Source: an uncultured Mycoplasmatota bacterium
GTDB lineage: Bacteria > Bacillota_I > Bacilli_A > RF39 > UBA660
Length of the DNA stretch: 64,000 nt
Assembly: GCA_900553395.1 (NCBI GenBank)
Contig: USDJ01000008.1
Span: forward strand, 2,689 to 66,688
Direction: 5' to 3'
Shown here: positions 1 through 64,000 of the stretch, in pieces
Layout: each line of letters begins with the position of its first letter
How positions within the stretch are numbered: position 1 is the first letter of the stretch
Made by a program: the position numbers and the translations under genes
Notes under the pieces: model-generated
What the model was told of the DNA's origin: nothing
What the model saw: the letters and a program-made list of their open reading frames with translations, nothing else
The model's database searches: none

Positions 1-425
1 TTAGTATCATGAGTAGCCAAAAGAATACTTTGTTTTGTAAGAATCTTACCAGTTTTACTACTACTACTATCCTTAATAGTTAACTTACTATTAAAACCAT
101 AATGGTAATTATTAACTGATTCATCATAATCAGACATTCCATATTCAAATTCAAGATTATATGTTCCTGTATCTAATGAACGACCATTCAAATCTAGAGT
201 AATGTCATTTATAACATAAAACTTTAGGTGGTTTGTTAAAGTAATATCTTTTGCCAGTTTAATTTCATTTATCTCAGAATCAAATCCTTTTGATGCATTA
301 ATTAGCTCTTCCTCATTCTCTACTGTGATTGTTTTTGCATTTACATTAGTTAGTCCAATGGTGAAAACTGCTACTAATGTAAATAATATCATAGTCAATT
401 TTTTGACTAATTTAGATTTGCTCAT
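1..425 (-). CDS. Secreted protein, N-terminal part (gene runs off the left edge of the window)
   Basis: ATG at 425-423 follows a GGAGGAAG RBS, and the frame stays open to position 1. The N-terminus MSKSKLVKKLTMILFTLVAVFTIGLTNVNA looks like a signal peptide. It is absent from the ORF track because there is no stop in the window. Confidence 0.6.
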   Translation of the reverse strand, partial: MSKSKLVKKLTMILFTLVAVFTIGLTNVNAKTITVENEEELINASKGFDSEINEIKLAKDITLTNHLKFYVINDITLDLNGRSLDTGTYNLEFEYGMSDYDESVNNYHYGFNSKLTIKDSSSSKTGKILTKQSILLATHDT

Positions 426-448
426 CAAATCTTCCTCCTTTCTATATA

Positions 449-515
449 ATTATACTATTTTTTCACTTTCTTTAATAGATGAAAAAAGTCATATTATTTT
501 TGTGAAAAATATGAC
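449..515 (-). promoter_or_regulatory. Promoter region with conserved 30-bp + 11-bp block (copy A) upstream of the secreted-protein gene 1..425
   Basis: On the minus strand: -10 TATAAT (449-454), then a 30-bp block at 460-489 identical to 2028-2057, and an 11-bp block at 505-515 identical to 2073-2083. Both blocks have the same 5-nt and 15-nt spacings as in copy B. Confidence 0.55.
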
Positions 516-543
516 TTTTGACACATTTTAAATATTTAATACC

Positions 544-768
544 TTAATTTACTACGGCTACACAATAAACTTCTAATTTTTGCCCTCCAACAGTAGTTGC
601 AGTAATAGTAGCAGATGAATTGGTAGGAGCATTTACTTTTCCAATACAAGTAGTATCATTTGTTGTAACACTTTCTGAAATAGTTCCACTTATAGACCAT
701 TTAACACTTTGATTTGATTTAACAGTAAAATCATTAGAGCCAGTATTAAAATATCTATTTTTATCATT
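544..768 (-). pseudogene. Start-less Ig-like (Big_2-like) domain fragment
   Basis: A 74-codon open frame (NDKNRYFNTGSNDFTVKSNQSVKWSISG...ATITATTVGGQKLEVYCVAVVN*) with no ATG/GTG/TTG start. It is bounded upstream by an in-frame TAA (769-771). A hydrophobic MIKIDILILALMILLL leader lies in another frame. Confidence 0.3.
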
Positions 769-809
769 TTAATTATTTTTACTCTTTTTTACTGAATACT
801 TTCTTAATA

Positions 810-1997
810 TTAATTAACAACCATCTTTATATCAACAAAGAATTTTTGTTCTGCTTTTGTTTTTGCGTGTAATCTTACATCACCACTAACTCTACTAATA
901 GCACCCGTTGATGCTACAATAGTATCAAAAGAATAACCACCTTTTACAGATGTTGATGTTTTACTTATAAAATCTTTATATGTATATTCATAGCTTACTG
1001 ATGAAGTTAAAGTTACATCCCAAGTTACATTTTGATTTGCAGTTACATAATAACCATTACTATCTCCATAAAAAGAAGCATATTTACTATAAGACTCTCC
1101 TTTTGATGTTAATTCTAAGTCTTTTTCATAATAAATTGTTTGCTCAGCAGTAGTTCCACTTGGTGTTTTTGCATAAACTTTAATCGCTGCACCTTTTGAA
1201 CATGCACCATTATTTTTAGCTGTAATAACTCCAGTTTTAGCATCAATACCCATACATAATGTATTACTTAATGAGTATGTAACATCTCCTGTAGCATTTT
1301 CTACTTTTGCGCTCGCTTTTGCTGTTTTTATTCCATTATAATGAATTGTATCTCTTGATAAGCTTAATGTAATTTTTTCTGGTTTAACTTCAATCGTAGG
1401 TTCTTCTTTCTTCTCCTCTACTTTTTCCCATTTAGCATATAAAGTTGTATCTTCACTTAGTAATGCTTTATCATAAATTGGTCTATCATTAACATCAACC
1501 CAACCTTTAAAAGTATAACCTTTATAAGTAGGATCTTTTGGTAGTGTTAGTTCTGTTCCTTTATTTATAGTAATAGCATCAACATTTGATCCACCTTTAC
1601 TATCAAAAGTAACAGTAATAGTTTCAACCACTCCCTCATATACCGCTTTTAATTTGATATTTTTATTTATTTTAGTTTTAAAGTCATAAGGTTTATCTGC
1701 TAAAACATCTTTTCCATCTTTTTCTTCTAAAATTAAATACCAATCAATAAACTGTTCTCCTAAATCTTCTTTTGTTTTAACATCTTTACTATTAATGGTT
1801 TTATTGTATTTAACATATACTACTTCTTCTTTTGTACCATTATTATAATCAAATGTTACTTCAAATTTACGATTAAAGAACCATAATAAGAATAAAATAA
1901 CTATTAATAGTAATAGACCAGCTACTATTAAAATAATATTTCTTTTCTTATTGTTTTTAGAAGTTTTTTCTTCTTTTTCTTTACTTTTAGTAAACAT
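810..1997 (-). CDS. Membrane-anchored surface protein with Listeria-Bacteroides-type (Flg_new) repeats and an Ig-like segment
   Basis: Lys-rich N-terminus plus one TM helix (IILIVAGLLLLIVILFLLWFF). Repeats of the type TFD..GG......G......P.DP.YKGYTFKGW. AGGAGGAGATAGT RBS before the ATG. Confidence 0.7.
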   Translation of the reverse strand: MFTKSKEKEEKTSKNNKKRNIILIVAGLLLLIVILFLLWFFNRKFEVTFDYNNGTKEEVVYVKYNKTINSKDVKTKEDLGEQFIDWYLILEEKDGKDVLADKPYDFKTKINKNIKLKAVYEGVVETITVTFDSKGGSNVDAITINKGTELTLPKDPTYKGYTFKGWVDVNDRPIYDKALLSEDTTLYAKWEKVEEKKEEPTIEVKPEKITLSLSRDTIHYNGIKTAKASAKVENATGDVTYSLSNTLCMGIDAKTGVITAKNNGACSKGAAIKVYAKTPSGTTAEQTIYYEKDLELTSKGESYSKYASFYGDSNGYYVTANQNVTWDVTLTSSVSYEYTYKDFISKTSTSVKGGYSFDTIVASTGAISRVSGDVRLHAKTKAEQKFFVDIKMVVN

Positions 1998-2016
1998 ACT
2001 ATCTCCTCCTAATAAT

Positions 2017-2083
2017 ATTATATATTATTTTCACTTTCTTTAATAGATGAAAAAAGTAATACAAATTTAAGAAAAAATATGAC
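2017..2083 (-). promoter_or_regulatory. Promoter region with conserved 30-bp + 11-bp block (copy B) upstream of surface-protein gene 810..1997; divergent from the response-regulator gene
   Basis: Minus-strand TATAAT at 2017-2022, 30-bp block at 2028-2057 and 11-bp block at 2073-2083. Blocks are identical to copy A with identical spacing. Confidence 0.55.
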
Positions 2084-2176
2084 AAAAGTAATAGTCTTTC
2101 TATTAAACTCATTGTTTTATATATGAAAAAATCAACTTTGATGATATAATATTTATATATTCTTGAGGTGAATATT

Positions 2177-2806
2177 ATGGTAAATAAGAAGAAAATAATG
2201 ATTATTGAAGATCAAGCACTACTTAACAATATGTTAAAGAATACTTTATCAAATGATTATGATATTGTCTGTACATGTACTAGTGCTAAAGATATGATGA
2301 ATTTATATAAAAAATATAAACCTGATTTAATATTAACTGATGTAGTTACTAAAGAAGGTGCTAATGGTATAGAATATGCCAAAGAAGTAAAAGATAAATA
2401 TCATAACAAAGTAAAAATACTTGCTATTACTGGTGTACCAGAAATTACTTTTTTAAATACTGCTAAAGAATATAATTTAGATGGACTAATATATAAAGAC
2501 ACAGATAGTGAATCATTACTTTTTAGTATCAGTCAAGTTCTAAAAGGATATACTCTATTTCCAGATAATTGTATGTATAGTGAAGAAAGCGAAAAATTTA
2601 AAGAGCTTTCAGATAAAGAAATTAAAATAATAAGATGTATATGTGAAGCTAAAGATAGAGATGAAATTGCCGAAGAATTAAATATAACCTCAGGTACTTT
2701 AAAAAATTATATTTCAAATATTCTTACTAAACTAGGTTTTGATAATATAACTAAACTTACTATATTTTGTTTAAGTAACGGATATATTGTTCCTAATCAA
2801 AAATAA
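2177..2806 (+). CDS. Response regulator, REC + LuxR/NarL-type HTH
   Basis: REC pattern (IMIIEDQ...DLILTDV...) and a C-terminal LuxR HTH (LSDKEIKIIRCICEAKDRDEIAEELNITSGTLKNYISNILTKLG). The ATG at 2177 has a GAGGTG RBS 7 nt upstream, so it is preferred over the GTG at 2168. Confidence 0.85.
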   Translation: MVNKKKIMIIEDQALLNNMLKNTLSNDYDIVCTCTSAKDMMNLYKKYKPDLILTDVVTKEGANGIEYAKEVKDKYHNKVKILAITGVPEITFLNTAKEYNLDGLIYKDTDSESLLFSISQVLKGYTLFPDNCMYSEESEKFKELSDKEIKIIRCICEAKDRDEIAEELNITSGTLKNYISNILTKLGFDNITKLTIFCLSNGYIVPNQK

Positions 2807-2846
2807 AGAAGAAATATTTTGTAAAATTTATTTCTTCTTTTTTATG
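2805..2846. terminator. Bidirectional rho-independent terminator between convergent regulator and kinase genes
   Basis: Hairpin AAGAAGAAATA...TATTTCTTCTT with A-run and T-run flanks. Confidence 0.6.
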
Positions 2847-3957
2847 CTTTTATTATTAATTTAAAATTATCATCAGTTATAACTTTTAAACTACCATTTA
2901 TATTAGATAATTTTTTACGCATTCCTTTAAGTCCTTCATTTTCAAATATAACACTTTTTGGTTTATTACCATCATTTGTTATAACCATTTCTATATAATT
3001 ATCACGAGCAGTTATAACTACTTTAATATTTTTACTATTAGCGTGAATAATAGCATTAGTAATAGCTTCTCTTATTATTTCAAAAAATACTATACCTTTT
3101 TCTTCATCTATAGGTAAAGCACCAAAAACTTTAACATTTATTCCTATAATACTATACATATTTATCAAGTTTTTTAATTTTTCATTGCTATCTAATTTTG
3201 AATTAAAATCTTCATAAATACTATCTAATAATTTTAATATGTTATTTATATCCTTATTTTCTTGTTCTAAATATTTATCAAACAAAGCAAGTCTATACCC
3301 TATTATATCGTGATATTCATTTTTAAGTTTTAATAAGTTCTTTTCTCTTTCTAATTCCTCAACATTTTTAATAGCAAGTAATAATTTATCATTATTTTCT
3401 TTAATTTGTTTATTTTGTTTCTTTTCTTCTTCTTGTAAAGAATATAACTCTGTTATATCTATTAAAGATACTTCTTTATTATCATATATATTTAACATAT
3501 ATACTTTATCATTATGCTTTAGTAGATAATTATTATTTACTTTCTTAAAACTTCTCTTTATTAGATTGTTTATAAAGTCTTCAGTAATATTTAGTCCTTT
3601 TAAAATATCAGAAAATAAATTATTTATTAAAATAATATTATTATCATCTAAAAACATTATTCCAGTATCAGATGCATCAATACCTTTTTTAACAGATAAA
3701 ACTGATATATATTCATTTTTACATAATTTTTCATATATAAAACTAATCAAAATATAAATTGATAATAACAAAGATAAATACATAGTTATTTTAGAAATAT
3801 CAAGTAAATTAAAATACTCTAATATAACCATAACTATTAATATTAATAATTCAAATATTTTTTTAATACTTGATGCATCTTTTCTTAAAAAATTACTAGA
3901 TACTCTAGCAACTTGTATTAATGTAATTATAATGGTAATTATAAGTAATAATTTCAT
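2842..3957 (-). CDS. Sensor histidine kinase, NarL-class (HisKA_3-type H-box)
   Basis: N-terminal TM helices, H-box EYHDIIGYRLAL, N-box EAITNAIIHA, G-region ITNDGN...EGLKGMRKKL. Confidence 0.8.
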   Translation of the reverse strand: MKLLLIITIIITLIQVARVSSNFLRKDASSIKKIFELLILIVMVILEYFNLLDISKITMYLSLLLSIYILISFIYEKLCKNEYISVLSVKKGIDASDTGIMFLDDNNIILINNLFSDILKGLNITEDFINNLIKRSFKKVNNNYLLKHNDKVYMLNIYDNKEVSLIDITELYSLQEEEKKQNKQIKENNDKLLLAIKNVEELEREKNLLKLKNEYHDIIGYRLALFDKYLEQENKDINNILKLLDSIYEDFNSKLDSNEKLKNLINMYSIIGINVKVFGALPIDEEKGIVFFEIIREAITNAIIHANSKNIKVVITARDNYIEMVITNDGNKPKSVIFENEGLKGMRKKLSNINGSLKVITDDNFKLIIKA

Positions 3958-5477
3958 TTTATAACACCACCTTTTATAACAAATTCTAGTTTTGTATCTG
4001 TATCATATACTTTTTCTTTTACCAAAACACTAGAATCTATTTTTATTTTATTCTTTAAAGATTTATCAGTATCTACAATAGCTTTTAGTTTAACATTCTT
4101 ATTTTCTTTAGAAATAAATAATACAATAGATTTATCATTACTACTTTCTATAAGTTCATATACAATATCATATAATAAAGACATTGTATTACCGTTTATT
4201 ATCATCTTATTATTAATACTAATAAAACTCTTTATATTAGCACTCTTCATACTATTTAATAATTCATCTAATAATGCTTTAATTCCATTTTCATTATAAG
4301 AATCTCCATTAATTTCAGATATTATTAACATACTTTTCTTTTTACTATATATAATTATTCTTTTAACTTTTTCAAAATCTTTTGTGGATACATCTTTCTT
4401 TTTTAATATCTTTTTAATCTCATTTCTTTTTTCAGTTAGTTTTAATTCAACTTTATCTATAACATCTTTTCTTATCTGCATTTCATATAATTCTTTTTTA
4501 GTTTTTTCTTCTAATCTTATACTTTCTTGTTGTTCAAGTAATTCTTTCTTTTGTTCATTTATTTCTTTTTCAAGTTCAAGAATACTAGATAAATCTTTTT
4601 TTAAGATAACATAACTATCTTTGTTCTTTTTTATATCATAAATAATATTTTTATTTTTATATGTTTCTTTTACACTATTATTATTTATATCATCTAATAA
4701 TTTTTTAGGAATATTATCAAACACATTCGTAGTATATTTAGTTTTACCATCCAATGAAATAATAGCCATATTTAAATTAGAATTAGAAAATCTACTTTTG
4801 TATTTACTATTATTAGGAATTAGATTTAGATAAAAAGCAAGTTCAATGCCTACACAAATTAATGCACTATTAACAATGGACATATTTATACCTCTTACAT
4901 AAGGAACATTTAACACATAAAGAATTGTGTATGTAAGACCTAGTAATATTACTATAAATGGTAAAAATCCTTTTATATCTTTTTTTATTTTCATTCTATA
5001 AATCGCTAAATCTATTAAACTTTTGCTAAATAAATAAAATATCCAAATAGATATTAAATAATATCCTATAAAATGTTTATAATCATCAAATAAAACTATT
5101 CCTTTAACAAATTTAAATACTAATTCGTGAAAATCATTAGTTAAAACAAGGAGTAATAAAAAGCACGAAATTGAATATATAATTTTTTTCTTTGTTTTAT
5201 TCATTTTACCTAATAATGATAATGAACTAATATAATATAGTGTTGGAATAAAGATTAGTGGCAAATAATACAGATACCAACACATTCTTTCTGTTAGTGG
5301 AGAAACTGCAATTCCTTTTATAATTCTTATTAACATCCAAAATACAATAAGTAATCCAATAAGCAAAATATATCTTCTTGTCTTCTTATCATACAGTTTA
5401 TAATAAAGTCTTATTGTCCAAATAGTGAACAATATAGCAAATAAAAATGTAATAAACTTATTCATAGTATTATCCAC
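3954..5477 (-). CDS. Multi-pass membrane sensor-like protein (7TM-type N-terminus, coiled coil, C-terminal module lacking kinase motifs)
   Basis: At least six hydrophobic helices in residues 1-230. Coiled coil EKEINEQKKELLEQQESIRLEEKTKKELYEMQ. No H-, N- or G-box seen. Its TGA overlaps the kinase ATG (ATGA at 3954-3957). Confidence 0.6.
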   Translation of the reverse strand: MDNTMNKFITFLFAILFTIWTIRLYYKLYDKKTRRYILLIGLLIVFWMLIRIIKGIAVSPLTERMCWYLYYLPLIFIPTLYYISSLSLLGKMNKTKKKIIYSISCFLLLLVLTNDFHELVFKFVKGIVLFDDYKHFIGYYLISIWIFYLFSKSLIDLAIYRMKIKKDIKGFLPFIVILLGLTYTILYVLNVPYVRGINMSIVNSALICVGIELAFYLNLIPNNSKYKSRFSNSNLNMAIISLDGKTKYTTNVFDNIPKKLLDDINNNSVKETYKNKNIIYDIKKNKDSYVILKKDLSSILELEKEINEQKKELLEQQESIRLEEKTKKELYEMQIRKDVIDKVELKLTEKRNEIKKILKKKDVSTKDFEKVKRIIIYSKKKSMLIISEINGDSYNENGIKALLDELLNSMKSANIKSFISINNKMIINGNTMSLLYDIVYELIESSNDKSIVLFISKENKNVKLKAIVDTDKSLKNKIKIDSSVLVKEKVYDTDTKLEFVIKGGVIK

Positions 5478-5614
5478 CTCTTTTCTTAAAAAAATAAGTA
5501 ATAGCTAATACTATTATAATATATTTTACAAAATATTTAAATAATCTTATCAGTTTTTAGGTAAAGCAATGACTTTTAACTATAATTTTGTTAGAATATA
5601 TTTCGTGATAAATA

Positions 5615-6106
5615 GTGAATAAAAAAACTAAAATTATACTATCAATAACTATAATCATTTCTTTATTACTACTAATTTATTCTATTGTAAATATAGTTAT
5701 TTGGAAAAACGATTCTAATAAAACTAATAAACAAATTGAAGATATACAAGAAGAAATTAAAGTTACTGAAGTAGTTGATACAGAAAATACAGAAATAATA
5801 GAACCAGAAGAAGAAATACCAAAATCTAATCCATATTGGGATTATATAAAAATGAATATGATAGATATTAACTTTAATGAATTAAAAAGCATCAATAATG
5901 ATGTTAAAGATTGGATTAAAGTAAATGGTACTAATATAAATTATCCTTTCGTGCAATCTAACAATAATAAATATTATTTAACACATAGTTTTGATAAATC
6001 TTATAATTCAGCTGGTTGGTTATTTCTATATTATAGAAATAATATAAATAATAATAAAATTCTAAATCATCATATAACTCTATTACCTTGGCATCTTTGT
6101 TGGTAG
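5615..6106 (+). pseudogene. Class B sortase gene, truncated at about the catalytic-His region
   Basis: TM anchor, then WIKVNGTNINYPFVQSNNNKYYLTHSFDKSYNSAGWLFLYYRN, which matches the SrtB N-terminal half. Similarity is lost at ...KILNHH, and the TLxTC Cys and the Arg are absent. Confidence 0.6.
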
Positions 6107-6301
6107 TTAATTTTTTATAATTACTAGTGTTAATATCATAAGAACGATTGTTTATTTTTCTACTATTCTTTACATGATTTGAAGTATAGTTCAAACATCC
6201 TTTTGGCTGCTCCAAATTAAGCTCTGGGTGGTATATATTACCATCATAGGCAAAATCATTGGTAGTATAGACTTCCATAATATCTAATGACTTAATACCA
6301 T

Positions 6302-6521
6302 TTAAGGGGTAATTAAAGAACTTAAAAATGTTCTTGTAGTAACACCAAGATTACAAGAATTCTCTACTACTTCAAGATATGTTTCTGCTCCGTGTCCCCC
6401 GTGCTTCCAACAGTGAAGAGTCGCTCCTCCTACTGTCACAGCGCCACTATCAAAATAAGTATCATTATTTAAATCAACTATTTTTTCTTCTAGTGAAGCG
6501 GCTAAAGTTATTATTTTGAAA
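6302..6521 (-). pseudogene. PBP transpeptidase-domain fragment (continuation of 12274..13151 after the SxxK serine), itself truncated after ~73 codons
   Basis: Minus-strand translation is (T)FKIITLAASLEEKIVDLNNDTYFDSGAVTVGGATLHCWKHGGHGAETYLEVVENSCNLG.... This matches the region following STFK in SpoVD/FtsI-type PBPs. The frame then ends at the TAA at 6302-6304. Confidence 0.7.
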
Positions 6522-6534
6522 GTAACCCCCGAAA
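6516..6534. other. Left att junction (PBP 3' flank / element arm)
   Basis: + strand TTATTTTGAAAGTAACCCCCGAAAACG (6511-6537). Confidence 0.7.
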
Positions 6535-6552
6535 ACGATAACTAAACAAAAT

Positions 6553-6595
6553 AAAAAAAGACTAGATTACCATATAAATATATGATAGCCTAGTC
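6553..6595 (-). terminator. Rho-independent terminator after the recombinase gene
   Basis: Minus strand: GACTAG...CATATA-TT-TATATG...CTAGTC hairpin followed by TTTTTTT. It overlaps the TAG stop. Confidence 0.55.
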
Positions 6596-8320
6596 AATGT
6601 CGTAACTTAAATATACATTAATTTTAAAACTATTTCTTTGAAAATCAGATCTTCCTAGATCTAATGTTTCAATATCTTTACTAAATATAGGTAGTGATTT
6701 ATCATCATCTATGTGCCTAGCACCTTTTCCAGTAGGAATTGGTTTTTTCAATAAATTCAGATAAATTTTTAGCATTAATTTATGTCTATCATTGTCCTCC
6801 TTATAGACTATAATTTTCTCCAAAAACTTATCTACAAATTCACTAACATTATTTTTATAATCAACTTGCTTTTTAATAGCATCTTCAATAATATTGATAT
6901 TACCAAAACTATCAGACATAATCTTTCTTTCTTGTTCTATTTTTCCAATTCTTATATTTAAAGATGATATATCTTCATTATATTTATCATTTCTTTCTTT
7001 AAATTCTAGGTTATTAATACTACCATCAATATTCAATTCTAATAACTTTTCTTTTTTTGTTTCAATAGTTTTGATTTCATTTTTTAATTTTGAAATTTCA
7101 AATTGATAATTGTTATCTATTTTTAAATTAGAATAATAATCTAACATTTCTTTTATAATTTCATTTTTATTATTAAATACTTGTTCCATAATAATTACAA
7201 AAATATTATTCAAGTCCATTTCTGCAATTATTGGACTTTCACAAGCATCTAGTCTATATTTTACATAATTACCACAAGCCCATCTAGGCTTCGTTTGTTT
7301 TCTTTTACTTGACATTCTCTGGTAAGAAACATTATGTTCACTACAAAATATTTTTGTAGTATAACAATATTTTCTTTCGGCTCTTTTGGCATTACCATTA
7401 CTTGCTTTCATTAGTGTACTTCTGCTATCTAATATCTCGTTTGCACGATTCCATAATTCTTCACTAACTATGGCTGGTATTGATTCATCTTTATATATTA
7501 CTTGTTCTTCTATTGGTATATAAACTCTTTGTTTAGTTCTATAATCAATAATTTCAGTAGTATGTCCACGATAAAAACCTTTATATTTAGGATTCTGTAT
7601 AATTCTCTTTAATGTATCCTTATCATAAATATTTCCTTTATAATTATTTATACCTTGCCTGTGTAATTCCATTGCTAATTTATAAAAACCATATTTACCA
7701 GTAGCATATAATTCAAAAATTTTTCTTATTTTTTTGGCTTCTTCTTCTACAATCACTAATTTAGCATCATCTTTTTTATAACCAGTAATTATATTAGAAC
7801 CTAAAACTCTACCTTTTTTTATTGCTTCTTTGTGTCCCCATTTAACACGAGAAGAAAGTCTTTTGACTTCTTCTTGAGCAACACTTCCCATCATATTAAG
7901 TATAAATTCAGAGTTAGGATCATAAGTATTTATTCCATTTGATTGAAAATATACACCAACATCATTAGCAAGTAATTCTTGTGTATATTTGATACTATCA
8001 GATAAATTTCTAGAAAATCTAGAAACTTCTTTTGTAACTATTAAATCAAAATAGCCAGATTTAGCATCATCAATCATTTGTAAAAATTTTTTTCTTCGTT
8101 TAACAGTGCTACCACTAATGCCTTCATCTATGTAACCATTAATATAAGTCCAATTTCTATTTGACTTTATAAAGTTTTCAAAAAAAGATATTTGGTTATC
8201 TAAAGAGTTCAATTGTTCATCGCTTTCAGTAGAGACACGAGCATAAAAAGTAACTCTTAAAGGCAGATCGGCAATGTTTTTGCCTTTTAAGATTTCTTCT
8301 CTGACTTTATAGAATCTCAT
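6590..8320 (-). CDS. Large serine recombinase (integrase)
   Basis: N-terminal resolvase catalytic domain (VTFYARVSTESDEQLNSLDNQ), recombinase domain, Cys-containing zinc-ribbon-like segment (CSEHN...WACGNY...C) and a long C-terminal coiled coil. GGAGGTAGATT RBS. Confidence 0.9.
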   Translation of the reverse strand: MRFYKVREEILKGKNIADLPLRVTFYARVSTESDEQLNSLDNQISFFENFIKSNRNWTYINGYIDEGISGSTVKRRKKFLQMIDDAKSGYFDLIVTKEVSRFSRNLSDSIKYTQELLANDVGVYFQSNGINTYDPNSEFILNMMGSVAQEEVKRLSSRVKWGHKEAIKKGRVLGSNIITGYKKDDAKLVIVEEEAKKIRKIFELYATGKYGFYKLAMELHRQGINNYKGNIYDKDTLKRIIQNPKYKGFYRGHTTEIIDYRTKQRVYIPIEEQVIYKDESIPAIVSEELWNRANEILDSRSTLMKASNGNAKRAERKYCYTTKIFCSEHNVSYQRMSSKRKQTKPRWACGNYVKYRLDACESPIIAEMDLNNIFVIIMEQVFNNKNEIIKEMLDYYSNLKIDNNYQFEISKLKNEIKTIETKKEKLLELNIDGSINNLEFKERNDKYNEDISSLNIRIGKIEQERKIMSDSFGNINIIEDAIKKQVDYKNNVSEFVDKFLEKIIVYKEDNDRHKLMLKIYLNLLKKPIPTGKGARHIDDDKSLPIFSKDIETLDLGRSDFQRNSFKINVYLSYDID

Positions 8321-8331
8321 AATCTACCTCC

Positions 8332-8490
8332 TTAGCATTTTTTTACCTCTTTACTATAATGATTGATTTTCTCATGAATAATTTTACAAACTTCTTCATA
8401 TTGTTGTTTAGTAATGATACCTTTATCATATATTTTTTTGTTAATTATTAATTCATATTCGAGGACAACTATTCTTGGAGTTTCAAACAT
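8332..8490 (-). CDS. Small 52-aa protein co-transcribed with the recombinase (candidate accessory/directionality factor)
   Basis: Not in the ORF track. GGAGGTG RBS 8 nt before the ATG. Product: MFETPRIVVLEYELIINKKIYDKGIITKQQYEEVCKIIHEKINHYSKEVKKC. Its stop lies 11 nt before the recombinase ATG. Confidence 0.55.
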   Translation of the reverse strand: MFETPRIVVLEYELIINKKIYDKGIITKQQYEEVCKIIHEKINHYSKEVKKC

Positions 8491-8575
8491 ATAAAAACAC
8501 CTCCACTAATGGAAGTGTATGGTTTCTAGATAAGTTTGATTACTAATTGTATTTTATTTGACATTTTTTCCATAT

Positions 8576-8962
8576 TTAAAAATATGTTTCTCTTAATTTC
8601 TTCGACATTTCTTCATCATCAACTGAATGTATTGAATGATTCCCTAATTTGCAAAAATCTCTTACTTCTTGTTTAATTTCTCTTACTTTATTTTCTGTTG
8701 AAAAAACATAAAAAAATTTTACAAAATCGATTTTACTATCAAAGCAAGAATTCATCTTATATTTTATTCCTTCCCAATCATTACTGGCATTGCCTATCCA
8801 TGATTCTCCTTGATATAAAGTATATATTAATTTAAATTTTTCTTGTTTATCTAATTTCGTTTGTTTTTCATCAATAATAATTAAATTATCTTTTATTATA
8901 TTTTCTATAAAACTCCAATTATTAAAACTAACCGGAAATAAAACTAACATATAATGTTGCAT
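8576..8962 (-). CDS. Cargo gene 5: hypothetical protein, possibly nucleoside-diphosphate-kinase-like fold
   Basis: By-eye colinearity with NDK: YMLVLFP ~ TLVLIKP, and GNHSIHSVDDEEMSKKLRETYF ~ GRNVIHGSDSVESAEREIALFF (His retained). This is weak evidence. Confidence 0.3.
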   Translation of the reverse strand: MQHYMLVLFPVSFNNWSFIENIIKDNLIIIDEKQTKLDKQEKFKLIYTLYQGESWIGNASNDWEGIKYKMNSCFDSKIDFVKFFYVFSTENKVREIKQEVRDFCKLGNHSIHSVDDEEMSKKLRETYF

Positions 8963-8968
8963 ATTTTA

Positions 8969-9487
8969 CTATCGTATAACCTCAATTATTTCAGCAGGTG
9001 AGATGTTTTCAATTTCAGTAACTGATTGAATTGCCATTTGATGGAAAACAAAAATAATACATTCATAATTATTATATTTCTCGATTATATCTTGAACTCT
9101 TTTTTTCAAATGTTCTTTTGATTCCCAGTTCACTACCCTATCAACTGGTGGAACACCACTGTTCTTAATATAATCTTTATAATATTCTTTCATTTCTTTA
9201 GCTTTATATTGATATGTTTTATCAGGCTCCCACTCTCTCAAATCAGGTTCTATTTTTATATCTAGGCCTGTTTCTTTTGATATAATTGCTGCTGTTTGCA
9301 ATGCTCTAGTATATGGTGAAGACACGATGAGTGATGCTTCTTTCAAGCGTGGATCTTTAGATGTCTTTATTACATCATCAATATATTCATCACTTAATTT
9401 AGCTAAATCATGTCCGTGCCCAATAAAATTATGGGCATCACCATAACTATAATCTGCTTTACCGTGTCTTATCATAAAAATCTTCAT
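8969..9487 (-). CDS. Cargo gene 4: histidine phosphatase (phosphoglycerate-mutase superfamily)
   Basis: RHG motif (FMIRHGKADY), SSPYTRALQTA and a second His (VFHQM). Confidence 0.8.
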   Translation of the reverse strand: MKIFMIRHGKADYSYGDAHNFIGHGHDLAKLSDEYIDDVIKTSKDPRLKEASLIVSSPYTRALQTAAIISKETGLDIKIEPDLREWEPDKTYQYKAKEMKEYYKDYIKNSGVPPVDRVVNWESKEHLKKRVQDIIEKYNNYECIIFVFHQMAIQSVTEIENISPAEIIEVIR

Positions 9488-9491
9488 ATAT

Positions 9492-10085
9492 TCATCTCCT
9501 TAATTTTAATGACTTGCATATACATTCACTGGCGTATGCTTTACTTTTTCCAGTTGTGTCAATAAATTCCTTCCTTGACCATATTTCCATTATATCATAA
9601 AATTCGTTTTGATAAAATTCAAAATCATTTTTGACCCAATTATTTTGTAAAATTTTGTCTCTATTTAAATTCCTTTTTAGTTTTTCACTTGAATCTGCTG
9701 TTAAAATAAATGTTATATCTGGGTTAACATACCATGCTTGATTTATCATATCTTTATATATTCTAAGCGCATTATCATAACCATTGTATTTACCTAATTT
9801 TAAGAAGGCGTATGAAACCGCTAAAATTGAAAGATAACTTCTTTCCATAAATACTATTTTGTTTCGTTTCAATAATGATGATGCTAATATCATCCTCTCT
9901 TTTTCTATTTCAAGAAAAATTTGTTGATTTTTTAATTCTTCTTCTATATTCTTTGATGGTTTAGGTGATAATGGATGATCCATAAATTCCTCAATTATTT
10001 CGACATTTGGAATTTCACTCAAAATTCTTGATGTAGTTGTCTTGCCGGAATTAGACGCTCCTTCTATTACATATAAATTTTTCAT
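9492..10085 (-). CDS. Cargo gene 3: P-loop kinase, deoxynucleoside/nucleotide-kinase-like
   Basis: Walker A GASNSGKTT, an ERS motif (FMERSYLS) and an Arg/Lys-rich lid-like segment (EKLKRNLNRDK). Confidence 0.55.
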   Translation of the reverse strand: MKNLYVIEGASNSGKTTTSRILSEIPNVEIIEEFMDHPLSPKPSKNIEEELKNQQIFLEIEKERMILASSLLKRNKIVFMERSYLSILAVSYAFLKLGKYNGYDNALRIYKDMINQAWYVNPDITFILTADSSEKLKRNLNRDKILQNNWVKNDFEFYQNEFYDIMEIWSRKEFIDTTGKSKAYASECICKSLKLRR

Positions 10086-10094
10086 TATATATCA

Positions 10095-11390
10095 CTACCT
10101 TTCTGTTTTATATTTCTTCATTTTAAAATTGAATATGGAATATAAAGGACCCATATTAGATATAAATGTAGAGACACAAACAGCACATATCAGACTTAAC
10201 TTATTGTTAATTTTTTTGTTTTCCAGTTTTTCTATAAGTTTTATTGTACTTAGATAAACACATATTTGCATAAATATATAAGAAAATATTGATATTACAA
10301 GCAAAATAATATTTCTATAATATATACCAATTGCAAACGGCAAAATAATAATAATTGACCACAATAGCCAACTTAAATTCATACGAACTCTTTGAAAAAG
10401 CCAGTTTTTACATGAATTGGAAATTTTTTTATCTTTTTTTAGGTTACTTTTTATCATCTTAACCCATTGATTAGAAGTTCTAAACCAGTTAGCATTTTGC
10501 TTGATTAATACTGATATATTTTTGGGCGTTTCCATGTTTTCTAGTTTTAAAACAGGAGTAATCTTAATATTTCTATTTCTAATAATTGAGCTCATGTATA
10601 TATCTTCACACCAAAATTTATTATTAAATCCTTCGATTTTTCTTAGTATGTCCAATCTGATATACAATCCATGTCCAACAACATAAGTGTATAATAAATT
10701 TGGAAAAGTTAAGGAGTTTATCAAGCCATATTTTATTTCAAAATTACTTTGGTAAAGTGCAAATCCCTTCATGATAAATGAAAGATTTTCTAAATTGCTA
10801 AACGCATAAGAGTACTGCTGTATTATTTCTGGGTAATCTTGATTTTTAATTATATTCAAAACACTATTTATCGTGTCTAAATTTGGTCTACTGTCTGCAT
10901 TATATACAGAAAAATATATTTTTTTACTATTGTTATAATTTTTGTATTCTTTCATTACGTAATTTAGCTGATCCGCCATTATTCCGTCTTTATATGGATA
11001 ATGTAAAAGTTTGACTTTATTTATCTTATTTTCGTTGATATATTCATTTACCACATCAAATGTTGTCTTGTTTATTTCTTGCTTGGTCAAAAGCTGTTCG
11101 TATTTTTCTTTTTCTGTTGTCACAATAATTAATTCTATATTATCTTTATCGTTTATTAAATTCAAAAAATAATCTATTGTTTCTTTTATAACAGATTGCT
11201 CTCGCAGACAAGGAATGATAATTAGTATTTTACAATCTGAAAGCCTATTATTATTATTTTTATATACTCTTATACTTTTAATTTTTCTTTTAGCTATACA
11301 AGTTTTTAACATATTCCAAAATGCATTTATGATTTCTAAAGCTACTATTATCCAATAAATTATTAATAATATACCTTTCATAAATTCCAC
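10095..11390 (-). CDS. Cargo gene 2: membrane-embedded family-2 glycosyltransferase (synthase-like)
   Basis: N-terminal TM, GT-A core (LIIIPCLREQ..., VYNADSRP), KQNANW resembling QxxRW and several C-terminal TM helices. Confidence 0.7.
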   Translation of the reverse strand: MEFMKGILLIIYWIIVALEIINAFWNMLKTCIAKRKIKSIRVYKNNNNRLSDCKILIIIPCLREQSVIKETIDYFLNLINDKDNIELIIVTTEKEKYEQLLTKQEINKTTFDVVNEYINENKINKVKLLHYPYKDGIMADQLNYVMKEYKNYNNSKKIYFSVYNADSRPNLDTINSVLNIIKNQDYPEIIQQYSYAFSNLENLSFIMKGFALYQSNFEIKYGLINSLTFPNLLYTYVVGHGLYIRLDILRKIEGFNNKFWCEDIYMSSIIRNRNIKITPVLKLENMETPKNISVLIKQNANWFRTSNQWVKMIKSNLKKDKKISNSCKNWLFQRVRMNLSWLLWSIIIILPFAIGIYYRNIILLVISIFSYIFMQICVYLSTIKLIEKLENKKINNKLSLICAVCVSTFISNMGPLYSIFNFKMKKYKTER

Positions 11391-12031
11391 CCCTTCCCTT
11401 TTGCTAAATTATCAATCGTCTCACAATAACTATCAAGCATTCCACGACTAATGAAAAATTCTTTATCATATTTAGCATCTAGTAAGTCAAAAACTAAAAA
11501 TTGAACTTTAATTTTGAGATATAAACAAATAGCTAGTCGATGTGCACCATCGATCGGAATTCCTGTTTTACTTATAGGTATTATAGTCTTGCTTAAGCCT
11601 TCTGCTTTTATAGATTCAATTAATATGTTAAAATTGTCAATAAAATTATCTGGACTAGATTTACTTCCATCAGGTTCAAAAAAATTATTAAAGGCTTTAA
11701 TATGCGATAAATATATTTTTTTAGCCAAGTCATAGTCTTTCTTTTCAATATAACTTTTTACATAAAAATATTTCACATAGATATCATATCTATAACGAGA
11801 TGTCAATTTTTCGGGACTACATTCATACATGTAATATTGTTTTCTTTTTTCTAGCAATGAATATATATAGTGATTATTAATAAGTTTGTTCGCATCATTT
11901 TCATCTATAATCTTAATTAGCTTACTATTTTTTATAGGACTCATATTAATATTGGTGATAACTATATTGGAACTATTATAAAATTTATCAAATATTATTT
12001 TTCCCATATTAGGTATTTCTTTGGTCCTCAT
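11378..12031 (-). CDS. Cargo gene 1: hypothetical protein with ParB/sulfiredoxin-like DGxHR motif
   Basis: IPIDGAHRLAICLYL resembles the DGxHR box of ParB/Srx-fold proteins. It overlaps the GT2 gene by 13 nt. Confidence 0.35.
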   Translation of the reverse strand: MRTKEIPNMGKIIFDKFYNSSNIVITNINMSPIKNSKLIKIIDENDANKLINNHYIYSLLEKRKQYYMYECSPEKLTSRYRYDIYVKYFYVKSYIEKKDYDLAKKIYLSHIKAFNNFFEPDGSKSSPDNFIDNFNILIESIKAEGLSKTIIPISKTGIPIDGAHRLAICLYLKIKVQFLVFDLLDAKYDKEFFISRGMLDSYCETIDNLAKGKGWNL

Positions 12032-12092
12032 ACTATTATCACATCCAATATAAATATTTAATCAAGATAATTTAAAGTGTTTATCGAGAAGT

Positions 12093-12121
12093 AGTATACA
12101 GTTTATATATAATTTTGTCAA
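12093..12121 (-). promoter_or_regulatory. Sigma-A-type promoter inside the element, driving the cargo operon
   Basis: Minus strand TTGACA-17 nt-TATACT (TTGACAAAATTATATATAAACTGTATACT), about 60 nt upstream of the first cargo ATG. Confidence 0.6.
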
Positions 12122-12253
12122 CCTGTATTTACCTAATTAAATAAAAGATGGAAATCTGCTTTTAAAGCTGTCAAAGACTTATATAGTTATAAGCTTTGAA
12201 TTAAATTCAATAAATATGCATAATTAAAAAAAATCAGCATACTAATATATTGC

Positions 12254-12279
12254 TTTCGGGTGTTACAATATTAAAAGTA
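12254..12279. other. Right att junction (element arm / PBP 5' flank)
   Basis: + strand GCTTTCGGGTGTTACAATATTAAAAGTAGAACC (12252-12284). Confidence 0.7.
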
Positions 12280-13151
12280 GAACCTGGTTCATATGTCATC
12301 CAAATTGGAAGATTTCTATTTATTTGCTCTACAGTATAATTTTTATAATTACTAGGGCTAAAATCTGGACGTGATGATATAGCGAGTATTTCTCCACTAT
12401 TCGGATCCATTACTATACCTAGTGCTTGATCTGGATTATATTGACTAATAGCATTATCAAGTTCCCTTTCTAGTGCCTTTTGCAAATCAAAGTTTATAGT
12501 AAGCGTCATATTAACCCCACTTTGTGGTTGTTCATATACCTGTGACATAGAAAGACTATTACCTTTAGCATCACTAAAATATTTTATAGCCCCATCACTA
12601 CCAGTTAAATATTTATCATATATTAATTCCAGACCACTTAAACCCTGATTATCTATTCCAACAAATCCAATAGTATGTGATAATAAATTATCATAAGGAT
12701 AATTCCTTTTTGCCTCTTTTACTAAATACACACCTTTTAATCCTAAAGAGTTTATCTTATCGGCTATATCATAGCTTAAGTTTCTTCCTTCGGGATGAAC
12801 TCTTTCTATCGAAGTTTTCTTTGATACGTGCGAATACATATTTTCATAACTAACATTAAGTATTTCAGAAAGCTTACTTGCAGTTAAACTCTTATCTTCT
12901 ATCTGATTTGGTATTAAGATAAGTGAAGTCGTAGTAATATTACCAGCTAGTTCTACTCCGTTTCTATCATATATTATTCCTCTATTAGCAGCAAGCGGTA
13001 AATTTCTGCTCCATAAACTTGTAGCATACTTATTTAATTTTTTGTAATCTATTACTTGAATATAAAAAACCTTAAAAATTATTAAAAAAAATAAAAATAG
13101 TGTTGCAAATATTATAATTTTAATCCTTACGTGTATACTTTTAAAAAACAT
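12274..13151 (-). pseudogene. Class B penicillin-binding protein (SpoVD/FtsI-like), 5' part up to the SxxK motif
   Basis: TM anchor and PBP dimerisation domain, then ...IWMTYEPGSTF. After that the ORF reads into element DNA (NIVTPESNILVC*, stop at 12234). The ATG at 13151 has a GGTGAT RBS. Confidence 0.8.
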
Positions 13152-13216
13152 TTTATCACCACTTAAATTTATGAATAAAAACATATATTAATTCAAAAAT
13201 TATAAATAGTAGTAAT

Positions 13217-13245
13217 TTGACATTTAAACTTAATTGATATATAAT
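13217..13245 (+). promoter_or_regulatory. Near-consensus sigma-A promoter
   Basis: TTGACA-17 nt-TATAAT (TTGACATTTAAACTTAATTGATATATAAT). Confidence 0.65.
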
Positions 13246-13271
13246 CTATCTCGAAGTAAGAAGGTGTATTG

Positions 13272-13595
13272 ATGAAAAAAAATAAAATTAATTTATTTCA
13301 AGTAAGTATTTCAAATAAATCAAATTCATTTATTTTCTCTCTACCACATTCTAATGATGATCTTACCTATGACTATTTTGTGTTATCTGAAGGTGATGAA
13401 ATAATTGTTGAAAAGATTACTAATGTATTAAATTTTCTACAAGATGGCCATATAACACTTGTACCAATCGAATTTGGAACTGACGAATTTTTAAAATTTC
13501 AAGAATTATATGAAAAATATTGTGACAAGCACAATAAAGCAAATAAATTAAAGGTAAATATTAAAAGCGAAAAAAATAATCCTCATTTTAACTAA
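13272..13595 (+). CDS. Hypothetical protein
   Basis: AAGGTG RBS 5 nt before the ATG at 13272. Followed by a clean terminator. No motif recognised. Confidence 0.55.
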   Translation: MKKNKINLFQVSISNKSNSFIFSLPHSNDDLTYDYFVLSEGDEIIVEKITNVLNFLQDGHITLVPIEFGTDEFLKFQELYEKYCDKHNKANKLKVNIKSEKNNPHFN

Positions 13596-13609
13596 ATGAG
13601 GATTTTTTG
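13578..13609 (+). terminator. Rho-independent terminator
   Basis: AATCCTCATTT-loop-AAATGAGGATT followed by TTTTT. Confidence 0.7.
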
Positions 13610-13646
13610 TATTACTATATAAAATTAAAATAAAAACATTATTTTA

Positions 13647-15359
13647 TTATAAACTTGTCTTCTTAACTTCTACATTTTCTAAACTAGCGATTTTATCATT
13701 TAATCTTTTACTAATAATCATAAGTTTTGATCTTGCAGAAACAATATTTAAAATATCAACCGGTTTAAATTCATTTTTCTTCAAATCATAAAGGAAGAAA
13801 TACTCTGAATCTTTTTCTTTACCTATAATATTAAATAATATAAAATAACTGCCATCTTCCCTACTCTTTAAAGGATAATATTGTATTCTGTTTAAAGCAG
13901 GGCTATATTGTATATCGTATTTTTCAAATTGGCAATTATTAAAATTTAATTCCCGAAACATATCTGAAATAAGCTCGCTAATTATAGCAGACTGTTCACT
14001 ATAGCCTAATTTATTAAAACTAGTTGGCCCTTCATTGCAATCTAGTATCCTAGAAAACATAGTACTAAACTTTAAAGCAATATATCTATTTGAAACATAC
14101 TTATCATCATTAAATATTCTATCCGGATCAATAAAATGAAACATTATTTTATGAAGTAAAATGGAAAAATTATTTTTTTCAAATCTTCTTTCCTTTACCA
14201 ATGTCACAATTGAATTTACCTTGCTTAGCAAAGCAAGAGGATTATAAAATTCATCTAAAGGCTCATTAGGTAGCACCTTTTTAGATTTTTTATACCAAAC
14301 CTGAAATGGATTATCATCTGAATTAATTAAAACCTCCCTAGAACTGATTGGATATTCTAAGTATTTTGATGCAAAATATTGCTTTATAATATTAGATACA
14401 TCATTAAGCCATCCTTCATAATCGTAAATAGGATCTTTTACATTAGAATCTAGTTTAAAACCGGTCATTCTTAAAATCTTAGATAATATGATATTACAAA
14501 GTCTTCTCATCCATATATTAAAATCATCATCACTTATAGAAGAAAAACTGTCTTCATTTAAATTAATTAATCTACCATTAGTTCCAACAAACTCGACAAG
14601 TGTATTATATATTATGGTATTTTCTTCAGCAATTAAATAATACCAATCATTTTTTCTTAAATATTGTTTAATTATCGCAAATGAAACATCGTTATACTGA
14701 AGTGCATATTCTCTTATTGGATTACCAAGAGATTCATATTTATAGTATGAATTTAAATATCCCAAATAGTTATCAATCTCTCTTATTTTGCTTTCGGATA
14801 AAAGAGTATGATTAATGGCTTCGCCTTCGTAAGTTGGAACAGCATTTCCATTTTTATCTTTTCTATATTGTGGAATATTAAGTGCGAAATGTCTAGTCTT
14901 AAACCCATTTTGTATATAAGGTAAATCTGCTGCCAAATTCAAAAAATATGTATTTTTCTGATCTTTTACAGCTAGAAACCAATGATGCATTAAAAACGAA
15001 TCGTCTTTAAACTCATTTTTTTCAGTATCTGGAATCTCAAAATATTTACTAGTTTTAACAAGATACGACTCTATGCCAAGTTTGTCATAGCACATTTTTA
15101 AAATCAAAGCAGCCGATCTACAAATTACAGCATTCCAATCATCTTTTGTTTCTGTTTTGTCATCTTCATATATTTCTTTTAAATCTTTTACACTCATACC
15201 CTCTATTTCAGGTTTATTGAATATACCCCAGAAAAATTCTACATATTTTTTTAAACGTTTTCCGAGTGAAAGATATACATATCTAATTTTAAGAATCGTA
15301 GGCCACTCATCATTTACATTCGAAACTACCTCGTTTACTAACTCTTCTATACTGTTCAT
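13647..15359 (-). CDS. Large cytoplasmic protein with N-terminal transglutaminase-like cysteine-peptidase core
   Basis: Cys context WNAVICRSAALILKMCYDKLGIESYLV, then His context FLMHHWFLAV, then Asp (LNLAADL). The ~400-aa C-terminal part is unassigned. Confidence 0.45.
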   Translation of the reverse strand: MNSIEELVNEVVSNVNDEWPTILKIRYVYLSLGKRLKKYVEFFWGIFNKPEIEGMSVKDLKEIYEDDKTETKDDWNAVICRSAALILKMCYDKLGIESYLVKTSKYFEIPDTEKNEFKDDSFLMHHWFLAVKDQKNTYFLNLAADLPYIQNGFKTRHFALNIPQYRKDKNGNAVPTYEGEAINHTLLSESKIREIDNYLGYLNSYYKYESLGNPIREYALQYNDVSFAIIKQYLRKNDWYYLIAEENTIIYNTLVEFVGTNGRLINLNEDSFSSISDDDFNIWMRRLCNIILSKILRMTGFKLDSNVKDPIYDYEGWLNDVSNIIKQYFASKYLEYPISSREVLINSDDNPFQVWYKKSKKVLPNEPLDEFYNPLALLSKVNSIVTLVKERRFEKNNFSILLHKIMFHFIDPDRIFNDDKYVSNRYIALKFSTMFSRILDCNEGPTSFNKLGYSEQSAIISELISDMFRELNFNNCQFEKYDIQYSPALNRIQYYPLKSREDGSYFILFNIIGKEKDSEYFFLYDLKKNEFKPVDILNIVSARSKLMIISKRLNDKIASLENVEVKKTSL

Positions 15360-15408
15360 AATAAACACCCAGTATTAATTTTATCATACATTACGCTTTT
15401 TATAAATA

Positions 15409-17442
15409 CTATCTTTTCTTTTTTAATATTCTCAAAGTATTTAGTATTGTTAAAAGTGTAACTCCAACATCAGCAAATACAGCTTGCCACATATTTGAAA
15501 TACCTAGAGCACTTAAAACTAATACTAAAATTTTTAATGATATAGCAAATATCAAGTTTTCTCTAATAATTTTATTTGTATATCTTGATATATCAATAGC
15601 AGTATTTATTTTAGATAAATCATCTGTCATTATTACTACATCTGAAGCCTCTATAGCAGCGTCTGTTCCAATTCCACCCATAGATATACCTATATGAGCT
15701 AAAGCAAGAGTTGGAGCATCATTTATTCCATCGCCTACAAAGGCAACTATATTATTATCTATATACTCTTTAACACAAGTATATTTATCACTTGGTAACA
15801 TTTCGTATTTTACTTCTTTTATGCCAACTTCTTTTGCTACCTTTATTGCATTATTTTTACTATCACCAGTAAACATTTCACATATAATATTTTTGTTTTG
15901 TAATTCTTTTATTGCAGGCTTCGCATTATCTTTAATCCTATCTACTATATTTACTGAAGCAACTACTAAGCCATCTATAGAAATATATGCTACTGCACCT
16001 ATATCTTCACATTTACATAGTTTATAATTGCCTATTAATATATTTTCTTTTCCTATAGAAAATGATATTCCACTACCTTTTATTTCTTTAAAGTTTTTAA
16101 CATCACTACTATCAGTTTTTATATTTATAGCATCTGTAATACTCTTGGCAAGAGGATGATTAGATAGTGATTCTCCTTTTTTTAATATAGTTTCTATTTC
16201 TTTTTTACTATACTTTTCATTAATAATCTTTATATCTATATTTTCAAATTTACCTGTAGTAATTGTCCCTGTTTTATCAAATATAATTCTATTTATATTT
16301 TTTAAATTATCTAAATAATTACTTCCCTTTATCAAAATTCCACATTTTGATGATAAACCAATGCCAGCAAAATAACTGAGTGGTACTGAAATAGCTATGG
16401 CACAAGGACAGGAAATAACTAAAAATACTAACGATTTATATATCCAAGTATTTAATGGTTGACTAGTAAAAATAGCTCCATACAAACTCAAAAGTATAGC
16501 TAATAAAAATACACTTGGAGTATAAATTTTAGATAGTTTTGATACAGTAGTTTCTGTTTTAGCTTTATTATCAGTAGCATTTAAAGTAAGTTCTAAAATT
16601 TTATTTACAGTACTATCTTCATATATAGTATTTACTTTTACAGTAATAAGGCCATTTTCATTAATCATTCCAGAGGTTACAGAATCTCCTTCTTTTACAG
16701 GTTTAAGTATGCTTTCACCCGTTATAGCACTAGTATTTAATTTAGCAGTTCCATCTAATATAACTCCATCTAGAGGTACTTTTTCTCCTGTTTTAACTAT
16801 AATTATATCTCCTACTTTTACCTCTTCTGGTGATACTACAATTATTTTATCATCTACTTTTTTATTGGCAAAAGAAGATTTTATATTCATTAAATCAGAA
16901 ATAGACTTTCTAGAATTATTTATTGCTATACCTTCTAGTATTTTACCTATTTCATATAAAACAATAACCATAAGTCCTTCACTTTGTTTATCTATCAAAT
17001 ATGCTCCAATACAAGATATTGTAATTAAAAAATTTTCATTTAAACTCTTTTCTTGTATCAGCATTCTAATAGCCTTCAGTGCTGTTTTATGCAAAAGTAT
17101 AATATAACCTATAATTATTAGAACATTTTTAACTATATTATTAGTTTTTAAAAATAGTCCTAACAATCCAATAATGGTACCAATTAAAAGTATTAATACT
17201 CTTTTTTTCACATTTTCAGTCTTTACATTTTTATCATATATAGTAGTTTCTGGTTCTATTTTTTTTACAATTTTATTTACATACTTCAAAACATCATTCG
17301 ATAAATCAGTTTCGATTGTAAGTTTAAGACTTGAAAAATTAACTATAGCTTTATCTATATTCTTATCTTTATTTAAAGCATCCTCTATCTTTTTAGCACA
17401 ATTAGCGCAATCTAGAGAACTAATATTAAATTTATATCTCAT
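15409..17442 (-). CDS. cadA: Heavy-metal (Cd/Zn/Co-type) P1B-ATPase
   Basis: N-terminal HMA CxxC (CANCAKK), CPC (SCPCAIAIS), DKTGTIT and GDGINDAP. Confidence 0.85.
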   Translation of the reverse strand: MRYKFNISSLDCANCAKKIEDALNKDKNIDKAIVNFSSLKLTIETDLSNDVLKYVNKIVKKIEPETTIYDKNVKTENVKKRVLILLIGTIIGLLGLFLKTNNIVKNVLIIIGYIILLHKTALKAIRMLIQEKSLNENFLITISCIGAYLIDKQSEGLMVIVLYEIGKILEGIAINNSRKSISDLMNIKSSFANKKVDDKIIVVSPEEVKVGDIIIVKTGEKVPLDGVILDGTAKLNTSAITGESILKPVKEGDSVTSGMINENGLITVKVNTIYEDSTVNKILELTLNATDNKAKTETTVSKLSKIYTPSVFLLAILLSLYGAIFTSQPLNTWIYKSLVFLVISCPCAIAISVPLSYFAGIGLSSKCGILIKGSNYLDNLKNINRIIFDKTGTITTGKFENIDIKIINEKYSKKEIETILKKGESLSNHPLAKSITDAINIKTDSSDVKNFKEIKGSGISFSIGKENILIGNYKLCKCEDIGAVAYISIDGLVVASVNIVDRIKDNAKPAIKELQNKNIICEMFTGDSKNNAIKVAKEVGIKEVKYEMLPSDKYTCVKEYIDNNIVAFVGDGINDAPTLALAHIGISMGGIGTDAAIEASDVVIMTDDLSKINTAIDISRYTNKIIRENLIFAISLKILVLVLSALGISNMWQAVFADVGVTLLTILNTLRILKKKR

Positions 17443-17725
17443 TTATATGTTCACACCCCATTTTAAAAATTTTTTCCACGTGATCATCTGCAAGAAAATA
17501 ATATATTTCTTTTCCATCTTTTCTATACTTTATAAGTTTTGAATCTTTTAATATTCTAAGTTGATGTGATACTGCAGATTGACTCATACATATATTTGAA
17601 GCAATTTCATTAACGCACATCTCGCCGTTAATAAGACAATTTATTATCTTAACCCTAGTTGAATCTCCAAATATTTTAAATAATTCTGATATATCAATTA
17701 TCTTATCATCATTTAATAGTTCCAT
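17432..17725 (-). CDS. ArsR/SmtB-family metalloregulator (CadC/CzrA-like)
   Basis: wHTH FKIFGDSTRVKIINCL...CVNEIA...MSQSAVSHQLRILK. It overlaps the ATPase start. Confidence 0.85.
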   Translation of the reverse strand: MELLNDDKIIDISELFKIFGDSTRVKIINCLINGEMCVNEIASNICMSQSAVSHQLRILKDSKLIKYRKDGKEIYYFLADDHVEKIFKMGCEHINEI

Positions 17726-17736
17726 TTTACCTCCTC

Positions 17737-17756
17737 ATATGAATAATTGTTCATAT
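17737..17756. promoter_or_regulatory. Probable ArsR/SmtB operator
   Basis: Perfect inverted repeat ATATGAA-TAATTG-TTCATAT containing the TGAA-N6-TTCA core. It lies immediately upstream of the regulator gene. Confidence 0.6.
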
Positions 17757-17794
17757 ATTGATATTATATACCAATTTTAAAATATTATCAATAA

Positions 17795-17815
17795 AAAAAT
17801 CCCAGAAGGGATTAT
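17795..17815 (-). terminator. Rho-independent terminator
   Basis: Minus strand AATCCC-TTCT-GGGATT followed by TTTTTTT. Confidence 0.6.
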
Positions 17816-18204
17816 ATTTTTGATTTCATAATTTGCTTATAAACTTTTTTAATATTTTCTTTCTTGTCATGATTCATAGCTATAAAATTAATGTGCAATT
17901 GATATCCACTATCTAGACTAAATAACAATTCTACTTTATTTGGTTTAAAATTAATCGCACTAGTAGAAATAGACATATAAGGTATTATATGAATTTTTTT
18001 ATAATAAATAGCAAGTGAATCTCTGTCAAATAAAATCATTTTTTTATCAGTAAAAACCGCATAATCTTTACTATTTTTATAAGCAAATACTATTTTTTCA
18101 TTGCTTTCTACATACTCTTTAGCATACTCAGGAAGTCCATCAACTCCTACTTCAGTCTTAAAATCAAAATATTTTGATAATTCTTTAAATTTAATATAAG
18201 CCAT
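17812..18204 (-). CDS. Bacterial PH-domain (YokE-like) protein
   Basis: The overall pattern ...EKIVFAYKNSKDYAVFTDKKMILFD... is typical of small bPH proteins. Assigned by eye only. Confidence 0.45.
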   Translation of the reverse strand: MAYIKFKELSKYFDFKTEVGVDGLPEYAKEYVESNEKIVFAYKNSKDYAVFTDKKMILFDRDSLAIYYKKIHIIPYMSISTSAINFKPNKVELLFSLDSGYQLHINFIAMNHDKKENIKKVYKQIMKSKI

Positions 18205-18220
18205 AATATTCTCCTAACTA

Positions 18221-18769
18221 CTATTTAAATAAAGGCCAAATTTTAAACCTTACTTTTCCTATAAAATTCTTTTTACTTATAAGTCCTACTTTAGGATCTC
18301 TACTATCTAGTGAATCTGTTCTATTGTCTCCAAGCAATAAATAATATCCATTAGGTATTTTTTCATAACCTAGTTCTCGTAAATCAAAATCATAATTTTC
18401 AACATTATCTAAATATGGTTCTTCTAATATTTTACCGTCAATATATATTTGATTATCTTTAATTTCTACATATTCACCAGGCAAACCTATTACTCTTTTA
18501 ATGAGATATTTAGTATCAGCATAAGATACAGAAACTATGTCTCCTCTATTTATTTTAAATATTTTGTAATATAACTTATCTAATACAACAACATCATTTT
18601 CTTTATAGGTTGGTGACATAGAAGGTCCTATCACTTGTTCAAGAGTTACAACATATAGTGCTACTAACAAAACACCAATAACCACTAATATATATTTGAA
18701 TGTATCTTTAAAAAATTCTTTAATTTCCAACCAATCCACAACATTCAACTCCCAAATTAATTCTAACAC
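18221..18769 (-). CDS. lepB: Signal peptidase I
   Basis: GPSMSPT (Ser box), YLIKRVIGLPGE (Lys box), GDNRTDSLDSR. Confidence 0.9.
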   Translation of the reverse strand: MLELIWELNVVDWLEIKEFFKDTFKYILVVIGVLLVALYVVTLEQVIGPSMSPTYKENDVVVLDKLYYKIFKINRGDIVSVSYADTKYLIKRVIGLPGEYVEIKDNQIYIDGKILEEPYLDNVENYDFDLRELGYEKIPNGYYLLLGDNRTDSLDSRDPKVGLISKKNFIGKVRFKIWPLFK

Positions 18770-18830
18770 ATTATTATATTTAAAATAAAGAGTTTAAAAT
18801 ATTTTGTTTTAACTTTACATAACATATGTA

Positions 18831-18858
18831 AAGAAAAAAGGATATTTAAATCCTTTTT
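18831..18858 (-). terminator. Rho-independent terminator
   Basis: Minus strand AAAAGGAT-loop-ATCCTTTT followed by a T-run. Confidence 0.6.
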
Positions 18859-21103
18859 AATTAGTTTCCTCAGAAATAGCTACAAACTCACCATTTCTAT
18901 TTTCAAATTTTAATGTATAATTTTTCTTATCATTTGTAGAGAAAGTTCTCTCATAAGTTATATATACATACTTAATATTTGTTGAATTAATTGAACTAGT
19001 ACGATACACAGGATTATAGAATGCGTCATTTTTATATTTAGACCAACGTATTCCCACAGTTGAACCTTTTACATCAAATAATCCACCAGTTGAAAATTCG
19101 TTATCTATTGTTTTTAAAATTTGTGTTGTGCCGTCAATATATTCTGCTTTAATATTTGTAATTTCAATATTTTCCAAATAAGTTTCTGTGATTTCTAAGA
19201 AATCTTCATCTACCTTTATAGTTTCTTTTGTATAACTATTATAGTCCCAATCTAGAAATCCACGTTTAGGTACATATCTTACAAAGCTCTTATTTAAATT
19301 GAATTTAACTACAAATTGAGTATCATAAGCTTCTTCATAAGTTATATCATAAGTATACTCATTATTAGTAAACTCACCATCAGTAACTGTTAAAGTAATA
19401 TCCTCACCTACATTAGCTGTAGTGAAATCAGTTGTATAAGAAGTTATTTCCTCTTTATGACCATCTTTAAATACCCTCTTAACAATTAAGTAGTTTTTAA
19501 TATCTACATTACTGTTTACTTGGAATTGTAATTGTGTGTTAGGTTTAAGAGTTACTTCTATTCCAACTTGTACTAAAGAATCATCAATGTCATATTTAGC
19601 TACATAAGTTATATCACTTGTTACTAATGTTTCACTTGTTGGCTCTGCTGGTTCCCATCCTACAAATTTAAATCCTTCGTTTGGAGTAACACTTGGAACA
19701 ATAATTCCAGCTGCTTCAAATGTTAAATCTGTTAATATGTTTTCATAAACTAAAGTACCTTCTAGAGTTCCATGTTCTCCAGCTTCGAACTTAACTGTAT
19801 AATGTTCTTCATCTTCATCTGGAATATTATTTCCATTTTCATCAGTTGTTGCTTTATATGTTACTGTTACTGTTACATCTTCTTTTGGCATTACACCTTC
19901 TACTACTGCTTTATCTGCTGTGTATTTTTCTATTACTGGTGTTTCTACTCTGTAACTCATATTATAAACTACATCTTTTGTATATGTTTCATATGCTTCT
20001 TTGCCATCTACATATACATATTTTATTGTTAGTTTATATGTTTCTTCTTCATCTGCTATTCCGTTTTGATTTTCATCGTTGATTGGTCCAAATACTGCCT
20101 TATATGTTACATCACTTGTTACTAATGTCTCACTTGTTGGCTCTACTGGTTCCCATCCCTTTAATTCATAATAATTATCAGCTACTGCTGTTGGAACATT
20201 AATTCCAGCTGCTTCAAATGTTAAATCTGTTAATATGTTTTCATAAATTAGAGTTCCTTCTAATTTACCTCTTCCTTCGCTTTCAAATTTAACTGTATAA
20301 TGTTCTTCATCTTCATCTGGAATATTATTTCCATTTTCATCTTTAAATACTTCAACATCACGAGTTACACTAGCACTTTTACCATATCTATCAGTTATAG
20401 TGTAAGTTAATGTATATTTTCCTACAGAATCAACATCTAAATTACTCTCAACTTTAACATCTGATTCCTTTGTTATATTATCGTGTGGATCTAACTCGAT
20501 TTCAACGCCAGCTTCTACATACCTAGAGCCTACTGCCATTTTGTATGGATTATCACCCAATAATCTAATTATTGGATCAATAGTCTCTGGATGAGATTCT
20601 GGGTCGAAAGGATCAGTTGGATCTTCAGACTTAATTTCTTCTTCATTAGTAAATCCGTCGTTATCTTCATCACCTTTTGGATCAAGAACAACTAATTCAC
20701 GAGTTGAAGATTTTGTATTATTATTTTTACTTACAGTATATGTTATAGTGTAAGTACCTATATTTAACTTAGTTGTATCTGTTATATCTGCATTTATTTC
20801 TAATTTTTCATCACTATCTAGCGTAACACCAGTCATTACATCATATTTGTCACCATATAAAATGATAACTCTCTTTGGTTCTACTTTAATATTAGGAATA
20901 TTTGTTACTGGGTTTACAACAGGAGTAGTAATATCTTGGTTATTGTCATTATTCAAATCATCATCTTGATTATCTTTAGGTTCTACTACATCTTTTATAG
21001 GATCTTTTAATACTGGTTTAACTTCACCTGGATTGGCAAAAGTAAACATAAATAATCCTAAAAAGATAAATAAAACTATAGCAATTATTTTCTTTTTGCT
21101 CAT
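18857..21103 (-). CDS. Large secreted/surface protein with Ig-like, MucBP-like and duplicated modules
   Basis: Signal/anchor helix, DUF5011-like Ig segments (LLGDNPY...), an acidic DxDxDG-type stretch (DEDNDGFTNEEE), a MucBP-like YKLTIKYVYVDGKEAY... segment, and a ~166-aa internal duplication. Confidence 0.7.
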   Translation of the reverse strand: MSKKKIIAIVLFIFLGLFMFTFANPGEVKPVLKDPIKDVVEPKDNQDDDLNNDNNQDITTPVVNPVTNIPNIKVEPKRVIILYGDKYDVMTGVTLDSDEKLEINADITDTTKLNIGTYTITYTVSKNNNTKSSTRELVVLDPKGDEDNDGFTNEEEIKSEDPTDPFDPESHPETIDPIIRLLGDNPYKMAVGSRYVEAGVEIELDPHDNITKESDVKVESNLDVDSVGKYTLTYTITDRYGKSASVTRDVEVFKDENGNNIPDEDEEHYTVKFESEGRGKLEGTLIYENILTDLTFEAAGINVPTAVADNYYELKGWEPVEPTSETLVTSDVTYKAVFGPINDENQNGIADEEETYKLTIKYVYVDGKEAYETYTKDVVYNMSYRVETPVIEKYTADKAVVEGVMPKEDVTVTVTYKATTDENGNNIPDEDEEHYTVKFEAGEHGTLEGTLVYENILTDLTFEAAGIIVPSVTPNEGFKFVGWEPAEPTSETLVTSDITYVAKYDIDDSLVQVGIEVTLKPNTQLQFQVNSNVDIKNYLIVKRVFKDGHKEEITSYTTDFTTANVGEDITLTVTDGEFTNNEYTYDITYEEAYDTQFVVKFNLNKSFVRYVPKRGFLDWDYNSYTKETIKVDEDFLEITETYLENIEITNIKAEYIDGTTQILKTIDNEFSTGGLFDVKGSTVGIRWSKYKNDAFYNPVYRTSSINSTNIKYVYITYERTFSTNDKKNYTLKFENRNGEFVAISEETN
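19600..20341. repeat. Tandem duplication (~498-bp unit) inside the surface-protein gene
   Basis: 19703-19843 matches 20201-20341, and ~19610-19665 matches ~20105-20160, both nearly identical. They encode DENGNNIPDEDEEHYTVKFE...GTL.YENILTDLTFEAAGI twice. Confidence 0.8.
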
Positions 21104-21172
21104 TATTAAACCTCCCTTTAATTTCTACAACCTTTTATATTGAGCCGGACGAACTTTATTTTAAATTTTTAA

Positions 21173-21532
21173 TTATTTCTTCATTCCTACAAAGAATGGA
21201 CTAAACTGATATGCATTATTTAAAGACTCTCTATGATAACTATAAACTTTGTATCCTAAACCTACACATTCATCTACTGTACCATCATCAAACTTATGAG
21301 TCTTTTCTGATAAGCAAAATACAGGTTCTTTTTCATTTTTAATCTTGATGAAATCAGTTAACCAAATAGCTGCTAAAACTGTTATACCTACCCAAAAGAT
21401 AATATTGAATACTAATTTAGCAATTTTTTTACCTTTAGGTTCTTCTGCAACAACTATTTCTTCTACCTTTTTAGTGCTAGCTTTTTTGCTTTTAGGTTCT
21501 TCTGCAACTACGTTTTCTTTTACTTTTTTCAT
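21173..21532 (-). CDS. Small membrane-anchored protein
   Basis: Repeated N-terminal VVAEEPK.KK motif and one TM helix (FNIIFWVGITVLAAIWL). Confidence 0.5.
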   Translation of the reverse strand: MKKVKENVVAEEPKSKKASTKKVEEIVVAEEPKGKKIAKLVFNIIFWVGITVLAAIWLTDFIKIKNEKEPVFCLSEKTHKFDDGTVDECVGLGYKVYSYHRESLNNAYQFSPFFVGMKK

Positions 21533-21654
21533 ATCGTTTCACCGCCTCTCACAAATCAATAACATCCGACAACTATATTTTATATTTTTAACTAAAAAAA
21601 GGCAAGCTTTTTTATACATTTTTCTAAAAATTGCATCAATATTCGACCAATTTC

Positions 21655-21690
21655 TAAAAAAAGAATTATACACTATAATATATAATTCTT
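21655..21690 (-). terminator. Rho-independent terminator
   Basis: Perfect 10-bp stem AAGAATTATA/TATAATTCTT followed by a T-run on the minus strand. Confidence 0.65.
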
Positions 21691-21707
21691 TAGCTTTCCT
21701 TTTATTC

Positions 21708-22127
21708 TTATTTTTGTATCATATTTAGTAAGTTTATTTTAAATATATCCTTTTCAGCATGTTCTTTAGATACCATAACCCCTTTATAAGTTACCAGTTC
21801 TGATGCATGGCCTTCACTTAGAATATCCTTTGGTTCAAATTTATCTAACATTACTATTTTTTCACTGTGATATACAACATAGTATAACTTAATATCACCG
21901 TGTACCTTAGAAAACATAGCGTCCGTTGGAAGTTTTAATTCATAAGTAGTTGTATTGTTTGCTTGATTAAATGAAATAGCTTTTCCTAAAAAATTACCTT
22001 CTTTTAAAGATGGATAATAATCAAAATATAATTTTTTATAAGCTAACATATTATATTTTTTTATTGCTCTTTCAAGCTTTCTAAATTCGTTTTCATTCAC
22101 GTAATCAAATATATATGTTTCCTTCAT
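21708..22127 (-). CDS. Hypothetical protein
   Basis: ORF with a GGAGGTGAATGT RBS. No motif recognised. Confidence 0.5.
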   Translation of the reverse strand: MKETYIFDYVNENEFRKLERAIKKYNMLAYKKLYFDYYPSLKEGNFLGKAISFNQANNTTTYELKLPTDAMFSKVHGDIKLYYVVYHSEKIVMLDKFEPKDILSEGHASELVTYKGVMVSKEHAEKDIFKINLLNMIQK

Positions 22128-22206
22128 ACATTCACCTCCATTTGGACACTTCTTCTACTATAAATATAGTAACACAAGGGTTCTTTTTTGTCAAACGAAA
22201 AAAAGG

Positions 22207-22231
22207 AAAAAAAGTGTTTTATACACTTTTT
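22207..22231 (-). terminator. Rho-independent terminator
   Basis: Minus strand AAAGTGT-loop-ACACTTT followed by TTTTTTT. Confidence 0.6.
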
Positions 22232-23543
22232 ATACTTCCTTTACATTACCTGTTAACTTATAACCTTTACCAATAAGTTTGGCATCAAAATTGCTATAGC
22301 TCCACTTGATATCGGTTGTTCCTTTAACAAATGTACAAGTCTTAGACCTATAATATGTAACTTTTGAATATATAGGGACTTTAACAGTTTCATATATTGG
22401 TACTATTACTTGTTTTGTCTTTTCAACTTCTCTAAAGTCATAAACTGGTACCGTTTGTTCTTCATACACATCAACAGTTCTATATACTGGTACTTCTTTA
22501 GTATACTCTTTAACATCATAAACAGTTTCTACCTTATAAATTTCCCAAGTATAAATTGTTTCGTTAGTACAATAAGAACAAGAAGATGGCTTATCTACAC
22601 TTATTACTTTATAATGCATAGTATCAGTATTACTTGGAACTTTAGTTCCAGTATCTACTCCCACATATACTTCAACAGTGCCAACCGCTACTTTTTCTGT
22701 ATAAGTTTCTGTCTTAGTTCCAACCTGGATTTGTTTTGTTCCAGTCTTTACTAGCTTTGTAGTATAACCTGAAATATATCTTTCAACATCAGTATATGTT
22801 TGCTTTTCTATCTTTGTACCTGTTTGTATAGTTACATCTTTATAACCTGTAGTTTCTTCTACTTCTTTAGTTTCCACTTTAACCGAGTCAGATGCCTCTA
22901 TTGGATCTTTTTGCCATTTTGACCAATCAGTACAATTAGTGCAATCCTTAGTTTCTAATTTATACTCATACATGTATTTATGAGATACTGGATTGGTTGG
23001 ATTCGTCGGATTTGATGGTGTACTAGGATTTGTCGGATTTGATACTGGTTTTGTGTCTGATACTTGTTTTTCACAAATACCATCTGGACAATAATTATAG
23101 CATCCTAAGTAAACTATTATATAGTCTTCATCTTCACCACAACTTAAATTAACTTTTAGTCTATACTCTTCATCATACTTAGTCATTTCTACATATGATT
23201 TAGTTTCACTACAATACTTACCATTTTTATCTTTCATTTTAAGCACTAAATGCAAGTCATACATTTCTCTTAAAGTTAACTTTTTAGTTTCACCAACAAC
23301 TTTTGGCATTCTTTCGTTCGTAAAATAGCCTATTGCAGCTTCTTTCATCCTACCAACATTATTAGCAAACACTTCATCATAAAGCACAGATAGTCTCTCA
23401 AGATCACGTGTACTTTGAAGTTTTTCATCTACATAGTTTTTGGTAGGAAATAACCATAACATTAAAAATACAAATAAAAGTACCAATAATAATGTTAAGA
23501 AAAAGCTTTTAAATGAGAATTTTTCTTTTCTTTCCTCGTACAT
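22230..23543 (-). CDS. Membrane-anchored Cys-containing extracellular protein, unknown family
   Basis: The ATG at 23543 has an AAGGGGGG RBS. One TM helix, a PT-rich linker (PTNPSTPSNPTNPTNP), and a beta-rich C-terminal part with repeated VPVY/VPIY motifs. Confidence 0.55.
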   Translation of the reverse strand: MYEERKEKFSFKSFFLTLLLVLLFVFLMLWLFPTKNYVDEKLQSTRDLERLSVLYDEVFANNVGRMKEAAIGYFTNERMPKVVGETKKLTLREMYDLHLVLKMKDKNGKYCSETKSYVEMTKYDEEYRLKVNLSCGEDEDYIIVYLGCYNYCPDGICEKQVSDTKPVSNPTNPSTPSNPTNPTNPVSHKYMYEYKLETKDCTNCTDWSKWQKDPIEASDSVKVETKEVEETTGYKDVTIQTGTKIEKQTYTDVERYISGYTTKLVKTGTKQIQVGTKTETYTEKVAVGTVEVYVGVDTGTKVPSNTDTMHYKVISVDKPSSCSYCTNETIYTWEIYKVETVYDVKEYTKEVPVYRTVDVYEEQTVPVYDFREVEKTKQVIVPIYETVKVPIYSKVTYYRSKTCTFVKGTTDIKWSYSNFDAKLIGKGYKLTGNVKEV

Positions 23544-23605
23544 ATAGAGCCCCCCTTGTTTTAATGCCTTATATACTAGCACCATTAACCTTTTTTGTCA
23601 AGTTA

Positions 23606-24835
23606 TTATAAATTAATTCTTATCAAATAATATTTCTTTTTTCCTCTTCTTATTACAATAACACTATTATCTATAGCTATATTTTTATCTAAGACCAAGT
23701 CTTCTTGTGAAATTACATTTCCATTGATGCTTATTGCTCCACTATTTAAAAATTCTCTTACTTCTCTTCTAGAAGAACAAATTTTATTATCAACTAAAAC
23801 ATCTATTAATGAAGAACCAGAATCAATATTAAAGCTTGGAACACCTTTAAAGCAAATCTCTATTTCATCTTTTGTAAGTTCACTAACATTACCATTAAAT
23901 AAAACCTCGCTCATTTTTAAGGCATGATTAAACTCTTCTTCACCGTGAAGAAAAGTTATAACTTCTCTAGCCAAAGCTTTTTGAGCTATTCTTAATTCAG
24001 GTTTAGATGTGTGCTCGGCCTCAATCTTCTCTATTTCCTCTTTTGTTAAAAATGTTAATTTTTTTAAATAATCTATAACGCAAGCATCATCCGTATTAAT
24101 TAAATATTGATATAATTCATAACTAGAAGTTTTATTTTTGTCAAGCCATAGCGCATTTCCTTCTGTTTTTCCGAATTTTACGCCATTAGAATCAAGTACA
24201 AGTGGCATAGTCATACCATATAGTTCTACGTTACTTTTCTTTCTAGCAAGTTCTATTCCTGTTGTTATGTTTCCCCACTGATCAGAGCCAGCAACTTGAA
24301 GTGTAACACCTTTTGACTCATTTAAATGTACAAAATCAAGGCCTTGTAATAAAGTATAAGCAAATTCACAGAAAGTAATTCCAGTATCTAGTCTTCTACT
24401 TATTATGTCTTTATCTAGCATATAGTTTACATTTATATATTTGCCGTAATCTCTTAAAAAGTCAAGAATATTTATATCTTTAATCCAATCATAGTTATTT
24501 ACGACTTCAAATCCAAAAATATTTTTAGCCTGATTAGTTAGCCCTTCAACATTTTTTTCTACTTCTTCTTTACTGATCATTTGTCTTTCTTTAGATGGTT
24601 TTGGATCGCCTATAAGGCCAGTAGCTCCACCAATAAGAAGTATAGGCTTATGCCCATAACGGGCAAGTCTGGTTGCTATTAAAAAGCTTGAAAAATGACC
24701 AATATGCATTGAATCTGCTGTTGGATCTGTACCTATATAAAAAGTTAATTTTTCTTCATTTAATTTTTTTTCTAATTCTGGACTACTAATATCTTTTATA
24801 AGTCCTCTCCATTTTAAATCTTCAAATAATGTCAT
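23606..24835 (-). CDS. tyrS: Tyrosine--tRNA ligase
   Basis: HIGH (DSMHIGH), KFGKT and a C-terminal S4-like domain. The ATG at 24835 follows a GGAGGAATATT RBS; the longer ORF in the track overlaps deoC. Confidence 0.9.
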   Translation of the reverse strand: MTLFEDLKWRGLIKDISSPELEKKLNEEKLTFYIGTDPTADSMHIGHFSSFLIATRLARYGHKPILLIGGATGLIGDPKPSKERQMISKEEVEKNVEGLTNQAKNIFGFEVVNNYDWIKDINILDFLRDYGKYINVNYMLDKDIISRRLDTGITFCEFAYTLLQGLDFVHLNESKGVTLQVAGSDQWGNITTGIELARKKSNVELYGMTMPLVLDSNGVKFGKTEGNALWLDKNKTSSYELYQYLINTDDACVIDYLKKLTFLTKEEIEKIEAEHTSKPELRIAQKALAREVITFLHGEEEFNHALKMSEVLFNGNVSELTKDEIEICFKGVPSFNIDSGSSLIDVLVDNKICSSRREVREFLNSGAISINGNVISQEDLVLDKNIAIDNSVIVIRRGKKKYYLIRINL

Positions 24836-24845
24836 AATATTCCTC

Positions 24846-25517
24846 CTAATCTTTATCACAAGTACAATTATCACAGTCACAGTTCATAATTTGAACACCA
24901 TGAGTTGTACCAATTCTAGTAACTCCTAAATTAATAAATTCTTCTGCTTTTTCATAACTATCAATTCCGCCACTAGCCTTTACTTCTAAAACATCATTTT
25001 TATAGTCATTTATAAGTTCTATATCTTTTACTTGTGCCCCACTTAAAGAAAATCCTGTACTAGTTTTAATAAAATTAACAAATGTTTCATTGCATATTTG
25101 AGTCATTTTTATTATTTCTTCGTCAGTTAAAAGACAAGTTTCAATAATAACTTTTAATACTTTACCATCTATTGCATCTCTTACTTCTTCTATCTCGTTT
25201 TTAACATATTTATAATCTTTATTTTTAAGGGCTGAAATATTTATTACCATATCTATTTCTTTAGCGCCTTTCTCAACAGCATCTATTGCCTCAAATACTT
25301 TTGTTTCAAGAGTATTTATTCCCATTGGAAATCCAACTACTGTACAGACATCTATATTGTGTCCCTTTAAAAGATTAACCGCTAGTGGTACATAATAAGG
25401 ATGCACACAAACACTAGCAAATCTATATTTTATAGCCTCATTACATAGCTTTTCAATATTTTTTAATGTAGCAGTATTTTTTAAATTAGTATGATCTATA
25501 TATTTATTTAATTCCAT
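24846..25517 (-). CDS. deoC: Deoxyribose-phosphate aldolase with Cys-rich C-terminal tail
   Basis: IDHTNLK, FIKTSTGF and VKASGGI (Schiff-base Lys context). GGAG RBS before the ATG at 25517. Confidence 0.85.
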   Translation of the reverse strand: MELNKYIDHTNLKNTATLKNIEKLCNEAIKYRFASVCVHPYYVPLAVNLLKGHNIDVCTVVGFPMGINTLETKVFEAIDAVEKGAKEIDMVINISALKNKDYKYVKNEIEEVRDAIDGKVLKVIIETCLLTDEEIIKMTQICNETFVNFIKTSTGFSLSGAQVKDIELINDYKNDVLEVKASGGIDSYEKAEEFINLGVTRIGTTHGVQIMNCDCDNCTCDKD

Positions 25518-25555
25518 ATGAACATCTCCTTTTTCTAAAATCACTAATTTTATAA

Positions 25556-25744
25556 TAACAAAAAAGTATTACAAACATAGGGACGTAATTTACGCGGTAC
25601 CACCCTATTTCATAATACTATTATGCTCTTGAAAGTTATAACGGACTTATCCGGCTTAAAAGTAATTCGCTATTTTAACTTGTTTAACTTACACCACCGT
25701 TAAATCTCTTCATTTCCATTAAAACAACTACTAAAATAATTAAG
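25556..25744 (-). promoter_or_regulatory. T-box leader upstream of deoC-tyrS
   Basis: Minus strand, in canonical order: GAAGAGA (AG box); UUUAAC-GGUGGUGUAA-GUUAAA (distal loop); GCGAAUUACUUUU (specifier region containing UAC); hairpin AUAAUAGUAUUAU; T-box AAUAGGGUGGUACCGCG (25593-25606 on +); then a hairpin and U-run. Confidence 0.75.
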
Positions 25745-25870
25745 TTAACCAAAAAATAATCTTTGTATGCTTGGGTCGTTAATAATTTGGTTATAGTAAT
25801 ATAGCGAAACAAAGAAAGCTATAGCCAAAATAAACACATACCATACCATTGACTTTACTCCCCACTTCAT
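25745..25870 (-). CDS. 41-aa small membrane protein
   Basis: Not in the ORF track. AGGAGGACGT RBS. Product: MKWGVKSMVWYVFILAIAFFVSLYYYNQIINDPSIQRLFFG. Confidence 0.45.
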   Translation of the reverse strand: MKWGVKSMVWYVFILAIAFFVSLYYYNQIINDPSIQRLFFG

Positions 25871-25878
25871 ACGTCCTC

Positions 25879-26460
25879 CTAAAATATTATTTTATCTTCA
25901 TTAGTATCTTTAAACCTATATAATTTAGCAGGTCTACCTAATGAAATAGAACTCATCTTGCTTAAGTCTTCTAATACATTAAGATTGATAAGTTTCTTTC
26001 TAAAATTTCTTCTATCAAGTTTTGTATTATACAAGTTTTCATATAACTTTTGAATATCTGGTATTTTAAATTCACCAGAATATATACTTTTTATAGTGTT
26101 TAAATGAGTTAAATCATCTTTTAAACACTCTATAAGTTTTAAAGTAAAAATATCAGATTTGTCTAAACTTGATAATTTAATAAATCTAAAATTACCTTTT
26201 AAGACTACATCTTTATACCTAATTATAGCATAATATAACATAGTTATTACAAGTCCAAAGTCATTTTTTTCAGTAAATGTATACCCCTGCTTTAGTGAAA
26301 TAGAATCCAGCTTAAAATTGGCCTTCAAATACTCCCTACAAGATATATTCGGGTCATCTAAGCAGGTAATCGTTGGTAGAAACGAAACATCGTATAAAAC
26401 ATATATATCGTTATCTATTACTGTAAAAATTCCTATAACACTTCTCAAACTTATATTCAT
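25879..26460 (-). CDS. NrtR-like regulator (Nudix-like N-terminal domain + C-terminal winged helix)
   Basis: The C-terminal LDRRNFRKKLINLNVLEDL...LGRPAKLYRF is typical of the NrtR wHTH. GAGGTAGTT RBS before the ATG at 26460. Confidence 0.5.
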   Translation of the reverse strand: MNISLRSVIGIFTVIDNDIYVLYDVSFLPTITCLDDPNISCREYLKANFKLDSISLKQGYTFTEKNDFGLVITMLYYAIIRYKDVVLKGNFRFIKLSSLDKSDIFTLKLIECLKDDLTHLNTIKSIYSGEFKIPDIQKLYENLYNTKLDRRNFRKKLINLNVLEDLSKMSSISLGRPAKLYRFKDTNEDKIIF

Positions 26461-26514
26461 AACTACCTCTTTGTGTCTTAAACACAATCATTTTATAACA
26501 AAATGACTATAATG

Positions 26515-27483
26515 TCAAATCATTAAATAAGAAATTAATTTTGAAGGATCTTCATTATTAAATATTATGTCATATATTATATTTATAGTTGGAATATCAA
26601 TTTTTTTATGATTGATTAATTTATATATACTCTTTAATGTATATAATCCTTCTACAGTAGTTTTAGATAAATACTCATCTAATTCTTTCCTTGTAGCTTT
26701 ACTTCCAACTAACTTTCCAAAACTATAATTTCTACTTTTAATTGAAGTACAAGTAAGCAAAATATCTCCAAATCCCGCAAAAGATAATATTGTTTTTTTA
26801 GATCCTCCGAGTGCATGAATTAGTGCTTTTATATCATGCAATGCTTCTGTGATAAGAAGGGCTTGAGTAGAAATAGGATATCCCATACCATCTATCATGC
26901 CAGATGCTAAAGCTATTATATTTTTGACAGATCCACAAACCTCAATTCCAACTATATCTGAAGTTGGATATAATATAAAATGTTCATTTGATAAAGCTTC
27001 TTTTATATAACTTAGTGTCCTCTTATTTTTAGAAGCACAAGATAAACCTACAGGAACTTTGTTTACTAAATCAACTGCAAAACTAGGTCCAGATATTGCT
27101 CCTATATTTTTAGTTTTTATTTGTTTATGAACCATATCGTGTATAAAAAGACAAGTATCCTGCTCTATTCCTTTACTAGCTATACAAATATGTTGATTAG
27201 GTCTTATAAAATCTTTTAATTTTTTACAAACATCACTTATAAAGGCCGTAGGAATAGCAATAATTATAAGTTTACTATTTTCTATTGCTTGACATAAATT
27301 AGTAGTTACATATACATCGTCATCTAATACAAATTCTTTTAGTCTAGAACTTTTTTTAGTTTCTAATAATTCATTTTTCTCTTCCTCAAAAGTAGTCCAT
27401 AGAGTAAGCTCATGCCCATTTTCTGCAATTATTTTAGAAAGAGATAAACCATATGCGCCAGTACCAAGTATCGTTACTTTCAT
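26515..27483 (-). CDS. gpsA: NAD(P)H-dependent glycerol-3-phosphate dehydrogenase
   Basis: KVTILGTGAYG Rossmann motif plus the ...SKGIE... and ...NRNYSFG.. patterns. Confidence 0.85.
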   Translation of the reverse strand: MKVTILGTGAYGLSLSKIIAENGHELTLWTTFEEEKNELLETKKSSRLKEFVLDDDVYVTTNLCQAIENSKLIIIAIPTAFISDVCKKLKDFIRPNQHICIASKGIEQDTCLFIHDMVHKQIKTKNIGAISGPSFAVDLVNKVPVGLSCASKNKRTLSYIKEALSNEHFILYPTSDIVGIEVCGSVKNIIALASGMIDGMGYPISTQALLITEALHDIKALIHALGGSKKTILSFAGFGDILLTCTSIKSRNYSFGKLVGSKATRKELDEYLSKTTVEGLYTLKSIYKLINHKKIDIPTINIIYDIIFNNEDPSKLISYLMI

Positions 27484-27546
27484 ATTCTCACTACCCATCT
27501 ATAGTAATTATATAAAATAAAAGGTACTTTTTCAAGTACATTTTAC

Positions 27547-29844
27547 CTATTCTGTTCTAAGTGCTACTACAGGATCTTTTTTACTGGCCAATTTAGCTGG
27601 AATAAGTCCACCAATTACTGTAAGTGTCGTTGATACTAATATTAAAATTAATGCGTGAATTGGATTAAGTTTTGCAACATTAGATAACTCAGTCAAATTA
27701 TATATAATTTTGTTTACTGGTATCGTTAACAACAAGGCAATTAAAATTCCTATAACACCTGATGCTATACCTATAATAAATGTTTCTGCATTAAATACTC
27801 TAGATATATCTTTTTTTCTAGCGCCCAAAGCTCTTAAAATTCCTATTTCCTTAGTTCTTTCAAGAACAGATATATATGTTATAATTCCTATCATTATTGA
27901 TGAAACTATAAGAGAAATAGAAGAAAAAGCTATTAGCACTATCGTAATTGCTGACATAATAGAACCACTCATAGAAGAAATCATCTGTGCTTGATCGACA
28001 TAAATGACCTTTTCATCTTCAGATAAATTTTCGTTATATTTGTCTAGATAATTTAGTAAATCATCTTTTGAATTAAAATCTTTTGGATATAGTAATATCA
28101 TATAAGGTATTGCATCTGCACCTAAATATGCTAACATATTCTCTTTAGAAATAGACGTCTCACTATCACTAGAAAATCCTAAACCAGTTAATACGTTTAC
28201 ATCAGTTTTCTCTTGAGCCTTTACTATATCAGAATTCTTATTTTCTGATATTATATAATCTACTAATTGTTCTGTATAAACAAGACTAGAAGTTTGAATA
28301 TAAGATGGAAAATCTTCATTCATTCTAACAATACCAACAACCTTTAATTCAATAGAATTATCATATACGCTATTAAAATCGCTATTCATTTTAAATATTC
28401 CATTATCATTTATGTAAAGATCTCGGTTTAGTGCTATACGCACAGTTGAGCCTATAATATCATCAAAATCTATTTTATCTTTAATTTGAATATTTAATAA
28501 ATTTAAAATATCACGAGATACCCTGTTATTAGCGTCCACTATTAAAATTATCTCATTCTTATTCTCTGGAAACCTTCCACTTAATATGTCATAGTATGAT
28601 TTCATTACCAAATTTTGGTTTGACGAATCAAATGACTTAGGCATACTTGCAATACTCATCCCAGAAGTATCAATAAATTCAATATTAGAATCTGCCTTTT
28701 GTATAAAATTTAATTTTATATATCTATTATAAGCCACTCCATAAGAATATTCCTTAGGCATGTTTTCTATATATTCTATATATTCCTTAGTTATTTTATT
28801 TTTTCTAGTTAAAGTTTCAATTTGATTTTCAGATGGAATTACATATTTATAGTCAGGAAATTTTTTTAAATCTTCACCTTTTAATTTACTTACTGTTTCA
28901 CTATCCATATTCATGGATTGTTCGGATATAATTATTGGCATTGCAGACATAATACCCTTTTCATACTTCTTAACTTGTAAATCAAATCCATTAGAAAGTG
29001 ACAATATAAGTGCAATTCCAATAATGCCAATACTAGATGCAAAAGATGTTAAAATCGTTCTTCCTTTTTTAGTCTTAATATTATTAAACGAAAGTTTCAA
29101 AGCAGTTAAAAAACTCATTCTAGTCTTTTTAGACTTACTTTTTTTATAAGGGAGAGCTTCACTTTCATCATATGGATTAGTATCATCTGTTATTTTTCCA
29201 TCTTTCAAGCTTATTATTCTACTTGAATAATTTTTTGCTAATTCTGGATTATGTGTAACCATTATAACTAATTTGTTTTTACTTATTTTTTTTAGTAATT
29301 CCATAATTTGAATACTAGTATTAGAATCAAGAGCTCCCGTTGGCTCATCCGCTAAAACAATATCCGGATCATTTATAAGAGCACGTGCTATTGCAACTCT
29401 CTGCATTTGGCCACCACTCATTTGATTTGGCTTTTTATTTATATGATCAATTAATCCAACTTCTTTTAATGCTTTAATTGCTCTTTTTCTTCTATCTCTT
29501 TTTGAGACTCCACTAAGAGTTAAAGCGAGTTCAACATTCGAAAGTACAGTTTGATGAGAAATCAAATTATAGCTCTGAAAAACGAAACCAATTCTGTGAT
29601 TCCTATAAGAATCCCAGTCTTTATCCTTATATTTTTTAGTGGAAATTCCATCAATAATTAAATCTCCACTAGTATATTTATCAAGCCCACCTAATATATT
29701 TAAAAGAGTAGTTTTTCCACTTCCACTAGGTCCTAATATAGACACAAACTCATTTCTTCTAAAACTTATACTAACGCAATCTAGGGCATTTTGAACAAAA
29801 GAACCTGTCTTATAAACTTTAGATATATTTTTTATTTCAAGCAT
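27547..29844 (-). CDS. Fused ABC ATPase / FtsX-type permease (MacB-like)
   Basis: Walker [10 protein letters not shown], signature MSGGQMQR, Walker [13 protein letters not shown], and a C-terminal FtsX-like 4-TM permease. Confidence 0.85.
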
Positions 29845-29902
29845 AATTCCTCCTGTTTAATTTGGTATAACTAATTATATCATACTTTAAATAAATATAT
29901 AA

Positions 29903-31108
29903 CTAATTATTTTTTATTGCTTCAGAAAGTTCTATAGTAGTTTCCTCTAATTTGTTTTCCCTATAATATTTTATTTTGACTTTATCACCAACTGAATGTT
30001 TATATAGAAGATATTTGAAATAAGAAGCATTCTCTATTTTTTTACCATCCATTTCAACAATTACATCTCCAACCTTAAGTCCCGCTTTTTGTGCTGGTTT
30101 TCCTTCTTCTATAAAACTTAATACAGCCCCAAACGTTACATCGTTACTTATCTTTATATCATAATAGTATTGTAAATAAAACGTATTATTTAAATCTGAA
30201 AGTTGTACTCCCAAATAAGGTCTTTCTATTGTTTTTAAGGTTTCTAAGCTATCAATTATTGCCATAACTGAATTTATTGGTATAGCAAATCCCATACCTT
30301 CTACTCCAGTTCCAACTAATTTTGATGAAGTTATACCTACTACTTGACCTTTTATATTACAAATAGGTCCACCGCTATTTCCTGAGTTTATAGAAGCATC
30401 AGTTTGAATTACATCCATCATATATGATTGTTGCTCTATGCTTACAGTTACCATTCTATTAGTTCCAGAAACTATTCCTTTAGTAATAGTTCCCATATAA
30501 TCTTTTCCAAGTGGTGCTCCTACAGTGAATAAAGTATCCCCCAACTCAAGTGCACTAGAATCTCCAATTTCTGCAACACTATTTACATCACTTGCATTAA
30601 CTTTTAATATAGCTATATCATAGTATGAATCAGAATTAACGTATTGTGCCTCTACTTCTTTACCATCAGTAAAAGTTATAACGTATTTATTACCGCCTTC
30701 TATTACATGATAATTAGTTAATATATATCCGAAATTATCGTCTTTTTTGTATACAAATCCAGAACCAGAAGCAACTGAACCTCTGTCATTTGAAACCTCT
30801 ATATAAATAGTCGAATCATATATATTTTTTATTGCTTCCTTAAGATCACTAGATTCTTCAACTGCCGTTACTTTAACGTTTTCTTTTGAAACATTTACTT
30901 GCTTAGTAGTACCCCTGCTAGCAAATATATATAGTATAAGTAAAATAATTGTTATAGAATATACTATATAAATAATTTTAGAAGTATTATTATTACTATT
31001 ATTATGATGATTTTGATTTATAGATGAATTATTTGATTTAGTTTCAGTAAAATCAGCATCTATTACTTTTTTACTTTCTTCTTTTTCTACCTTTTCTTCA
31101 TTATCCAT
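29903..31108 (-). CDS. htrA: HtrA/DegP-family serine protease with PDZ domain
   Basis: TM anchor, TNYHVI (His), DIAILKV (Asp), GNSGGP (Ser) and a C-terminal PDZ (GLKVGDVIVEMDGK). Confidence 0.85.
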   Translation of the reverse strand: MDNEEKVEKEESKKVIDADFTETKSNNSSINQNHHNNSNNNTSKIIYIVYSITIILLILYIFASRGTTKQVNVSKENVKVTAVEESSDLKEAIKNIYDSTIYIEVSNDRGSVASGSGFVYKKDDNFGYILTNYHVIEGGNKYVITFTDGKEVEAQYVNSDSYYDIAILKVNASDVNSVAEIGDSSALELGDTLFTVGAPLGKDYMGTITKGIVSGTNRMVTVSIEQQSYMMDVIQTDASINSGNSGGPICNIKGQVVGITSSKLVGTGVEGMGFAIPINSVMAIIDSLETLKTIERPYLGVQLSDLNNTFYLQYYYDIKISNDVTFGAVLSFIEEGKPAQKAGLKVGDVIVEMDGKKIENASYFKYLLYKHSVGDKVKIKYYRENKLEETTIELSEAIKNN

Positions 31109-31238
31109 AATTATCCTCCCAATATAATCATAGTATACCTATATTATGATAAAAATATGAAAATATATAGTAATTTTGATGTTTTTTATAAAAAAATAGT
31201 TTTATAAATCAACAAAAATAGTTGATATATAAAACTAC

Positions 31239-31709
31239 TTAATTATTTACTTTATTTTTAAAAGTATTTAACATTTTACTATACTCATCTGCTTTAAATA
31301 GCTTTTTCTCAAAGGTTAATTTTTCTCTCCCTTGCTTAAATACTATAACGAACTCGCGTTTCTTTTCTCGTACTTTTTTTATAGAATTATATTTATAATC
31401 TGTTTTATGACCATTTATTGTAAGAGAAAATTTATTTGGAGTTAACTCTAAAATATATTTTCCATATGTATCATAATTTAGCATACTATTCAATTTGAAA
31501 TAAGCAAAAATATATAAAATATTTAATAAAGATATAACAAGAACAAGAATTAATATATATATTGGTAAAAATAATAAACTTATCTTGTTAATAGAAAAAA
31601 TTAAGTAAATTATTATTCCTATAGCTAATAATACTAGATTATTTATAGTTCTAGCTTTAATTAAATATTTTTTAAAATCATTCTTAGTATACATATAACT
31701 AACTTTCAT
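31239..31709 (-). CDS. Small two-TM membrane protein (YcxB-like)
   Basis: Two adjacent TM helices followed by a soluble tail. Assignment by topology only. Confidence 0.4.
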   Translation of the reverse strand: MKVSYMYTKNDFKKYLIKARTINNLVLLAIGIIIYLIFSINKISLLFLPIYILILVLVISLLNILYIFAYFKLNSMLNYDTYGKYILELTPNKFSLTINGHKTDYKYNSIKKVREKKREFVIVFKQGREKLTFEKKLFKADEYSKMLNTFKNKVNN

Positions 31710-34515
31710 CTTTTAACATTCCTTTCAAATATTTTCCTGTATAACTTTGCTCACAATTAGCAACTTCTTCTGGCGTTCCGAGCGCTATTACCTTTCCACC
31801 GCCAGATCCTCCCTCTGGGCCTAAATCTATTATATAATCAGCAACTTTAATTACATCTAAATTATGTTCTATCACGATCACAGTATCTCCATTATCCACT
31901 ATTCTATTTAATATATTAAGTAAATTCTTGATATCGTGAATATGTAATCCAGTAGTTGGTTCATCTAAGATAAATAAACTCTTACCTGTCGGTTTCTTTT
32001 GTAATTCTTTAGCTAATTTAACTCTTCCAGCTTCTCCACCAGAAAGAGTTGGAGCACTTTGACCCAATTTGACATATGATAGTCCAACATCATATAAAAC
32101 TTGCAATTTGTCTTTTACCTTGGGAATGTTTTTAAAGAATTCTAATGCTTCTTCTACATTCATATTTAAAACATCATATATGCTCTTACCTTTATATTTA
32201 ACTTGCAAAGTTTCTCTATTATACCTAGTTCCATGACATACTTCACAAGGTACATAAACATCTGGTAAAAAATGCATCTCTATTTTCTTTACACCATCAC
32301 CAGAACAAGCTTCACACCTTCCACCTTTTACGTTAAATGAAAATCTTCCTTTATCATATCCTCTAATTTTAGCTTCTTTTGTTTCTGCAAATACATCTCT
32401 TATATCATCAAAGACACCTACATAAGTAGCTGGGTTACTTCTTGGAGTTCTACCTATTGGAGTTTGAGATATTTGAACTATTTTATCTATTTGATCCAAT
32501 CCAACTATAGCTTTGTGCTTACCAGGTTTATCTTTAGATTTATATAAATTTTGATAAATTGCTTTATATAGTATTTCATTTACTAAGCTAGACTTACCAC
32601 TTCCACTTACTCCAGTAACGCAAACAAACTTACCTAAAGGAAATTTAACATTTATATTTTTTAAATTATTTTCCTTGGCACCCTTTACCTCAATATATTT
32701 ACCATTACCTTTTCTTCTTAATTTAGGTACTTCTATTTTCATTTTACCACTTAAGTACTTACCTGTTAAACTATTACTATCACACATAACTTCTTTTGGT
32801 GTTCCTTTTGATACTATAGTTCCACCATGTATTCCAGCAAGAGGTCCAACATCGACCAAATAATCAGCTGCAAGCATTGTATCTGTATCGTGTTCAACCA
32901 CTATAAGTGTATTGCCTAAATCTCTCATTTCTAATAAAGAGTTAATAAGTCTAGTGTTATCCCTTTGATGTAAACCTATGCTTGGTTCATCTAGTACATA
33001 TAAAACTCCAGTTAACCTAGATCCTATTTGAGTAGCTAGTCTAATTCTTCCAGCTTCTCCACCACTTAAAGTACCTGCCATTCTGTTTAAAGTTAAATAA
33101 CTAAGTCCTACATTTATTAAGAATTTTAATCTATCTTTTATTTCTTTCAATATAAGTTCAGCTATTTTTAATTGTTCTTTATTTAATTTTAAATCACTTA
33201 AAAATTCATATAGTTCACCTATAGAAAGCTTAGTAACTTCATAAATATCTTTTTTATTTATTTTAACAGCTAAAACTGAAGAATCTAGACGAGCACCTTT
33301 ACACTTTGGACAAGGCAATTCCATCATGAATTTATCCAACCAATCTCTAATCCATCCACTTTTAGTTTCTATATATCTTCTCTCTAAATTGTTTATTACT
33401 CCTTCAAAGTAATCAGTAGTTTTTCTAGTATTACCATTATTTGCTACATAATTAAATTCAAGAGGTTCTAGGGAACCATACAAAATCAAGTTTAACTCAT
33501 CTCTTGTCAAGTCTTTTATAGGTTTAGTTAAATCTATATTATAATGATTAGCTAATGTTTTTATTTGTGTATAAGAAATAGAAGCGTCCATATTGAAAGC
33601 AACTATCCCACCATCCATTATACTTTTATTCTTATCCGGCATTATTAAGTCTTCATCTATCTTTTGCTTAAATCCAAGTCCATTACATTCTTTACAAGCA
33701 CCATATGGAGCATTAAAACTAAATAATCTTGGTTCAAGTTCTGGAAGAGAAAAGTCACAATCAGGACAAGCATATTTTTCACTCATGACAATAGTGTCAC
33801 TTCCAACAACATCTATAGCACACTTACCATGAGCTATTTTACAAGATAATTCTATAGCTTCATATAATCTACTTCTTATATCACTTTTTATTATTAATCT
33901 ATCTATAACAACTTCTATTGAATGCTTTTTATTTTTTTCTAATAATATTTCCTCGTTTAAATCGTGTTCCTGTGAATCAATTCTAACTCTTGTATATCCA
34001 TCTTTTTTTAAGTCTTGCAATAAATCTTTATGCGTTCCTTTTTCTCCATGAACAACTGGAGCTAATACTCTAATTTTAGTTCCTTCAATGAGATTTAAAA
34101 TTTGATTCGTCATTTCTTCTATACTTTGGCTTGTTATAGGTTTGCCGTGTACTGGGCAATATGGAACACCAATTCTAGCATAAAGTAATCTTAAATAATC
34201 ATAAATTTCAGTAACAGTACCTACAGTACTTCTTGGATTATTATTAGTAGTTTTTTGATCTATACTAATACTTGGGCTAAGTCCTTCTATACTATCAACA
34301 TCAGGCTTATCTGTATTACCTAAAAATTGACGAGCATATGCACTCAAGCTTTCTACATATCTTCTTTGACCTTCTTTATATATAGTATCAAAAGCAAGAC
34401 TAGATTTACCACTTCCTGAAACACCAGTCATAACTATTAATTTGTTTTTTGGAAGCTCCAAATCAACATTTTTCAAATTGTTTTCTCTAGCACCTTTTAT
34501 TATAATTTTATCCAT
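31699..34515 (-). CDS. uvrA: Excinuclease ABC subunit A
   Basis: Two ABC modules (GVSGSGKSS twice, LSGGEAGR twice) and Cys4 zinc modules. MDKIIIKGARENNLKN start. Confidence 0.95.
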   Translation of the reverse strand: MDKIIIKGARENNLKNVDLELPKNKLIVMTGVSGSGKSSLAFDTIYKEGQRRYVESLSAYARQFLGNTDKPDVDSIEGLSPSISIDQKTTNNNPRSTVGTVTEIYDYLRLLYARIGVPYCPVHGKPITSQSIEEMTNQILNLIEGTKIRVLAPVVHGEKGTHKDLLQDLKKDGYTRVRIDSQEHDLNEEILLEKNKKHSIEVVIDRLIIKSDIRSRLYEAIELSCKIAHGKCAIDVVGSDTIVMSEKYACPDCDFSLPELEPRLFSFNAPYGACKECNGLGFKQKIDEDLIMPDKNKSIMDGGIVAFNMDASISYTQIKTLANHYNIDLTKPIKDLTRDELNLILYGSLEPLEFNYVANNGNTRKTTDYFEGVINNLERRYIETKSGWIRDWLDKFMMELPCPKCKGARLDSSVLAVKINKKDIYEVTKLSIGELYEFLSDLKLNKEQLKIAELILKEIKDRLKFLINVGLSYLTLNRMAGTLSGGEAGRIRLATQIGSRLTGVLYVLDEPSIGLHQRDNTRLINSLLEMRDLGNTLIVVEHDTDTMLAADYLVDVGPLAGIHGGTIVSKGTPKEVMCDSNSLTGKYLSGKMKIEVPKLRRKGNGKYIEVKGAKENNLKNINVKFPLGKFVCVTGVSGSGKSSLVNEILYKAIYQNLYKSKDKPGKHKAIVGLDQIDKIVQISQTPIGRTPRSNPATYVGVFDDIRDVFAETKEAKIRGYDKGRFSFNVKGGRCEACSGDGVKKIEMHFLPDVYVPCEVCHGTRYNRETLQVKYKGKSIYDVLNMNVEEALEFFKNIPKVKDKLQVLYDVGLSYVKLGQSAPTLSGGEAGRVKLAKELQKKPTGKSLFILDEPTTGLHIHDIKNLLNILNRIVDNGDTVIVIEHNLDVIKVADYIIDLGPEGGSGGGKVIALGTPEEVANCEQSYTGKYLKGMLKDES

Positions 34516-34560
34516 AAAACCACCACAAATATTATACATTAGTATTTATAAATTAACAAG

Positions 34561-34587
34561 AAAAAAAGTACATAATATTTGTACTTT
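34561..34587 (-). terminator. Rho-independent terminator
   Basis: Minus strand AAGTACA-loop-TGTACTT followed by TTTTTTT. Confidence 0.6.
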
Positions 34588-35749
34588 AATGATTCGCATT
34601 ATTATTTAATGTTTTATATAATTGCCTTCCGTGCAATCCGAAATCTTCTAAAGAGGCCTCGTTAACTCTACTTAAAACAATACCATTATTTAAATTTTTA
34701 ATTCTTTCTATATGTTTTTCCAATGTAGGAGTTTCAATTGAAACCTTAGTATCTCTAAGACTATTTGAAATTACTATAGAAGTACGATAACCAATAACGC
34801 TTGAGTTTGGGTATTTAGATAATTGTGGTGTATCTATATATTTTTCTTCTACATTAGTTATTGCAATTTTTTTACCAGTTTTATCTATATAGAAATTATT
34901 TCCATTCAAACAAACACTAGCTGCTCCCTCACTAAAATCAGATGCATCGTCAAACATAAATGGAATTACTACTTCATTTTTTGAATTAATAAATCCATAT
35001 TTACAATTTTTCTTAACTGCGGCAATGCCATCAGAAAAACTTTTAGCATCTTCATATTCAAAAGGTATTTTAACATTATTATTTATATCTATAAATCCAT
35101 ATTTACCATTTTTCTTAACAGCAGCAAGACCTGAAGAAAAACTTTTAGCGTCTTCATATTCAAAAGGAATTATTAATTCAAATTTATTATTGATAAAACC
35201 AAATTTATTATTTTCAACAACTAATGCCCTATTGCAACTAAAAGCTGATAATTCTTGATATGGAAGAGATTTTATTCTTTGACCCAAAGTATTAATATAA
35301 TAATTTTCAACACCATCACTAACTGCTGCTAAACCTTCTGAAAACATTGTGGCTTTGGTAAATCTATTTTTAATAGCAAATTTACCTGCTTTATTAATAT
35401 AACCAAAGAAGCCTTTATAGCAAACAAGCGCAAGACCACTATTAAATTTTGATGCATATTCAAATCTAAATGGAATCTTAACTTCACCCGACTCATTTAT
35501 ATATCCATAAGATAATATAGAACTTATGTAAATTGCTACGGGTGCCAGCCCATCACTAAATTCTCCTGCTGCATCAAAATCTGAAACAAATGGCATTTGG
35601 TTTTTCTTGTCTATGTATCCAAAAAGTAAATTTTCATCTCTAACGCTAGCAAGGCCACCACTAAACTTACCTAAATCAGTAAATCCATTCCCTAAATCAG
35701 TTTGACTTTCTACTTTTATTTTAATACTATTTTCTACATTTAAATCCAT
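34586..35749 (-). CDS. WG-repeat (KWG-type) protein
   Basis: Many repeats of the form KYGFI(D/N)..(G/N)..(V/I)IPF.(F/Y)(E/D).A..FS.GLA.V. Confidence 0.75.
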   Translation of the reverse strand: MDLNVENSIKIKVESQTDLGNGFTDLGKFSGGLASVRDENLLFGYIDKKNQMPFVSDFDAAGEFSDGLAPVAIYISSILSYGYINESGEVKIPFRFEYASKFNSGLALVCYKGFFGYINKAGKFAIKNRFTKATMFSEGLAAVSDGVENYYINTLGQRIKSLPYQELSAFSCNRALVVENNKFGFINNKFELIIPFEYEDAKSFSSGLAAVKKNGKYGFIDINNNVKIPFEYEDAKSFSDGIAAVKKNCKYGFINSKNEVVIPFMFDDASDFSEGAASVCLNGNNFYIDKTGKKIAITNVEEKYIDTPQLSKYPNSSVIGYRTSIVISNSLRDTKVSIETPTLEKHIERIKNLNNGIVLSRVNEASLEDFGLHGRQLYKTLNNNANH

Positions 35750-35807
35750 TGTTTCCCTCCGTATAGTCGATTATTATATATTTTTTAGTGAATTATGTCA
35801 AATTATA

Positions 35808-36407
35808 CTAACAAGCCTTTAAAAATATTCTAAATATATTATTTTGACCCAAATCATAATCAATCATATTTTCAGGGTGCCACTGTACACCTATAAAAAA
35901 TTTTTTATTTGGATCTTCTATGGCTTCTATAACTCCATCGTTAGATATCGCTGACACTTTCATAATAGTATCTTTTATTGTCGAATTATGTCGACTATTG
36001 ACTTTTATTTCATCTTTTTTAAATATATTGTATAGTTTAGAGTTCCTAAAAATGTGAACACTATGAGCATAACTTAGATTTTTTTTGTGATTTTTAACAT
36101 TTACTTCTTTGCATCCAAAAATATTACCCATAAGTTGCATTCCAAGACAAATACCCAGCACAGGTTTATCTATATCATAAATGTACTTTAGCGCTGCTTT
36201 ATCGTATTCTTCAAAATCATCTCCGCCAGAAAATATCACCCCATCAACTAAATCAATTAGTTCTTTATAATCCTCATCCAAAACTATTCCAACTGCTATG
36301 CCACCGTTTTTTCTTATAGCTTTAACTATGTCACTATACATTATATTTGTACTATGTCCTTCTTCACTTTTGCTCCCTCTAGTTACTATCCCAATAAGTT
36401 TCATCAT
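35808..36407 (-). CDS. Class I glutamine amidotransferase-like hydrolase (peptidase C26 / PuuD-like)
   Basis: GICLGMQL nucleophile elbow and VQWHPE. Confidence 0.75.
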   Translation of the reverse strand: MMKLIGIVTRGSKSEEGHSTNIMYSDIVKAIRKNGGIAVGIVLDEDYKELIDLVDGVIFSGGDDFEEYDKAALKYIYDIDKPVLGICLGMQLMGNIFGCKEVNVKNHKKNLSYAHSVHIFRNSKLYNIFKKDEIKVNSRHNSTIKDTIMKVSAISNDGVIEAIEDPNKKFFIGVQWHPENMIDYDLGQNNIFRIFLKAC

Positions 36408-36449
36408 ATCACCAATTAATATTATTATAAAAAATTATTAATAATACTT

Positions 36450-36476
36450 AAAAAGTGAATCAAACGATTCACTTTA
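36450..36476 (-). terminator. Rho-independent terminator
   Basis: Minus strand AAGTGAATC-loop-GATTCACTT followed by TTTT. Confidence 0.55.
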
Positions 36477-39006
36477 CTTCTTTTTTTAATTCATATAACA
36501 AATTTATAGCTTCCATCGGAGTCATATTAAGTGGATCAACTGCTTTTAATTTATTAATCAATTCATCATTTTCATTTTTTGTAACTAAATCAAGAGGTAA
36601 TGATTCTTGAATTTTTATATCTCTTTTAGTTTCTTTTGATTCATAAACACTTAATATTTCACTAGCTCTTTTAATTAGTGACTCTGGAAGATTAGCTAAT
36701 TTAGCTACGTGTATTCCATAACTTTTATCAATACTTCCATCTTTTATTTTATGTAGAAATGTAACTGTTCCATTTTCTTCGTGTGCACTTACGTGTACAT
36801 TTTTTAAATACTTTAGTGTATCAGAAAGTGATGTAAGTTCGTGATAATGTGTTGAAAACATCATTTTAGCACCTATAAAATCGTGTATATATTCTATTAT
36901 AGATTGCGCTAAAGCCATACCATCAAAAGTAGCAGTACCTCTTCCAAGTTCATCAAATAATATCAAAGAATTTTTACTTGCATTTTTTATTGCTCTATTA
37001 GCTTCATTCATTTCAACCATAAATGTTGATTCACCGCTAACTAAATCATCGCTCGCACCTATTCTAGTATATATAGCATCGAAAATTTTCATTTTAGCAC
37101 TTGAAGCTGGTACAAAGCATCCTATTTGAGCCATTATAACTGTAATAGCAAGTTGTCTCATATATGTACTTTTTCCAGCCATATTAGGTCCAGTAATAAG
37201 TAATATGTTTGTATTTTCATCCATTATAATGTCATTAGGTACATACTCACTAGTCATTACCTTTTCAACTACAGCATGCCTATTTTCTCTTATATCAATA
37301 ACATTTTCATCAATCAATATTGGCCTTACATAATTGTTTTCTTCTGCAACAGTAGAAAATGATTGAAGAACATCTATTTCACTTATAGTTTTAGCTATTG
37401 CTTGTAAGCGAGGTATATATTTTTTTACTTCCTCTCTTATATTTACAAACAAATCATACTCTAAATTAATTATTCTTTCTTCAGCATTTAATATTAAGGA
37501 TTCTTTTTCTTTTAGTACCGGACTTATATATCTTTCACAGTTACTTAATGTTTGTTTTCTTTCATATCCATAAGAATCTTTTACTAAGTTGGTCATGCCT
37601 TTTGATACTTCTATATAATATCCAAATACCTTGTTATATCCGACTTTAAGAGTCTTTATTCCAGTCTTTTCTTTCTCTGAAGCCTCAAATTTAGCTATAA
37701 AATCTTTTCCATTAGTCCTAATACTTTTTAACTCATCTAGTTCACTATTATATCCTGATTTTATCAAATAACCTTCTTTTAATCCTATAGGTGGATTATC
37801 ATAAATAGATTTTTCTAATAACTCATATAAGTCACTTAGTGTTTCTATATCTTCAAAACCTATAGAGTTTAGTATACTTTTAATATCTGGAAGAACTCTT
37901 AGTGAACTTTTAAGTTGCAATAAGTCTCTAGCATTTGCATTTCCAAAAGCTATTCGTCCACTTAGTCTTTCTAAATCATACACTTCATATAATAAATTTT
38001 TTAAGTCTTCTTTAAGGATAAACTCTTCTAATAGTTTCTCAACTATATCATACCTTTTATTAATTTCTTCTTTATCTACTAGTGGATTTTCTATATAATT
38101 TTTAAGCATACGAGAACCCATAGCAGTTTTAGTTTTATCAAGAAGCCAAATAAGAGAATATTGTCTTTGTTTTAGTCTTAATGTTTCTGTAAGCTCCAAA
38201 TTTCTTTTGGTATGAATATCCATTTTTAAATAATTAGAATTAACTTTAACAATGGCTTTTTGTAAATGTGATAATGATGTCATTTTAATATCTATAACAT
38301 AACTTATAAGATATTTTAAAGATTTTATTAGTCTTTCATCAGAGATATCTTCGTAAACATAATTATATTCTTCCAAATCTTTTATATCATCACAAATAGA
38401 AATTGATATATTAAATTGATTTTTTAGCACGTTCGTTATGTTTTTATCAAAGCTAGATTCTACTATTACCTCTTTGATTCCTATACTTACTATTTCACTT
38501 ATCAAACTCGAAGAATTATGATCAACAAGGCTTACATAAATCTCACCAGTTGTAATATCAGTATAGCTTATTCCATATGCATGACTAAAATCTAAAATAC
38601 TGCCTATATAGTTTGACTCATTTTCTTTTATTGAATCAGCATTCATAATAGTACCTTTACTAATAATCTGAATAAGACCTCTTTCTACTATTCCCTTAGC
38701 TTTTTTAGGGTCTTCTAACTGTTCACAAATTCCTATTTTATAACCTTTTTCTACCATTTTTTCAATATAAATATCAACAGCATGATAAGGAACTCCACAC
38801 ATAGGTACTCTTTCTTCTAGTCCTGCACTTCTACCCGTTAAAGTAAGCTCTAATTCTCTAGATGTTAATACCGCATCCTCAAAAAACACTTCATAAAAAT
38901 CCCCTAATCTATAAAAAATTATTACATCAGGATGCTCATTTTTTACACTTATATAATGTTTCATCATAGGTGAAACTTTATTTATATCTACATCACACAT
39001 CTTCAT
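36469..39006 (-). CDS. mutS: DNA mismatch repair protein MutS
   Basis: SPMMKHY and GDFYEVFFEDA (mismatch-binding domain), Walker A GPNMAGKST, STHYHEL. AGGTGATGTT RBS before the ATG at 39006. Confidence 0.95.
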   Translation of the reverse strand: MKMCDVDINKVSPMMKHYISVKNEHPDVIIFYRLGDFYEVFFEDAVLTSRELELTLTGRSAGLEERVPMCGVPYHAVDIYIEKMVEKGYKIGICEQLEDPKKAKGIVERGLIQIISKGTIMNADSIKENESNYIGSILDFSHAYGISYTDITTGEIYVSLVDHNSSSLISEIVSIGIKEVIVESSFDKNITNVLKNQFNISISICDDIKDLEEYNYVYEDISDERLIKSLKYLISYVIDIKMTSLSHLQKAIVKVNSNYLKMDIHTKRNLELTETLRLKQRQYSLIWLLDKTKTAMGSRMLKNYIENPLVDKEEINKRYDIVEKLLEEFILKEDLKNLLYEVYDLERLSGRIAFGNANARDLLQLKSSLRVLPDIKSILNSIGFEDIETLSDLYELLEKSIYDNPPIGLKEGYLIKSGYNSELDELKSIRTNGKDFIAKFEASEKEKTGIKTLKVGYNKVFGYYIEVSKGMTNLVKDSYGYERKQTLSNCERYISPVLKEKESLILNAEERIINLEYDLFVNIREEVKKYIPRLQAIAKTISEIDVLQSFSTVAEENNYVRPILIDENVIDIRENRHAVVEKVMTSEYVPNDIIMDENTNILLITGPNMAGKSTYMRQLAITVIMAQIGCFVPASSAKMKIFDAIYTRIGASDDLVSGESTFMVEMNEANRAIKNASKNSLILFDELGRGTATFDGMALAQSIIEYIHDFIGAKMMFSTHYHELTSLSDTLKYLKNVHVSAHEENGTVTFLHKIKDGSIDKSYGIHVAKLANLPESLIKRASEILSVYESKETKRDIKIQESLPLDLVTKNENDELINKLKAVDPLNMTPMEAINLLYELKKEVK

Positions 39007-39083
39007 AACATCACCTAGATAGTATTTTATCAAATTGTTTAGTTTAAATCCAGTATTTTAATACAAATATTAACTTTATATCA

Positions 39084-39112
39084 TAAAAAAACTATTAATA
39101 ATCATTAATAGT
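39084..39112 (-). terminator. Rho-independent terminator
   Basis: Minus strand ACTATTAAT-GAT-TATTAATAGT (imperfect pairing) followed by TTTTTTT. Confidence 0.55.
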
Positions 39113-39148
39113 TAAATCTATAAGTTTTAATATTTACTTTGATTTATA

Positions 39149-40165
39149 TTAATTATTGATACCTGAAGTATTTATATTATCTAAATAATTAATTACTTCC
39201 TCAAAAGTCGATACTCCTACTATATTTATATTATAATTATACTTATCTTTTAATTTCAAAGCTTCGTCCAAATTCTCACCTATTGGGACTATAAACAAAT
39301 CTGCATTCTCTTTAACAGCACTTTTAAGCTTATATTCTACACCGCCTATGCTTCCAACATTACCATCTAAATCTATAGTTCCAGTGCCAACTATTTTTAA
39401 ACCTTTTGTAATGTCTTCTTTAGTTAAAGAATTGTATATTGAAAGAGCCATAATAAGTCCACCACTTGATCCTGATTCATTTTTATCTATACTAACACTT
39501 ATACTAGGAACAGTATTATATTCTCTTATATTACTAATTGCCATACCAATTTTTTTATTACCATCATCTTCTATTATATATGCATATTTATTTTTTGTAA
39601 CTTTGTCACTTATACAAGTTATCTTTATTTTATCGCCTATTTCTAAATTATTAATTATATCGCTTATATCTTCTTTTTTAATAATATCTATATCATTTAT
39701 CTTTAATATTTCGTCACCTATTTTTAAATTTGTATTAGCATTTTCTTTGATCAAAGTAACTAATAACTTACTAGAAGTTACATCTATTTTGGAGTCTGAA
39801 TACTTATATGCAACATAAATAGCATTGCTAACAGCTTCATTTATAAATATTTTATCTCTTAACGTATATTCTATATCGTTTTCTCCTTCAAGAATAACAT
39901 CTTCTTTTTTTAATACCTTCCAGTCTTTGTTAAACAAAGATAAAATAAGAGTTGGTATTGTTGCATTATATTCTTTTACATAGGCAAGATTAAAGCTTCC
40001 CTTACTTTCATATTTATCCATAACTATTTTATCACTTACATCACTGATACCACCTGGGGCATCTATGTAATAAGGAAACTTTATATTAAAAACAAAAAGC
40101 ATTATCAAAAAAAATATTATAAACTTATAATTTTCTTTTAAAATTTTTTTTATAGCTCTTATCAT
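39149..40165 (-). CDS. YlbL/SepM-type membrane protease (PDZ + Lon-like C-terminal domain)
   Basis: TM anchor, PDZ (LKIGDEILKINDI) and a Lon-like Ser context (ESGSSGGLIMAL ... GGVEYKLKSA). Confidence 0.75.
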   Translation of the reverse strand: MIRAIKKILKENYKFIIFFLIMLFVFNIKFPYYIDAPGGISDVSDKIVMDKYESKGSFNLAYVKEYNATIPTLILSLFNKDWKVLKKEDVILEGENDIEYTLRDKIFINEAVSNAIYVAYKYSDSKIDVTSSKLLVTLIKENANTNLKIGDEILKINDIDIIKKEDISDIINNLEIGDKIKITCISDKVTKNKYAYIIEDDGNKKIGMAISNIREYNTVPSISVSIDKNESGSSGGLIMALSIYNSLTKEDITKGLKIVGTGTIDLDGNVGSIGGVEYKLKSAVKENADLFIVPIGENLDEALKLKDKYNYNINIVGVSTFEEVINYLDNINTSGINN

Positions 40166-40236
40166 ATAATCACCTAATATATATTTATGATATCACTTAT
40201 AATTTTATTTATCAATAAAAAAGTAGACTACAAAGT

Positions 40237-41238
40237 CTACATTCTTAACATTTTTTGATAATTATTTAATTCTGGATCTATACTTTCTGTTGGTTCAATA
40301 GCATTCTTGTTTTTTCCATCACAATGTAACATTCCATCAGTTGCATTATAATAAACGTCATCTGGATTTTCAAGACCATTTAAATAATCTTGATAGCTTG
40401 CCCAAACATTTCCATAAGAATCTGTATAAGCACCACTATTTTGATTAGAATTTTCTGTTGGAGCTGTTGGAGCTGTTGGTGCAACAGTTTCTGTTGGAGT
40501 TGTTGGCTCTTGAGTTTCTTCAATAGTTGGTTTAGTTGTCGTATATTTAGGATTATTTAAAACCTCTTCATAGCGTGCTTTTTCAACTAGAGTTCCTTTA
40601 GCTATAACAAGTGTTCCTGTTGATTTATAGTAAATATCATATTGTGAATAAACATATTTTCCAACTTGATCTATAGGAACATACTCTCCTCTTCCAGAAT
40701 CCCAAGCATAACCATCAGGTATATTGCTTCCTGTTCCTTGATCTATAATATTATTATCAGGATCAACTACTATATATCCTGGATCACTATCGATTATATC
40801 AGAAGTGTTATTGTTATTAGAACCATTCTCTGCATTATTACGAGCGTCATCATCTACATAATAAGTTCCATCTTTACCTACAACAATACTTCCTATATCT
40901 ACATTACCTGTAACATTACCATATTGTCTTTGTGAATTAGAATCTATAGCAATACCTTTTCCTAAATCATTTAGTGATCTATCACTTAAGTCATCAAAGC
41001 TTGAAGTAGTATACTTTTTATTAGAAGTTGATTTCTTATTTTTACTCCTATTTTTTAATAAAAAACCTGTAATTCCAGTAGTAGCAACTAAGAAAAAAGC
41101 TATTAATGATACCACGAATCTTTTTCTTTTTTTCTTTGGCTTTTTAGGTGCACTTACACTTTCGTTAGCCATACACGCATTTTTTTCGGCAATTACTCTA
41201 TCAGCATATTCTTCAAATTTTATATCTTCTTCTGTCAT
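40237..41238 (-). CDS. Single-pass membrane protein, unknown family
   Basis: Basic stretch plus TM (FVVSLIAFFLVATTGITGFLL). Extracellular part has a PT-rich linker (PTTPTETVAPTAPTAPT). Confidence 0.5.
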   Translation of the reverse strand: MTEEDIKFEEYADRVIAEKNACMANESVSAPKKPKKKRKRFVVSLIAFFLVATTGITGFLLKNRSKNKKSTSNKKYTTSSFDDLSDRSLNDLGKGIAIDSNSQRQYGNVTGNVDIGSIVVGKDGTYYVDDDARNNAENGSNNNNTSDIIDSDPGYIVVDPDNNIIDQGTGSNIPDGYAWDSGRGEYVPIDQVGKYVYSQYDIYYKSTGTLVIAKGTLVEKARYEEVLNNPKYTTTKPTIEETQEPTTPTETVAPTAPTAPTENSNQNSGAYTDSYGNVWASYQDYLNGLENPDDVYYNATDGMLHCDGKNKNAIEPTESIDPELNNYQKMLRM

Positions 41239-41344
41239 AATAAATCCCTCTTTCTTTTAAAATTATATGTGCGTTTTTAATTGATGCACTATATACTAGC
41301 ATATTTTAATCGTTTTGTCAATTTATTCATATTTATGTAGTAAG

Positions 41345-41370
41345 AAAAAAAGAAATAAAAAACTATTTCT
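41345..41370 (-). terminator. Rho-independent terminator
   Basis: Minus strand AGAAATA-loop-TATTTCT followed by TTTTTT. Confidence 0.6.
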
Positions 41371-42199
41371 TATTGTTATAACATAAAAGGATATTTTTTA
41401 AGAACATTGCCACATTTATTGGTCCTATACCACCTATCGCTGGAGTAATTATAGATGCCTTTTTCTTGACATTTTCAAAATCGACATCACCATAAACTTT
41501 ACCTGATACAACACTTAGCCCAGCATCTATTACAACTGCTCCATCTTTAACCATTTCGCTAGTTACAAGATCTTTTTTCCCAGCAGCACTTATTATTATA
41601 TCCGCAAATGATGTATAATGCTTAAGGTCAACAGTTTTACTATGACAAACGCTAACAGTAGCACCTTCACTTAATAATACATTTATGAGTGGTCTTCCAA
41701 CAAGTTTTCCCTTGCCTATTATAGTTACATTTTTTCCTTCAAGTTCTACTTTATATTTTTTTAATACTTCCATAATAGCTTGAATAGTACAAGGAACAAT
41801 TGTCTTTCTACCACTTATAAGTCTTCCTATATTGATGTCAGTAAGTCCATCTATATCTTTACTATTAATAATAGTATTTAATATTCTTTTTTCATTATAT
41901 CTTTCTGGAATTGGAAGTTGTACCATAATACCATTAACATAATCATCATTATTTAATTCTTTTATTTTATTTATTATAGTGAGTTCCGGAGTGTCATCTT
42001 CAAAGTTAAAGTATCTGAAATATATTCCAGCCTTGCTACAAGCTTCCTCTTTAACTTTTATATATTTTTCACTTATAGCATTAGTGCCTATTTGTATAAC
42101 TGCAACACTGGGTCTTATTATACATCCTTTAATGCTCTGTTTTACCTCATCTTGTATTTCTTTACTTATTTCATTTCCATCTACTATAATACTATCCAT
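41363..42199 (-). CDS. folD: Bifunctional methylenetetrahydrofolate dehydrogenase/cyclohydrolase
   Basis: Typical FolD pattern: ...YIKVKEEACSKAGI..., VQLPIP, GKNVTIIGKGKLVGRP, ITPAIGGIGP. Confidence 0.9.
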   Translation of the reverse strand: MDSIIVDGNEISKEIQDEVKQSIKGCIIRPSVAVIQIGTNAISEKYIKVKEEACSKAGIYFRYFNFEDDTPELTIINKIKELNNDDYVNGIMVQLPIPERYNEKRILNTIINSKDIDGLTDINIGRLISGRKTIVPCTIQAIMEVLKKYKVELEGKNVTIIGKGKLVGRPLINVLLSEGATVSVCHSKTVDLKHYTSFADIIISAAGKKDLVTSEMVKDGAVVIDAGLSVVSGKVYGDVDFENVKKKASIITPAIGGIGPINVAMFLKNILLCYNNKK

Positions 42200-42327
42200 A
42201 TAATATAATCATCTCCAATATTACTTTCATTGTAATTCAATTATAACAAATCCATAAGATAGGTTGTCAAGACTTAACACTATTATTAAATGTATTTGAC
42301 ATTTTTAGTGTAAAATAAAAAAATTGG

Positions 42328-43497
42328 TTAAAAATTAAACATTAACCAATCTTGTTTAAAAATCATAAGTATACCTATCAATATCATTATAATGCCACCT
42401 ACAAGATGAGAATATTTTGTATATTTATTAGATATTCCAGTAAGTTTTAGTGATGTCATAGCTATTATAAATACCACTATATCATCAATCATAAACATAA
42501 GCATATATATTAACATATATAATGAATATTCTAGTTTGGATAAATTATTTAATGAAAGAATTTCAATAAACATAGCTGGCAATCCAGCTGAGCAAGCAAG
42601 TTCTACTAAGTTAACAGATATAGCAAGTAACATTATTCCAATAATTGAAATAACAAAGTGTTTTTCTGATACTATATCTTTTATCCTATCCATTATTTTT
42701 TTCTTTTTCTTCTTATCAGTAACTTGACATCCAGTATTATTTTTTAAACTCTTTTTAAAACTTACCAAATTAATAGTTCCGCCTATTAGAGCTACAAGCG
42801 CTATAACATATTTAAACAAGGAACCTACACTAGAGTTAGCTAAGGCTAAAATTCCTGTCATAAACGCCATATAAACAAGAGCAGATGTTACTAAGAATAC
42901 AATTCCTAGGGTCCACATTTTTTTCCTATCTTTCATGTTAAATAACATGCTAATTAAAAATATTAAAACCCACATAGCACATGGATTAAATCCATCAACA
43001 AATCCTATTAATGCAGAAATAAGTGGTAAAGAAATATTTTTAGCGTTAAATATAATTTTTTTACCAAATATATTTAATACCTTATCAGCACTTTTTGTGT
43101 AAATTTCTTTATTTTTATCTACACACGATTTTATATCCTTATTTTGAATTATATCTTCAACCACGTCACAATGTTCTTTTTCGCTATAAGATTCTATCAT
43201 TGAATCTATATTATTTTTTATTTCATCACTATACCCTATAACATAGTCACTTCCTATTATAGTAAGTGGTACAGATGACTCTTTTATATTTAATTCTTTT
43301 CTAACTTTACTAAGCAAATTGGAATAAGAACTAACTTCGTAATATTTTACATTAACGTCATCTAAAGTCTTCAAATACTCAATCTCTCTTTTGCAATGAG
43401 GACAAGAATCACTGTGAAATAAATAAACATTCACTTTAGCACTTGCTAAAGGAATAAATAAAAATAAAGCAAAAAAAGTCAATAATATTTTTTTCAT
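42328..43497 (-). CDS. Secreted thioredoxin-fold domain fused to a multi-pass membrane domain (CcdA/DsbD-like)
   Basis: Signal peptide, CPHC (HSDSCPHCKRE), then ~6 TM helices with GFNPCAMW and ELACSAGLP. The start overlaps the upstream gene (ATGA). Confidence 0.55.
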   Translation of the reverse strand: MKKILLTFFALFLFIPLASAKVNVYLFHSDSCPHCKREIEYLKTLDDVNVKYYEVSSYSNLLSKVRKELNIKESSVPLTIIGSDYVIGYSDEIKNNIDSMIESYSEKEHCDVVEDIIQNKDIKSCVDKNKEIYTKSADKVLNIFGKKIIFNAKNISLPLISALIGFVDGFNPCAMWVLIFLISMLFNMKDRKKMWTLGIVFLVTSALVYMAFMTGILALANSSVGSLFKYVIALVALIGGTINLVSFKKSLKNNTGCQVTDKKKKKKIMDRIKDIVSEKHFVISIIGIMLLAISVNLVELACSAGLPAMFIEILSLNNLSKLEYSLYMLIYMLMFMIDDIVVFIIAMTSLKLTGISNKYTKYSHLVGGIIMILIGILMIFKQDWLMFNF

Positions 43498-43742
43498 GAT
43501 AACTCCAAAAACCTTTCTATCTCAGCTTTAGAATGCTCTCCTATAAGCCTTTCTTGCTCCTTACCATTTACTAGTTTAATATAAACCGGTAAAATATCTC
43601 CTACATTATATTTTTCTATATCATCAGTATCATAATCTAAAGAAACTATGTCGATATTTTTATCTTTTATAATACTATTAAGCCTAGATTTCATAATCAA
43701 GCAACTGCTACACCATATAGCATCTATTTTTATAAATTTCAT
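43494..43742 (-). CDS. Small thioredoxin-like protein
   Basis: 82 aa with a WCSSC CxxC motif at the expected position. Confidence 0.6.
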   Translation of the reverse strand: MKFIKIDAIWCSSCLIMKSRLNSIIKDKNIDIVSLDYDTDDIEKYNVGDILPVYIKLVNGKEQERLIGEHSKAEIERFLELS

Positions 43743-43745
43743 ATT

Positions 43746-44324
43746 TTACTCCTTTATTTTTACACCTAACAATCTAACTAGATAAATAGATTGTGAAATA
43801 TCAATGACTGCTCCTTTTAAATCTGAAAGTTTAATATTTATTCCACTAATGTTACAACTGGATAAATCAATATTCTTTAGTGTAGTATCAAGTACTTCGC
43901 TATCCTTAAAGTTTACGCAGTCTAGTTTTATATTTTTTAATTCTAAATTTAAATATGTAGATATAGAAAAATCAGAGTTATCAATATCTACATTCTTTAT
44001 TTTTGAATTAGATACATTCACAAGCTTACAAACACTATCGCTTATCTTAACATTTAAAATACTACAATCTATAAAATTAACTCCTAGCATTTTACAATTT
44101 ATAAATGTAACCTCATATAAACTTGCATTAATAAACTTTACATTAGATAAATCGCAAGAAATAAAAATTGTGTTTGAAATATAAGTATTAATATAATCAT
44201 CTTCTGCTAGTACAACATTATTAAACTTGCAATTAGATATTTCATTATATTTTTTAAAATCAACAGATGCATCGTTAAATTCCATACTATCTAAATATTC
44301 TGTATCTACATCTATCTTAGACAT
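43746..44324 (-). CDS. Pentapeptide-repeat protein
   Basis: Continuous A(D/N)LxX-type 5-residue periodicity (e.g. CDLSNVKFINASLYEVTFINCKMLGVNFIDCSILNVKISDS). Confidence 0.8.
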   Translation of the reverse strand: MSKIDVDTEYLDSMEFNDASVDFKKYNEISNCKFNNVVLAEDDYINTYISNTIFISCDLSNVKFINASLYEVTFINCKMLGVNFIDCSILNVKISDSVCKLVNVSNSKIKNVDIDNSDFSISTYLNLELKNIKLDCVNFKDSEVLDTTLKNIDLSSCNISGINIKLSDLKGAVIDISQSIYLVRLLGVKIKE

Positions 44325-45436
44325 GAAAGTTCCTTATAACACTTATAAAAGCATTCAAGAAAATAATCCAACTCTTCTTTTTTTGTTAAATAAGATAAAC
44401 TAATTCTAATACTGTGCTCAGCTATATGATCTTCGTGTGTTAATGCATATACTGCCCTAGATCTTGTGGATGAGGATGAACAAGCACTTTGAGTGGATAT
44501 ATATATATCATATTTTTCTAATGCGTGAAGCATAGTTTCTGGCTTAACTTTTAATACGCTAATATTTAAAATATGTGGTATGCACGAATCATTACTATTT
44601 ATTGTTACATCGTCATATTTTTTTAAATTGTCTTTCAAATAATTGTTTAAATATTTTACTTTTTCTTCTTTTTCTAAAATACCATCTAATGCGAGTCTTA
44701 ATGCCTTGCTTATAGAAACAATTAATGGAAGACAAGGTGTTCCACTCCTATATACACTAGTACTTTTTCCACCATGTATTATTGGTGTAAGCTCTATTTT
44801 TTCTTTTTTTATAAGCACTCCTATTCCTTTAATTCCAAAAAACTTATGAGCAGAAAAACTTGCGAGATCAACACAAGACATATCTACATCTATCTTTCCA
44901 ACAGCTTGAGTCATATCTGAATGAAAAAAGCACTTTGGATATTTTGACAATATTTTTGAAATTTCTGCTAAAGGTTGCTTAATACCAATTTCACTATTAA
45001 CAGCACTTATACTTACTAATATTGTGTCATCTCTAATTAAAGACTCTAAATCTTCTAAATTAACAGTACCATCTGAATTAAGCTTTACAAAATCCACCTC
45101 ATACCCATTATCAACTAGATAATTTATTGGCCCATATATAGAGGAATGCTCAAGTTCAGTTGTAATAATATGCTTGCCCCTATTTTTATATTTATCGCAG
45201 ATTCCTTTTATTGCTAAATTATTTGATTCGCTAGCACCACTTGTATAAATTATTTCTTTTTCTTTAACTTTTAGAAGACGTGCAATCTGACTAGTTGCAC
45301 TATCTATAACTTTTTTTGCTTCAACACCTAATTTATGCAAAGAATTAGGATTACCTATATATTCATGTGCTAAAACGAAACTATCTAAGACTTCTTTATT
45401 AGCTTTTGTTGTAGCACTATAATCTAAATATACCAT
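44312..45436 (-). CDS. Cysteine desulfurase (NifS/IscS-type class V aminotransferase)
   Basis: PLP-Lys context SFSAHKFFGIKGIG and the active-site loop STQSACSS. Confidence 0.85.
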   Translation of the reverse strand: MVYLDYSATTKANKEVLDSFVLAHEYIGNPNSLHKLGVEAKKVIDSATSQIARLLKVKEKEIIYTSGASESNNLAIKGICDKYKNRGKHIITTELEHSSIYGPINYLVDNGYEVDFVKLNSDGTVNLEDLESLIRDDTILVSISAVNSEIGIKQPLAEISKILSKYPKCFFHSDMTQAVGKIDVDMSCVDLASFSAHKFFGIKGIGVLIKKEKIELTPIIHGGKSTSVYRSGTPCLPLIVSISKALRLALDGILEKEEKVKYLNNYLKDNLKKYDDVTINSNDSCIPHILNISVLKVKPETMLHALEKYDIYISTQSACSSSSTRSRAVYALTHEDHIAEHSIRISLSYLTKKEELDYFLECFYKCYKELSCLR

Positions 45437-45472
45437 ACAATTCACCTATCACATTATATCACAGCATTAAGC

Positions 45473-45494
45473 AAAAAAAAAGAGGTTAACCTCT
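45473..45494 (-). terminator. Rho-independent terminator after the micro-ORFs
   Basis: AGAGGTTAACCTCT palindrome followed by T8 on the minus strand. Confidence 0.7.
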
Positions 45495-45497
45495 TTT

Positions 45498-45626
45498 CTA
45501 GTATAAACAAGATCCTAGTATAATAGCAAGTAAAATGTATAATACAATTATTATAACGAATCCACTATTATTCTTACAACATCTTGTTGTTTCAACAGTA
45601 TTATTACAAGAGTTATTTGTACTCAT
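45498..45626 (-). CDS. YjcZ-family sporulation micro-protein (42 aa)
   Basis: Not in the ORF track. AAGGAGGTG RBS. Product: MSTNNSCNNTVETTRCCKNNSGFVIIIVLYILLAIILGSCLY. Confidence 0.65.
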   Translation of the reverse strand: MSTNNSCNNTVETTRCCKNNSGFVIIIVLYILLAIILGSCLY

Positions 45627-45638
45627 CTTGACACCTCC

Positions 45639-45725
45639 TTAAATATAAGCTCCAAGTATGATTATTAAAAGAATAAATAATACTAAAACTATAGCTGCTC
45701 CAGATACACCAGAATTACAACACAT
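45639..45725 (-). CDS. YjcZ-family sporulation micro-protein (28 aa)
   Basis: Not in the ORF track. GGAGGAAAG RBS. Product: MCCNSGVSGAAIVLVLFILLIIILGAYI. Confidence 0.65.
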   Translation of the reverse strand: MCCNSGVSGAAIVLVLFILLIIILGAYI

Positions 45726-45877
45726 ATAATCTTTCCTCCTTTTTTTATCTTTTCAAAGTATTTTATGAAATTTTTGTAAATATGTGAGCAATTCTGTTGA
45801 ATTTTAAATATTATTTTGTTAAAATATTAGTTGTATGATGAAATACATCGTATTTATTATAGAAAGGAGAGGCTAAA

Positions 45878-47182
45878 ATGCCAAAAAATACCGAAGAAAA
45901 AAATACAAAAGGTAAAAAAACTGTAACTGGTAAGACAGCTTCAAAAAAGACAACTGCACCAAGTAAAAAAAGTGTAAGTGCTAAAAAAACTGAAAAAGTC
46001 GTAAAAAAGCCTGAAGTAAAAAAAGAAACAACTGTCGTAAAAGAAGTTGAAAAGGTTGAAAAAGTTGAATCTGTTAAACCACAAAAAAGACTTGAAAAGA
46101 AAGGACAATTTAACGATATAATCGAAAAAGTAACAGAAGATACTCCACTTGTAGTTGCGCTATGCGTAATCTTAATATTAATTGCTTTGCTTATATTTGT
46201 TTCTTGCAATAAAAGAATTCCTAAAACTTCTAAGGGTGAAGAAATTGTTGCTACTATAAAAGGAAAGACTTTTACTGCAGATGATTTATATCAAGGATTA
46301 AAAGAGAAATACGGAACTGATGCTTTAATAAACTTAATAGATGAATATATTACTGAAAAAGAAGTTACAATAACTAAAAAAGATAAAGAATATGTTCAAG
46401 AAGTTGTAGATTACTATAAAAATTATGCTGATTATTATAAAGTTGATTTAGCTACTTTCCTATCAAATTATATGGGATTAAGTGGAATAAGTGATGAAGA
46501 TGGTTTTTATGATTTCGTTATGAAAGATTATAAAAAATCATTAGCTGTTCAAAAATTTATTGGAGATAACGCTAAAGAAGAAGATTTAAAGAAATATTAT
46601 AAAGAAAACTATTCTGATTCATTAACTGTTAAACACATCTTAATTCAAGTTGATAGTAGTAATGAAGATAGTGATGCAGCAGATAAAGAAGCTTATAATA
46701 AAGCTGTTGAAGTTATAAATAAATTAAACGATACTGATAGTGATAATTTAAATTCTAAATTTGATGAATTAGCTCAAGAATATTCAGATGACACTGCTAC
46801 TTACTCTAATGGAGGATTAATTGAAAATGTTACAAAAACTAGCGTTGAAGAATCATTCTTTAATGCAGCTAATAGTCTTAAAGATGGAAAATATACAGAT
46901 AAACCAGTTAAAACAAGTTATGGTTATCATGTAATCTTAAGAATAAGTTCTACTAAAGCTAAAGAATACAAAGAAATCAAAGATGAAGTTAAATTAGCTT
47001 ATGCTAAGAGTTTATTATCAGCTGATTCATCTCTACAAGTTACAAAATGGGATGAACTAAGAAAACAATATAAATTATCTATTAAAGATGACAATATTAA
47101 AGAATTATATGAAAAAGTTATAAAAGATGCTAAAAACTCAAAGAATGAAAATTCCGAAAGTTCTGAAAGCTCTGAGAACTAA
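45878..47182 (+). CDS. prsA: PrsA-like foldase (parvulin-type peptidyl-prolyl isomerase) with Lys-rich N-terminal extension and TM anchor
   Basis: GGAGAGG RBS. TM helix (LVVALCVILILIALLIFV). Parvulin core VKHILIQ...YSDD...GGL...GYHVIL. Confidence 0.75.
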   Translation: MPKNTEEKNTKGKKTVTGKTASKKTTAPSKKSVSAKKTEKVVKKPEVKKETTVVKEVEKVEKVESVKPQKRLEKKGQFNDIIEKVTEDTPLVVALCVILILIALLIFVSCNKRIPKTSKGEEIVATIKGKTFTADDLYQGLKEKYGTDALINLIDEYITEKEVTITKKDKEYVQEVVDYYKNYADYYKVDLATFLSNYMGLSGISDEDGFYDFVMKDYKKSLAVQKFIGDNAKEEDLKKYYKENYSDSLTVKHILIQVDSSNEDSDAADKEAYNKAVEVINKLNDTDSDNLNSKFDELAQEYSDDTATYSNGGLIENVTKTSVEESFFNAANSLKDGKYTDKPVKTSYGYHVILRISSTKAKEYKEIKDEVKLAYAKSLLSADSSLQVTKWDELRKQYKLSIKDDNIKELYEKVIKDAKNSKNENSESSESSEN

Positions 47183-47210
47183 AAGAAGGTTTAAAAACCT
47201 TCTTTTTTTG
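47183..47210. terminator. Bidirectional terminator between convergent prsA-like and recX genes
   Basis: AAGAAGGTT-loop-AACCTTCTT followed by T-runs. Confidence 0.65.
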
Positions 47211-47976
47211 ATTCTAATAATTTACTAACTTTGTCTGATTCAAATCCCTTAGATAAAAGATTATATTTTATTTTCATAAATAGTTCCTGACCAGAATACT
47301 TTTTAACAAGCTTATTATATAATTTAAGGTATTCTTTTTCTAAAATATCGTCATTATCCTTTTTTAAATTTGAATCTATTATTTCTTCAACTATTTGTTT
47401 TGAATATCCAAGGTTTATCATTTCATTCATAATTTTTTGCTTTAAATGATAATTTGAATGCTTTTTATTAGCATTTATTTTTTTTAATATAGCTTTTTCT
47501 AGTTTAGAATTCAAAAGACCTGTATCAACTTTTTTTAGTTCTATATCGATAACATCTTCTGGTATTTCCTGACTTAAAAGCTCTATTCTTATTTTATTTA
47601 TACCTTGATTGCTTAAATAAATTTTGTCATTTATATAAGCTTTACAATACTCATAGTCATTTATTATATTTAAATCTTCTAACTTTTCTATGATACTATT
47701 AATATCATTATAAGATAAATCATTAAAATATTTCTTTAAATATTCTATAGATTCTTTTTTACTTCTTCTCTTTTTCATTATATATTTTACTAGTTTATTA
47801 TAAGCATCAAAATATTTAGTACTTGAAACTATCTTTTTATAAAGGTCTTTATCTATATCTTTCTTGTATAATAAATTATACATCAAAATAACATTATCAT
47901 AAGTTATTATGAAATCATCATCTAAGAATATTTTATATTTATTATTTTTTAGCTTTTCTATTTTTTTTATATTCAT
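47191..47976 (-). CDS. recX: RecX-family regulatory protein
   Basis: Typical start ...KIEKLKNNKYKIFLDD.. and a repeated three-helix architecture. Assigned by eye. Confidence 0.6.
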   Translation of the reverse strand: MNIKKIEKLKNNKYKIFLDDDFIITYDNVILMYNLLYKKDIDKDLYKKIVSSTKYFDAYNKLVKYIMKKRRSKKESIEYLKKYFNDLSYNDINSIIEKLEDLNIINDYEYCKAYINDKIYLSNQGINKIRIELLSQEIPEDVIDIELKKVDTGLLNSKLEKAILKKINANKKHSNYHLKQKIMNEMINLGYSKQIVEEIIDSNLKKDNDDILEKEYLKLYNKLVKKYSGQELFMKIKYNLLSKGFESDKVSKLLESKKEGF

Positions 47977-48031
47977 AAAACCACCTAAAAATATATTAAC
48001 ACAAACAAATGTTTTAGTCAAGAAAAGGATA

Positions 48032-50089
48032 TCAATAATCGATATCCTCTTTATTATTTTTCATTTCAATTGTCGCTTCATTTACTGCATCATCAAATGT
48101 TTTAATAGCATCAGTAATAATACTATATCCACTAGCAGCTCCAAATCCATGAGATAAATTTTTAAACTCTTTATTTAATTTTCTTAAATATGAAATAACT
48201 TGTTTTTCAGTGTACCCTACTAAATAAAGTAAAAATTCGTTTCCATCTGTTCTTATTATTTCACTATTGTGTAATTGATGCTGCATTAATATATTAGCAG
48301 CCTCAGTAATAACTTTATCCCCTTCTTCTCTACCATAATTATCGTTAATATAAGAAATATTATTTAAATCTATAATAATTATAGCTTGAGGGTAAACTTC
48401 TGAATCATCCCAAGATTCTATTCTACTATTTAAGTATGCTCTGTTTTTTAATGAAGTAAGTTGATCAATATATTTAATTTTATCTTCTTTAGAAAGATGT
48501 ACACGTTTATTTTTTCTAACTCTTGATATCATTACTTTTATATGATTATAAAAGTCAACTACAACATATATTAATAATATAATAATTACAATAACCAATA
48601 TATAAGTTATATTAACATTTTCATAAGCAATACTACTATAATTATCAGAAATCAAAGTTTTTATTGAACTAAATTTAATATAAAAATCAAATAACTCTTT
48701 AAAAGTATTATTATCTTCTGTAGAATTTATAACATAACTATATTTATCATCAATATTTAAAATACAATTAATTTTACTATCTTTAAATGACGAAGTTTTA
48801 TAATATGTGTAATTATCTAAATCAACTATAGCTATATCATTTAAGCCAAAATCTTTTGCTAAATCTGCTAAATTATTATATGATTTAACTTTTACATCAT
48901 TTTCTATTAAATAGTTTTCTAAGTATGTGTCTTTTACAGTTAATACTTCTTTATTTTCTAGAGAGGTAATATTTTCTATTACGTCAGAGTTTTGAATGCC
49001 CGAAATTACAACAACATTTTTATCAAAAGCTCCATAAGTCTTATATACTTCATTTTTATAATTGTCATCTGCAACTATATCAAGTACAAAATCAACTTTA
49101 TTAGAATTAAAATCTTCCATAAGCTTACTAATGCTATTATATCTTGTATACGTAATAGAAAGTCCGGTTACTTCGTTAAAATTCTTTAGTACTAATCCAC
49201 TTAATCCTGATATCTTATTGCCTTTTAGATTGTTGTATATTCCATAGTTAATAAAACCATATACATAACTTTTACTCTTTAATTTTTTTTGTTCACCATC
49301 ACTAATGTTTTTCTCTTTAAAGTAAAAATTCATTAGAGATTCATAATATGCTTTAGAAAAATTATCTTCTTGCCAAGAATTATATGACTTATGTAGTATA
49401 CTATTTAATTCTTTAGCCCCTGATGTTGTTAGAACAAAGTACTCATTTAAATCCGTAAACTCAAATGAAATATTTGAATCATCTTCTACTAATTCTTTAG
49501 TAAAAAGTGATTTTAAAATCAAAATTCCATCTACACCAGATGTAGACTCTTTTTCATCTCTAAAAGCTTTAAGTTTATCAGAATCACTATATTCGATAAG
49601 TTCTACATTTTTTTCTTTAAAATAATCAGAAACAACTTCTATATCTTGTGATAATACTCCCAACTTTAAATTAGATATTTCATCTAATGATTTAAATACT
49701 TTATTATTTTTTGTAACTAAGACAAAGTCATCTTTTAAAAGAACAATGTCATTATCACCTGGTAATGTGACAAGATCCATTTTATAATTATAATCATTAG
49801 TATTGCTAACTTTATATGAAATAGCATTAAAATTTAATGAGGTTTTATCTGTGACGTAATCTAAAAACTCATATAACACACCAGTTCCTTCATAACTCAA
49901 AGCTGGTATATCATTTAAAACTGCCACATCAATAACATTAAATTTATTAGAATTAATCCATTTATTTTCATCTAAGTTTAATGAATTTTTATTTTTAAAA
50001 TTAAAAGTAAAATATAAAATTGTAACTATAGCTAATATAACTAATACTACTATAGTTATCAAAACACCTTTTTTATTATTTTTTTTCAT
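48032..50089 (-). CDS. Membrane protein with extracytoplasmic solute-binding-like domains and a degenerate GGDEF domain
   Basis: N-terminal TM, ~470-aa external region, second TM, then a GGDEF-fold pattern (IIIDLNNISYINDNYGREEGDKVI...). DGNEF (48233-48247) replaces GG(D/E)EF. Confidence 0.7.
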   Translation of the reverse strand: MKKNNKKGVLITIVVLVILAIVTILYFTFNFKNKNSLNLDENKWINSNKFNVIDVAVLNDIPALSYEGTGVLYEFLDYVTDKTSLNFNAISYKVSNTNDYNYKMDLVTLPGDNDIVLLKDDFVLVTKNNKVFKSLDEISNLKLGVLSQDIEVVSDYFKEKNVELIEYSDSDKLKAFRDEKESTSGVDGILILKSLFTKELVEDDSNISFEFTDLNEYFVLTTSGAKELNSILHKSYNSWQEDNFSKAYYESLMNFYFKEKNISDGEQKKLKSKSYVYGFINYGIYNNLKGNKISGLSGLVLKNFNEVTGLSITYTRYNSISKLMEDFNSNKVDFVLDIVADDNYKNEVYKTYGAFDKNVVVISGIQNSDVIENITSLENKEVLTVKDTYLENYLIENDVKVKSYNNLADLAKDFGLNDIAIVDLDNYTYYKTSSFKDSKINCILNIDDKYSYVINSTEDNNTFKELFDFYIKFSSIKTLISDNYSSIAYENVNITYILVIVIIILLIYVVVDFYNHIKVMISRVRKNKRVHLSKEDKIKYIDQLTSLKNRAYLNSRIESWDDSEVYPQAIIIIDLNNISYINDNYGREEGDKVITEAANILMQHQLHNSEIIRTDGNEFLLYLVGYTEKQVISYLRKLNKEFKNLSHGFGAASGYSIITDAIKTFDDAVNEATIEMKNNKEDIDY

Positions 50090-50098
50090 ATACAACAC

Positions 50099-50557
50099 CT
50101 ACCAAGAAAATTCGGTTTTGGATTTATGCTTGTAACCTATTTGTGGATAAACAGTACTTTCTTTATTATCACTTTCATAGAAAATTTCCACATCATAATA
50201 ACTTAAATTCTCTTCACTAAATCCTTCTAGTAAACTATTACTAACATTTTTAACCGTATCAAAGTCTACATCTTCACTTAAGTTTACAAATATTCTTATA
50301 ATCTTAGACTTAACATATATTTTTACATTTTTAACTTTGCCAAGTTCATTAAGCTTTTCTTTAACCGAATCTTTTTCTGCACTTGTTAACTTATAATTTT
50401 CAATTCCTTTATATCTATTGCCATTAGAGCTTGAAAATAAATTTTTATATATTAATACTAATAAAACTACAAATAATATGACAACACCTAATATTATTGC
50501 TCTTTTTGGAGTTACTATCTTTTCTAGTTTTACATTACTCTTTTTCTTTTTACTCAC
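50099..50557 (-). CDS. Small membrane-anchored protein
   Basis: Single N-terminal TM helix. No motif recognised. Confidence 0.5.
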   Translation of the reverse strand: MSKKKKSNVKLEKIVTPKRAIILGVVILFVVLLVLIYKNLFSSSNGNRYKGIENYKLTSAEKDSVKEKLNELGKVKNVKIYVKSKIIRIFVNLSEDVDFDTVKNVSNSLLEGFSEENLSYYDVEIFYESDNKESTVYPQIGYKHKSKTEFSW

Positions 50558-50586
50558 ACTTTCACCTCACTAAAAAACTAGAAGAA

Positions 50587-51012
50587 TTAATTTTCTCCTT
50601 GTTCTAATTTTTTTAGTATTTCCTTTGTCACTAAAATAGCCTTTTCTCTAACCATATTAGCTGATTTTTCTAAGACAGGAGTACCTTTTTCAATAACAAG
50701 TTCAACCAATTCTTCTGATTTGTTTTTTATTTGCTCAGCTTTTTTCTTTGCTATTTTTAAAGCTTTTTCTTTGTCTAAGTCTTGAATTTCATCCATTATC
50801 TCATTAACTTTAGATTGAATATTGTTTTTTAACTCATCTGAATCTACATCTTTTATTTTCAAAATAAGTTCATCTACTTTTTTCTTTAAGGCTTCTCTAT
50901 TTTCTTTTCCATTTTTCTTTGAAAACAACATTCCTATTCCAACACCTACACCAGCACCTAATAAAAACTTACCAAAACCGCTTTTTTTATTTTTACTCAT
51001 CTTCATCATCAT
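50587..51012 (-). CDS. YtxH-domain protein
   Basis: FGKFLLGAGVGVGIGMLFSKKNGKENRE followed by a long helix. Start is ambiguous among the ATGs at 51012/51006/51000. Confidence 0.65.
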   Translation of the reverse strand: MMMKMSKNKKSGFGKFLLGAGVGVGIGMLFSKKNGKENREALKKKVDELILKIKDVDSDELKNNIQSKVNEIMDEIQDLDKEKALKIAKKKAEQIKNKSEELVELVIEKGTPVLEKSANMVREKAILVTKEILKKLEQGEN

Positions 51013-51283
51013 TTCCTTTCTTTTTTTTAAATAAAGAGTTTACAAAGTTAGATATACCATTAACGATTTTATCACTTATTGTTGATGCATAATCAGTTGT
51101 TTTATCAATTATTTCAAATACACCATTTACCTTACGCATCTTTCCATTCACATCGTCTATAACATCATCTATTTTTGTTAAAGTCTTTATTAATTTTATT
51201 CCAAGAATTATTAAAATAATCACTAATATTATTAAAAACAAATAAAGTAAAATAGGCAATAATTCATTTAGTTCTATCGTCAT
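50993..51283 (-). CDS. DUF948-type membrane protein
   Basis: N-terminal TM helix followed by LTKIDDVIDDVNGKM..VNGVFE. Confidence 0.55.
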   Translation of the reverse strand: MTIELNELLPILLYLFLIILVIILIILGIKLIKTLTKIDDVIDDVNGKMRKVNGVFEIIDKTTDYASTISDKIVNGISNFVNSLFKKKKGNDDEDE

Positions 51284-52041
51284 TAATTTTCATCCCCATC
51301 TTTATATAAAGTTGAATCTATAAATCCAAGCAAATCTTCTTCGTCTAAATTCTCATCATTTTTAATATTCTTTTTCAAGTCTTCATCAGAATACTTCTCT
51401 TTTTTTATCAATAATTCATCTAATTCTTTACTTATATCATCAGTTAAATTTGATAATTTATCCTCGCTGATCTCAGTAAGAGAAGAATCTTCTTTAGGCT
51501 CTTCATCTTTAAAAAGTATTGAGTTATTTCCAAATAAAGTATTTTCTAGTTCATCTTCTAATGTACCATAAGCTTTGTTTCTAACAGAATCAATAGATGG
51601 CTCTGATGAATCAATGCTTGGTTCAGTATCCTTTTTTGAAACAATATCTTCTTTATGATAATTTTTATCTAAAATTCCATATACTGGTGAAATTATAGGT
51701 GTTGGTTTAAACACCTTCTTTTCCTCTTTTTCCTTTTCCTTAGTTTCTGAAGAAATATTATAAAATTCTCTTTCTCTAGTTTTTGGCTTGTCCTCTTTTT
51801 TAGTATCTTCTACTAAATTTAAATCCTTGAAGTCACTATCATCGAAAAATACAGGTTTTGCAGTTTTTTCCTCAGCTTTGAATTCAAAATTATTTACAAC
51901 CTTTTCTTCAAAATCGTCTTTTGTTGCAGAAGGAGATTCTATAGCTACGTGTGTAACCTCACTTTTTACCTGTTCAACTTTTACATCATCATCTTCTACT
52001 TCTTCAGTAAACATATTTTTTATTTTATCTAAAAATCCCAT
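51283..52041 (-). CDS. Highly acidic protein with N-terminal amphipathic helix
   Basis: MGFLDKIKNMF start, about 30% D/E and a PIISPVYGILD motif. No family assigned. Confidence 0.5.
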   Translation of the reverse strand: MGFLDKIKNMFTEEVEDDDVKVEQVKSEVTHVAIESPSATKDDFEEKVVNNFEFKAEEKTAKPVFFDDSDFKDLNLVEDTKKEDKPKTREREFYNISSETKEKEKEEKKVFKPTPIISPVYGILDKNYHKEDIVSKKDTEPSIDSSEPSIDSVRNKAYGTLEDELENTLFGNNSILFKDEEPKEDSSLTEISEDKLSNLTDDISKELDELLIKKEKYSDEDLKKNIKNDENLDEEDLLGFIDSTLYKDGDEN

Positions 52042-52043
52042 TT

Positions 52044-52676
52044 TTACCTCTCCTCAACCATTTCATTCTCTTTTTCTAGTTTGAATTTTTCACTATTACC
52101 ATCGGTACTATAGTTGTTATATTTACCAGTTTTATTGGTAAAATAATCCTCGTCTAACATTAAATTAATTATATCATCATTATACTTTATAGTTGATAAA
52201 ATATATGACGAATTTAGTATTACATTATTTAAAGATTCCTTTGTAGTCTGAACTTCTATCTTAGCATAATTGTAAACAAATTTGACATAATACATATTAT
52301 CATTTTCTGTAATTTCTAAGTATCCATAATATTTAAACTTGTCATTAAGTTCAGGTGAAATAAATCTAGAATAATACATATTATTATCTTCCTTATAATC
52401 AATCTTAGACTTATAACTATAATTTACTATATCTATATATAAGTAGTAATACGTACCATTAGAATACAATATATCATTTAAATCATCACTACCTATATAA
52501 GTAACTCCTCCTGGAAGATAGTACTTATACCCCTGACCAGTTTGATTATATAGTTTATTATTTTTTGTTAATACAACATTTAATATATTGTCAATATTAG
52601 ATGTATCAATTCTAACTACAGAACATCCTGTTAACAATATCAAAACAAGTACCATTATAATAATATTTTTCCTCAT
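52044..52676 (-). CDS. Lipoprotein
   Basis: Lipobox LLTGC after a signal peptide (MRKNIIIMVLVLILLTGCS). Confidence 0.7.
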   Translation of the reverse strand: MRKNIIIMVLVLILLTGCSVVRIDTSNIDNILNVVLTKNNKLYNQTGQGYKYYLPGGVTYIGSDDLNDILYSNGTYYYLYIDIVNYSYKSKIDYKEDNNMYYSRFISPELNDKFKYYGYLEITENDNMYYVKFVYNYAKIEVQTTKESLNNVILNSSYILSTIKYNDDIINLMLDEDYFTNKTGKYNNYSTDGNSEKFKLEKENEMVEER

Positions 52677-52755
52677 GATACACCTTCCGTTATTATTATA
52701 TCAAAAAAATATATTTTTTTCTATACTTATTCAAAATATAATGCTATTTAAATAT

Positions 52756-53382
52756 CTATTTTCTTACATCAACTTTATATATGGGGTAACCTAAACTACT
52801 AAATTTAGTTTCATATTCAGTTTTAATATTATCGCTTAGATCCTCTTTGTACATATCTAAACTAATATCTTCTATAATATATCCATAATTGCTAAAAGAA
52901 ACTATAGAATATTCGAATAATTTTCTATTGTCAGTTTTCATTATAATACGATTAGTTCCGCTAAATAAAGAATCATACTTTGATAAAAAATTTTTACTAG
53001 TAAGTCGCCTATTCTCATGTCTATTTTTAGGCCAAGGATCAGAAAAGTTTAAATATATTGTATCTATCTCTTTATAAAAGACTTTTTCTATTTCATTAGC
53101 GTCCATCCTAATGAGTCTCAAATTAGGAATATCTTCATTTATTTTCTCTATTGCTCTAACTATAACACTATCAAATTTTTCAATTCCTATAAAATTTATA
53201 TCTGGATATTTCTTAGCCATACCAATTATAAAGTCTCCCTTACCCATACCTATTTCTATATGTAATGGATTATTATTAGAAAATACATCTTTAAAATGTC
53301 CTTTATATTCTTCATAGTTTTTTATTATATAAGGGGAACTATTTATAATTTCACTAGCACCTTTAACATTTCTAAGTCTCAT
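52756..53382 (-). CDS. trmB: tRNA (guanine-N7)-methyltransferase
   Basis: IEIGMGKGDF (SAM site) and NFSDPWPKNRHENRRL. Confidence 0.85.
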   Translation of the reverse strand: MRLRNVKGASEIINSSPYIIKNYEEYKGHFKDVFSNNNPLHIEIGMGKGDFIIGMAKKYPDINFIGIEKFDSVIVRAIEKINEDIPNLRLIRMDANEIEKVFYKEIDTIYLNFSDPWPKNRHENRRLTSKNFLSKYDSLFSGTNRIIMKTDNRKLFEYSIVSFSNYGYIIEDISLDMYKEDLSDNIKTEYETKFSSLGYPIYKVDVRK

Positions 53383-53458
53383 AAAATCACCTAAATTATT
53401 ATAACATATTTTAAGAATATTAGAAATATAATGCATATAATTTATTGTAGGAGGTTAT

Positions 53459-53734
53459 ATGAAAGATAAAAGAAATTGTGGTGCGAATATGTATCCTATT
53501 TATCAAGCACCTATGATGGTTCCACCTTTTCCTATGGGAGTGCAACCAAACTATCAAGGCTATCAAAGCTATCCATCTAGTAATTTATCAACTAACACTA
53601 TTGAACAACAAATAAATAATTTAGAGCAACAGGTAAATCTATTAGACCAAAGAGTCACTAGACTTGAAAAAATGAATAATACTACTACAAACAATTATAG
53701 TAAATATAGTGATTCAAGTTACTATATGGTATAA
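53459..53734 (+). CDS. Small P/Q/Y-rich protein with C-terminal coiled coil (possible spore-coat-type protein)
   Basis: GGAGG RBS. N-terminus is YPIYQAPMMVPPFPMGVQPNYQGYQSY. The function call is speculative. Confidence 0.45.
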   Translation: MKDKRNCGANMYPIYQAPMMVPPFPMGVQPNYQGYQSYPSSNLSTNTIEQQINNLEQQVNLLDQRVTRLEKMNNTTTNNYSKYSDSSYYMV

Positions 53735-53758
53735 AAGAAACTCAGTTTCTTTTTTTTA
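53734..53758 (+). terminator. Rho-independent terminator
   Basis: AAAGAAAC-TCA-GTTTCTTT followed by TTTTT. Confidence 0.7.
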
Positions 53759-53837
53759 TAAGCATTACACTTAATATTATAAATTATCGTATAAAAAAAT
53801 TTGTTTCTAATCATTATAAATTTGAAAGGAGATATTT

Positions 53838-54044
53838 ATGGATATAGATATTAGAGAAAGTATTAAAAACAATTTTAAAGGCAGTGATATTAATGAAATA
53901 AAAGATTCAATAGAGGAATCTATAAAAGATGCTGATGAAATAACTCTTCCAGGATTAGGTGTATTTTTTGAGATACTTTGGAATAATTCTAGTAAAGAAG
54001 ATCAAGAGGCAATATTGAAAAACATAAAAAAAGGACTAAACTAG
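53838..54044 (+). CDS. sspI: Small acid-soluble spore protein SspI family
   Basis: Colinear with B. subtilis SspI from memory (MD..(L/I)R..I......(S/D)..E(L/I)...I...I....E..LPGLGV.FE..W). AAGGAG RBS. Confidence 0.7.
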   Translation: MDIDIRESIKNNFKGSDINEIKDSIEESIKDADEITLPGLGVFFEILWNNSSKEDQEAILKNIKKGLN

Positions 54045-54049
54045 TCCTT

Positions 54050-55411
54050 TTAAAATTGAATTCTAGAATTGATATAATCTTTTAAGTCATCTAATGAAAC
54101 AACTTCTTGTTTCATTGTATCTCTATATCTTACCGTAACAGTATTATTATTTAGGGTTTCATCATCAATAGTTACACAAAATGGAGTTCCTATAATGTCT
54201 TCTCTTCTATAACGTTTACCTATATTTCCTGATTCATCATAAGTAGCCATAAATGACTTAGATATATCTTTGTATATTTCCATAGCTTTTTCACTATGAA
54301 ATTTTTTAACCAATGGTAAAATTGCTACTTTATAAGGTGCTAAATAAGGATGAAATTTCATAACCTCTCTAGTAGTTCCATCTTCTAAAGTCTCTTTATG
54401 ATAAGCATTAAATAGTAAGGCTAAAACAGTTCTATCAAGACCATATGTAGATTCAATAATATATGGAATAAATTTTTCGTTTGTCTCTGGATCTAAATAT
54501 TCCATACTCTTTCCACTATATTGTTGATGTCTAGTTAAGTCAAAATTAGTACGATTATGAGTTCCGTTTATCTCACCCCAACCAAATGGAAATTTATACT
54601 CTATATCACAAGCAGCTTTAGCATAATGAGCAAGTTTTTCATGATCGTGAAATCTTAAATCCTCACTTGGAATTCCAAGATCCATATAAAATTTCTTACC
54701 ATACTCTTTAAAGTATTCATATAACTCTGTGTCACTGCCTTCTTTACAGAATGTTTGAAATTCCATTTGTTCAAATTCTATTGTTCTAAATGTAAAATTT
54801 CCTGGAGTTATTTCATTTCTAAAAGCTTTTCCTATTTGTCCAACACTAAAAGGTAATTTAGCTCTCATACTTCTTTGAACATTTAAAAAGTTAACATATT
54901 CACCCTGCGCATTTTCTGGTCTCAAATAAACAACACTTTTAGCATCTTGTATAACACCCCTATAAGTTTCAAACATCAACTTAAATTGTCTAATATCAGT
55001 AAAATTAGTCTTACCACATTTAGGACAAGGCACATGGTTATCATTAATATATTTTACCATTTCCTCATTAGTCATAGCATCTCCAATTGAAGAATTAGTA
55101 TAATCGTTAATAAGATTATCTGCTCTATGTCTTGTCTTACATTCTTTACAATCAATCAAAGGATCTGCAAAAGAGTCAACGTGTCCTGATGCTTGCCAAA
55201 CTCTAGGATGCATTAATATATCTGCATCTAATTCATAACTATTAATTCTCTCTTGAATAAATCTCTTTCTCCAGGCATCCTTAACATTATTTTTTAATCT
55301 GCTTCCTAAAGGTCCATAATCCCAAGTATTTGCAAGTCCATCATATATTTCACTACCTTGAAATATAAAACCATATTGTTTACAATAATTAACCATATCT
55401 TCCATTTTCAT
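54050..55411 (-). CDS. glyQS: Glycine--tRNA ligase (dimeric GlyQS type)
   Basis: GFIFQGSEIYDGLANTWDYGPLG and class II motifs; ~450 aa. Confidence 0.9.
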   Translation of the reverse strand: MKMEDMVNYCKQYGFIFQGSEIYDGLANTWDYGPLGSRLKNNVKDAWRKRFIQERINSYELDADILMHPRVWQASGHVDSFADPLIDCKECKTRHRADNLINDYTNSSIGDAMTNEEMVKYINDNHVPCPKCGKTNFTDIRQFKLMFETYRGVIQDAKSVVYLRPENAQGEYVNFLNVQRSMRAKLPFSVGQIGKAFRNEITPGNFTFRTIEFEQMEFQTFCKEGSDTELYEYFKEYGKKFYMDLGIPSEDLRFHDHEKLAHYAKAACDIEYKFPFGWGEINGTHNRTNFDLTRHQQYSGKSMEYLDPETNEKFIPYIIESTYGLDRTVLALLFNAYHKETLEDGTTREVMKFHPYLAPYKVAILPLVKKFHSEKAMEIYKDISKSFMATYDESGNIGKRYRREDIIGTPFCVTIDDETLNNNTVTVRYRDTMKQEVVSLDDLKDYINSRIQF

Positions 55412-55569
55412 ATTTTTTCCTCCTTAAAAATAAAAAATCCCTACATATATAAGGGCCCATATATGGGCGGTTCCACCTTATTTATTCCTAGGAATCTCTC
55501 TATAATATATTGCTCTTGGTTTCCAAGCCAGTCATTGCATTTAATAATAATATTATTTTAAATCAAAAT
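55412..55569 (-). promoter_or_regulatory. T-box leader upstream of glyQS (compact)
   Basis: Minus strand: hairpin AUUCCUAGGAAU, then AAUAAGGUGGAACCGCC (T-box core, ~55466-55480 on +), then GC hairpins and UUUUUUAUUUUU just before the AGGAGG RBS. Confidence 0.65.
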
Positions 55570-55782
55570 TTAACCATTGTCAATGTTTTCTTCGCAAACA
55601 CCTTCACCTGGTTTTGCACCTTCTACATAAGTTTTATTCATTAATTCACATGAAGATTTTGTAATTGAATCCTGCAAGTAGCCACCCAACAATTTAACTA
55701 AACTAACAACTATTACACTTATAACTGCTATAATTAGTAAATATTCAACCAAAGCTTGCCCTCTGTTATCTAGTTTCTTCAT
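55570..55782 (-). CDS. flp: Flp/Fap-family type IVb pilin
   Basis: MKKLDNRG-QALVEYLLIIAVISVIVV carries the G/xxxxEY class III signal-peptide motif; 70 aa. Confidence 0.7.
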   Translation of the reverse strand: MKKLDNRGQALVEYLLIIAVISVIVVSLVKLLGGYLQDSITKSSCELMNKTYVEGAKPGEGVCEENIDNG

Positions 55783-55895
55783 ATAAATAACCTCCAGTAC
55801 TATAAATCTAGTTTATAACTTTTTTGTGTTTTTGTCAATATAGTGGTATAATTTGAATGGTGATTTGTGTGATACTAAAGCAAAATAATAAATGT

Positions 55896-56183
55896 ATGAA
55901 TATAAAAGTTTGCAACAATATTTTTTCTAGATTTAAAGGATTTATGTTTAAAAAAAGTATAGATATAATATTATGTTTCCCTAAATGTAATAGTGTTCAT
56001 ACGTTTTTCATGAAATGTCCAATAGATATCATTATGACAGACAAAAATTATAAAGTTTTACTTATTTATAAAAATTTTCAAAAGAACAAAGTTATATTAC
56101 CTAAAAAAAATGTTTATTATACATTTGAAATGCCAACAAATACTTTTAGCCTAAATATTGGAGAAAATTTAACTATAATATAA
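55896..56183 (+). CDS. DUF192-family protein
   Basis: SRFKGFMF.....ILCF..CNSVHTFFMK.PIDIIM.D matches the DUF192 pattern (R.rGLM...l.gmlF...siH.fgM..plDi.f.d). Confidence 0.55.
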   Translation: MNIKVCNNIFSRFKGFMFKKSIDIILCFPKCNSVHTFFMKCPIDIIMTDKNYKVLLIYKNFQKNKVILPKKNVYYTFEMPTNTFSLNIGENLTII

Positions 56184-56186
56184 AGA

Positions 56187-56207
56187 AAAAGCCAAACGGC
56201 TTTTTTT
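56187..56207. terminator. Bidirectional terminator
   Basis: AAAAGCC-AAAC-GGCTTTT with flanking A-run and T-run. Confidence 0.6.
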
Positions 56208-57111
56208 AAATCTTTAAATACTTTCTTACAGCTTTGTAACTTCCAAACATACCTACTACCATTCCTATTACAACAAGTAATAAAGAAATCCAATATACAA
56301 ATGGTGCTGGATGTATTAATTTTACAAATTGTGAAAATAATTGTCCACCAAAATGATCATATAAAGCAGTATATCCATATATTGTAATCATAATAGGTAT
56401 TAATGATCCTAAAACACCTAATAATAAACCTTCAAATATAAATGGAATCTTTATATTTATATTACTAGCACCTACTAAGCGCATTATTTCTATTTCTCTT
56501 TTTCTTGACATTATAGTTATTTTTATTGTATTAGTAATCAAAAATGCGGTAACAATTATAAGGGCTATCACAATACCTATAGAACAAACTCTAACAATAT
56601 CAAAAGCTGATACCAGTTGTTCTACCATGCCCTCACCATATTTAACAACATCAACCTTATCTATATTTTTTATCTCTTCAGCTGTTTTATTTATCAAGTT
56701 TATATCATCAACTTTTATCTGATAAGTATCCTGTATAGGACTATCTTCTCTTGTAAATCCTGACATTATACTCTTCCAAGTATCAGATGATTCCATCATA
56801 TCTTCAGATATATCCATCTTATCTCTAAAAACTACATTTTCTTTTGATATATTATCTAGTGATATAATCTTATCATATACATCATCTATTTCTTCTGTAG
56901 TTATATCTACATCAAGAAAAGCAACTATAGTTACATCTTTCTCTACTATTTCTGTAAAATTATTAACATTAAAAGATAAAACGACTGATACTGCAACTAC
57001 CATAAGTGTGATAGTAATACAAGAAACAGAAGCTAAAGAAAGAGAAAAATTTCTAAATACGCTTTTAAATGAATCTCTTATATTTCTTCCAAGTATTCTA
57101 AAGGCTTTCAT
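56206..57111 (-). CDS. ftsX: Cell-division ABC permease-like protein FtsX
   Basis: FtsX topology (TM1, large loop, 3 TM). Overlaps and follows ftsE. Confidence 0.85.
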   Translation of the reverse strand: MKAFRILGRNIRDSFKSVFRNFSLSLASVSCITITLMVVAVSVVLSFNVNNFTEIVEKDVTIVAFLDVDITTEEIDDVYDKIISLDNISKENVVFRDKMDISEDMMESSDTWKSIMSGFTREDSPIQDTYQIKVDDINLINKTAEEIKNIDKVDVVKYGEGMVEQLVSAFDIVRVCSIGIVIALIIVTAFLITNTIKITIMSRKREIEIMRLVGASNINIKIPFIFEGLLLGVLGSLIPIMITIYGYTALYDHFGGQLFSQFVKLIHPAPFVYWISLLLVVIGMVVGMFGSYKAVRKYLKI

Positions 57112-57793
57112 CTTTATATTCTCCTTCCTTATAGTCTTTTACAATTCTTCCAGAATCAAGTAATACGACTCTTTTCTTCATTTTTTTAACTATATCTATA
57201 TCATGCGTTACCATTATTACTGTAGTTCCAAGCTCGTTTATAGCTTTTAATACATCCATAATTTCCATACTAGTTTTAGGATCCAAATTACCAGTTGGCT
57301 CATCACATATTAAAATTTTAGGACCATTTACTATAGCTCTAGCAATCGCAACTCTTTGTTGTTCACCACCTGATAAATGATTAGGATATTGTTTTGCTTT
57401 ACTCTTTAGCCCAACAAGATCCAAAACCTTCATGACTTTAGGATGGATTTCACTTTTAGGTAGTCCTAAAACCTCTAGCGCAAATGCTACATTCTCATAA
57501 GCTGTTGAGTGTGGTAACAATTGGTAATTTTGGAAAACAACGCCTATTTTTCTTCTCAATTTATAAACTTTACGATTTCTTATCTTACCTACATCAAGAC
57601 CACCAATAAGTATTTTTCCACTAGTTGGCTTTTCCTCTCTATAAAGCATTTTAGTTAGAGTACTTTTGCCACATCCAGTAGAACCTATAATAAAAACAAA
57701 CTCTCCTTTTTTTATTGTTAAATTCAAATCATATATTGCAGTTATTCCTGTTTTATATGTCTTTTTTACATCTTTAATTCTTATTAAATCCAT
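57098..57793 (-). CDS. ftsE: Cell-division ATP-binding protein FtsE
   Basis: Walker A GSTGCGKST, LSGGEQQR, ILICDEPTGNLD. Confidence 0.9.
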   Translation of the reverse strand: MDLIRIKDVKKTYKTGITAIYDLNLTIKKGEFVFIIGSTGCGKSTLTKMLYREEKPTSGKILIGGLDVGKIRNRKVYKLRRKIGVVFQNYQLLPHSTAYENVAFALEVLGLPKSEIHPKVMKVLDLVGLKSKAKQYPNHLSGGEQQRVAIARAIVNGPKILICDEPTGNLDPKTSMEIMDVLKAINELGTTVIMVTHDIDIVKKMKKRVVLLDSGRIVKDYKEGEYKDESL

Positions 57794-57801
57794 ACTATCT
57801 C

Positions 57802-58713
57802 CTATTCTATTCCAGATGATTGATAAACATCATTTATTAAAATAATGGCATCTTTATCTATTTCCAAAATACCTTCTTTAGCTAAAAAATATTCGCTAGT
57901 CGGTATCACACATAAAATTACTTTTTTTCTGTCACCAGTATATCCTCCTCTACCCTCTAGGATAGTCACACCTAAACCAAGTTCATTCATTAAAAAGTTT
58001 TTTATAGCAGTTTCACTTTCAGTAATTATATAAAATGATTTAGATCTAGATATACCAAGCAACAATTTGTCATTTAGCATCGATATTATATATGTAGCAA
58101 GTATTGCATACATAACATTCTCCCACGCATATATAACACCATTTCCTATAAAGAAACCAGATGAAGCTATAACTAGTATATTGAATATTTTCATAGCTTC
58201 ACCTATAGAAATCTTCAAATATTTCGACATAATTTGACAAATTATGTCACTTCCACCGGTTGAGAATCCATATTTAAAAGTTAATCCTGATCCTATTCCA
58301 TATATCAAAGCACCAAATAACGCTATTAATAACATATTACTTACATCAAAATTAATATAAGTAGCAAAATCTTGTGTCAAATAAACAAATAACGGATACA
58401 AAATTGAGCCAATTACCGAATACTTAGTCACTTTTCCACCAAGTAAAAAATAACTAAGTATAAGCAGTGTAATATATGATGACCAAATAAATACTACAGT
58501 AGGTACTCCAAGAGCTTTTTCTATAACTATAGCAAGTCCAGATATTCCTCCGATTACTAAATTATTCGGTGAAAAAAACACATTAAATGAAACTGCTAAC
58601 AAAAAGCATCCTATAACAAGGTAAAAATATTTTATTACCTTATATTTTTTACTCAAAGCTTCAATTACGTTCTCTTGCTTTTTCTTCTTTTTAAAGAAAA
58701 ACATACTACTCAA
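57802..58713 (-). CDS. YitT-family membrane protein (DUF2179 C-terminal domain)
   Basis: Five or six TM helices followed by a soluble C-terminal domain (...GVTILEGRGGYTG...). Confidence 0.6.
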   Translation of the reverse strand: MSSMFFFKKKKKQENVIEALSKKYKVIKYFYLVIGCFLLAVSFNVFFSPNNLVIGGISGLAIVIEKALGVPTVVFIWSSYITLLILSYFLLGGKVTKYSVIGSILYPLFVYLTQDFATYINFDVSNMLLIALFGALIYGIGSGLTFKYGFSTGGSDIICQIMSKYLKISIGEAMKIFNILVIASSGFFIGNGVIYAWENVMYAILATYIISMLNDKLLLGISRSKSFYIITESETAIKNFLMNELGLGVTILEGRGGYTGDRKKVILCVIPTSEYFLAKEGILEIDKDAIILINDVYQSSGIE

Positions 58714-59810
58714 CTCCCATTTTCAAATTGTCAAAAATAAATTTATCTATATCGCCATCTAATACCCCATCTACATTAGTAATTTCAGTATTAGTTCTAT
58801 GATCTTTTACTAATTTATAAGGGCACATTGTATAAGTCCTGATTTGTGAACCAAAATTTATATCCATATTACCACCCTTTATGTTTTGTAACTCTTGCTT
58901 CCTTTTTTCTAACTCTAAATTATAAAGTTTATTTTTAAGAACAGTTAAACAAGTTTCTTTATTTCTTATTTGACTTCTCTCATTTTGACAAGTTACTACT
59001 ATTTTACTTGGAAAATGTGTAATTCTAACAGCGGATGGTGTAGTATTAACGCCCTGTCCACCATGTCCTGATGCACAATACGTATCTATTCTAATATCAC
59101 TATCTTTTATTTCTATATCAATATTAGAGTCATTATATAATGGTGTAATATCAACTGACGCAAAAGAAGTGTGACGCCTCTTATTAGAATCGAATGGGCT
59201 AATTCTAATAAGTCTATGTACACCTTTTTCATTTTTTAGGTATCCATAACTATTAAATCCTCTGATTATTATAGATGCACTTTTTATACCAGCTTCTTCA
59301 CCCAACTGATAATCAATCACTTCTACTTTTTTATCGTGTTTTTCACACCATCTTAAATACATTCTATAAAGCATGCTAGCCCAATCACAACTCTCAGTTC
59401 CTCCAGCACCTGGATGGATGTCTAAAATACAATCGCAAGAATCGTATTGGTCACTTAAAAGTAATTCTAATTGTACGTCATTCAACTCTTCTTCTATTAA
59501 TTTAATGTCAGATATAATAGATTCTTTCAAATCACTATCTTCTTCTTGCTTTAAAAGATTAATGATATCTATATTGTCATCAATCATTTTTTTTAAGCGT
59601 TCTACTTTAGATAGTCTTGACTTGATGCTATTATATTTATTCATAACCTCTTCACTGTTATTTTTATCTTGCCAAAAAGTCGGACTATTTATTTTATCTT
59701 CTAAGTCTAGTAAAATCTTCTTTTTTGATTCCGGGTCAAAGTGACCTCCATAATTCATCTACTTTATCTTTAAATTTTTTATATATATTTAATATTTCAC
59801 TAAGTTCCAT
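58706..59810 (-). CDS. prfB: Peptide chain release factor 2, programmed +1 frameshift at CTT TGA C (59735-59741)
   Basis: Frame 0 is MELSEILNIYKKFKDKVDELWRSL-TGA, with an internal GGAGG three nt upstream of CUU UGA C. The +1 frame continues DPESKKK... and carries SPF and GGQ motifs. GGAGGCTATT RBS before the ATG at 59810. Confidence 0.9.
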
Positions 59811-59892
59811 AATAGCCTCCTATAACATTATAGCATTATTATTATTTTTTTTAAATAGTTAGAAGCAAAAAAAGAAAGCCATAAGTATAGCT

Positions 59893-61212
59893 TTACTTAA
59901 ACTGAGGAGAACCAGTATTTGGATTTTGAAAAGGTTCAGCATATCCTTTATTAGAACCAGTTCCAGATAAAATCCTAATTAAATTTTCTGTAGACGAACT
60001 ATACTCTCCCACCTGATTTTCATAATCTTCTATTATCTTCAAATCAGCCTCAGTATCTTTAAATGTAATTTTCCTAAGGCCATCTGGATCTATGCCAGAA
60101 TTTTCAAACTCTAAAATCTTTGATAATATTGTATTAATTCTTTCTAACAAACTAGATAGAAGATTAATTCTATCTACATTATCGCAAAAGTTTAACCCTG
60201 AAAGTTCATCAGTATATTTTTGTAATAAGTCTTGATATGTTTTATTTAAATCAGCAGAAACGACTTTCTTACTTATTTCAATTAATAATTGTTTATACAT
60301 TTTAGAAAATTCATCAAAATCAGTTATATGAGCTTTCAAGTCTTGTAATCTATTGTCGATAGAATCATCAATTATACCAAGCCTATCATATTTTGAAACT
60401 AATTCATCATATTTTTTTACATTATCAAAGTAAGTATGAAAGACATTATTTATTGAAGCACGAAGTTCATTTAAAATAAAAGATGTGCTGTTTAACGAAA
60501 TTCCAAGTTTATCTATAGCAACTCGTTTTAGAGAATCAATAATATCTTTTAATGCATCATATCCAGCATAACCCTTAAATTCATCAGTCAAAGCGTCTAT
60601 AGCATTAATATTATGTTGTTTTATATATTTATAATACTTTTCTCTATAATCTTCTAATGATTTTGCAAATTCATCAGCAGTACACTCAAAATTAAAGTTA
60701 TATTTTAATTCATCAAATCCCACAGAAATGCAATAGCTATATCTATACTCTTCTAAAGTTTTTAAATATAATGATCTTAATTGAGATAAAAACTCACTAT
60801 AGCATTTTTCTACATCTTGTTTTGAATTACTTAATGAAATTTTTACATTAAATGTAAAAACTAAAAAATCAACACCATAAATTGAACTATCATTTTTTAA
60901 AAACACATAACGTCGTCCATTAGTTTTATAATTATTTATTAAATTACAATAATGACTTTTTGCATTGGATAATTCACTAGATTCATTATAGCTCCAAGAA
61001 TATGGATTACTTCTTAAATGATTAGTTAATATTTCTCTTGCTTCGTTTAACATCTGCGCTATTTCGATTTGATGCTTTTGAATCTCGTCAGACTCAGTAG
61101 AAAAATTATCAGGATGATTAGCGCTCATCTCACGTCTAAAAGCTTTTCTTAAATCATCTTGTGTAAATGGTTCTGTTAATTTTAGTACATTTAAAGCTTC
61201 TTTTATTTCCAT
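59893..61212 (-). CDS. J-domain protein with ~360-aa unassigned helical C-terminal region (paralog 1)
   Basis: N-terminal J domain with HPD (DDLRKAFRREMSANHPDNF). Colinear with the upstream paralog (YNFNFECTADEFAKSLEDYREKY vs YNFNLDCSAEEFIKQLKDYNSKY). Confidence 0.75.
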   Translation of the reverse strand: MEIKEALNVLKLTEPFTQDDLRKAFRREMSANHPDNFSTESDEIQKHQIEIAQMLNEAREILTNHLRSNPYSWSYNESSELSNAKSHYCNLINNYKTNGRRYVFLKNDSSIYGVDFLVFTFNVKISLSNSKQDVEKCYSEFLSQLRSLYLKTLEEYRYSYCISVGFDELKYNFNFECTADEFAKSLEDYREKYYKYIKQHNINAIDALTDEFKGYAGYDALKDIIDSLKRVAIDKLGISLNSTSFILNELRASINNVFHTYFDNVKKYDELVSKYDRLGIIDDSIDNRLQDLKAHITDFDEFSKMYKQLLIEISKKVVSADLNKTYQDLLQKYTDELSGLNFCDNVDRINLLSSLLERINTILSKILEFENSGIDPDGLRKITFKDTEADLKIIEDYENQVGEYSSSTENLIRILSGTGSNKGYAEPFQNPNTGSPQFK

Positions 61213-61229
61213 AAGTTACCTCTTTTCAA

Positions 61230-62519
61230 TTATTTGTGTTTCTTGGGTTGATCAGTTTCACCTGTACAACTATTTAATCCACCAATAATGCTTCTAATTC
61301 TAGCTTCAAATTGTGTAGCGCTTAGCTTCTCTCTTCTAGACATTTCCTCACATTTAGCTAAGATTTCATCATCACTATCAGAATCAAATGTTATTAAGCT
61401 TAAACTATCTAAAATTAAATCTGGAGAACTAAAATTCATTACTGATTTCAATATTTCACAAACTCTTTGCCAAGAATTATTAAGTGAATGAATTTTATCT
61501 TGACTTTTAGATGGCGCAAGTAATGATAATGAAGAAACATACTTACTAAGCAATTTATAGTATAACTTATCTATATTATCTTTCTTTGATTTCTCATTTA
61601 AGATAGGCATTATTTTTTCATATTGTGCATCAAACATATCAAAATTTGTCATATATGATTTTAATGCTTCTAATGAATCGGATAAATTTGGATCCATTAA
61701 TCCAAGAGAATCATACTTTAAAACTAAGTCGTTATATCTACTATAATTAGAAGAATAAGTATCCATAATATGTTGCATAGATAAATTAACATCTTCTAAA
61801 ATTGTGCTGAAATCAAATGAAATATCGTCAAGTCTAAAAATAGCTTGCTCCCTGATTCGCGCTATTTTATCTTGCATTTGTGAATATCCTAAATGTCCTT
61901 CATATTTTTTAATCACACCATTTATTAAACGCAAACGCTTCTCAAATATAAATTCTCTATATTTACTATTATAGTCTTTTAATTGTTTTATAAATTCTTC
62001 TGCTGAACAATCTAAATTAAAATTATAATTAAAGCTATCAGCTTCATACATACAGTAAACTTTTCTATATTTTTCAATAGCTCTTAAGTATAAATTACTT
62101 AAATCAGATTTAAATGAGTTTAAGCATTCCGTTACCTCAGATGTTGATCCACAGGCACGTATTTTGTTTTTATAGTTAGTATATAAAGCCTTAATATCTT
62201 GAACAAAACCACTAGAATTCGAATTATTTATTAGTCCAGATACTGTATATTGTCGAATCAAATCAATATAGCTACGCTTTTTTAGTTCTAGAGCATCACT
62301 ATCTTGATTATTTATTTTCTTTAAATAATTAACTAATGTTTCATATGCTTCATTCAATTGTTGCGCTATTTCATTTTGTTGCCTAACTACATCATTAGAT
62401 AAAGTTTCAAAAAGATCGGGATGATTCTCTTTCATCTTTTTGTAGTAAGACCTCCTCAAACTATCAAAATCAAAATCCAGATTTAATCCCAATATTTTCA
62501 AAGCTTCTATAGTTCTCAT
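61230..62519 (-). CDS. J-domain protein with unassigned helical C-terminal region (paralog 2)
   Basis: J domain with HPD (DSLRRSYYKKMKENHPDLF). GAGGTGTAAC RBS before the ATG at 62519. Confidence 0.75.
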   Translation of the reverse strand: MRTIEALKILGLNLDFDFDSLRRSYYKKMKENHPDLFETLSNDVVRQQNEIAQQLNEAYETLVNYLKKINNQDSDALELKKRSYIDLIRQYTVSGLINNSNSSGFVQDIKALYTNYKNKIRACGSTSEVTECLNSFKSDLSNLYLRAIEKYRKVYCMYEADSFNYNFNLDCSAEEFIKQLKDYNSKYREFIFEKRLRLINGVIKKYEGHLGYSQMQDKIARIREQAIFRLDDISFDFSTILEDVNLSMQHIMDTYSSNYSRYNDLVLKYDSLGLMDPNLSDSLEALKSYMTNFDMFDAQYEKIMPILNEKSKKDNIDKLYYKLLSKYVSSLSLLAPSKSQDKIHSLNNSWQRVCEILKSVMNFSSPDLILDSLSLITFDSDSDDEILAKCEEMSRREKLSATQFEARIRSIIGGLNSCTGETDQPKKHK

Positions 62520-62592
62520 GTTACACCTCATATATCATAAAAATTATAGCACACAAACGCTTTTTAAACAATAATAATTTAATTTTTAATAT

Positions 62593-63486
62593 TTAATTTA
62601 CAAATCTAAGCAAATATCCATCGGGGTCTTGTATTAAAAATTGTTTATCTAAGACATATTCATCATTAACTTTATATTTATCAAAATCAAGCTTTCTAAA
62701 TATTAAAAAATTATTATCTAATGCTTTTTTATATACTGCATCAATATCATTAACCGTAATACTTATATTAATTCCTCTACCAAATGGATACTCGAGTATT
62801 CCAACATTCCAATTATCATTTATTTGTTCAATCATCAATTGGTTACCTTCAAACTCTAGAAAGCAAAAATTGTCCTTCTTTCTTTCATATTTTATCTTAA
62901 ATCCCAAAGCGGTATAAAATTCTTTACTTTTTCTTATATCTCTTACACTCAGTTCAGGTATCAAACTATTAAATTTAATATGTTCATTTTTAGATAAATC
63001 CTTTTCATAGTAATTTACTAATACTTTACTTCCATCAGGATAATATTCATAGCAAGATTTAATATAGTTAGTAAACCCCCATCTAAAATATATATTAATA
63101 TTTCTAACTTCACTCGGCTCAACACCTAGTGTTAAATATTTAAAGCCTTTCTTCTTTAAGTCATTTTCCATAAATTTATATAATTTAGAAAAATATCCTT
63201 TAGACTCAAATTCTTTAAAAGTCCTAAAAGCAGTCAAATAGGCTCTTTTATTTCCTACTAATTTTTCTTTATTTTGAAGATTTAAATCATTACTAGAAAT
63301 AATAGCAGTACATTCTGTAATTATTTTACCATCTAATAGTCCCATATAAACTATTCTCGTATCTAAATTATTTAGAGATTCTTCCTTGAATTTTTTCCAC
63401 ATATCAGAATTATTATGCCTCTTTATCTCTTCATTCCATTTTTTTATAATTAAATCTTTACTAGCTATAACGCATTCGTAATTCAT
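62593..63486 (-). CDS. GNAT acetyltransferase fused to a glyoxalase/bleomycin-resistance (VOC) domain
   Basis: The N-terminal half has a GNAT-like AcCoA loop (FRTFKEFESKGYFSKLY). The C-terminal half has VOC patterns (LSVRDIRKSKEFYTALGFKI ... IQDPDGYLLRFV). AGGTGA RBS before the ATG at 63486. Confidence 0.6.
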   Translation of the reverse strand: MNYECVIASKDLIIKKWNEEIKRHNNSDMWKKFKEESLNNLDTRIVYMGLLDGKIITECTAIISSNDLNLQNKEKLVGNKRAYLTAFRTFKEFESKGYFSKLYKFMENDLKKKGFKYLTLGVEPSEVRNINIYFRWGFTNYIKSCYEYYPDGSKVLVNYYEKDLSKNEHIKFNSLIPELSVRDIRKSKEFYTALGFKIKYERKKDNFCFLEFEGNQLMIEQINDNWNVGILEYPFGRGINISITVNDIDAVYKKALDNNFLIFRKLDFDKYKVNDEYVLDKQFLIQDPDGYLLRFVN

Positions 63487-63599
63487 AATATCACCTGCTT
63501 TCATAAGTATATAATTTTTCATAAATAAAAGATATATTTATTTTATCATAAACATATCTTCATTCATAGCTATTTACAGCTTTTAATTATTATACAACA

Positions 63600-64000
63600 T
63601 TAAAATTTAATCTCTCCACCCAAAATATTTTTTAAATATTTTAAGTATAATTCAAATAAGTTGCACTTTTTTACATCATTTTTTACAGTGAGATCTATTT
63701 CATTTAAAATCTCATCTGAAGACATAACATATAGTTTGCCTACCACATCACCTGACTTTGTAGGTAATTTTATATTATTTAATTTTATATCATAAGTCGG
63801 AGTTATTTCACCATCAATCTTTTTATATAGTAAATTCACATCTTTCATTGGTACTATTTCTACTTCATCAACTTTTGCCTTAGTCAAGCTTATTTTTTTT
63901 ACTACACTATTTTTTGATAGCAACTTTTTAAGTCCCATTTGCGCAAATGCATAATCTAGCATTCCACTTACCTCATTATTTCTAGTAGAACTATCTGGCT
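63600..64000 (-). CDS. D-alanyl-D-alanine carboxypeptidase, C-terminal part (gene continues beyond the right edge)
   Basis: The frame is open from 64000 through the internal Met at 63962. PBP5-C-like beta-sandwich pattern (...VGKLYV......L.EIDL...). Confidence 0.55.
   Translation of the reverse strand, partial: PDSSTRNNEVSGMLDYAFAQMGLKKLLSKNSVVKKISLTKAKVDEVEIVPMKDVNLLYKKIDGEITPTYDIKLNNIKLPTKSGDVVGKLYVMSSDEILNEIDLTVKNDVKKCNLFELYLKYLKNILGGEIKF

Follow-up and report, generated by a model that had tools for sequence, protein, structure and literature searches.

In an uncultured human-gut bacterium of the order RF39 and the family CAG-822, a class B PBP gene on the minus strand is interrupted inside the Lys codon of its S-T-F-K motif by a large serine recombinase element, E1, which occupies positions 6518-12272 of the 64-kb stretch of DNA analyzed here (the window). 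Judged by its NCBIfam score, the interrupted PBP is a SpoVD equivalog, that is, the spore-cortex PBP of the mother cell, with mother-cell expression of spoVD carried over from B. subtilis. The gene is broken again by another element, E2, such that spoVD lies in three pieces in this host. Our best-supported reading is that both elements are probably excised in the mother cell during sporulation, whereupon intact spoVD would be expressed. RF39 bacteria are predicted from genomes and gene content to form spores, and the same survey found a reduced presence of spoVD in the order (PMC10868615). RF39 is without a cultured member and its sporulation is a prediction, which we count against mother-cell excision.

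Two fragments of the gene lie within the window:

12273..13151, minus strand: spoVD 5' fragment, residues 1-293, ending ...EPGSTF
6350..6515, minus strand: spoVD middle fragment, residues 294 (third codon base) to 349, KIITLAAS...ENSCN

The minus-strand ORF 13184..12234 reads ...IWMTYEPGSTF and then NIVTPESNILVC up to a stop codon; although this longer ORF begins at 13184, the start of spoVD is likely the ATG at 13151. Reading the minus strand downward from 6520 gives FKIITLAAS...ENSCN. The 5' fragment contains PBP_dimer and the beginning of the Transpeptidase domain and covers positions 3-297 of TIGR02214 (NCBIfam), and the middle fragment covers positions 291-349 of the same model, which bears out the preliminary description of the two as adjacent parts of one PBP. 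That description, whose quoted sequences and coordinates all proved correct on rechecking, had not noticed that the second of its two pieces ends at ENSCN because a second junction, that of E2, lies at window 6350, in the S-C-N motif 55 codons past the E1 site. A tblastn search of the 64-kb window for the remaining PBP sequence gave no match; the 3' fragment (residues 350-635, carrying Transpeptidase and PASTA) was located outside the window by walking along its source contig (L087).

Removal of E1 and E2 in silico yields a clean 635-aa ORF with STFK, SCN, KTGT and PASTA, and this reconstituted SpoVD scores 712.3 bits on TIGR02214, for which the equivalog cut-off is 688, as against just 318 bits for the clade's other class B PBP. 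Given a score above the cut-off, we rejected a generic class B PBP: the target is indeed a PBP catalytic motif, as first described, but that of the sporulation-specific SpoVD. Likewise, joining the E1 flanks restores the frame locally, as had been claimed, but E1 excision alone would not restore spoVD because E2 splits the gene at the SxN motif. The SpoVD of an intact relative scores 720 bits, with mraY and a spoVE-like SEDS gene coming next, and in relatives the gene sits where B. subtilis has spoVD, within the dcw cluster.

The second element extends past the left window edge:

1..6352, minus strand: in-window part of element E2, junction core ATT at 6350-6352 (+ strand), from L087

E2 totals 13,156 bp, of which 6.8 kb lie outside the window, and its ATT core is the Asn349 codon of S-C-N. 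Beyond the window edge, E2 closes with an 82-aa small ORF and int2 (572 aa), after which comes the spoVD 3' fragment; its in-window cargo includes a truncated sortase B (5615-6106, + strand), a HisKA_7TM kinase pair, a LuxR-type response regulator and a Flg_new surface protein. Every conspecific contig seen carries E2, which we regard as the older of the two insertions in spoVD.

Comparison with a natural empty site and with related elements defines the boundaries of E1 to the base pair:

6518..12272, minus strand: element E1, 5755 bp with one core copy, GC 25.6%
12252..12291, no strand: junction of spoVD 5' fragment and E1, core TT 12271-12272, from the empty site in L001/L002 and 17 related elements
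6497..6537, no strand: junction of E1 and spoVD middle fragment, core TT 6516-6517, from the empty site and related elements

Two near-identical metagenome contigs (L001 and L002, ENA) lack E1 and are collinear with both flanks (98.3% identity over 7668 nt and 99.5% over 5167 nt). They supply the uninterrupted allele with the attB that the preliminary description had predicted, the crossover lying where it had been placed, and together with 17 further E1-family elements that share this crossover they confirm a large serine recombinase element in the SxxK codons. In gene orientation, the empty-site attB is GGTTCTACTTTT-AA-AATAATAAC; it agrees with attL only up to the 2-bp core and with attR only from the core, such that the part common to attB, attL and attR is AA alone (TT at 6516-17 and 12271-72 on the + strand). 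The TT at 12271-12272 corresponds to bases 1 and 2 of the Lys294 codon in S-T-F-K. The attP deduced for E1, TTTCGGGGGTTAC-TTTC-AA-TATT-GTAACACCCGAAA, has inverted arms complementary at 12 of 13 positions around an exactly central core, in agreement with the 13-bp arms and central TT originally proposed. A full attP could be reconstructed for 16 of the 17 relatives, and AA is central in all 17 reconstructed sites (the window element and the 16 relatives), the family arms reaching about 18 bp (ATCGTTTTCGGGGGTTAC / GTAMCACCCGAAAGCGAT). A degenerate-pattern search for attP or a circular junction in JGI metagenome contigs, IMG/VR and 131 fetched loci found no match, a result that we count against mother-cell excision, although, with mother-cell DNA expected to be rare, it is uninformative and not a true negative.

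All genes of E1 share the orientation of spoVD:

11378..12031, minus strand: cargo, 217-aa ORF, no family match
10095..11390, minus strand: cargo, 431-aa membrane protein, weakly glycosyltransferase-2-like (PF13632 E 2e-4, below cut-off)
9492..10085, minus strand: cargo, 197-aa P-loop kinase (PF02223 33 bits; phrog_761)
8969..9487, minus strand: 172-aa histidine-phosphatase-superfamily protein (PF00300 E 4e-18)
8576..8962, minus strand: cargo, 128-aa ORF, no family match
8497..8521, minus strand: sigma-E-type -10 box CATACACT (8521-8514) and hairpin
8332..8490, minus strand: 52-aa small ORF directly upstream of int1, candidate recombination directionality factor (RDF)
6590..8320, minus strand: int1, 576-aa large serine recombinase (PF00239, PF07508, PF13408, phrog_95)

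The integrase gene adjoins the left end of the element, as had been noted, with int1 ending 72 nt from the junction. Its product matches PF00239 (E 1.8e-33, residues 25-171, catalytic motif YARVSTESDEQ), PF07508 (E 9e-19) and phrog_95 (1e-106); the match to PF13408, at 24.2 bits, falls slightly below the 25.3 cut-off, and close homologues are annotated with this family. The closest solved structure in the PDB is 3g13 (E 1e-36). By its predicted catalytic, recombinase and zinc-ribbon domains and the 2-bp central exchange deduced from sequence, int1 is a large serine recombinase. The 52-aa small ORF is predicted to form a two-helix hairpin (AF2 pLDDT 83.5), and a related small ORF is found upstream of 11 of 12 integrases examined, spanning all three integrase clades. 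It has no family in Pfam, NCBIfam, PADLOC or PHROG, and a Foldseek search of the PDB with its AF2 model gave nothing below E = 0.2; that it resembles no known RDF in sequence, nor significantly in structure, is also counted against mother-cell excision.

The P-loop kinase of E1 resembles dTMP or deoxynucleoside kinases. The histidine phosphatase, found as well in L101 and L093, is retained even in minimal 2.8-kb versions of the element, which consist of phosphatase, small ORF and integrase and carry no transfer genes. Against PADLOC, the E1 cargo gave one sub-threshold match, and searches of E1 with Pfam and NCBIfam found no relaxase, oriT or coupling protein. PHROGs revealed no phage structural, packaging or lysis genes in E1 or E2, the only matches being the integrase, the thymidylate-kinase-like protein and one family of unknown function (the histidine phosphatase); a prophage or defective prophage was rejected given this absence of phage genes.

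Promoter-like signals precede both spoVD and the recombinase cassettes:

13166..13173, minus strand: sigma-E/K-type -10 box CATAAATT, 22 nt upstream of the spoVD start codon

The pattern CATA.A.T stands at a set distance ahead of spoVD in 56-58 of 79 related species (at -22 to -26 in 56), compared with 32 of 754 control ORFs (4%), and in the window a CATA box precedes only 2 of 51 ORFs. Within E1, a 9-bp hairpin (8518-8497), followed by a T run, overlaps CATACACT and pairs with the GGAGG RBS of the small ORF. This box is conserved among E1 modules, including L099, in which the preceding DNA is different, and a CATA box is also found upstream of the E2 small ORF (CATATAGT). We take these boxes to be of sigma-E/K type by the B. 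subtilis consensus, and this basis, together with weak matches at -35, counts against mother-cell excision. Matches to the sigma-E -35 consensus are weak in such AT-rich sequence and, except in L099, were not counted as evidence, nor did we use a sigma-70 promoter scan, whose 62 hits against 58 expected are background in AT-rich DNA. The integrases of another insertion site, PIQQ, have no CATA box, which counts against mother-cell excision. A scan of the approximately 50 window ORFs found no sporulation gene, which we also count against mother-cell excision, 64 kb nevertheless being too small a sample for conclusions.

Among 80 related RF39 species, spoVD is intact in 52 and broken at recurrent sites in at least 20, and in one relative locus it is split by three elements. 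The insertions fall at only three or four exact sites (SxxK, SxN, PIQQ and a fourth near residue 560) rather than at random, and all elements at spoVD are co-oriented with the gene. All 25 metagenome loci, in addition to the window and four other locus sets, have an E1-type integrase next to one and the same spoVD junction, and a transposon with loose target choice was rejected on this count. These integrases are 90-97% identical between hosts whose SpoVD proteins are only 55-75% identical, and full-length E1 has 93%-identical counterparts in L097 and L112, both from other species. E1 is non-phage, moves horizontally between species and belongs to a large family found in RF39 gut bacteria. Interrupted spoVD copies remain under purifying selection: no stop codon was found in any of the 21 N-fragments from interrupted genes, and interrupted alleles compared with one another have dN/dS of 0.03-0.13 in most pairs, the overall range of 0.03-0.36 reaching its upper end where just a few substitutions separate the two alleles. 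For L093 and L122, the dS of the integrase (0.14) is comparable to that of the host spoVD fragments (0.18 and 0.09), with dN/dS of 0.03-0.11, which indicates an old insertion in which element and host gene diverged together while spoVD was still selected.

The mobility of E1 raises the alternative that it is a purely selfish, integrative and mobilizable element for which the strongly conserved SxxK codons of a growth-dispensable gene are a safe landing site, with excision only for transfer; carriers would then lack a normal cortex, or form one only after rare germ-line excision. In addition to the disparity between element and host identities, the presence or absence of E1 among near-identical strains and the many species with intact spoVD speak for this view, as does the gene content of relatives, one of which, with a 70%-identical integrase, encodes a MobL relaxase and a TraG/VirD4-like coupling protein, and another of which carries defence cargo. 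Given the spread of E1 and these relaxase and coupling genes, excision for transfer must therefore occur, and it could be the sole excision. We nevertheless consider a purely selfish element unlikely, though a serious contender, because the interrupted genes lack stops and frameshifts, have low dN/dS and in one pair have co-diverged with the element, because as many as three elements are maintained in a single spoVD that is otherwise intact, because the minimal forms are without transfer genes, and because a conserved sigma-E-type box precedes the recombinase cassette. The same strain polymorphism, with flanks otherwise 98-99.5% identical, would also fit a heritable on/off switch in which reversible germ-line excision and re-integration, as in active lysogeny or a phage-regulatory switch, creates subpopulations able or unable to finish sporulation, and C. 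botulinum yin is both integrated and excised within one culture (PMC10747680). This is improbable, as E2 is present in every conspecific contig seen, so that loss of E1 alone leaves the gene split, and as the contig, IMG/VR and locus searches contained no attP junctions. We give still less credence to spoVD being a decaying pseudogene, in a lineage past sporulation, where mobile elements pile up: RF39 genomes are reduced, as is the presence of spoVD in the order (PMC10868615), and the E2 cargo is degenerate, with its truncated sortase B, but joining the three fragments gives a perfect 635-aa ORF that exceeds the equivalog cut-off, none of the 21 fragments carries a stop codon, most dN/dS values are low, and the insertions occupy exact sites. 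Finally, the window derives from a metagenome assembly, but dozens of samples and projects yielded identical junctions in separate assemblies, which excludes a chimera or other artefact.

In the reading that we favour, int1 recognizes a site of about 40 bp across the S-T-F-K codons, with strand exchange at the AA of the Lys codon; E2 is inserted likewise in the Asn codon of the S-x-N motif. During sporulation, a sigma-E-type mother-cell factor would transcribe spoVD and the small ORF-integrase cassette of each element; the small helical protein would act as an RDF with which the integrases run attL x attR, and E1 and E2 would leave the terminally differentiated mother-cell chromosome as circles, intact spoVD then being expressed for cortex synthesis. 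The forespore would retain the elements, allowing vertical inheritance. In vegetative cells, the hairpin over the -10 box may sequester the RBS, such that read-through from the cargo would not express the cassette.

The likeness to skin-type elements drawn in the preliminary description is apt given the SpoVD equivalog, the conserved sigma-E/K-type box and the purifying selection. Skin in sigK (SpoIVCA and Skr in B. subtilis; CD1231 and CD1234 in C. difficile) and E1 both split the coding sequence of a mother-cell sporulation gene, both have a large serine recombinase gene beside one end, and in both removal restores the frame (for E1, in silico and in the empty site). The order of the E1 cassette also matches that of Skr-SpoIVCA, in which a small ORF lies upstream of the recombinase behind a sigma-E-type promoter (PMC6957869). 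The target differs, sigK as opposed to spoVD, and skin elements are prophage remnants of 14-48 kb, whereas E1 is 5.8 kb (relatives down to 2.8 kb), has no phage genes, spreads between species and shares its target with a second element (and a third in relatives). Like E1, gin in gerE of B. cereus ATCC 10987 is a non-phage element that pairs a serine recombinase with a tiny accessory protein (GirC and GirX); GirX is 42 aa, and gin is found in several strains and thought to be horizontally mobile (PMC5595907). At 28.6 kb, gin has three recombinase genes and its overlap sequence is 9 bp long, in contrast to the single recombinase and 2-bp core of E1, and target gene and host order differ. Sporulation-linked reconstitution of mother-cell genes by large serine recombinases is also known for SP-beta/spsM, phi3T/kamA and yin/yabG, where directionality is set by small RDFs under sporulation promoters (PMC4191935, PMC6957869, PMC10747680). 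SP-beta, phi3T and yin are active or defective prophages, unlike E1 and E2, which lack phage families beyond the integrase, histidine phosphatase and kinase.

Outside the spore-formers, the heterocyst elements in nifD, fdxN and hupL (XisA, XisF and XisC) undergo developmental excision in a terminally differentiated cell, to which we liken what E1 and E2 may do, and some cyanobacterial genomes carry several heterocyst elements in one gene. XisF, a large serine recombinase, is among the weak NCBIfam matches of int1 (74 bits, where the cut-off is 375); int1 does not qualify as an XisF equivalog, and phylum, developmental programme and target genes differ. E1 is also akin to non-phage large serine recombinase elements of Firmicutes (Tn5397 TndX, Tn4451 TnpX, clostridial conjugative transposons, SCCmec Ccr): 3g13 shows the catalytic domain of the recombinase from a C. 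difficile conjugative transposon, and the best NCBIfam matches of int1 are CcrC and CcrB, far under their cut-offs. Some E1 relatives carry relaxase and coupling genes, whereas E1 itself has no transfer genes and, unlike those elements, uses one exact site inside a coding sequence.

Known intervening-element targets are sigK, spoVFB, spoVR, spsM, gerE, kamA and yabG, and we found no report of one in spoVD in the searchable literature. In RF39, spoVD is a multi-site hotspot, in up to four pieces, for related but site-specific integrases, and is broken in at least a quarter of the species of the clade. The three integrase clades, with their defined attP/attB pairs, are candidate orthogonal genome-engineering tools, and the minimal 2.8-kb forms, which are near a bare 'recombination unit', are attractive for work on directionality control. 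Where surveys of RF39 score spoVD as 'missing', split genes may have been taken for absent ones, and the system offers a handle on whether these reduced-genome bacteria sporulate. More broadly, and with somewhat less than even confidence, we propose that RF39 spoVD may be assembled in steps, as up to three or four independent serine-integrase elements are excised one after another at set times in development. Each would be locked to its own motif, catalytic or conserved, and equipped with its own sigma-E promoter, RDF and integrase cassette, and the elements would stay horizontally mobile and ferry cargo from species to species. If true, this would constitute multi-lock DNA editing comparable to the editing of heterocyst nif genes.

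E1, a 5755-bp element at window 6518–12272, interrupts spoVD within the Lys codon of its S-T-F-K motif. On re-reading of the window, all sequences and coordinates quoted in the preliminary description were right, and the two penicillin-binding protein (PBP) pieces that it had read as one gene match neighboring parts of a single transpeptidase model (Pfam and NCBIfam; positions 3–297 and 291–349 of TIGR02214). Six ORFs, all in the same orientation, lie between these pieces, and the last of them encodes int1, a large serine recombinase (LSR). The features are as follows.

13184..12234, minus strand: ORF of the spoVD 5' piece, which continues into unrelated sequence after ...NRNLPIWMTYEPGSTF
From 6520, minus strand: middle piece of spoVD, which reads FKIITLAASLEEK...ENSCN
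6590..8320, minus strand: int1, a 576-aa LSR with Resolvase and Recombinase domains and a zinc ribbon near threshold
8497-8521, minus strand: hairpin ACACTTCC-ATTA-GGAGGTGT with a T run, kept in E1-type modules
1-6352, and L087:5649-18804 on an ENA scaffold: E2, a second element of 13,156 bp, which splits spoVD at S-C-N

A search with the protein joined in silico retrieved a 99%-identical allele (P0001) that lacks the interruption; it is encoded on the gut-metagenome contigs L001 and L002 from ENA. Both run collinear with the window to the left and right of the element (98.3% over 7.7 kb and 99.5% over 5.2 kb), lack window 6518–12272, and carry the uninterrupted attB that had been predicted. 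In gene orientation, attB reads GGTTCTACTTTT-AA-AATAATAAC, attL reads GGTTCTACTTTT-AA-TATTGTAACACCCGAAAGC, and attR reads CGTTTTCGGGGGTTACTTTC-AA-AATAATAAC. Common to all three is only AA (TT on the plus strand, 6516-17 and 12271-72), which forms bases 1 and 2 of the Lys codon and lies exactly at the center of the reconstructed attP. A shared 2-bp core in this position is the sequence signature expected of a serine integrase, and the comparison with a natural empty site matches the crossover proposed earlier, with TT central in attP.

The sequence first reported for the C-terminal piece is also correct, but its end at ...ENSCN is a second junction that had been missed; the last 286 codons of spoVD lie outside the window. 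We walked the source contig on L087 (ENA ERZ28619677 scaffold_3, 296 kb, 100% identical to window 1-11997), where int2, a second serine recombinase of 572 aa that is 41% identical to int1, is located 6.8 kb past the left window edge. Immediately after it come a 298-aa ORF with Transpeptidase and PASTA domains and then ldh, which in an intact relative lies shortly downstream of spoVD with a queuosine-precursor transporter gene between the two. The ends of E2 form an 11-bp perfect inverted repeat in attP, GTAACACCAAG-CAAT-CTTGGTGTTAC, the crossover falls within the Asn codon of S-C-N, and an 82-aa small ORF lies beside int2. E2 carries a truncated sortase B gene, a two-component system, and surface proteins. 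The class B sortase gene (window 5615-6278), at the end of E2 nearest spoVD, is decayed cargo: it is truncated at ~126 of the model's 235 positions, and a 106-aa ORF overlaps it from the other strand. All conspecific contigs seen carry E2, and E1 is polymorphic among them. With both elements removed in silico, spoVD encodes a continuous 635-aa protein that has a PASTA domain and the motifs STFK, SCN, and KTGT.

On the NCBIfam equivalog model for stage V sporulation protein D (cut-off 688), the rejoined protein reaches 712 bits, the intact relative on L018 reaches 720 bits, and the clade's other class B PBP reaches only 318 bits. On L018, mraY and a SEDS gene (best match spoVE) are encoded a few genes downstream of spoVD; in other relatives, the gene occupies the B. 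subtilis spoVD position, mraZ-rsmH-ftsL-PBP-x-spoVD. The genomes closest to that of the host are MAGs of uncultured low-GC "Bacilli" with chromosomes of 1.3–1.5 Mb, Ca. Coprosoma and Ca. Faecisoma among them, and on this basis the host is assigned to GTDB order RF39, family CAG-822.

Clusters of int1 relatives contain hundreds of member sequences from gut metagenomes. A spoVD fragment starting with TFKII is found within ~70 nt after the integrase in 25 of 25 metagenome loci, which are all those that extend past the downstream end of the integrase gene, and in four other locus sets. The AA crossover is common to the window element and 17 relatives, with the attP consensus ATCGTTTTCGGGGGTTACTTTC-AA-TATTGTAMCACCCGAAAGCGAT. 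Integrases are 90–97% identical where the host SpoVD is only 55–75% identical to that of the window, and L097 and L112 carry the whole 5.75-kb E1 at 93% identity; these identities indicate that E1 moves between species. We found no phage genes in E1. Minimal forms of 2.8 kb consist of a histidine phosphatase gene, the small ORF, and the integrase gene, and larger family members carry a MobL relaxase and coupling protein or defence genes. The 172-aa histidine-phosphatase-superfamily protein (window 8969-9487; L101:2068-2586; L093:1701-2219) is the one cargo gene product retained in minimal and divergent STFK-site elements; any part for it in phosphorelay or nucleotide metabolism is purely speculative. 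At L090:751-10734 (also L091 and L092), an int1 relative of 70% identity at the same spoVD site ends a larger element encoding a MobL relaxase, a TraG/VirD4-type coupling protein, and a DNA methyltransferase, which may represent the mobilisable ancestor type. At L094:7734-16467, an STFK-site integrase is succeeded at once by a defence-type island that encodes a Macro-domain protein, GmrSD, and the type I restriction-modification proteins HsdR and HsdM, and the remaining spoVD does not follow.

Of 80 GTDB species representatives, 52 have an intact spoVD and 20 a broken one; in the other 8, the contig stops exactly at a break position. The gene is interrupted at residue 293/294 (STF|K), 349 (SCN), and ~415 (TPIQQ), each site having its own integrase clade, with 39–51% identity between clades. 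One spoVD (L089:5572-19719) is in four pieces, separated by three serine-recombinase elements at STFK, SCN, and PIQQ, two of which contain AAA_14/DUF4143 ATPase genes. A fourth recurrent truncation point follows ...QYGGTV, near residue 560 (P0003 and P0017). At the SCN site of three loci (L003:11033, L007:11033, and L022:11030), the element ends (e.g. CCTAGTATGCGACCTAGAGA) are unrelated to those of E2, so another element family uses the same codon; the first 10 kb of these elements contain Y-family polymerase, YolD, and HTH genes. Orphan spoVD fragments (L032:52-267, L045:4447-6397, L120:1693-3048, L007:4867-4974, and L026:8075-8185), mostly the SCN-PIQQ or STFK-SCN segment, are located 5' of a spoVD that is either intact or interrupted separately. 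Some adjoin an integrase (L045 and L120; the integrase of L120 is truncated). The fragments may be relics of composite excision or duplication.

The motif CATA.A.T is present at -22 to -26 from the spoVD start codon in 56 of 79 species, and anywhere in the 60 nt upstream for 58 of 79 spoVD genes versus 32 of 754 other ORFs from the same loci. The mother-cell -10 consensus of B. subtilis is CATACA-T for sigma-E and CATA---TA for sigma-K, which we take the spoVD motif to fit. The motif is found upstream of only 2 of the 51 window ORFs. In E1, the 52-aa ORF directly before int1 has a perfect CATACACT 31 nt ahead of its start codon; octamers of this type number only 10 in the window, both strands counted. 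The box is kept in E1 modules even with unrelated upstream DNA, TAATATT precedes it in L099 at a spacing of 14 nt, and equally far upstream of the small ORF of E2 lies CATATAGT. Integrase genes of all three clades, 11 of the 12 examined, have a small ORF of 47–86 aa in front; these ORFs share a pattern, and a two-helix hairpin is the predicted fold. The 9-bp hairpin of E1 (-11.5 kcal/mol, z = -1.7) overlaps the CATACACT -10 box and pairs with the small-ORF ribosome-binding site. We hypothesize that it could stop cargo-gene read-through from expressing the integrase cassette, and transcripts begun inside it would be translatable.

None of the 21 interrupted N-fragments contains a stop codon, and dN/dS between interrupted alleles is 0.03–0.36, values that a dead gene would hardly show; we regard pseudogene decay as very unlikely. 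For L093 and L122, the integrase (dS 0.14) and the flanking spoVD fragments (dS 0.18 and 0.09) have diverged in step with dN/dS of 0.03–0.11, which argues that the insertion predates their split and that gene and integrase have both been under purifying selection since. Stop-free fragments with low dN/dS imply that the gene is regularly reconstituted. The comparisons establish the exact insertion with its att sites, the polymorphism of E1 among strains, its spread between species, the perfect reconstitution of spoVD in silico, and purifying selection on the interrupted gene; excision is what we infer.

We consider it probable that E1 and E2 are skin-like elements: they would be excised in the mother cell by their own integrases, with the small proteins serving as directionality factors; spoVD would be restored for cortex synthesis; and the forespore would keep both elements. 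That they are purely selfish, with a gene that is conserved and dispensable as their landing site, seems to us rather unlikely, a germ-line on/off switch distinctly improbable, and an assembly artefact negligible. We found no attP junction in the assemblies searched; this is expected if excision is limited to terminal cells and is not evidence for such excision.

The elements resemble skin, gin, and SP-beta in having an LSR, in lying within a sporulation gene of the mother cell, and in the precise reconstitution of that gene in silico. E1 differs from these in its target, spoVD, in the absence of phage genes, in small size, in active spread between species, and in the presence of up to three or four site-specific elements in one gene, an arrangement presumably closer to heterocyst nif-gene interruptions than to any sporulation case. 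The literature searched contains no report of an intervening element in spoVD. E1 has the same layout as skin Skr-SpoIVCA, with a promoter, a small ORF, and then the LSR gene (PMC6957869). Spore formation in RF39 has been predicted from gene content, in a survey that describes a "reduced presence" or absence of spoVD in this order (PMC10868615); split genes may account for part of this reported scarcity, as an annotation artefact.

Follow-up and report, generated by a model that had tools for sequence, protein, structure and literature searches.

A large serine recombinase (LSR) element of 5.7 kb that interrupts the sporulation gene spoVD carries five genes of its own, and the question raised by this locus is what function such a cargo serves. 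The locus lies in a window of 64,000 nucleotides, by which we mean the whole stretch of DNA analysed. A first-pass annotation, made from the sequence, could assign the gene set to no described pathway; profile searches likewise gave no known pathway, and the system is not named by any match in Pfam, NCBIfam, PADLOC, PDB sequences or the literature. The best explanation at present, to which we assign a probability of roughly 0.45, is a mobile cassette that makes or modifies a cell-envelope glycan.

Organization of the cargo operon

The cargo consists of five co-directional, tightly packed open reading frames on the minus strand, spanning 8576-12031: p1 (11378..12031, 217 aa), p2 (10095..11390, 431 aa), p3 (9492..10085, 197 aa), p4 (8969..9487, 172 aa) and p5 (8576..8962, 128 aa). 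The homologues of p5 begin at its Met5, and the protein is therefore probably 124 aa long, starting at 8950. As annotated earlier, the genes are packed or overlapping, with a 13-nt overlap between p1 and p2 and intergenic gaps of 9, 4 and 6 nt between the others. Since dN/dS is 0.10-0.23 for p1 to p5, each compared with the related elements L010 and L011, these are real genes under purifying selection, not chance ORFs in AT-rich DNA.

The near-consensus sigma-70-type promoter described upstream, TTGACA-17-TATACT (12093..12121, minus strand), was recovered as the single top-scoring promoter candidate of the region, with 11 of 12 positions matched, while promoter-like matches in total are no commoner than in shuffled sequence (54 versus 48 +/- 7). 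Its hexamers and 17-nt spacing are identical in all four related elements (L009-L012) despite variable upstream spacer DNA, which argues that it is functional and drives the operon. A terminator-like hairpin 3' of p5 (8497..8518, minus strand), with a 9-bp stem containing four G-C pairs and a T-rich tail, closes the operon at its other end. The genes form one unit from promoter to terminator, in agreement with the proposal that they are cargo of a mobile element.

Carrier element and its insertion in spoVD

The recombinase of the carrier (6590..8320, minus strand, 576 aa) matches Resolvase (1.8e-33), Recombinase (9e-19) and Zn_ribbon_recom, and is 91-97% identical to those of L009-L012. Just upstream of it, a 52-aa ORF with weak SHOCT matches (8332..8490, minus strand), kept in the same four elements at 75-79% identity, might possibly encode a recombination directionality factor. 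At the left junction attL (12252..12279, minus strand), the spoVD frame ...GSTF enters the element, where the core TACTTT is followed by the inner repeat GTAACACCCGAAAGC; at the right junction attR (6519..6545, minus strand), the inner repeat TTTCGGGGGTTAC and the core TACTTT precede the restart of spoVD as FKIIT.... When the two flanks are joined, they give G-S-T-F-K-I-I-T, the SxxK active-site motif of spoVD.

The N-terminal half of the split spoVD-like PBP gene (12280..13184, minus strand; TIGR02214 spoVD_pbp, 6e-77) is host DNA and not cargo. Of the C-terminal half, a 59-codon remnant (6344..6518, minus strand) is left, and other spoVD 3' sequence is absent from the window; this deletion means that the gene is not restorable by excision. 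The same spoVD insertion is present in four other species.

Predicted products of p2, p3 and p4

Two of the earlier assignments are firm. The RHG histidine phosphatase, p4, belongs to branch 1: it matches PF00300 (His_Phos_1) at 4e-18 and phrog_12933 at 7e-23, and its catalytic residues R7-H8-G9, R61, E85 and H149 are invariant among homologues. The protein p3, described as a deoxynucleoside- or nucleotide-type kinase with a P-loop and an Arg-rich lid, is firmly a P-loop kinase at the level of the thymidylate-kinase/deoxynucleoside-kinase superfamily. It matches PF02223 at 5.6e-8 (33.1 bits against a cut-off of 27), and in its family the P-loop and the lid residues R138, N139 and R142 are invariant and R82 nearly so. 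Its score against TIGR00041 is 37 bits, far under the cut-off of 83, and its match to PDB 3ld9, a TMK, has a value of 1e-3.

The reading of p2 as a GT2 with terminal transmembrane helices and a QxxRW-like motif stands in part. Kyte-Doolittle hydropathy places one transmembrane segment at the N-terminus and about three at the C-terminus, and D166, E262-D263 and Q298-N299-x-x-W302 are invariant in 19 homologues, but QxxRW lacks conservation at its R. Matches of p2 to PF13632 (2.3e-4) and PF13641 (0.019) both fall under the cut-off, some family members have precomputed matches to these two models, and a PDB sequence search with p2 gave no match. These features are weakly suggestive of a divergent membrane GT2-like glycosyltransferase.

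p1 and p5 as two parts of one fused superfamily

No match to p1 was obtained in Pfam, NCBIfam or a PDB sequence search. Foldseek searches of PDB and BFVD with its AF2 model (pLDDT 90.7) gave top matches that are almost all ParB-N or Srx, at weak E-values of 0.009-0.03 and with an alignable core of ~50-100 residues, about a quarter to half of the protein; these local cores superpose at an rmsd of 1.3-1.9 A with 28-34% identity. The DGAHR box noticed in the first-pass annotation holds up well, as D161-G162-x-H164-R165 is invariant in 26 homologues, while the ParB/sulfiredoxin-like core assigned with it may be present, on the model's weak similarities. The same kind of search was clearer for p5 (AF2 model, pLDDT 81.8): all 46 PDB matches with E<=1e-3 are nucleoside diphosphate kinases (NDKs; TM 0.50-0.64), which confirms at the level of the predicted fold a likeness first seen by eye. 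H112 of p5 is invariant across relatives and D115 nearly so, and the spacing of its G-x4-H-x2-D equals that of the NDK active-site segment.

A profile search with p1 uncovered an unannotated superfamily of at least 1,648 clusters, most members of which are three-domain fusions (e.g., L038). HMMs built on the fused proteins match p1 with domain 1 (2e-50) and p5 with domain 2 (2e-27), and among the best 149 representatives of the superfamily, domains 1 and 2 share one chain in 109, with domain 3 too in 94. Judged by domain fusion, p1 and p5 are evidently separate-gene forms of the first two domains of a single enzyme that is widespread as a fusion; domain 3 is absent from the window cassette.

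Superfamily members frequently have an FkbM methyltransferase or a glycosyltransferase joined to them: among 44 representatives scanned, FkbM also occurs in 13, GT2 in 10, GT10 in four and RfbT in three. The fusions occur across bacteria, in loci for O-antigen, exopolysaccharide, cell-wall polysaccharide and flagellin glycans. Their neighbourhoods include wzm-wzt(Wzt_C)-methyltransferase-GT clusters, Bac_transf/LytR_cpsA_psr cell-wall polysaccharide clusters, a heptose/GT/FkbM cluster, a flagellin-glycosylation island and, in Ilyobacter and Paracoccus, clusters annotated as exopolysaccharide loci. The fused protein of L050 is encoded downstream of wzm, wzt(Wzt_C) and a gene for a TylF-type methyltransferase. 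Because p1 and p5 appear as halves of an enzyme from glycan loci, the glycan option is favoured over the DNA-modification option, which had also been considered.

Distribution and variants of the cassette

A neighbourhood search for the five families showed that a core of p1, membrane GT, kinase and a phosphatase, arranged in any of three orders, recurs in ~30 species of gut Clostridia, whereas all five genes occur together in only two lineages. In 29 Clostridial-type loci of a species-dereplicated set, the GT is present in 25 and the kinase in 24, the exceptions being contig ends or deletion variants. The core usually adjoins an LSR (also in L013-15, L020, L022, L023 and L033), at insertion sites that differ, such as spoVD in the window and L009-12 and the AhpC gene in L041/42; among the recombinases are several unrelated lineages that share 21-27% identity with the LSR of the window.

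A phosphatase is retained even where its family changes: some loci have His_Phos_1, others PHP. The swapped accessory genes are all nucleotide/nucleoside enzymes: a Vut_1/YhhQ-type transporter, a nucleoside 2-deoxyribosyltransferase, an HD-like protein, PHP and the NDK-like p5. In class C loci, the transporter, deoxyribosyltransferase, kinase and PHP phosphatase are translationally coupled with p1 in one operon, while the transporter is missing from classes A and B. In the L001-4 variant, an adjoining gene encodes a class I SAM methyltransferase that matches RrnaAD, and the class C kinase matches chloramphenicol phosphotransferase weakly (0.0086). The cassette was not found in phage and IMG/VR collections, which argues against a prophage origin and is neutral on defence.

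Functional interpretation

In an envelope-glycan cassette, p2 would act as a membrane-embedded GT2-type transferase by which a sugar polymer or glycolipid is built or extended at the membrane. The chemistry of p1 and p5 we purely infer: p1, with predicted NTP binding, and p5, with its conserved histidine, may act jointly as one NTP-dependent phosphotransfer enzyme via a phospho-histidine, and might phosphorylate a sugar or glycan or activate it with a nucleotide. The TMK-like kinase p3 and the phosphatase p4 could then process a phosphorylated precursor or recycle a nucleotide by-product. Kinase-then-phosphatase logic is known in ADP-heptose synthesis, and a dedicated phosphatase in PRPP-dependent ribofuranosylation. 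The operon would be expressed from its own vegetative-type promoter, and the payoff for the host, and hence for the element, would likely be an altered cell surface, as for seroconversion cassettes on mobile elements.

This reading is supported by the fusion of p1 with p5 and its glycan-locus contexts, and by the GT2-family matches, transmembrane segments and invariant D/ED/Q..W of p2. Further support comes from gene linkage in three orders, the constant phosphatase role, the invariant catalytic residues of p3, p4 and the p5 histidine, and the low dN/dS. Against it stand the sub-threshold Pfam scores and unconserved R of p2, the missing domain 3, and the lack among the cassette genes of a sugar-nucleotide synthesis gene, flippase, polymerase or exporter. 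If the reading is right, the cassette most likely represents envelope-glycan chemistry of a kind not described before.

A simple glycan model also does not predict that all variable accessory genes are nucleotide/nucleoside enzymes, and this feature favours the main rival, a nucleotide-centred conflict system against phages or mobile elements, which we consider unlikely but the most serious alternative. Here the kinase, phosphatase, NDK-like protein and other nucleotide enzymes would deplete a nucleotide pool, change it or generate a modified nucleotide, p1 would sense or bind NTP, and the membrane GT would serve as effector or anchor. The association with unrelated LSR lineages at different sites fits such a system, and the kinases weakly match the PADLOC models VakA (6e-6) and PDC-M51B (2.5e-4); however, these matches look like generic P-loop similarity, and PADLOC gave none for the other components. 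Moreover, the cassette contains no recognisable effector (nuclease, TIR domain, pore), its neighbourhoods are not evident defence islands, and glycan contexts are where its invariant partners, p1 and the GT, belong.

A salvage and interconversion module for nucleosides or nucleobases, aiding small-genome gut Clostridia reliant on imported precursors, is still less probable. The class C operon, which joins transporter, deoxyribosyltransferase, kinase, phosphatase and p1, and one host chromosome of only 1.57 Mb (L033) are in keeping with it, but the transporter is confined to that class, a kinase with a phosphatase would make a futile cycle, and salvage has no use for an invariant p1 and membrane GT, the former from a superfamily residing in glycan loci. 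Least likely is an antibiotic- or bacteriocin-resistance operon that phosphorylates or glycosylates, and thereby inactivates, a nucleoside-type or cell-wall-active compound, or that remodels the target of this compound in the envelope: small LSR elements of Clostridia such as Tn4451/Tn4453 classically bear resistance genes, and the L001-4 methyltransferase and the chloramphenicol phosphotransferase match point the same way, but none of p1 to p5 matches an NCBIfam resistance-gene family, and a resistance determinant would not typically be an operon of several enzymes, four or five of them with invariant catalytic residues.

Comparison with known systems

The carrier resembles the gene-intervening elements of sporulation genes, namely skin in sigK, SPbeta in spsM and gin in gerE (PMC4191935, PMC5595907, PMC5025042). 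Like these, it interrupts a sporulation gene at a precise site, here the SxxK codons of spoVD, and has a small upstream ORF as candidate directionality factor and an insertion shared by four other species. Unlike them, it sits in a gene that has lost its 3' part, and the cargo core also rides other LSRs at non-sporulation sites. The resemblance concerns the carrier and not the cargo.

At the protein level, p5 shares a predicted fold with many NDK structures, and a local hhalign alignment, the only one to do so, puts its conserved-histidine segment on GRNIIHGSD of human NME2. It differs from NDK (PF00334) in having no Pfam NDK match, 8-18% sequence identity and no evident counterpart (LFP) of the lysine in the IKPD strand; a housekeeping role as NDP kinase is unlikely for p5, because most relatives have this domain as part of a fusion with a ParB/Srx-like one, encoded in glycan loci. 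The ParB/sulfiredoxin superfamily includes ParB CTPases, sulfiredoxin, ParB-like nucleases and the archaeal serine kinase SerK. With it p1 shares an invariant strand-loop-DGxHR-helix element, whereas p1 has no Pfam ParBc match and no HTH or DNA-binding module, and its genomic context is glycan biosynthesis, not partitioning.

Surface-glycan cassettes on mobile elements are known, such as the seroconversion genes gtrABC of Shigella and Salmonella prophages and the prophage-encoded TarP of S. aureus. The window likewise holds a small GT-containing operon as cargo of an integrative element, for which vegetative expression and a cell-surface change would be expected. In contrast to these systems, it rides on a minimal LSR element instead of a prophage, it has no GtrA flippase or GT-C partner, its GT is divergent with transmembrane segments at both ends, and it adds kinase, phosphatase, NDK-like and ParB/Srx-like proteins that the known cassettes lack. 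WbdD-type O-antigen chain terminators (E. coli O9a) combine a kinase with a methyltransferase; their partners are Wzm/Wzt and the binding module at the C-terminus of Wzt. The window cassette has neither methyltransferase nor ABC transporter, and there is no sequence or fold kinship to the WbdD protein-kinase-like domain, so that any likeness would be functional. However, the fused proteins with all three domains are often joined to or adjoin methyltransferases (FkbM, RfbT, TylF), and these links match a possible role as an NTP-using modifier of the glycan end.

Operon structure and selection

The five cargo genes, p1 to p5, lie on the minus strand of low-GC Firmicute DNA (about 27% G+C) and encode a ParB/Srx-like protein (p1, 11378-12031), a membrane GT2-like glycosyltransferase, GT (p2, 10095-11390), a TMK/dNK-like kinase (p3, 9492-10085), a histidine phosphatase (p4, 8969-9487) and an NDK-like protein (p5, 8576-8962). 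An ORF scan recovered all five within 8576-12031, at the coordinates given in the first-pass annotation, and the tight packing described there was seen again, with a 13 nt overlap between p1 and p2 and spacings of 9, 4 and 6 nt between the remaining genes. The promoter assigned to the operon, TTGACA-17-TATACT (12121..12093), is the top match in the region (11/12), where promoter-like matches are in total at chance level; identical hexamers and spacing are conserved in four related elements from other species (L009-L012), in which the DNA between junction and promoter varies in length and sequence, and the promoter is therefore taken to be functional. As a hairpin with a T-rich tail (8518..8497) is found 3' of p5, the five genes form a single promoter-to-terminator unit. 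No riboswitch or leader RNA was found, as an Rfam scan of the whole element gave no family match. The cargo operon is real and under selection, with dN/dS of 0.10-0.23 for each of the five genes compared with L010 and L011.

Carrier element and insertion site

The operon is mobile-element cargo, and the sole cargo of an element of 5.7 kb. Downstream of it lies the large serine recombinase (LSR, 576 aa, 6590..8320), immediately preceded by a 52-aa SHOCT-like ORF (8332-8490). This small ORF is kept in all four related elements (75-79% identity); it is a candidate recombination directionality factor. The host gene encodes a spoVD-type PBP (TIGR02214, 6e-77), whose upstream half stops with E-P-G-S-T-F at about 12273 and which resumes with F-K-I-I-T at about 6520; these ends place the split at the SxxK active-site motif. 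The joined flanks read GSTFKIIT and restore an in-frame spoVD ORF across the junctions, as expected of an intervening element. TACTTT is common to both junctions, which are flanked by imperfect inverted repeats (GTAACACCCGAAAGC and TTTCGGGGGTTAC) and are conserved in L009-L012. The PBP gene (6344-6545 and 12252-13184) is broken exactly at the SxxK (STFK) codons, as it is in the four other species. No description of an intervening element in spoVD was found in the literature searched.

In the four related elements, identity to the window is 79-93% for the cargo proteins and 91-97% for the LSR, and only 56-65% for the interrupted spoVD. Because the element is much more conserved than its host gene, and because the cassette core adjoins unrelated recombinases elsewhere, comparison of these sequences suggests that the spoVD element has spread horizontally. 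A prophage origin was rejected, since no p1 homologue was found in GenBank phages (tblastn) and the cassette was absent from the IMG/VR scan. In L009, the C-terminal spoVD half is intact after the LSR (SxN, KTG and PASTA) and is followed by mraY; in the window, just 59 codons of this half are left, ending at about 6344, and excision could therefore not restore spoVD in this genome. Beside the remnant, an ORF on the other strand (5615-6106) appears by eye to be a truncated sortase-type gene, without Pfam support, and the stretch 5615-6344 looks like a secondary deletion or rearrangement. As a minimal LSR element whose junctions, at the active-site codons of spoVD, are well defined, the carrier could serve as a recombinase/att-site pair.

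Predicted proteins of the cassette

The kinase and phosphatase assignments made from motifs were borne out by profiles. The p3 protein is a P-loop kinase of the TMK/dNK superfamily (PF02223, 33.1 bits, with the cut-off at 27), with an invariant P-loop and R138/N139/R142 and a nearly invariant R82; it falls far below the dTMP-kinase equivalog TIGR00041 (37.4 bits against a cut-off of 83) and, judged from sequence, is not a dTMP kinase orthologue. The p4 protein is a histidine phosphatase of branch 1 (PF00300, 4e-18, 66 bits against a cut-off of 21.7), in which the catalytic set R7-H8-G9, R61, E85 and H149 is invariant.

For p2, the GT2-like reading holds in its flanking TM helices and acidic residues, but the Pfam matches are sub-threshold (PF13632, 21.5 bits with a cut-off of 27, 2.3e-4; PF13641, 15.4) and the arginine of QxxRW is missing. 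Hydropathy places TM segments at 6-24, 339-357, 361-379 and 398-416, one N-terminal and about three C-terminal, while D166 (NADS) and E262-D263 (WCEDI) show no variation across 19 sequences, their DxD-type/ED assignment being made by eye. Throughout the family Q298-N299-x-x-W302 (KQNANW) is invariant; as the arginine is absent, processivity of p2 cannot be claimed. Several family members carry precomputed PF13632/PF13641 matches, and the name given to one member is 'glycosyltransferase family 2 protein'. Profile searches gave no match to the GT family among PDB sequences, and the homologue search with the GT profile recovered the close family alone, with no link to any characterised synthase.

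The p1 protein has no match in Pfam, NCBIfam or PHROGs, and PDB sequence and profile searches were empty. In its AF2 model, which is confident (pLDDT 90.7), the DGxHR motif follows the strand 151-154 and opens the helix 163-172, which is the strand-helix junction expected of ParB/Srx, and D161-G162-x-H164-R165 (IDGAHR) is invariant in p1 homologues. Foldseek gave best E values of 0.027 (PDB) and 0.009 (BFVD, viral structures) with probabilities of 0.85-1.0; almost all of the top matches were ParB-N or sulfiredoxin domains, aligned over a core of just 50-100 residues. With the motif in place but neither a Pfam match nor an E value below 0.009, p1 is described as having a weakly supported ParB/Srx-like core.

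The NDK-like reading of p5 was retained for the fold and not for the family. On the AF2 model (pLDDT 81.8), all 46 PDB matches at E<=1e-3 in Foldseek were NDKs (TM 0.50-0.64, probability 1.00), pointing to the ferredoxin-like NDK fold, but no PF00334/NDK match was obtained in Pfam or NCBIfam at E<=0.1, and PHROGs and PDB sequences gave none. H112 does not vary among homologues, D115 is almost invariant, and the spacing G107-x4-H112-x2-D115 is that of the NDK active-site segment (N-x-x-H-G-S-D). The only hhalign alignment set GNHSIHSVD of p5 on GRNIIHGSD, the active-site segment of NME2; its E value of 0.44 is not significant. A housekeeping TMK or NDK was rejected, as scores stayed below the equivalog or family thresholds.

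Conservation and variation of the cassette in gut Clostridia

Among GTDB contigs, with one genome per species, p1 homologues were found at 30 loci, all in uncultured MAGs, labelled mostly Clostridia, Clostridium or Lachnospiraceae and in several cases Bacilli; one of the 30 homologues is a fused protein, from a MAG with the label Gammaproteobacteria. The cassette genes do co-occur elsewhere, with the GT in 25 and the kinase in 24 of 29 Clostridial-type loci; apart from two deletion variants, L019 and L036, the loci lacking either gene are at contig ends. Three architectures were recognised. Class A is p1-GT-kinase-HisPhos-p5 (window, L009-12 and L005-8), and class B is p1-GT (475 aa)-split kinase-HisPhos or PHP-349-aa HD-like protein. 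Class C (13 loci) is p1-Vut_1 (YhhQ family)-nucleoside 2-deoxyribosyltransferase-kinase-PHP, translationally coupled, with a convergent GT. From these architectures, the core consists of p1, the GT, the kinase and a phosphatase, whose family switches between loci while its role is kept. The membrane GT2-like protein, the nucleotide-type kinase and the phosphatase are obligate companions, and the variable genes are in every case nucleotide or nucleoside enzymes.

An LSR or LSR remnant adjoins the cassette in most loci with long flanks; these LSRs are just 21-27% identical to that of the window, and their insertion sites differ. At L041/42 (8207-16273), the same core accompanies a different LSR (524 aa) inside an AhpC-type peroxiredoxin gene, of which fragments of 58 aa upstream and 199 aa downstream are present, making this a second gene-splitting element. 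In the second class A lineage, L005 has a 247-aa C-terminal LSR remnant ahead of p1 and, after p5 (11442-12691), two paralogous cysteine-rich proteins of 188 and 208 aa that are 37% identical and have no family matches. In L001-L004 (10850-12688), a class I SAM methyltransferase, with a weak match to rRNA-adenine-dimethylase (RrnaAD), and an IS110-family transposase come after the cassette.

In every class B locus, the kinase lies in two overlapping ORFs with the same breakpoint, a P-loop half of about 113 aa and a lid half of 95-113 aa: L001-L004, L013, L014, L017, L018, L020, L021, L037 and L039-L042 (e.g., L003 10152-10777). The second ORF has its own ATG, which overlaps the stop as ATGA in L003 and precedes it by 20 nt in L039, and an A-run just past the break varies in length among loci; the break may reflect a gene split in two, a frameshift that was inherited, or recoding. 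A SAMHD1/dGTPase identity of the class B 349-aa protein was not relied on, given a sub-threshold HD match (1.2e-3) and a motif read by eye, and the PDB sequence/profile search with this protein was empty. The class C operon (L015 7986-12572 and 12 others) links p1, the transporter, the deoxyribosyltransferase, the kinase and PHP. Transporters of the Vut_1/YhhQ family are known for 7-deazaguanine precursors. This gene set hints at the handling of an unusual base or nucleoside, which a glycan model does not explain.

The p1/p5 superfamily

An exhaustive p1 profile search returned 1,648 representative clusters at E<=1e-3 (946 at E<=1e-10), so that the superfamily numbers 1,648 clusters or more when clustered at 50% identity. 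Most matches are proteins of about 470-500 aa, which were divided into three domains with one HMM built per domain. The domain 1 HMM matches window p1 (2e-50) and the domain 2 HMM window p5 (2e-27), while domain 3, with a G-S...D-L-D signature that is nucleotidyltransferase-like by eye, has no counterpart in the window and gave empty PDB sequence/profile searches. Among the best 149 representatives, all three domains occur in 94 and domains 1 and 2 in 15, and a further 38, many of them fragments, contain only domain 1; L038 is a direct case of the fused protein. Because domains 1 and 2 are fused in relatives, the classic domain-fusion argument identifies p1 and p5 as partners, one enzyme split over the first and last genes of the operon.

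The p1/p5 superfamily belongs to glycan loci. Extra domains in 44 scanned representatives were FkbM (13/44), GT2 (10/44), GT10 (4/44) and RfbT (3/44), and the neighbourhoods of the fused family were glycan loci in every case examined. They include a flagellin-glycosylation island, with the fused protein between fliS/fliT/Maf and a series of GTs; a heptose-type cluster with GHMP kinase, SIS, NTP-transferase, HAD and FkbM; cell-wall polysaccharide clusters with Bac_transf/LytR_cpsA_psr; a GT61/GT10 cluster; and annotated exopolysaccharide clusters of Ilyobacter polytropus and Paracoccus alcaliphilus, in which the fused protein is 'hypothetical' in RefSeq. As well, L050 (222-5943) reads wzm-wzt (with the Wzt_C glycan-binding module)-TylF-type methyltransferase-fused three-domain protein-FkbM-GT. 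The fused homologue there sits where the chain-terminating enzyme is expected in an ABC-transporter-dependent O-antigen locus.

No relative of the superfamily was found in Pfam, NCBIfam or PDB sequences, and its three-domain part is nameless in the sources searched. Ten members of the broader superfamily had no NCBIfam match; one of their clusters is named 'hypothetical protein', one 'FkbM family methyltransferase', and eight are nameless. It is conceivable, though doubtful, that p1/p5 represent a new, widespread superfamily responsible for a new NTP-dependent modification of bacterial surface glycans, e.g., their phosphorylation or nucleotidylation. Its members would combine a ParB/Srx-like domain that binds NTP with an NDK-fold domain bearing a phospho-histidine and, in most cases, a third domain. 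If so, the clostridial cassette would be an autonomous mobile form, equipped with nucleotide-handling enzymes of its own, and would install a new surface polymer or modification that affects recognition by phage or by the host in the human gut; a p1/p5-type pair acting as glycan phosphotransferase or activator would be new carbohydrate chemistry. The family is large, nameless and spread across phyla in O-antigen, exopolysaccharide, cell-wall polysaccharide and flagellin-glycan loci, and the window holds a compact version, with two domains as separate genes, that reveals which domains and which partners cooperate.

Possible function of the cassette

The first-pass annotation had not recognised the gene set as any described pathway, and searches of Pfam, NCBIfam, PADLOC and PHROGs likewise matched it to no pathway, defence system or determinant of resistance described so far; a literature search on the domain combination and on YhhQ with deoxyribosyltransferase found no description of this system. 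The leading reading, at a probability of roughly 45%, is that the cassette serves to make or decorate a glycan of the cell envelope. Under this reading, p1 and p5 might form an NTP-dependent phosphotransfer or activation unit acting via the conserved histidine, p3 and p4 might process a phosphorylated precursor or recycle a nucleotide by-product, and an altered cell surface might be the benefit to the host. The reading leaves unexplained that all of the swappable accessory genes are nucleotide enzymes and that the cassette holds no gene for sugar-nucleotide synthesis or export.

Mobility and accessory nucleotide genes would fit a nucleotide-centred defence or conflict system, the main rival, which is nevertheless rather improbable. 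In PADLOC-DB 2.0, the kinase alone matches weakly (VakA, PDC-M51B), one class C p1 matches at chance level (AbiJ), p1 and p5 of the window are matchless, and the components do not fit the models of any single defence system. Beyond these weak kinase matches PADLOC gives nothing, no effector is visible, and a defence role leaves both the glycan context of p1 and the invariant membrane GT unaccounted for. A role in DNA modification or partition was rejected, as p1 carries no module for binding DNA, glycan loci are where its relatives occur, fused to GTs and methyltransferases, and the GT sits in the membrane. Salvage is improbable to a greater degree, and antibiotic resistance very unlikely. The probability left over goes to something outside the readings considered.

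Uncultured Clostridia of the human gut commonly carry the cassette. As it apparently spreads horizontally, it is a candidate factor behind variation of the cell surface, susceptibility to phage or recognition by the immune system.

Comparison with known systems

By kind, the window operon is filed with cell-surface-modifying mobile cargo. Seroconversion cassettes on mobile elements follow the same logic as the window cassette with unrelated parts. WbdD-type chain terminators combine a kinase with a methyltransferase, and the fused family recalls WbdD in its frequent methyltransferase pairing and wzm/wzt adjacency, a possible analogy of function only. For the carrier, set against skin, SPbeta and gin, the closest kind is that of the intervening elements.
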